From a virus, in UHGV virus genome UHGV-1575633: a stretch of DNA of 12,108 nt. The stretch is one strand, 5' to 3'. The translations under genes and the position numbers were made by a program. This document shows positions 1 to 12,108 of this stretch, piece after piece. Each line of letters begins with the position of its first letter. Position 1 is the first letter of the stretch. The notes below the pieces were generated by a model. The model was given only the letters and a program-made list of their open reading frames with translations. It had not been told where the DNA came from and did no database searches.

Positions 1-453
1 AAGGCGTTCCTCGATATGCTGGCATGGTCAGAGGGAACTGATAACGGACGTCAGAAAACCAGAAATCATGGTTATGACGTCATTGTAGGCGGAGAGCTAT
101 TCACTGATTACTCCGATCACCCTCGCAAACTTGTCACGCTAAACCCAAAACTCAAATCAACAGCAGCCGGACGTTACCAGCTTCTTTCCCGTTGGTGGGA
201 TGCCTATCGTAAGCAGCTTGGCCTGAAAGATTTCTCTCCGAAAAGCCAGGACGCTGTGGCATTGCAGCAGATTAAAGAGCGTGGCGCTTTACCGATGATT
301 GATCGCGGTGATATTCGTCAGGCAATTGACCGTTGCAGCAATATCTGGGCTTCACTGCCGGGGGCTGGTTACGGTCAGTTCGAGCATAAGGCTGACAGCC
401 TGATTGCAAAATTCAAAGAGGCTGGCGGAACGGTCAGAGAGATTGATGTATGA
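1..453 (+). CDS. R: Endolysin, lambda R-type lytic transglycosylase (5' partial; starts upstream of window)
   Basis: Frame 1 is open from base 1 ([31 protein letters not shown]...GTVREIDV) and is near-identical, from memory, to the C-terminal ~150 aa of phage lambda R. The Met at 16 is internal, not the start. Confidence 0.9.
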
Positions 454-887
454 GCAGAGTAACCGCGATTATCTCCGCTCTGATTATCTGCATCATCGTC
501 TGCCTGTCATGGGCTGTTAATCATTACCGTGATAACGCCATCGCCTATAAAGAGCAGCGCGATAAGGCCACATCCACAATCGCTGACATGCAGAAGCGTC
601 AACGTGATGTAGCAGAACTCGACGCCAGATACACAAAGGAGCTTGCTGATGCTAACGCGACTATCGAAAGTCTCCGTGCTGATGTTTCTGCTGGTCGTAA
701 GCGCCTGCAAGTCTCCGCCACCTGTGCAAAGTCAACGGCCGGAGCCAGCAGCATGGGCGATGGAGAAAGCCCAAGACTTACAGCAGATGCTGAACTCAAT
801 TATTACCGTCTCCGAAGTGGAATCGACAGGATAACCGCGCAGGTTAACTACCTGCAGGAATACATCAGGACGCAATGCCTTCGATGA
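450..887 (+). CDS. Rz: Rz i-spanin (inner-membrane spanin subunit)
   Basis: ATG overlaps the R stop (ATGA). N-terminal TM segment ([20 protein letters not shown]) followed by a charged, helical periplasmic domain; N-terminus almost identical to lambda Rz as recalled. Confidence 0.9.
649..834 (+). CDS. Rz1: Rz1 o-spanin (outer-membrane lipoprotein) embedded in the +1 frame of Rz
   Basis: Entirely inside Rz in another frame. AAGGAG at 636-641 sits 7 nt before ATG 649. Signal peptide ends in lipobox-like VSAC, followed by proline-rich mature region ([16 protein letters not shown]), as in lambda Rz1. The track's TTG start at 643 is less likely. Confidence 0.8.
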
Positions 888-1062
888 TAGCGATAATTTT
901 ACTCATCATCCTTCACATCTGGCTCTGTAGACAGGGTGGTGATCACTTCTGGAGTGAATCCAGATTAAACATCTCATTGCTGATGCTTGATATTGAGCAT
1001 CTGGCGCGCGGTAAGGGGCTGCGTTGAGATAAGAGCCAGATCATTACAAATACCAGGATTTA

Positions 1063-1086
1063 GCCTCGCATTTGCGGGGCTTTTTT
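1063..1086 (+). terminator. Candidate rho-independent terminator downstream of Rz
   Basis: 7-bp GC-rich stem (1063-1069 pairs with 1074-1080, one G-U wobble), 4-nt loop, then six T at 1081-1086. Confidence 0.5.
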
Positions 1087-1232
1087 ACATCTGCAGTAAA
1101 CCGCGCATCGCAGCGCGTAACAATCCCGAGTCTTTCAGAAAGCTGAGCCTGAGAATTGCCGTATATGGTGGCGACCATCTCGGGGACGGCTTTTCTGTGC
1201 GAACAGGCTCATCTTTCTAAAAGGTAAACGCT

Positions 1233-1718
1233 ATGAATAACTTTGTTGAAATTACCTCAAGAATTGGTCGCATGTACCAAGATTTTCTTATAAGTGGAAA
1301 GGGGTCTGGCGACATCATAGAGGAAATTGACAAGCTAAGTGCAGAGCTGAGAAGGAATGGGTGTGTTAATTCTATCTTTTTTGAAACTTTGCTAAAGCAA
1401 GGCTTCATGTTTGACATGATTAATTACAACAAAGTCGCACCCAGTGCTTCGCAAAAATCATATGTGTACGTTCTGCATGCTGAAGATAGTGGGCTAACAA
1501 AAATAGGGTTTAGTCGCAGGGTTAATAAACGAATTTCAGAGATATCTCGCATGAGTGGTGGGAAGCTAAATCTAATTGCAAAGATTCCGGCCGATAGAGA
1601 GCTTGAAACCAAATTGCACCAAAAATATTACAACTATAGGTCGCACGGGGAGTGGTTTAGTCTCAATCGTTGTCATTTGAAAGAGCTAAAAGAAATGCCT
1701 GGTAACGAACTGAAATAA
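1233..1718 (+). CDS. Moron: T5orf172 / MUG113-type (divergent GIY-YIG-like) domain protein with ~75-aa N-terminal extension of unknown function
   Basis: 161-aa ORF with AAGG RBS 8 nt upstream. Residues 77-145 carry T5orf172-like motifs: YVYVL, KIGFS-RR, ELE-KLH, GEWF. Visibly more AT-rich than flanks (about 40% vs about 50% by eye) and uses AGA/AGG Arg codons rarely seen in the neighbouring phage genes. Confidence 0.7.
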   Translation: MNNFVEITSRIGRMYQDFLISGKGSGDIIEEIDKLSAELRRNGCVNSIFFETLLKQGFMFDMINYNKVAPSASQKSYVYVLHAEDSGLTKIGFSRRVNKRISEISRMSGGKLNLIAKIPADRELETKLHQKYYNYRSHGEWFSLNRCHLKELKEMPGNELK

Positions 1719-1918
1719 TCCCCGGACTCACTAATTAACAGCAGTACAGCGAAACAACCCAAGCCAGAAAGTGGGGAAATAACACTGGCAGCCACTGAAA
1801 GATGAACCTCCTGCCTTATGGCAAAAAAGATTCTTTGTGGTGGCGGACTGATGGAAAGACATCGGTTATTGCAGAGGCCATTCAATGAGTGGTCTCGACA
1901 ATGGCTTATACCCTACAC

Positions 1919-1944
1919 GGGATAACTTAACTGATATCCCTTTT
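1919..1944 (+). terminator. Weak hairpin plus T-tract, possible terminator of the moron transcript
   Basis: gggata (1919-1924) / tatccc (1935-1940) inverted repeat with 10-nt loop, then TTTT 1941-1944. Short AU-containing stem and large loop make this marginal. Confidence 0.25.
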
Positions 1945-1965
1945 AACGGATAAACGGAGCCAACA

Positions 1966-2208
1966 ATGGCAGAGATTATTCCCATGACTGAAGAACAGAA
2001 ATTCCAGTTAGAGATTTACAAACTGGTCATGAACCAGAACGCAGCCGCAGAAGAAGCATTTCAATTCATTGGCACTGACGAGCTGAAGCTTGAGCTATTT
2101 AAAATTCACTTCCAGTCAGGCGGCGCTAATTCAGATATCACGACCCGCACTATCGAAGCGGTGCGTAAATCGAAGGAAGCGTTAGACCTGTTCACTACCG
2201 GAGCATAA
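1966..2208 (+). CDS. Hypothetical small phage protein immediately upstream of small terminase
   Basis: 80-aa ORF with GGAG RBS (1957-1960), ending 2 nt before the terS ATG. No motif recognised. Confidence 0.55.
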   Translation: MAEIIPMTEEQKFQLEIYKLVMNQNAAAEEAFQFIGTDELKLELFKIHFQSGGANSDITTRTIEAVRKSKEALDLFTTGA

Positions 2209-2210
2209 AC

Positions 2211-2651
2211 ATGGCGCGCCCAACGAAGTATCAAGAGGCGTATGCCGAACAGGCACGCAAACTGTGCTTGCTGGGCTACACCGATGCAGAACTTGCTGAT
2301 TTCTTTGAAGTCAGTGAGTCAACTATTAACAAGTGGAAGCTTGATTATCCTAAGTTTTCGGAGTCCATAAAAAAGGGTAAGGCCGTCGCTGATGCAGAAG
2401 TTAGTGATCGTCTTTATCAACGCGCTATGGGCTTCGTGGCTCCAGACATCGATATTCGTGTTATTGAAAACAGAATTGTCGAAACTCCGCTTGAGAAGTA
2501 TTACCCGCCTGATACAACCGCCGCCATCTTCTGGCTTAAGAACCGACAGAAGGATAAATGGCGCGATAAGGTTGATCACGAGCTAACAGGCAAAGACGGC
2601 GGCGCAATTCAGATTGAAACATCACCGATGAGCACTCTATTCGGAAAATGA
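2211..2651 (+). CDS. Terminase small subunit
   Basis: 146-aa ORF directly upstream of and overlapping terL (ATGA at 2648). N-terminal HTH-like segment (YTDAELADFFEVSESTINKWK) typical of small terminase DNA-binding domains. Confidence 0.75.
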   Translation: MARPTKYQEAYAEQARKLCLLGYTDAELADFFEVSESTINKWKLDYPKFSESIKKGKAVADAEVSDRLYQRAMGFVAPDIDIRVIENRIVETPLEKYYPPDTTAAIFWLKNRQKDKWRDKVDHELTGKDGGAIQIETSPMSTLFGK

Positions 2652-4063
2652 CCACGATTAATCCTATCTTTGAACCGTTCATTGAGGCGCATCGCTACAA
2701 AGTCGCCAAAGGCGGTCGAGGTAGCGGTAAGTCATGGGCAATTGCGAGGCTGCTTGTTGAAGCGGCGCGTCGGCAGCCAGTGCGTATTCTCTGCGCTCGT
2801 GAACTGCAAAACAGTATCAGCGATTCGGTAATCCGGCTGCTTGAAGACACCATAGAGCGTGAAGGGTATACGGCTGAGTTTGAAATTCAGCGTTCCATGA
2901 TTCGTCATCTCGGAACGAATGCTGAGTTCATGTTCTACGGCATCAAAAACAACCCGACGAAGATTAAATCGCTCGAAGGCATTGATATCTGCTGGGTGGA
3001 AGAAGCGGAAGCGGTAACGAAGGAATCATGGGATATCCTGATACCAACCATCCGTAAGCCGTTCTCCGAAATATGGGTGAGCTTCAACCCTAAGAACATC
3101 CTCGACGATACCTATCAACGATTCGTTGTAAATCCTCCCGATGATATTTGTCTGCTGACGGTGAACTACACCGACAACCCGCACTTTCCTGAAGTTCTCC
3201 GTCTGGAGATGGAAGAGTGCAAACGCAGAAATCCGACACTGTATCGTCACATCTGGCTTGGTGAGCCAGTAAGCGCAAGTGATATGGCAATCATCAAACG
3301 TGAATGGCTTGAAGCTGCAACCGATGCGCACAAGAAACTCGGATGGAAAGCGAAAGGCGCTGTTGTTTCTGCGCATGACCCATCAGATACAGGGCCAGAT
3401 GCTAAAGGTTACGCATCGCGTCACGGTTCGGTAGTTAAGCGCATTGCCAAAGGTCTGCTGATGGATATCAACGAGGGTGCTGACTGGGCTACTTCGCTGG
3501 CGATTGAAGACGGCGCTGACCACTACCTGTGGGATGGTGATGGTGTTGGTGCGGGGCTGCGCAGACAGACAACGGAAGCATTCTCCGGTAAGAAAATCAC
3601 CGCCACGATGTTTAAGGGCAGCGAATCGCCATTCGATGAAGATGCACCGTATCAGGCCGGAGCATGGGCTGATGAAGTCGTACAGGGCGACAACGTTCGC
3701 ACTATTGGCGATGTGTTCCGCAATAAGCGAGCGCAATTCTATTACGCGCTGGCTGACAGGCTGTATCTGACATATCGGGCGGTTGTCCACGGTGAGTATG
3801 CAGACCCCGACGACATGCTGAGTTTCGACAAAGAAGCGATAGGCGAGAAGATGCTGGAGAAGCTGTTTGCAGAACTGACGCAGATTCAGCGCAAATTCAA
3901 TAATAACGGGAAGCTGGAGCTTATGACTAAGGTCGAAATGAAGCAGAAGCTCGGTATTCCATCTCCTAACCTGGCTGATGCGCTGATGATGTGTATGCAT
4001 TGCCCGGAGTCGGCTGCGCAACCCGACTATTCCAGTTACTCAATTCCTTGTGGTGTAGGTTGA
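2648..4063 (+). CDS. Terminase large subunit (Sf6/P22-type)
   Basis: 471 aa with Walker A P-loop KGGRGSGKS (residues 21-29) and Walker B-like ICWVEEAE; N-terminus closely resembles Sf6 gp2 as recalled. Confidence 0.9.
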   Translation: MTTINPIFEPFIEAHRYKVAKGGRGSGKSWAIARLLVEAARRQPVRILCARELQNSISDSVIRLLEDTIEREGYTAEFEIQRSMIRHLGTNAEFMFYGIKNNPTKIKSLEGIDICWVEEAEAVTKESWDILIPTIRKPFSEIWVSFNPKNILDDTYQRFVVNPPDDICLLTVNYTDNPHFPEVLRLEMEECKRRNPTLYRHIWLGEPVSASDMAIIKREWLEAATDAHKKLGWKAKGAVVSAHDPSDTGPDAKGYASRHGSVVKRIAKGLLMDINEGADWATSLAIEDGADHYLWDGDGVGAGLRRQTTEAFSGKKITATMFKGSESPFDEDAPYQAGAWADEVVQGDNVRTIGDVFRNKRAQFYYALADRLYLTYRAVVHGEYADPDDMLSFDKEAIGEKMLEKLFAELTQIQRKFNNNGKLELMTKVEMKQKLGIPSPNLADALMMCMHCPESAAQPDYSSYSIPCGVG

Positions 4064-4064
4064 T

Positions 4065-5774
4065 ATGGCAGAAAAAAAGATGACTGACTGGCATCGCAAG
4101 GTGCTGTGCAACTTTGATAATGCCTGGTCAGCAACGCAGGATATGCGTAAGCAGATTATTGAGGCTCAACGTTTCGTCCGGGTATCCGGCGCACAGTGGG
4201 AAGGCAGCACAAACGCTGGTTACTCATTTGATGAAGGCAGGTTTGAGCATTATCCGCGCTTTGAACTGAATAAGATTGCCCGTGAATGTGATCGCATCAT
4301 TGGCGAGTATCGACAGAATCGCATCAGCGTTAAATTCAGGCCGAAGGACGATAAGGCATCGGAAGCGTTAGCCGAAAAGATGAACGGCAAATTCCGCGCT
4401 GACTATCAGGAAACATCAGGTGGTGAAGCGTGTGATAACGCATTTGATGATGCTGTAACGGGCGGGTTCGGTTGTTTCCGCATGTGTGCTGATTACGAAG
4501 ATGAAATGGATCCGAGTAACGAGCAGCGACGCATCAGTCTTCTTCCTGTTTACGACCCGGCGACATGCGTCTTCTTCGATCAGGACAGCAAACAATATGA
4601 CCGCTCTGATGCTATGTGGGCTATGGAAATGTTCTCCATGACGCCTAAAGCGTTCGAGGCTGAATACCCTGATTCCATTGCGGCAAGCCTTTCTCGGGAT
4701 GACACTGGTACTCAGTATGACTGGTCAACGCCTGACGCCATCTATGTTGGACGTTACTACGAAGTTCGCATAGAGAAGGTGAAGCTCACGGCGTGGCGCA
4801 ACCCTGTTAGCGGAGAAACGGCAATCTATGATGAAGAGCAAATCAAAGATATTGTCGACGAGCTGACCGATGGTGCATTCGAACTGATTGGCGAGCGAAC
4901 GGTGAAGAAACGCCGCGTTTATTGCGGCCTTCTGTCTGGCGCTGAATGGCTGGAAGAACCGAAGCGTATTCCGGGCGAACATATTCCTCTCATCCCGGTA
5001 TATGGGCGTCGCTCATTTGTTGATAATCAGGAACGAATCGAAGGCCACGCAGCAAAAGCGATGGATGCACAGCGTCTTGAGAACCTGATGGTTTCCATGA
5101 TTGCAGATAACGCTACTCAGGCGGGCGGTGATGGCATTCCTATCGTGGATGTTGATTTCATTCCCGGTCCATTAATGAATCACTGGGCAGAGAGGAATAA
5201 GAAAAGACCTGCAGTTCTTCCCATGACCAGCAAGAAGGACAAAAACGGAACAGTCATTTCAGAAGCTCAGGTTGCTGGCTGGACACCTCCGACACAAATG
5301 CCTCCTGCTCTTGCCGGGCTATTGCAGTACACCGGAACGGCTATTCAGCAAATTACAGGTGCGTCGCAGCTTGAGAACATGCCGAGCAACGTCGCTACTG
5401 ATACCGTTGATAGCATTTTTAACCGGATGGACACGCAGTCCTATATCTACATGGACAACATGGCTAAATCTATGCGTCGCGCTGGCGTTGTGTGGCTTTC
5501 TATGGCGCGTGAAGTCTATGGCAGCGATACGCCGATGCGTATCGTTAATGAGGACGGCAGCGATGACGTGGCGCTGATGACTGGTGAAGTGGTTGACCGT
5601 CAGACAGGGCAGGTTATCGCGCTTAACGACCTTTCGCAGGGTAACTATGAAGTGACTGTCGATGTCGGTCAGTCGTTCGCTACTCGCCGTGATGCAACGG
5701 TTAAGTCGTTACTTTCCATGCTGGCACTTATCCCACCAGGAACGCCGAAGCTGCACAGATTGACTCTGACCTGA
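4065..5774 (+). CDS. Portal protein (P22 gp1-like), apparently C-terminally truncated (569 aa vs roughly 700+ aa in P22/Sf6)
   Basis: Collinear with P22 portal motifs as recalled (KRRRVY, GEHIPLIPVYG, PPGTPK), but the frame stops at 5772-5774 right after PPGTPK, where P22 continues into the C-terminal barrel. Confidence 0.8.
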   Translation: MAEKKMTDWHRKVLCNFDNAWSATQDMRKQIIEAQRFVRVSGAQWEGSTNAGYSFDEGRFEHYPRFELNKIARECDRIIGEYRQNRISVKFRPKDDKASEALAEKMNGKFRADYQETSGGEACDNAFDDAVTGGFGCFRMCADYEDEMDPSNEQRRISLLPVYDPATCVFFDQDSKQYDRSDAMWAMEMFSMTPKAFEAEYPDSIAASLSRDDTGTQYDWSTPDAIYVGRYYEVRIEKVKLTAWRNPVSGETAIYDEEQIKDIVDELTDGAFELIGERTVKKRRVYCGLLSGAEWLEEPKRIPGEHIPLIPVYGRRSFVDNQERIEGHAAKAMDAQRLENLMVSMIADNATQAGGDGIPIVDVDFIPGPLMNHWAERNKKRPAVLPMTSKKDKNGTVISEAQVAGWTPPTQMPPALAGLLQYTGTAIQQITGASQLENMPSNVATDTVDSIFNRMDTQSYIYMDNMAKSMRRAGVVWLSMAREVYGSDTPMRIVNEDGSDDVALMTGEVVDRQTGQVIALNDLSQGNYEVTVDVGQSFATRRDATVKSLLSMLALIPPGTPKLHRLTLT

Positions 5775-5779
5775 TTTCC

Positions 5780-6667
5780 ATGGTCACGCAGCGTGCTACT
5801 AACGTGATCACAATGGCTGACTCAACCACTGGTTCACAGGGCCGTGATTTGTGGAACTGTGCGGCAGGTATTGATGCCACCATGACGGCGATTGGTGTAC
5901 CACAGGGTATCAACCGCCGCTCTTTCTGGAACCCCTTCAACTACAAAGACCTTGCTGGCGAGCTTGGTCACCGTGCCTATGCTCAGGGCGCAACCCTGAC
6001 AGCATACGAAAAAGCGCAGATCCCTCCGGTTGCGTCCTTCGATAGCTACAAGACCGATATTTCTGGTCGTGTTCCGAAGGGTACAGCAACTTCCCTGACG
6101 CTGGCGGCTGAACCTGCGCACAAGGTTGAAGCGAAAGATGCTAACGATATGCCAGTGGATAACCGGCAGGGGACCATTACGGTATCTGCTGAAGGTTTGC
6201 AGGTTGGCGATGCGTTCACCATTGCTGGCGTGAATTCTGTACACCAGATCACCAAAGACACCACCGGGCAGCCGCAGGTATTCCGCGTTCTGGCAGTAAG
6301 CGGAACGACAGTAACTATCTCCCCGAAAATTCTGCCGCCTGACAACGCAGATGTCGCCAGCCGTCCATATGCAAACGTTGATGCTAACGCGGCAAATGGT
6401 GCAGCAATTACCATTCTCAACAAGAATGCCGCACCGGCTAACCTGTTCTGGGCTGATGGTTCTGTTGAGCTGATGTACGGCAAACTGGCGTTCCCGACTG
6501 GTCAGGGTCCACAGGTAATGACAGCAACCACCGAGCAGGGCGCTACGCTGATCATGTCTTACGCCTTCGACCACATCAAAGGCGTAACCACTGCGCGTTT
6601 CACCACTCTGTACGGTTGCTCTGTACTGGTTCCTGAATATACGGGCATCGTTATTGCCGGGCAGTAA
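5780..6667 (+). pseudogene. Coat (major capsid) protein fragment, P22 gp5-like, lacking roughly the first 125-130 residues
   Basis: Homology to P22 coat starts near the ORF start (NVIT...SFWNPFNYKDLAG vs P22 LVIT...SYFFNPQDYKKAG) and continues to the C-terminus (PYANVDANAANGAAITILN, NLFWADGSVEL). No RBS; frame is open from 5705, overlapping the portal end. No scaffold gene precedes it. Confidence 0.65.
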
Positions 6668-6671
6668 TTTT

Positions 6672-6697
6672 GGTGGGGCTTCGGCCCCATTTTTATT
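6672..6697 (+). terminator. Rho-independent terminator / stabilising hairpin after the coat gene
   Basis: GGGGC (6675-6679) / GCCCC (6684-6688) stem, extendable by T-A and G-U pairs, with TTCG tetraloop (6680-6683) and a T-run at 6690-6694, 5 nt after the coat stop. Confidence 0.6.
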
Positions 6698-6708
6698 GGG
6701 AGAAGACA

Positions 6709-6897
6709 ATGGCACGAACAATGCTCTATAAGCCTGGCAACATGATCACCTGTGGTCAGTTTGCTGTCGATTACATCATTGTTGATGACGAAGAAGTTAA
6801 ATCTCACCTGAAAAAAGGTTGGGTAAAAACTCCTGAAGAAACCGCAACGAAGCAAAAAGTGGCTAAGGCGGAAGAAGATGGCGAAAACGAAGGGTGA
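6709..6897 (+). CDS. Hypothetical small acidic protein (62 aa) between coat and gp4
   Basis: ATG 6709 preceded by GGAG (6699-6702, 6-nt spacer); 3' end overlaps gp4 start by 20 nt in another frame. The track's TTG start at 6670 lies inside the terminator hairpin and is rejected. Confidence 0.45.
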   Translation: MARTMLYKPGNMITCGQFAVDYIIVDDEEVKSHLKKGWVKTPEETATKQKVAKAEEDGENEG

Positions 6898-7339
6898 TCT
6901 CGTTCTAAAGGCTTTACGAAAAGCTGGGCTGTATTCCAATGCCACGTTGACAGATGCTGACCCTCAGGCAATTGAAGATGCCATTAATGACCTCGAAGAC
7001 ATGATGGCAGCATGGCAGGCGAAAGGTATCGAGCTTGGATATCAGTTTGCGGATACAGAAAACGGCATCATGCCGTTACCTGACGATGATTCAGGTATCC
7101 CTGCATGGGCAAATGATGGCGTGGCTTTGAAGCTCGCTGTGCAAGTGTGCATGGATAACGTCATTCAGCCGTCAGACGCTCTCCTGACCGCTGCTGACAG
7201 TGCATATCAGACAATCTGTATCGCTTTAACCAAAATACCACCACTTGAGCGGCGAAATGACATGCCTCGCGGTAGTGGTAACAAAAGCGCGTTTACGTGG
7301 AATCGGTTTTACATCGAGAAAGATGATCCGAGTACGTGA
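6878..7339 (+). CDS. Head completion / tail accessory factor (P22 gp4-like)
   Basis: 153 aa; N-terminus MAKTKGDLVLKALRKAG...ATLTDADPQAIEDAINDLEDMMAAW parallels recalled P22 gp4, and the PRGSGNKSAFTWN motif is near the C-terminus. Confidence 0.8.
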   Translation: MAKTKGDLVLKALRKAGLYSNATLTDADPQAIEDAINDLEDMMAAWQAKGIELGYQFADTENGIMPLPDDDSGIPAWANDGVALKLAVQVCMDNVIQPSDALLTAADSAYQTICIALTKIPPLERRNDMPRGSGNKSAFTWNRFYIEKDDPST

Positions 7340-7348
7340 GGTGAATAA

Positions 7349-8767
7349 ATGCCGATTCAGCAACTTCCGCTTATGAAAGGTGTCGGCAAAGACTTCCGAA
7401 ACGCCGACTATATCGACTATCTGCCAGTGAATATGCTGGCTACACCAAAAGAAATCCTTAACAGCAGCGGATATCTTCGCTCATTCCCGGGCATTGCCAA
7501 ACGTTCTGATGTGAACGGTATATCGCGCGGCGTCGAGTACAACATGGCGCAGAGTGCTGTATATCGCGTGTGTGGGGGCAAGCTGTATAAGGGCGAAAGC
7601 GAAGTCGGTGATGTTGCCGGAAGTGGTCGTGTATCAATGGCGCATGGTCGGACATCTCAGGCTGTAGGCGTTAATGGTCAACTGGTAGAGTATCGCTATG
7701 ATGGCACGGTTAAAACCGTCTCAAACTGGCCTGCAGATAGCGGATTCACTCAGTATGAGTTAGGTTCGGTTCGCGACATTACGCGCTTACGTGGGCGTTA
7801 TGCGTGGTCAAAAGACGGCACTGATTCATGGTTTATCACTGACCTTGAAGACGAATCGCATCCTGACCGTTACAGCGCACAATATCGTGCCGAGTCTCAG
7901 CCGGACGGCATCATCGGTATCGGGACATGGCGAGACTTCATCGTCTGCTTTGGTTCATCGACTATTGAATACTTCTCCCTGACTGGCGCAACCACCGTTG
8001 GTGCTGCTTTGTATGTCGCACAGCCATCACTGATGGTGCAAAAAGGCATCGCCGGGACTTACTGCAAAACGCCGTTTGCTGATTCGTATGCGTTCATCAG
8101 CAATCCGGCAACGGGTGCGCCGTCTGTATACATTATCGGCTCCGGTCAGGTGTCACCAATCGCCAGCGCGAGCATTGAGAAAATTCTCCGCTCCTACACT
8201 GCTGATGAACTGGCTGATGGTGTGATGGAGTCTCTGCGATTTGATGCGCATGAGCTGCTGATTATCCACCTTCCGCGCCATGTTCTCGTGTACGACGCAT
8301 CTTCAAGCGCCAATGGTCCGCAATGGTGTGTGTTGAAAACTGGCTTGTATGACGATGTGTACCGCGCTATCGACTTCATTTACGAAGGCAATCAGATAAC
8401 GTGCGGTGATAAGCTGGAGTCCGTGACCGGGAAATTGCAATTCGACATCAGCAGCCAGTACGACAAGCAACAGGAACACCTGCTGTTTACTCCACTGTTC
8501 AAAGCGGATAACGCCAGATGCTTCGATCTGGAGGTGGAATCATCCACTGGCGTAGCTCAGTACGCCGACCGCCTGTTCCTCTCTGCAACCACTGACGGCA
8601 TAAATTACGGGCGTGAGCAGATGATTGAACAGAATGAACCGTTCATTTACGACAAACGTGTTTTGTGGAAGCGTGTCGGGCGCATCAGGAAAAATATCGG
8701 TTTCAAATTGCGCGTTATCACGAAGTCACCTGTCACTCTGTCTGGCGCTCAGATAAGGATTGAGTAA
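7349..8767 (+). CDS. Packaged-DNA stabilisation / tail accessory protein (P22 gp10-like)
   Basis: 472 aa, same length as P22 gp10, with N-terminus [42 protein letters not shown] as recalled; GAGG-type RBS upstream. Confidence 0.85.
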
Positions 8768-9615
8768 TGGCGGATTCGAATCTCAATGTGCCGGTAATCA
8801 TTCAGGCTGCACGGCTCGACACATCAGTCCTTCCACGCAATATCTTCTCGCAGTCGTATCTGCTTTACGTTATCGCACAGGGCACTGATGTTGGTAACGT
8901 GGCTAACAAGGCCAACGAGGCCGGACAGGGCGCTTATGATGCACAGGTCAGGAACGATGAGCAGGATGTGATTCTCGCTGACCATGAGCAGCGAATTTCT
9001 GCTGCGGAAGCAACGCTTGTTAATCATGAGGAGCGAATCAGCCAGGCAGAATCAACTCTTCAGGACCATGAAACACGAATAGCTCAGAATGAAAGCGATA
9101 TTGCGTCGCTTGATACCAGAGTTCAGTCGCTGGAATCGCAGGTTTCAGACCATGAAACGCGCATTAATGCTCTGGAGTATGCCACTACGCGCAAGAAGTC
9201 AGAAGTTGTTTACTCTGGCGTATCAGTAACCATCCCGACAGCGCCGACCAACCTTGTTAGCCTGCTGAAAACGCTCACGCCGTCATCCGGCACGTTGGCA
9301 CCATTCTTCGACACCGTTAACAACAAGATGGTTGTGTTCAACGAGAACAAAACCTTGTTCTTCAAGCTGTCGATTGTCGGGACGTGGCCCAGCGGAACCG
9401 CCAACAGGTCAATGCAGCTAACCTTTTCCGGCTCTGTCCCTGACACACAGGTCAGCAGTCGTAATGCGGCGACAACAACCGACAACATCCTGTTAGCTAC
9501 GTTCTTCAGTGTGGATAAAGACGGCTTTCTTGCCACAAATGGCAGTACGTTAGCCATTCAGTCAAATGGTGCGGCGTTTACTGCCACAACCATCAAGATA
9601 ATCGCGGAGCAGTGA
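8767..9615 (+). CDS. Tail needle (P22 gp26-like N-terminus, coiled-coil repeats, Sf6-type C-terminal knob)
   Basis: 282 aa. N-terminus [43 protein letters not shown] matches the conserved gp26 N-domain; residues 72-137 carry repeated DHExRI units; the C-terminal ~140 aa are beta-rich, matching the length of the Sf6 knob-bearing needle. Confidence 0.85.
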
Positions 9616-10070
9616 TGATTCAGTTCAAACAAACGCGAAACATCGACCTGATCGAAGCAGTCGGAAATCACCCTGACATTATCGCCGGTAGCAACAACGG
9701 TGATGGGTACGACTACAAGCCTGAATGCCGTTACTTTGAGGTTAACGTGCACGGTCAGTTTGGTGGCATTGTTTACTATCAGGAGATTCAGCCGCTGACA
9801 TTAGATTGCCACGCCATGTACCTGCCAGAGATTCGCGGCTTCAGCAAGGAAATTGGGCTGGCGTTCTGGCGATACATTCTGACTAACACCACCGTTCAGT
9901 GCGTAACATCGTTCGCTGCACGCAAATTCCGACACGGTCAGATGTACTGCGCAATGATTGGCCTTAAGCGTGTAGGAACCATCAAGAAATACTTCAAAGG
10001 CGTGGATGACGTGACTTTTTACAGCGCCACACGCGAAGAACTAATCGACTTCCTGAATCACGGGAGATAG
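9615..10070 (+). CDS. P22 gp14-like protein (position-based assignment)
   Basis: 151-aa ORF (from ATG 9615; the track uses GTG 9612) in the position gp14 occupies between gp26 and gp7 in P22. Confidence 0.65.
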   Translation: MIQFKQTRNIDLIEAVGNHPDIIAGSNNGDGYDYKPECRYFEVNVHGQFGGIVYYQEIQPLTLDCHAMYLPEIRGFSKEIGLAFWRYILTNTTVQCVTSFAARKFRHGQMYCAMIGLKRVGTIKKYFKGVDDVTFYSATREELIDFLNHGR

Positions 10071-10072
10071 CC

Positions 10073-10765
10073 ATGTTATATGCATTTAAGCTGGGCAGAA
10101 AACTGCGCGGCGAGGAACCTTATTGCCCTGAAAAAGGCGGGAAAGGTGGCAGTTCTGATAAAAGCGCAAAGTATGCAGCAGAAGCCCAGAAGTATGCTGC
10201 AGACCTGCAAAATCAGCAGTGGCAGACGATCATGAAAAACCTTGCTCCATTCACGCCTCTTGCGGAGCAGTATGTTAACCAGCTTCAGAACCTTTCCAGT
10301 TTAGAAGGTCAGGGGCAGGCACTTAATCAGTATTACAACTCTCAGCAGTATAAAGACCTTGCAGGGCAGGCGCGTTACCAGAGTCTTGCTGCTGCGGAGG
10401 CGACGGGTGGACTTGGTTCGACAGCCACAAGCAATCAACTGGCTACGATCGCGCCGACACTCGGTCAGTCTTGGTTATCAAATCAGATGAGCAATTACAA
10501 CAATCTGGCAAACGTTGGGCTTGGTGCGCTGCAAGGTCAGGCAAACGCCGGGCAGACGTACGCCAACAACATGAGCAGCATTGCACAGCAAAGCGCAGCT
10601 CTTGCCGCTGCTAATGCCAATAAACCATCAAGTCTTCAGACTGCAATTAGCGGTGGCACGTCTGGTGCGATTGCCGGTGCAGGTCTTGCCAGCCTTTTGG
10701 GAGCATCAACGCCTTGGGGCGCTGGCATTGGTGCTGGTATCGGATTGCTTGGCTCGTTGTTTTAA
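10073..10765 (+). CDS. Ejection (injection) protein, P22 gp7-like
   Basis: 230 aa; N-terminus MLYAFKLGRKLRGEEPYCPEKGGKGGS as recalled for P22 gp7; Q/N-rich middle and Gly/Ala-rich hydrophobic C-terminus; GGGAG RBS upstream. Confidence 0.8.
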   Translation: MLYAFKLGRKLRGEEPYCPEKGGKGGSSDKSAKYAAEAQKYAADLQNQQWQTIMKNLAPFTPLAEQYVNQLQNLSSLEGQGQALNQYYNSQQYKDLAGQARYQSLAAAEATGGLGSTATSNQLATIAPTLGQSWLSNQMSNYNNLANVGLGALQGQANAGQTYANNMSSIAQQSAALAAANANKPSSLQTAISGGTSGAIAGAGLASLLGASTPWGAGIGAGIGLLGSLF

Positions 10766-10774
10766 GGGGTAATC

Positions 10775-12108
10775 ATGGCTACTTGGCAAGGAACAAACGG
10801 CGGATTGTTGGCTGGTATCGGTGGCGTCAACTCAAACGCCCCTAGCGTAAATGACATCGGAAATACGCTTCAGCTTATCAGGCAGAACAATGATATTGAG
10901 CGTTCAGGCGCTAACAATGTTGGACTGACGGCCTTGCAAGGTCTTTCAGGTATTGCGGGTGTTTTTCAGCAGGAAAAGCAGGCTCAGCGGCAGAAAGAAT
11001 TTCAGCAGGCATACGCTAATGCTTATGCGTCTGGTGATCGCGGTGCTTTGCGTCAGTTGGCTACTCAATATCCAGACCAGATTGAATCCGTTCGTAAAGG
11101 CATGGGATTCATTGATGAAGACCAGCGTAATTCTATCGGTACATTAGCGGCTGGCGCTCGTCTTGCGGCATCGTCTCCAGAAGCAATGCAATCATGGCTG
11201 CAAAATAACGCCAAGGAACTGACTCGCGTCGGTGTTGACCCTAATAACGTTGCTCAGATGTATCAGCAGAATCCTTCAGGATTTGGTGAGTTTGTTGATC
11301 ACCTTGGAATGGCTGCTCTTGGTCCTATTGATTACTTCAATGTTCAGGACAAAATGGCTGGTCGTGAGATTGACCGAGGAAGACTGGCAGAGACAATCCG
11401 CAGCAATCAGGCTGGCGAGGCGCTAACAGCGCGTGGTCAGAATATCACGATGCGCGGTCAGGATTTATCGATGCAGAGAGCATCAATGAAAGGGTCGGTT
11501 GGGAATAATGAGCGTACAGTTCAGTTAGCAGATGGCAGAACTGTAACGGTAGGCGGGAAGCTTCACGGCGCTGGGGCTAATGCGTTCTACGAAGGTATCG
11601 ACAACGAGGGGAATATGGTTCGCGTCCCTGCTGGCTCTATTGCCGCTCCGGCTACATCGGCAGCAAGCGCGCAGAATTACGCAATGAAGAAAGATCTTGA
11701 TGCAATTTCTGGTGCATCAATTGACGATCTTGGCTTCATGACTGGCATTACAGGCTCTTCAGGTTCTCCTGCTCTTGGTGCAGATATTCGTAGCCGTGCA
11801 TCTGGTGGTGATCAGAGGAAACTATACAACGCTGCACAGCGAATCCAAGGAAAGATGCAGAATCAGGGCATTGCAGCAGCCAGAGACATGGGGGCATCCG
11901 GTATCAACACCGTTGCAGAAGCAAAGATGTATTTTCAAGGTATGCCACAGGTTGATTTCTCAAGCCCTGAAGCACTGCAACAATCAATGCGCGACATTCA
12001 GCAATATACCGACAATTACAACCAGCAATATAACGTTAATGTCGGTAATGGAGGGAAGAAATCATCAATGCAACAGCCGCCTACTCAGCAATCAGCAGGA
12101 GGTAGCTA
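10775..12108 (+). CDS. Ejection (DNA transfer) protein, P22 gp20-like (3' partial; runs off the window)
   Basis: Frame open from ATG 10775 (AAGGGG RBS upstream) to the window end, about 444 codons ([17 protein letters not shown]...); position after gp7 and size fit gp20. Absent from the ORF track only because no stop lies in the window. Confidence 0.75.

What the first reader, a model, noticed from the sequence alone, without database searches (positions are those of the whole stretch)
1233..1718. AT-rich single-gene moron encoding a T5orf172 (GIY-YIG-like) domain protein between the lysis and packaging modules
This is the one gene in the window that is not part of the lysis or virion-assembly programme. 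It sits in a ~1.1 kb gap between Rz (end 887) and the packaging genes (from 1966), after a terminator and with its own RBS. Its base composition and AGA/AGG codon usage differ from the surrounding genes, which points to separate acquisition. Residues 77-145 carry T5orf172-family motifs (YVYVL, KIGFS-RR, ELE-KLH, GEWF), a divergent GIY-YIG nuclease-like fold. Such folds occur in homing endonucleases and in anti-phage defence proteins, so the gene is either a prophage-encoded defence or toxin gene or a free-standing selfish endonuclease. The lysis/terminase junction is a recognised moron hotspot in lambdoid phages.
Basis: partly seen in the sequence, partly recalled or inferred. Interest (0 to 1): 0.75.

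Follow-up and report, generated by a model that had tools for sequence, protein, structure and literature searches.

The report
Swappable phage nuclease gene behind structured leader
The ORF is a real but already-annotated small GIY-YIG/T5orf172-type nuclease gene, one of several alternative genes in a fixed slot between the lysis and packaging genes of P22-like phages; more notable is that all of these genes share a conserved folded RNA leader that covers the ribosome-binding site.

Summary
Observation confirmed. ORF 1233-1718 encodes 161 aa, passes Pfam MUG113/T5orf172 cut-offs, models as a GIY-YIG fold, and is AT-rich (38.9% vs 49.9% GC). It is epsilon34 gp68 / g341c gp64. It occurs in 58 of 5,426 complete E. 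coli genomes, where RefSeq already calls it "GIY-YIG nuclease family protein".

Interpretation partly supported. It is not an autonomous moron: no promoter or downstream terminator was found. It is one allele (about 9-12%) of an exchangeable late-operon slot. Relatives carry Rha, KilA-N, Ant-type or HNH genes there, with breakpoints at the start and stop codons.

All cargoes follow the same ~110-nt leader (1123-1235). This leader is a long hairpin that sequesters the Shine-Dalgarno, has covariation support, and is absent from Rfam.

The N-terminal 68 aa form a three-helix domain homologous to HK620 HkbL. Distant relatives sit beside Arc/Bro-N/Rha/KilA-N genes.

Most likely it is a late-expressed, tightly throttled endonuclease used in conflicts between mobile elements. 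Self-driven homing is possible but unsupported, because Rha cargoes show the same "cargo younger than flanks" pattern. Prophage-expressed defence is unlikely.

The parts
875..1027 (+). Small conserved ORF (50 aa) overlapping the end of Rz; epsilon34 gp67 / Sf6 gp65 family, function unknown
   Evidence: phrog_11822 E=3.9e-38; no Pfam hit
1062..1087 (+). Intrinsic terminator-like hairpin plus T-run upstream of the leader
   Evidence: 8 pairs, 6 GC, TTTTTT tail; annotated as a rho-independent terminator in epsilon34; unrelated phages have different stems at this place that still pair
1123..1235 (+). Conserved structured leader RNA. A long hairpin in which CUUUC (about 1131-1135) pairs with the Shine-Dalgarno AAAGG (about 1221-1225). 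The inner part (GCCGU...GACGGC followed by UUUUCUGUG) resembles an attenuator/terminator. It ends at the start codon.
   Evidence: Near-invariant in front of Rha, KilA-N, T5orf172 and HNH cargoes. MFE -48.8 kcal/mol, z=-2.0. CM R1 hit at 122.7 bits. 97.5% of cells paired and 20/33 pairs with double changes, against 3.8 in shuffles. No Rfam match.
1233..1718 (+). 161-aa protein (epsilon34 gp68 family; WP_001058931.1): HkbL-like N-domain plus T5orf172/MUG113 GIY-YIG-type nuclease domain
1239..1436 (+). N-terminal three-helix domain (aa 3-68), homologous to HK620 HkbL (phrog_875)
   Evidence: BLASTP 33% identity, E=9e-11; reciprocal PHROG cross-hits; AF2 helices 3-21, 25-41, 47-68 at pLDDT about 90; only generic helical-bundle structural matches
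1461..1694 (+). T5orf172/MUG113 domain (aa 77-154), beta-beta-alpha-beta-alpha-beta-alpha GIY-YIG-like fold; Y79, K90, G92, R100, E125, H129, E140 conserved
1719..1965 (+). Conserved non-coding spacer downstream of the cargo; right-hand homology arm of the slot. It contains a remnant similar to the N-terminus of ST64T orf118 (about 1817-1900).
   Evidence: Homology with CUS-3 resumes at 1716, with HK620 at 1729 and with Sf6 at 1738; epsilon34 misc_feature
1966..2208 (+). DUF2560 gene (HK620 hkbM family), constant right-hand neighbour of the slot
   Evidence: PF10834 E=1.1e-43

Best explanation
The ORF is one allele of an exchangeable accessory cassette that sits after the lysis genes in the late operon of P22-like and other lambdoid phages.

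Shown:
- The protein has an N-terminal three-helix HkbL-like domain and a C-terminal T5orf172-type GIY-YIG nuclease domain with its motif residues intact.
- The cassette is bounded to within a few bases by the start and stop codons.
- It shares a conserved, structured, SD-sequestering leader with alternative cargoes of the Bro-N network (Rha, KilA-N, P22_AR_N/ANT) and with HNH nucleases.
- It has no detectable promoter of its own.

Inferred:
- The gene is transcribed only when Q-antiterminated late transcription reads through the upstream terminator.
- It is translated sparingly because the leader hairpin occludes the ribosome-binding site.
- It acts late in infection as a DNA endonuclease against competing DNA (co-infecting or resident related phages, or satellites). 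Targeting would come from its own HkbL-like domain or from a Rha/KilA-N-type DNA-binding partner.
- Spread between phages is by ordinary homologous recombination in the conserved leader and downstream spacer, as for the other cargoes.
For: - Family and fold.
- Exact ORF-for-ORF replacement: homology with CUS-3 (Rha) covers 1-1237 and 1716-2700; with HK620 (KilA-N) it ends at 1237 and resumes at 1729.
- Shared leader in front of every cargo type, with covariation support and the SD in the basal stem.
- No promoter in 800-2300 and an upstream terminator.
- Slot frequency: the leader is in 653 E. coli genomes and the T5orf172 cargo in 58. In the IMG/VR sample, 14 of 114 leader-bearing contigs carry this protein type, 93 carry Rha/KilA-N and 1 carries HNH.
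- Link to the Bro-N network: HkbL is the coupled partner of the KilA-N gene in HK620. The 35%-identity relatives lie among Arc, Bro-N, Rha, KilA-N+P63C and P22_AR_N genes, and one overlaps the stop codon of a Rha gene.
- Precedents: T5orf172 nucleases in phage-satellite conflict, such as Odn, whose activity needs the conserved Glu (PMC8263062); T5orf172 co-occurs with Bro-N/KilA-N domains (PMC8096241); SNIPE combines an adaptor with a GIY-YIG nuclease (PMC13190303).
Against: - No nuclease activity, target or expression timing has been measured for this protein or any close homologue.
- The N-domain has no recognisable DNA-binding signature, and structure search gives only generic helical bundles.
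- Stand-alone HkbL accompanies only one KilA-N type in the sample, not the Rha+ORF11CD3 cargoes, so a general adaptor role is unproven.
- The promoter scan covers sigma-70 consensus only.
- The alignment used for leader covariation was fitted to the model, and most double changes come from a few divergent copies.
Confidence: 0.45

Rival explanations
1. Free-standing homing endonuclease. The protein cuts the slot, or a neighbouring conserved sequence, in phages that lack it, and break repair copies the gene in, so it drives its own spread.
For: - T5orf172 genes are regarded as putative HEGs, and 35% of their neighbourhoods contain a terminase gene (PMC10448857).
- Presence/absence polymorphism at a fixed site.
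- At least 99.6% nucleotide identity between E. coli prophages and Salmonella phages, while the flanks are 96-98% identical.
- Low GC.
- HNH_3 endonucleases sit behind the same leader in other phages (L094, Dewey).
- One truncated copy, L083, as expected in the decay phase of a HEG life cycle.
Against: - The control fails: Rha cargoes of 172, 174 and 180 aa show the same 'cargo at least 99%, flanks 82-92%' pattern, and the same exact boundaries. Exchange therefore does not need a nuclease.
- 87% of surveyed T5orf172 HEGs carry Zn-finger DNA-binding domains (PMC10448857). This protein has none; only one Cys is conserved in the N-domain.
- More distant relatives are not at a homologous site. They sit inside antirepressor-type clusters.
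Confidence: 0.25
2. Prophage-expressed anti-phage defence or toxin gene. The lysogen makes the nuclease, which attacks superinfecting phage DNA or kills the infected cell.
For: - Weak PADLOC hit to candidate PDC-S57, E=4e-4.
- In L136 the neighbouring gene is a superinfection-immunity protein.
- AT-rich accessory gene in a prophage.
Against: - No promoter between the terminator and the ATG.
- The gene lies inside the late operon, downstream of tR' and a second terminator.
- The SD is sequestered in the leader.
- The PADLOC score is far below a family-level match, and NCBIfam gives nothing.
- The slot's other occupants are regulator/antirepressor-type proteins, not known defence genes.
Confidence: 0.1
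3. Non-catalytic DNA-binding or regulatory protein. Here the T5orf172 domain acts only as a DNA-interaction module, functionally equivalent to the Rha/KilA-N proteins it replaces (for example antirepressor-like or regulatory).
For: - It occupies exactly the place of Rha/KilA-N regulators behind the same leader.
- T5orf172 was first proposed as a DNA-binding domain through its association with Bro-N/KilA-N (PMC8096241).
- Domestication of HEG parts into a repressor is documented for CapR (PMC8096241).
Against: - The nuclease motif residues (Y79, R100, E125, E140, H129) are invariant or nearly so across 67 homologues down to about 25-30% identity, which argues for retained catalysis.
- CapR derives from the DNA-binding part of a HEG, not from the T5orf172 domain.
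Confidence: 0.1

Closest known systems
Salmonella phage epsilon34 gp68 / g341c gp64 / E. coli WP_001058931.1 ('GIY-YIG nuclease family protein')
   Same: Same gene: 99.6-100% nucleotide identity, same slot, same leader.
   Different: Nothing substantive. The packaging genes downstream differ (Sf6/CUS-3-type terminase here, other types in epsilon34, E. coli W and 13KWH46). None of these copies has been characterised; the epsilon34 genome paper does not discuss the gene.
T5orf172-family putative homing endonucleases of ICP1, T5-like and other phages (Barth, Dunham & Seed 2023) and the anti-satellite nuclease Odn (ICP1 Gp88)
   Same: C-terminal T5orf172 GIY-YIG-type domain preceded by an N-terminal targeting region; located near terminase genes; variable presence among related phages.
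   Different: Those proteins carry CapR/DUF723/DUF4397 Zn-finger or RepA_N DNA-binding domains. This one has a 68-aa three-helix HkbL-like domain. It is much smaller, at 161 aa. Its mobility pattern cannot be told apart from that of non-nuclease cargoes.
HK620 hkbK-hkbL, and P22/CUS-3 rha (orf201), at the same genome position
   Same: Same slot, same leader, same start-codon position. HkbL is homologous to the N-domain. The Rha product is known to be harmful to phage growth without IHF (as summarised in PMC4936722), which fits a tightly throttled slot.
   Different: Those cargoes are Phage_pRha or KilA-N DNA-binding domains fused to ORF11CD3, with no nuclease domain.
I-TevI / SLX1 / UvrC-N GIY-YIG catalytic domains
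   Different: The second Tyr is Lys (KIG instead of YIG), as is typical of T5orf172. Sequence similarity is marginal (E=0.36-1 against PDB). The Glu correspondence (E125 or E140) is not resolved.
SD-sequestering leaders that throttle phage homing-endonuclease genes, and RNase III-processed phage leaders such as lambda N (from general knowledge, not tested here)
   Same: A long imperfect hairpin immediately 5' of the start codon, with the SD in the stem.
   Different: Here a single leader sequence is shared by unrelated cargo genes across many lambdoid phages. No Rfam family matches, and the trigger that opens it is unknown.

Membership tests
T5orf172 (PF10544) / MUG113 (PF13455), GIY-YIG clan | Profile HMM score above Pfam gathering threshold | tested here: met
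   MUG113 50.1 bits (cut-off 22.3); T5orf172 39.2 bits (cut-off 20)
T5orf172 (PF10544) / MUG113 (PF13455), GIY-YIG clan | GIY-YIG alpha/beta fold (three-stranded sheet flanked by helices) | tested here: met
T5orf172 (PF10544) / MUG113 (PF13455), GIY-YIG clan | Catalytic motif residues conserved (Tyr in beta-1, Arg in alpha-1, metal-binding Glu) | tested here: met
   Y79, R100 and E125 are invariant and E140 is at least 90% conserved in 67 homologues. Y79=I-TevI Y6 and R100=R27. Which Glu equals I-TevI E75 is unresolved.
T5orf172 (PF10544) / MUG113 (PF13455), GIY-YIG clan | Metal-dependent DNA cleavage | not testable with these tools
   Needs biochemistry
Free-standing homing endonuclease gene | Presence/absence polymorphism at one site among otherwise related genomes | tested here: met
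   58 carriers among 653 E. coli genomes with the full slot leader; 3 of about 60 phage records with the leader
Free-standing homing endonuclease gene | Dedicated sequence-specific DNA-binding domain next to the nuclease domain | tested here: inconclusive
Free-standing homing endonuclease gene | Nuclease-specific over-transmission or co-conversion signature (gene younger than flanks, beyond what neighbouring non-nuclease alleles show) | tested here: not met
   The gene is 99.8-100% identical against 96-98% for the flanks, but Rha cargoes show the same or a stronger contrast
Free-standing homing endonuclease gene | Cleaves the gene-less allele near the insertion site | not testable with these tools
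   Needs in vitro cleavage assays or phage crosses
Moron (autonomously expressed insert in a phage operon) | Absent from, or replaced in, related genomes, with deviant base composition | tested here: met
Moron (autonomously expressed insert in a phage operon) | Own promoter upstream and own terminator downstream | tested here: not met
   0 sigma-70-like sites in 800-2300 (2.6 expected by chance). The only + strand terminator lies upstream of the gene. The upstream sequence is a leader shared with the alternative cargoes.
Known or candidate anti-phage defence systems (PADLOC-DB) | Significant match to a defence-protein model | tested here: not met
   Best hit PDC-S57 at 18 bits, E=4e-4, over the nuclease motif only
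Bro-N network accessory cassette (Rha / KilA-N / Ant-type genes) | Occupies the same slot and leader as, or is adjacent to, Bro-N-network genes | tested here: met
   network as defined in PMC10111431
Bro-N network accessory cassette (Rha / KilA-N / Ant-type genes) | [quoted passage not shown] | tested here: not met
   Only MUG113/T5orf172 are detected. The link is through HkbL homology and T5orf172's reported co-occurrence with Bro-N/KilA-N.

The most novel reading that the evidence does not exclude
The ~110-nt leader is an undescribed cis-regulatory RNA that works as a plug-and-play expression platform for harmful 'conflict' genes in lambdoid late operons. It combines a terminator-like core with an SD-sequestering stem that some unknown trigger, such as RNase III, opens. 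The HkbL-like domain is an adaptor that docks the T5orf172 nuclease onto Rha/KilA-N-type DNA-binding proteins, its own phage's or a rival's, so the nuclease cuts wherever those proteins bind. A further, less likely variant is that the hairpin also acts at the DNA level as the recombination boundary of the cassettes, since the left breakpoint lies within 10 nt of its 3' base.
Probability: 0.15. Interest if true: 0.7.

Novelty: new member of a known kind. Interest (0 to 1): 0.4.

Why it matters
The gene itself adds little. It is an uncharacterised but already catalogued T5orf172/GIY-YIG protein, sequenced in epsilon34 in 2008.

The context matters more. About one in eight complete E. coli genomes (653 of 5,426) carries a late-operon slot whose unrelated cargoes all share one structured, SD-occluding leader that is not in Rfam. 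The cargoes are Rha, KilA-N, Ant-type, HNH and T5orf172 genes. If the leader is a riboregulator, it would explain how phages tolerate and time these toxic accessory genes. It would also give a handle for finding new conflict genes: whatever follows the leader is a candidate.

The HkbL-T5orf172 architecture, together with its consistent association with antirepressor-type genes, suggests a testable link between the poorly understood Bro-N network and nuclease effectors.

Tried and rejected
- An exhaustive phmmer search of 1.8 billion representatives with the N-domain found only its own cluster and one weak repeat-protein hit. The domain is narrow, or too short for single-sequence search.
- tblastn with the N-domain did not recover hkbL, although BLASTP and reciprocal PHROG profiles do. 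The homology therefore rests on those results.
- NCBIfam gave no hit. PADLOC gave only an 18-bit hit. Rfam at E<=1 returned only a chance hit on the terminator.
- The PDB sequence search gave only marginal GIY-YIG hits, E=0.36-1.
- No IHF consensus site occurs in 888-1240, so there is no support for IHF acting on this leader.
- 'Gene younger than flanks' was considered as evidence for homing and rejected after the Rha control.
- Conserved coding in the leader, including the minus-strand ORFs annotated in SPN3UB and Tbat2_3 and window ORF 1178-1044, was rejected because 1-nt indels break both frames.
- The 'HNH homing endonuclease' annotated in phiv205-1 is not in the slot; it sits where the small terminase gene lies here.
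- The primary rha paper, Henthorn & Friedman 1995 (PMC177009), is not held.
- P0014 and P0005 were treated as chimeric gene calls and left out of the alignments.

Full report
**1.
- The window has an ATG-initiated ORF at 1233-1718 (+) encoding 161 aa. It lies in the 1.08-kb interval between Rz (ends 887) and the next substantial genes.
- A terminator-like hairpin with a T-run lies at 1062-1087. The same feature is annotated as a rho-independent terminator in epsilon34.
- An AAGG Shine-Dalgarno precedes the ATG by 7 nt.
- Gene GC is 38.9%, against 49.9% for the window and 50-51% for R, Rz and TerL. Six of its 11 Arg codons are AGA/AGG, against 4 of 28 in TerL.
- Two corrections. A conserved 50-aa ORF (875-1027, phrog_11822) lies in the "gap". 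The gene at 1966 is a DUF2560 protein; the small terminase starts at 2211.

**2. Family and fold.**
- Pfam gives MUG113 (E=4.2e-13) and T5orf172 (E=1.1e-9) over aa 77-154, both well above their curated cut-offs.
- PHROGs places the whole protein in phrog_4284, function unknown. NCBIfam has no model for it. PADLOC gives only an 18-bit hit to a candidate system.
- In an alignment of 67 homologues down to about 25-30% identity, Y79, K90-I91-G92, R100, E125, G139, W141 and F142 are invariant. H129, R136, H138 and E140 are nearly so.
- AlphaFold2 models the full protein at pLDDT 91.5. It shows an N-terminal three-helix domain (helices 3-21, 25-41, 47-68) and a beta-beta-alpha-beta-alpha-beta-alpha C-domain.
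- Searching with the whole model was uninformative.
- Weak profile alignments put Y79, K90, G92 and R100 in register with I-TevI Y6, Y17, G19 and R27. Which conserved Glu (E125 or E140) corresponds to the catalytic E75 is unresolved.
- Membership in the T5orf172/GIY-YIG family is therefore established at the sequence and fold level. Activity is untested.

**3. The gene is already known and annotated.**
- The window is a P22-like (Lederbergvirus-type) phage or prophage.
- The gene is 99.6-99.8% identical to epsilon34 gene 68, g341c gene 64 and a gene of Salmonella phage NM-3.
- It is at least 99% identical in 57 of the 58 complete E. coli genomes (of 5,426) that carry it. It is always chromosomal, single-copy and annotated "GIY-YIG nuclease family protein".
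- The epsilon34 genome paper does not discuss it.

**4. The gene is one allele of a cassette slot, not an autonomous moron.**
- Pairwise comparison shows exact ORF-for-ORF replacement. Homology with CUS-3, which has a Rha gene there, runs from 1 to 1237 (start codon plus 2 nt) and resumes at 1716 (the stop codon). With HK620, which has KilA-N hkbK plus hkbL, it ends at 1237 and resumes at 1729.
- No sigma-70-like promoter is found anywhere in 800-2300, and no + strand terminator follows the gene.
- The gene keeps the same position in prophages with different terminase genes and in an Erwinia relative at 60% identity.
- The sequence 1040-1237 is present at 80% coverage or more in 653 E. coli genomes, so the T5orf172 cargo occupies about 9% of slots.
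- In a sample of 114 IMG/VR contigs with the leader:
  - 93 carry Rha/KilA-N-type cargo;
  - 14 carry this protein type: the 161-aa form, a 162-aa subfamily only 33% identical, and one truncated copy;
  - 7 carry other Rha- or ANT-type proteins;
  - one carries an HNH_3 endonuclease.
- The Pfam content of the cargoes is Phage_pRha+ORF11CD3, KilA-N+ORF11CD3, KilA-N+P63C, P22_AR_N+ORF11CD3 and ANT. [quoted passage not shown] T5orf172 is known to co-occur with that network (PMC8096241).

**5. The shared leader is a structured RNA.**
- Upstream of the terminator the compared phages are unrelated, and the terminator stems differ while still pairing. The roughly 150 nt from the terminator to the ATG are nearly invariant whatever the cargo.
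- 1-nt indels in this stretch exclude a conserved ORF on either strand.
- The RNA folds into a long hairpin with MFE -48.8 kcal/mol and z=-2.0. Its basal stem pairs CUUUC with the Shine-Dalgarno AAAGG. Its core (GCCGU...GACGGC followed by UUUUCUGUG) resembles an intrinsic terminator.
- A covariance model built from 24 variants also found more divergent second copies in some contigs. Each of these ends in register at the ATG of another cargo.
- The model also matches in front of the Erwinia T5orf172 gene and the Dewey HNH gene.
- On the 60-sequence model alignment:
  - 97.5% of cells form pairs, against 43-52% when partners are slid;
  - 20 of 33 pairs show changes on both sides, against 3.8 ± 1.4 in shuffles and 3-6 when slid;
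  - several pairs alternate with G·U on the + strand.
- Caveats: the alignment was fitted to the model, the 5' arm of the main stem was fixed by my search pattern, and most double changes come from a few divergent copies.
- Rfam has no match.
- Inference: the gene is transcribed by Q-antiterminated late transcription and translated at a low, gated level.
- That fits cargoes that are harmful when over-expressed. P22/phi80 Rha blocks phage growth in IHF-deficient hosts (summarised in PMC4936722). I found no IHF consensus in the leader.

**6. The N-terminal domain links the protein to the same network.**
- Residues 5-59 are 33% identical (E=9e-11) to HK620 HkbL. HkbL is an 85-aa protein whose gene overlaps the stop codon of the KilA-N gene in the same slot.
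- The two PHROG families cross-hit reciprocally.
- Full-length relatives at 35% identity are not in the lysis-terminase slot. They lie in accessory clusters between the tail-chaperone and tape-measure genes of siphoviruses, among Arc/Arc repressors, Bro-N, Phage_pRha, KilA-N+P63C and P22_AR_N genes. In one of them the gene overlaps the stop codon of a Rha gene.
- The protein thus either replaces a Rha/KilA-N gene or is coupled to one.
- Stand-alone HkbL was seen only with the HK620-type KilA-N cargo, so a general adaptor role is a hypothesis and not a result.

**7. Homing was tested and is not specifically supported.**
- Among carriers the gene is 99.8-100% identical, while R/Rz are about 96.3% and DUF2560 97-98%. 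That looks like recent lateral spread.
- The same analysis on Rha cargoes gives the same or a stronger contrast: cargo 99.0-99.8%, flanks 82-92%.
- Cassette exchange through the conserved leader and downstream spacer is therefore a property of the slot, not of the nuclease.
- The protein lacks the Zn-finger DNA-binding domains present in 87% of surveyed T5orf172 HEGs (PMC10448857).
- Homing remains possible: a nuclease domain, patchy distribution, HNH genes in the same slot and one decayed copy all fit. It is not favoured.

**8. Verdict.**
- The most likely account is a late-expressed, tightly throttled T5orf172/GIY-YIG endonuclease cassette of the Bro-N-network slot, acting on competing DNA (0.45).
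- Rivals: self-propagating homing endonuclease (0.25); prophage-expressed defence or toxin (0.1); non-catalytic regulator (0.1).
- The gene is a new member of a known kind and of modest interest. The shared structured leader and the HkbL-T5orf172 link to antirepressor-type genes are the parts worth following up.

Noticed in passing
window 1123-1235 (+); also L134 3893-4002, L009 1267-1373, L010 1183-1293 and 2549-2660: A conserved ~110-nt structured leader lies in front of Rha, KilA-N, Ant-type, HNH and T5orf172 genes in many lambdoid phages. It forms an SD-sequestering hairpin with covariation support, has no Rfam family, and is present in 653 of 5,426 E. coli genomes.
   Followed up: yes
L010 1183-1293; L014 8533-8625; L045 11112-11219 (-); L080 341-436 (-): Some phages carry a second, much more divergent copy of the leader (39-56 bits). 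Each ends in register at the ATG of another cargo: P22_AR_N+ORF11CD3, a 141-aa unknown, a 54-aa ORF, and a KilA-N-like protein. The element is therefore reused at more than one place per genome.
   Followed up: partly
L063 3807-3916: A leader truncated after its 5' half is joined directly to sequence resembling window ~1740-1790. This looks like a cargo-less or deleted allele of the slot.
   Followed up: no
L083 (95-aa ORF behind the leader): A truncated copy of the 162-aa T5orf172 subfamily, with the frame lost just after the VYVL strand. This suggests occasional decay of the nuclease cargo.
   Followed up: no
L009 (phage Dewey) 1267-1922, and L094: An HNH_3 endonuclease gene sits directly behind a copy of the leader. 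In Dewey it lies upstream of a KilA-N + HkbL pair that keeps a remnant of a second leader (window 1203-1237 matches L009 1906-1941).
   Followed up: partly
L007 (phiv205-1) 2630-3070, equivalent to window 2211-2651: The gene annotated 'HNH homing endonuclease' in phiv205-1, 611R6 and 683R2 occupies the position and length of the small terminase subunit of CUS-3 and this window. This is probably an annotation transfer error; I did not check it by HMM.
   Followed up: no
window 1044-1178 (-); SPN3UB_0070; Tbat2_3 UIW10380.1: Small minus-strand ORFs are annotated, or can be called, inside the leader. Other annotations extend the cargo ORF 5'-wards into the leader (CUS-3, Chronis, Tbat2_3, P0010). 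Frame-breaking 1-nt indels among relatives indicate all of these are spurious.
   Followed up: yes
window 1966-2208: A DUF2560 gene (HK620 hkbM family) is the constant right-hand neighbour of the slot in P22-like phages, even where the terminase genes differ. Its function is unknown.
   Followed up: no
L008 (phage Huey) 1409-1909 and 2144-2524; L004 (Sf6) 1824-2204: In Huey the slot region holds two genes annotated 'anti-CRISPR protein' (phrog_872 and phrog_322). The second is the Sf6 gp66 family. These phages lack the leader, with homology ending near window 1050-1087.
   Followed up: no
P0014, P0005 (metagenome gene calls): Predicted fusions of Rz with the C-terminus of this protein, and of its N-part with DUF2560. 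These are either deletions in the slot or assembly/gene-calling artefacts.
   Followed up: no
L005 (E. coli 13KWH46) 4041-4196: That prophage carries tRNA-Asn and tRNA-Thr genes between Q and the holin gene, and two extra small ORFs between the T5orf172 gene and DUF2560.
   Followed up: no

Follow-up and report, generated by a model that had tools for sequence, protein, structure and literature searches.

A single 1,850-bp deletion has very probably turned a P22-like prophage of E. coli into a heritable, head-defective element in one closely related lineage. The DNA analysed, a stretch of 12,108 bases that we call the window, is 100% identical over its full length to positions 891690–903797 of the chromosome of E. 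coli JKHS016 (NZ_CP147059.1). The event would have been a spontaneous illegitimate recombination, essentially without homology, inside the late operon of the integrated prophage. Portal codon 562 is now followed, out of frame, by coat codon 113, and the C-terminal 170 residues of the portal, the entire scaffolding gene and the N-terminal 112 residues of the coat are gone. With neither coat nor scaffold, no procapsid would form and the prophage would be defective for virion production.

Results

The window falls within the late part of a P22-like prophage (Lederbergvirus; Sf101/CUS-3/phiv205-1 type) that lies between sbcB and dacD in JKHS016. The phage records nearest to it, phiv205-1, vB_EcoP-720R6, CUS-3, Kapi1 and Sf101, all belong to Lederbergvirus. 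The prophage begins at its left end with an integrase, followed by an early region with RecT, sieB and cI, cro and cII-type regulators, a middle part with replication genes, nin genes and Q, and a late region with lysis genes, terminase, tail and ejection genes and the tailspike; an acyltransferase and gtrABC occupy the right end. The host-relevant genes sieB, gtrABC and the acyltransferase are still carried, all of them outside the window. An Rfam scan of the window returned no match. According to the paper that describes it (PMC11832570), JKHS016 is an ESBL-producing isolate collected in 2015 from hospital wastewater in Japan, and its genome is an Illumina and ONT (Nanopore) hybrid assembly. 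The topic of that paper is quinolone-resistance genes, and its available passages make no mention of the prophage.

Two open reading frames on the plus strand represent the head module, one of 569 aa (4065–5774) and one of 295 aa (5780–6667), with a gap of 5 nt between them, as the original prediction had described. Colinearity with intact phages breaks sharply here, the DNA being portal up to 5751 and coat, from codon 113 onward, from 5750. By BLASTN, window 2589–5751 corresponds to Sf101 367–3529 and window 5750–8975 to Sf101 5380–8609; at the phiv205-1 locus, window 1728–5749 corresponds to 3664–7685 and window 5750–8990 to 9538–12779. Gene order in Sf101 (KJ832078), CUS-3 (CP000711) and phiv205-1 (MN340231) is the same as in the window on both sides of the break, but these phages have the segment from portal codon 562 to coat codon 113, scaffold included, that the window lacks. 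Relative to Sf101 the missing segment measures 1,850 bp, close to the 1.7–1.8 kb first estimated, and since 1850 mod 3 = 2 the frame is shifted. The anticipated position of the junction, roughly 5750–5800, was similarly close, BLASTN and the three-way comparison placing it at 5750/5751. Both flanks span kilobases at 93–97% DNA identity to the reference phages; because kilobase flanks are 94–97% identical to these phages, the junction is not a chance pattern.

The breakpoint was resolved by aligning the window with intact phages, as had been proposed, using Sf101 and phiv205-1. This three-way comparison, together with the overlap of the BLAST segments, places the deletion junction at 5750–5751 (plus strand) on a 2-nt microhomology, GC, common to the portal and coat parents. 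Base by base, the left parent reads ...GAACGCCGAAGC up to the breakpoint and ACGACC... beyond it, the right parent reads ...GCGCCTTGC and then TGCACAG..., and the window reads ...GAACGCCGAAGCTGCACAG... across the junction. Taking phiv205-1 as reference instead reduces the microhomology to 1 nt (C), the parental sequence at the breakpoint being reconstructed from relatives. Indeed, the pre-deletion sequence had to be derived from Sf101 and phiv205-1 because 5,426 complete E. coli genomes, searched for a near-identical intact parent prophage, contained none. A search for homology at the breakpoint returned GC (2 nt), or the imperfect CGCC..GC if one indel is permitted. By our own arithmetic, about 16% of chance joins would show a microhomology of 2 nt or more, and hence the overlap provides no evidence for a homology-driven or site-specific deletion. 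Since the ends share just 1–2 nt, the deletion looks like the product of illegitimate rather than homologous or site-specific recombination.

Upstream of the junction, alignment to Sf101, Pfam and RefSeq all identify the 5′ part of the portal gene (4065–5749, plus strand; codons 1–562, ending at 5750), the last 170 of 732 residues being lost. Portal residues 1–562 are 96.6% identical to the Sf101 portal, the Pfam P22_portal profile (PF16510) is covered from 2 to 523 of 594, and RefSeq describes the remnant as 'portal protein, incomplete, missing C-terminus'. On translation, the frame then enters coat DNA out of frame (5751–5774, plus strand) and acquires the tail LHRLTLT before a TGA at 5772–5774. 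Where the Sf101 portal goes on ...PPGTPKHDLVSS..., the window has ...PPGTPKLHRLTLT followed by the stop. The predicted 569-aa frame is thus correct, but its stop does not directly follow PPGTPK, these seven codons intervening. The product is well short of a full-length portal of about 725–733 aa with crown and C-terminal barrel; other members of the cluster have 724–733 aa.

Known portal structures indicate what the truncation takes away. The Sf101 portal aligns near full length to both the Sf6 portal (7sfs; E = 1e-248) and the P22 portal (3lj5), and is nearer to Sf6 gp3 (7sfs) than to P22 gp1 (3lj5). An engineered P22 portal core (residues 1–602; PDB 4v4k, 5jj1), which is also without the C-terminal helical barrel, aligns to Sf101 portal residues 12–613. 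Compared with this core, the JKHS016 portal is truncated at 562, about 50 residues shorter, and carries seven foreign residues. Because residue 562 lies about 50 residues deeper than the ends of these barrel-less constructs, the truncation removes the whole C-terminal helical barrel and the segment preceding it.

Downstream of the junction, the same three sources identify the 3′ part of the coat gene, codons 113–417 plus the stop (5750–6667, plus strand). The open reading frame at 5780–6667 corresponds to coat Met123–Gln417, with an internal start, and is 99.7% identical to the Sf101 coat. The Pfam P22_CoatProtein profile (PF11651) is covered from 127 to 423 of 423, and RefSeq annotates the remnant, from window 5750, as 'P22 phage major capsid protein family protein, incomplete, missing N-terminus'. 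The match to coat only had been foreseen, although homology was thought to start at about residue 130 rather than at codon 113, or Met123 for the open reading frame. In the order of the HK97 fold and the P22 coat, residues 1–112 correspond to the N-arm, E-loop and initial elements of the P-domain, and the N-arm of the P22 coat is the region that contacts the scaffolding protein. A full-length coat of this type has about 417–430 aa and includes the N-terminal portion of the HK97 fold, which is lacking in the remnant. Relatives have a portal of 732 aa, a scaffold of 297 aa and a coat of 417 aa, from which the P22/Sf6-type lengths initially assumed (700+, about 300 and about 420–430 aa) differ slightly. 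The coat is of the CUS-3 type (Sf101 coat against PDB 8skg, E = 6e-267), with its inserted I-domain at about residues 222–337 (6mnt). No Shine-Dalgarno sequence is evident for the 295-aa coat open reading frame; speculatively, the coat fragment could at most arise by reinitiation 5 nt past the portal stop.

The 297-aa scaffold gene expected between portal and coat is absent from the window. In tblastn searches of a 52-kb region that contains the complete prophage with its flanks, the Sf101 scaffold found nothing better than E = 6.9, and portal 563–732, scaffold and coat N-terminus together found nothing better than E = 0.1. The sole real match in these 52 kb came from coat 1–122 as the query and consisted of the ten residues 113–122 right after the junction. 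By megablast, the portal and coat flanks are each present once in JKHS016. The alignments, and the lack of any tblastn copy elsewhere in the prophage, bear out the proposed loss of the portal C-terminus, the whole scaffold and the coat N-terminus.

By analogy with P22, the prophage is almost certainly unable to build heads, as the functions of genes 1, 8 and 5 would all be lost. In P22, mutants in gene 5 (coat) form no shells and those in gene 8 (scaffold) form aberrant ones; gene 1 (portal) mutants yield procapsids into which DNA is not packaged.

 The terminase small (146 aa) and large (471 aa) subunit genes (2211–4063, plus strand) are apparently intact, with lengths as in phiv205-1 and Sf101 and with the Terminase_3 profile covered from 2 to 201 of 201. 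Between 6878 and 10765 (plus strand), Pfam identifies genes for a gp4-like protein (153 aa), a gp10-like protein (472 aa), a tail needle with an Sf6-type knob (282 aa), a gp14-like protein (151 aa) and a gp7-like ejection protein (230 aa). Profile coverage for these genes is full or near full, and their Pfam matches and lengths are equal in the other samples described below. The gp20-like (456 aa), gp16-like (614 aa) and tailspike (727 aa) proteins are likewise full length against relatives and Pfam profiles. PGAP flags just the portal and coat remnants in the late region, both as partial pseudogenes; elsewhere in the prophage, outside the window, its sole pseudogene call concerns a holE-like theta subunit gene with an internal stop. 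Late gene order, from the terminases through the tailspike, matches Sf101 and phiv205-1 save for the deleted segment. The expectation that the packaging, tail-needle and ejection genes are intact agrees with their full length against Pfam and relatives and with the lack of a PGAP flag.

The genes for integration, immunity and replication, for lysis, packaging, tail and ejection, and for O-antigen modification all appear intact. In lambda and P22, Q-modified RNA polymerase reads through terminators, and so the late genes downstream of the deletion should still be transcribed upon induction. With one lesion in the late region and the element otherwise complete, the prophage represents a very early stage of decay.

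The deleted arrangement is rare among finished genomes. Our set of 5,426 complete E. coli genomes contains 424 with this portal/coat type; the flanks match as separate places in 423 of these and are joined in JKHS016 only. The portal part occurs in about 417 complete E. coli genomes and the coat part in about 400, the nearest intact relatives in this set reaching 98.1% identity for the portal part and 98.6% for the coat side. The comparison with related strains that had been suggested at the outset thus finds full-length genes in more than 400 complete genomes, and the junction in JKHS016 alone.

Searches for carriers, by a scan for the junction and by exact-protein look-up, recovered the same layout of a 569-aa portal frame, a 5-nt gap and a 295-aa coat frame in five other accessions. 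These are 99.97–100% identical to JKHS016 over 2.2–15.9 kb. They comprise the Logan assemblies DRR089059 (0 differences over 15.9 kb compared), ERR589753 (0 over 2.2 kb) and SRR35196807 (2 over 10.9 kb), a MEGAHIT-style contig of the ENA metagenome assembly ERZ27262414 (3 over 9.5 kb) and a SPAdes-style metagenome contig, ERZ773221 NODE-2059 (1 over 12.7 kb). The last of these was found by an exact match to the junction 31-mer and runs colinearly with JKHS016 through the join; the other four were found by exact-protein look-up, and all four contain the junction 41-mer. Contigs of the other carriers end inside the prophage, short of host DNA. The junction 31-mer had 0 matches in the GTDB species representatives, an uninformative result in a set with one genome per species. 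DRR089059, being 100% identical to JKHS016, could be the same isolate.

Discussion

The deletion is genuine and heritable, and not an assembly artefact. A misjoin of portal and coat that hides an intact head module would fit the occurrence of the junction in just 1 of 424 complete genomes. The identical junction, however, is present in five other assemblies with different pipelines and accessions, several of the carriers differ from JKHS016 by 1–3 SNPs, and JKHS016 itself was assembled from short and long reads together. Moreover, the breakpoints contain no repeat able to collapse an assembly, the shared sequence being 2 nt. Because different pipelines and samples share the join and no breakpoint repeat could bring about a misjoin, we give this explanation practically no chance. 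Just as implausible is a naturally short architecture, in which portal and coat are normally of this length and the scaffold function resides elsewhere. Nothing beyond the two open reading frames speaks for it, whereas the flanks are 94–98% identical in DNA to phages and prophages with 732-, 297- and 417-aa genes, the portal frame ends in seven out-of-frame codons of coat DNA, and the Pfam matches break off at 523 of 594 in the portal profile and begin only at 127 of 423 in that of the coat. Nor does tblastn over 52 kb find a scaffold homologue in the prophage, and the other carriers are near-identical copies of one element only.

A deletion may also result from illegitimate recombination between two co-resident P22-like genomes. 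The best intact match to the portal (98.1%) is in SW4848 and a group with an O25b:H4-ST131 strain among its members, the best intact match to the coat (98.6%) is in GPEC172 and thus in a different genome, and the strains that match the two 300-bp flanks at 100% form disjoint sets. Yet mosaicism is normal in this phage group, so differing best matches are expected anyway; a colinear loss of 1,850 bp is the outcome of a simple deletion, and JKHS016 is without a second copy of the module. We regard such an intermolecular origin as improbable, and only marginally better than the notion that the element is a defective phage spreading horizontally on portal, scaffold and coat supplied by a co-infecting relative. 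That lifestyle would be in keeping with near-identical copies in at least five other accessions and with intact terminase, tail, ejection and tailspike genes, but megablast finds no second P22-like portal or coat in JKHS016, 0–3 SNPs over 9–16 kb are equally compatible with one recent clone, and a random frame-shifting deletion shows no feature of an evolved satellite. It is no less doubtful that more than passive decay is at work here in general, whether through such helper-dependent spread or through a portal fragment without its barrel, and perhaps a coat fragment made by reinitiation, that act as dominant-negative assembly poisons; the sole hint of either is near-unchanged persistence in at least five other public samples. 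Were the fragments poisons, a superinfecting lambdoid or P22-like phage would trans-activate the late operon, with abortive protection of the host as the consequence. We infer instead a simple deletion within one prophage, inherited vertically in one lineage; that it is recent is the best reading.

Formation of a defective prophage by internal deletion is standard, and the present case is ordinary prophage decay. RefSeq PGAP already marks both remnants as incomplete, with the boundary at window 5750. What is added here is the exact breakpoint, the size of the deletion, the exclusion of an artefact and the presence of the same deleted element in several further public datasets; our search of the literature turned up no account of this particular portal–coat lesion. 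Prophage surveys should list the prophage of JKHS016 and its relatives as defective in virion production. Tools that count phage genes would call it intact, since it spans about 37 kb and has an integrase as well as terminase, tail and lysis genes. With one mapped lesion and near-zero homology at the junction, it offers a clean example of very early prophage decay, and the 31-nt junction sequence is usable as a lineage marker in metagenomes.

DLP12, Rac and Qin of E. coli K-12 are lambdoid remnants with internal deletions that have lost most of their genomes. The JKHS016 prophage resembles them in having morphogenesis genes deleted, in persisting in the chromosome and in keeping some functional genes. 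Unlike them, it has one 1.85-kb lesion and one small pseudogene. Large deletions are reported for experimentally evolved populations of phage Sf6, which are described as having faster life cycles (PMC5630979). The two cases have in common a spontaneous, kilobase-scale deletion in a headful-packaging P22-like genome, but the JKHS016 deletion hits essential head genes and can persist only as a prophage. Apart from the deletion, the window differs from its intact relatives in the C-terminus of the tail needle, where it has the Sf6-type knob, and it carries a GIY-YIG/T5orf172 gene in the place where phiv205-1 has rha.

Differences from intact relatives and their annotation

We compared the late region with phiv205-1 and Sf101, two intact phages. 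The tail needle gene (8767–9615, +) encodes a 282-aa protein with a Sf6-type knob domain (Pfam Phage_tail_NK, residues 108–282), whereas the needle genes at the equivalent position in Sf101 (212 aa) and phiv205-1 are shorter. By BLASTN, DNA similarity to both phages drops out from ~8976–8991 to ~9612–9614 and returns thereafter. The C terminus of the needle is the product of mosaic exchange.

A second break in DNA similarity, found by BLASTN against phiv205-1, spans 1241–1727. Here, between the lysis cassette on one side and the terminase genes on the other, lies a 161-aa GIY-YIG-type nuclease ORF (1233–1718, +; Pfam T5orf172/MUG113), whereas phiv205-1 carries rha in the corresponding place. 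The ORF appears to be an exchanged accessory gene, or possibly a homing nuclease.

The small-terminase position is occupied by a 146-aa ORF (2211–2651, +), annotated by RefSeq as 'hypothetical protein', for which a Pfam profile search returned no match. Its counterpart in the public phiv205-1 record (MN340231; 4147–4587 of that locus) carries the label 'HNH homing endonuclease', and that record's coat gene (9202–10455) appears as 'terminase small subunit'. Both labels look like public-record mis-annotations.

Opposite the coat fragment, on the minus strand, runs an ORF with a TTG start (5834–6721), in all likelihood a mechanical shadow ORF. The two ORFs are of equal length, 295 aa.

Portal-gene matches and other lesions in the prophage

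The 90% cluster that includes the portal also contains a 662-aa 'portal protein, partial' (P0009), recorded on four contigs, the longest of 5,186,416 bp. With this partial portal on record, there are therefore other, independent portal truncations in this P22-like prophage family. A further match to the portal gene, a 240-bp stretch at ~5389–5628, is found in the 254-kb record of Aeromonas phage AP1 (MT713136.1, 250640–250879), where a 96.3% identical sequence is annotated as 'hypothetical protein'. The match is odd, AP1 being an unrelated jumbo phage, and the portal-like stretch may represent contamination or a chimeric end of the AP1 record.

Beyond the portal/coat lesion, the sole further lesion flagged by PGAP in the prophage lies outside the window: a holE-like pseudogene ('DNA polymerase III subunit theta') interrupted by an internal stop (NZ_CP147059.1 877155–877436, corresponding to 17–298 of L003, a region of the JKHS016 chromosome). 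About 1 kb upstream of the start of the window, L003 also includes ~1 kb without an annotated feature (13200–14220), located between the Q antiterminator gene and the holin gene. In lambdoid phages the Q-to-holin region contains the late promoter and a terminator, and sometimes tRNAs or morons.
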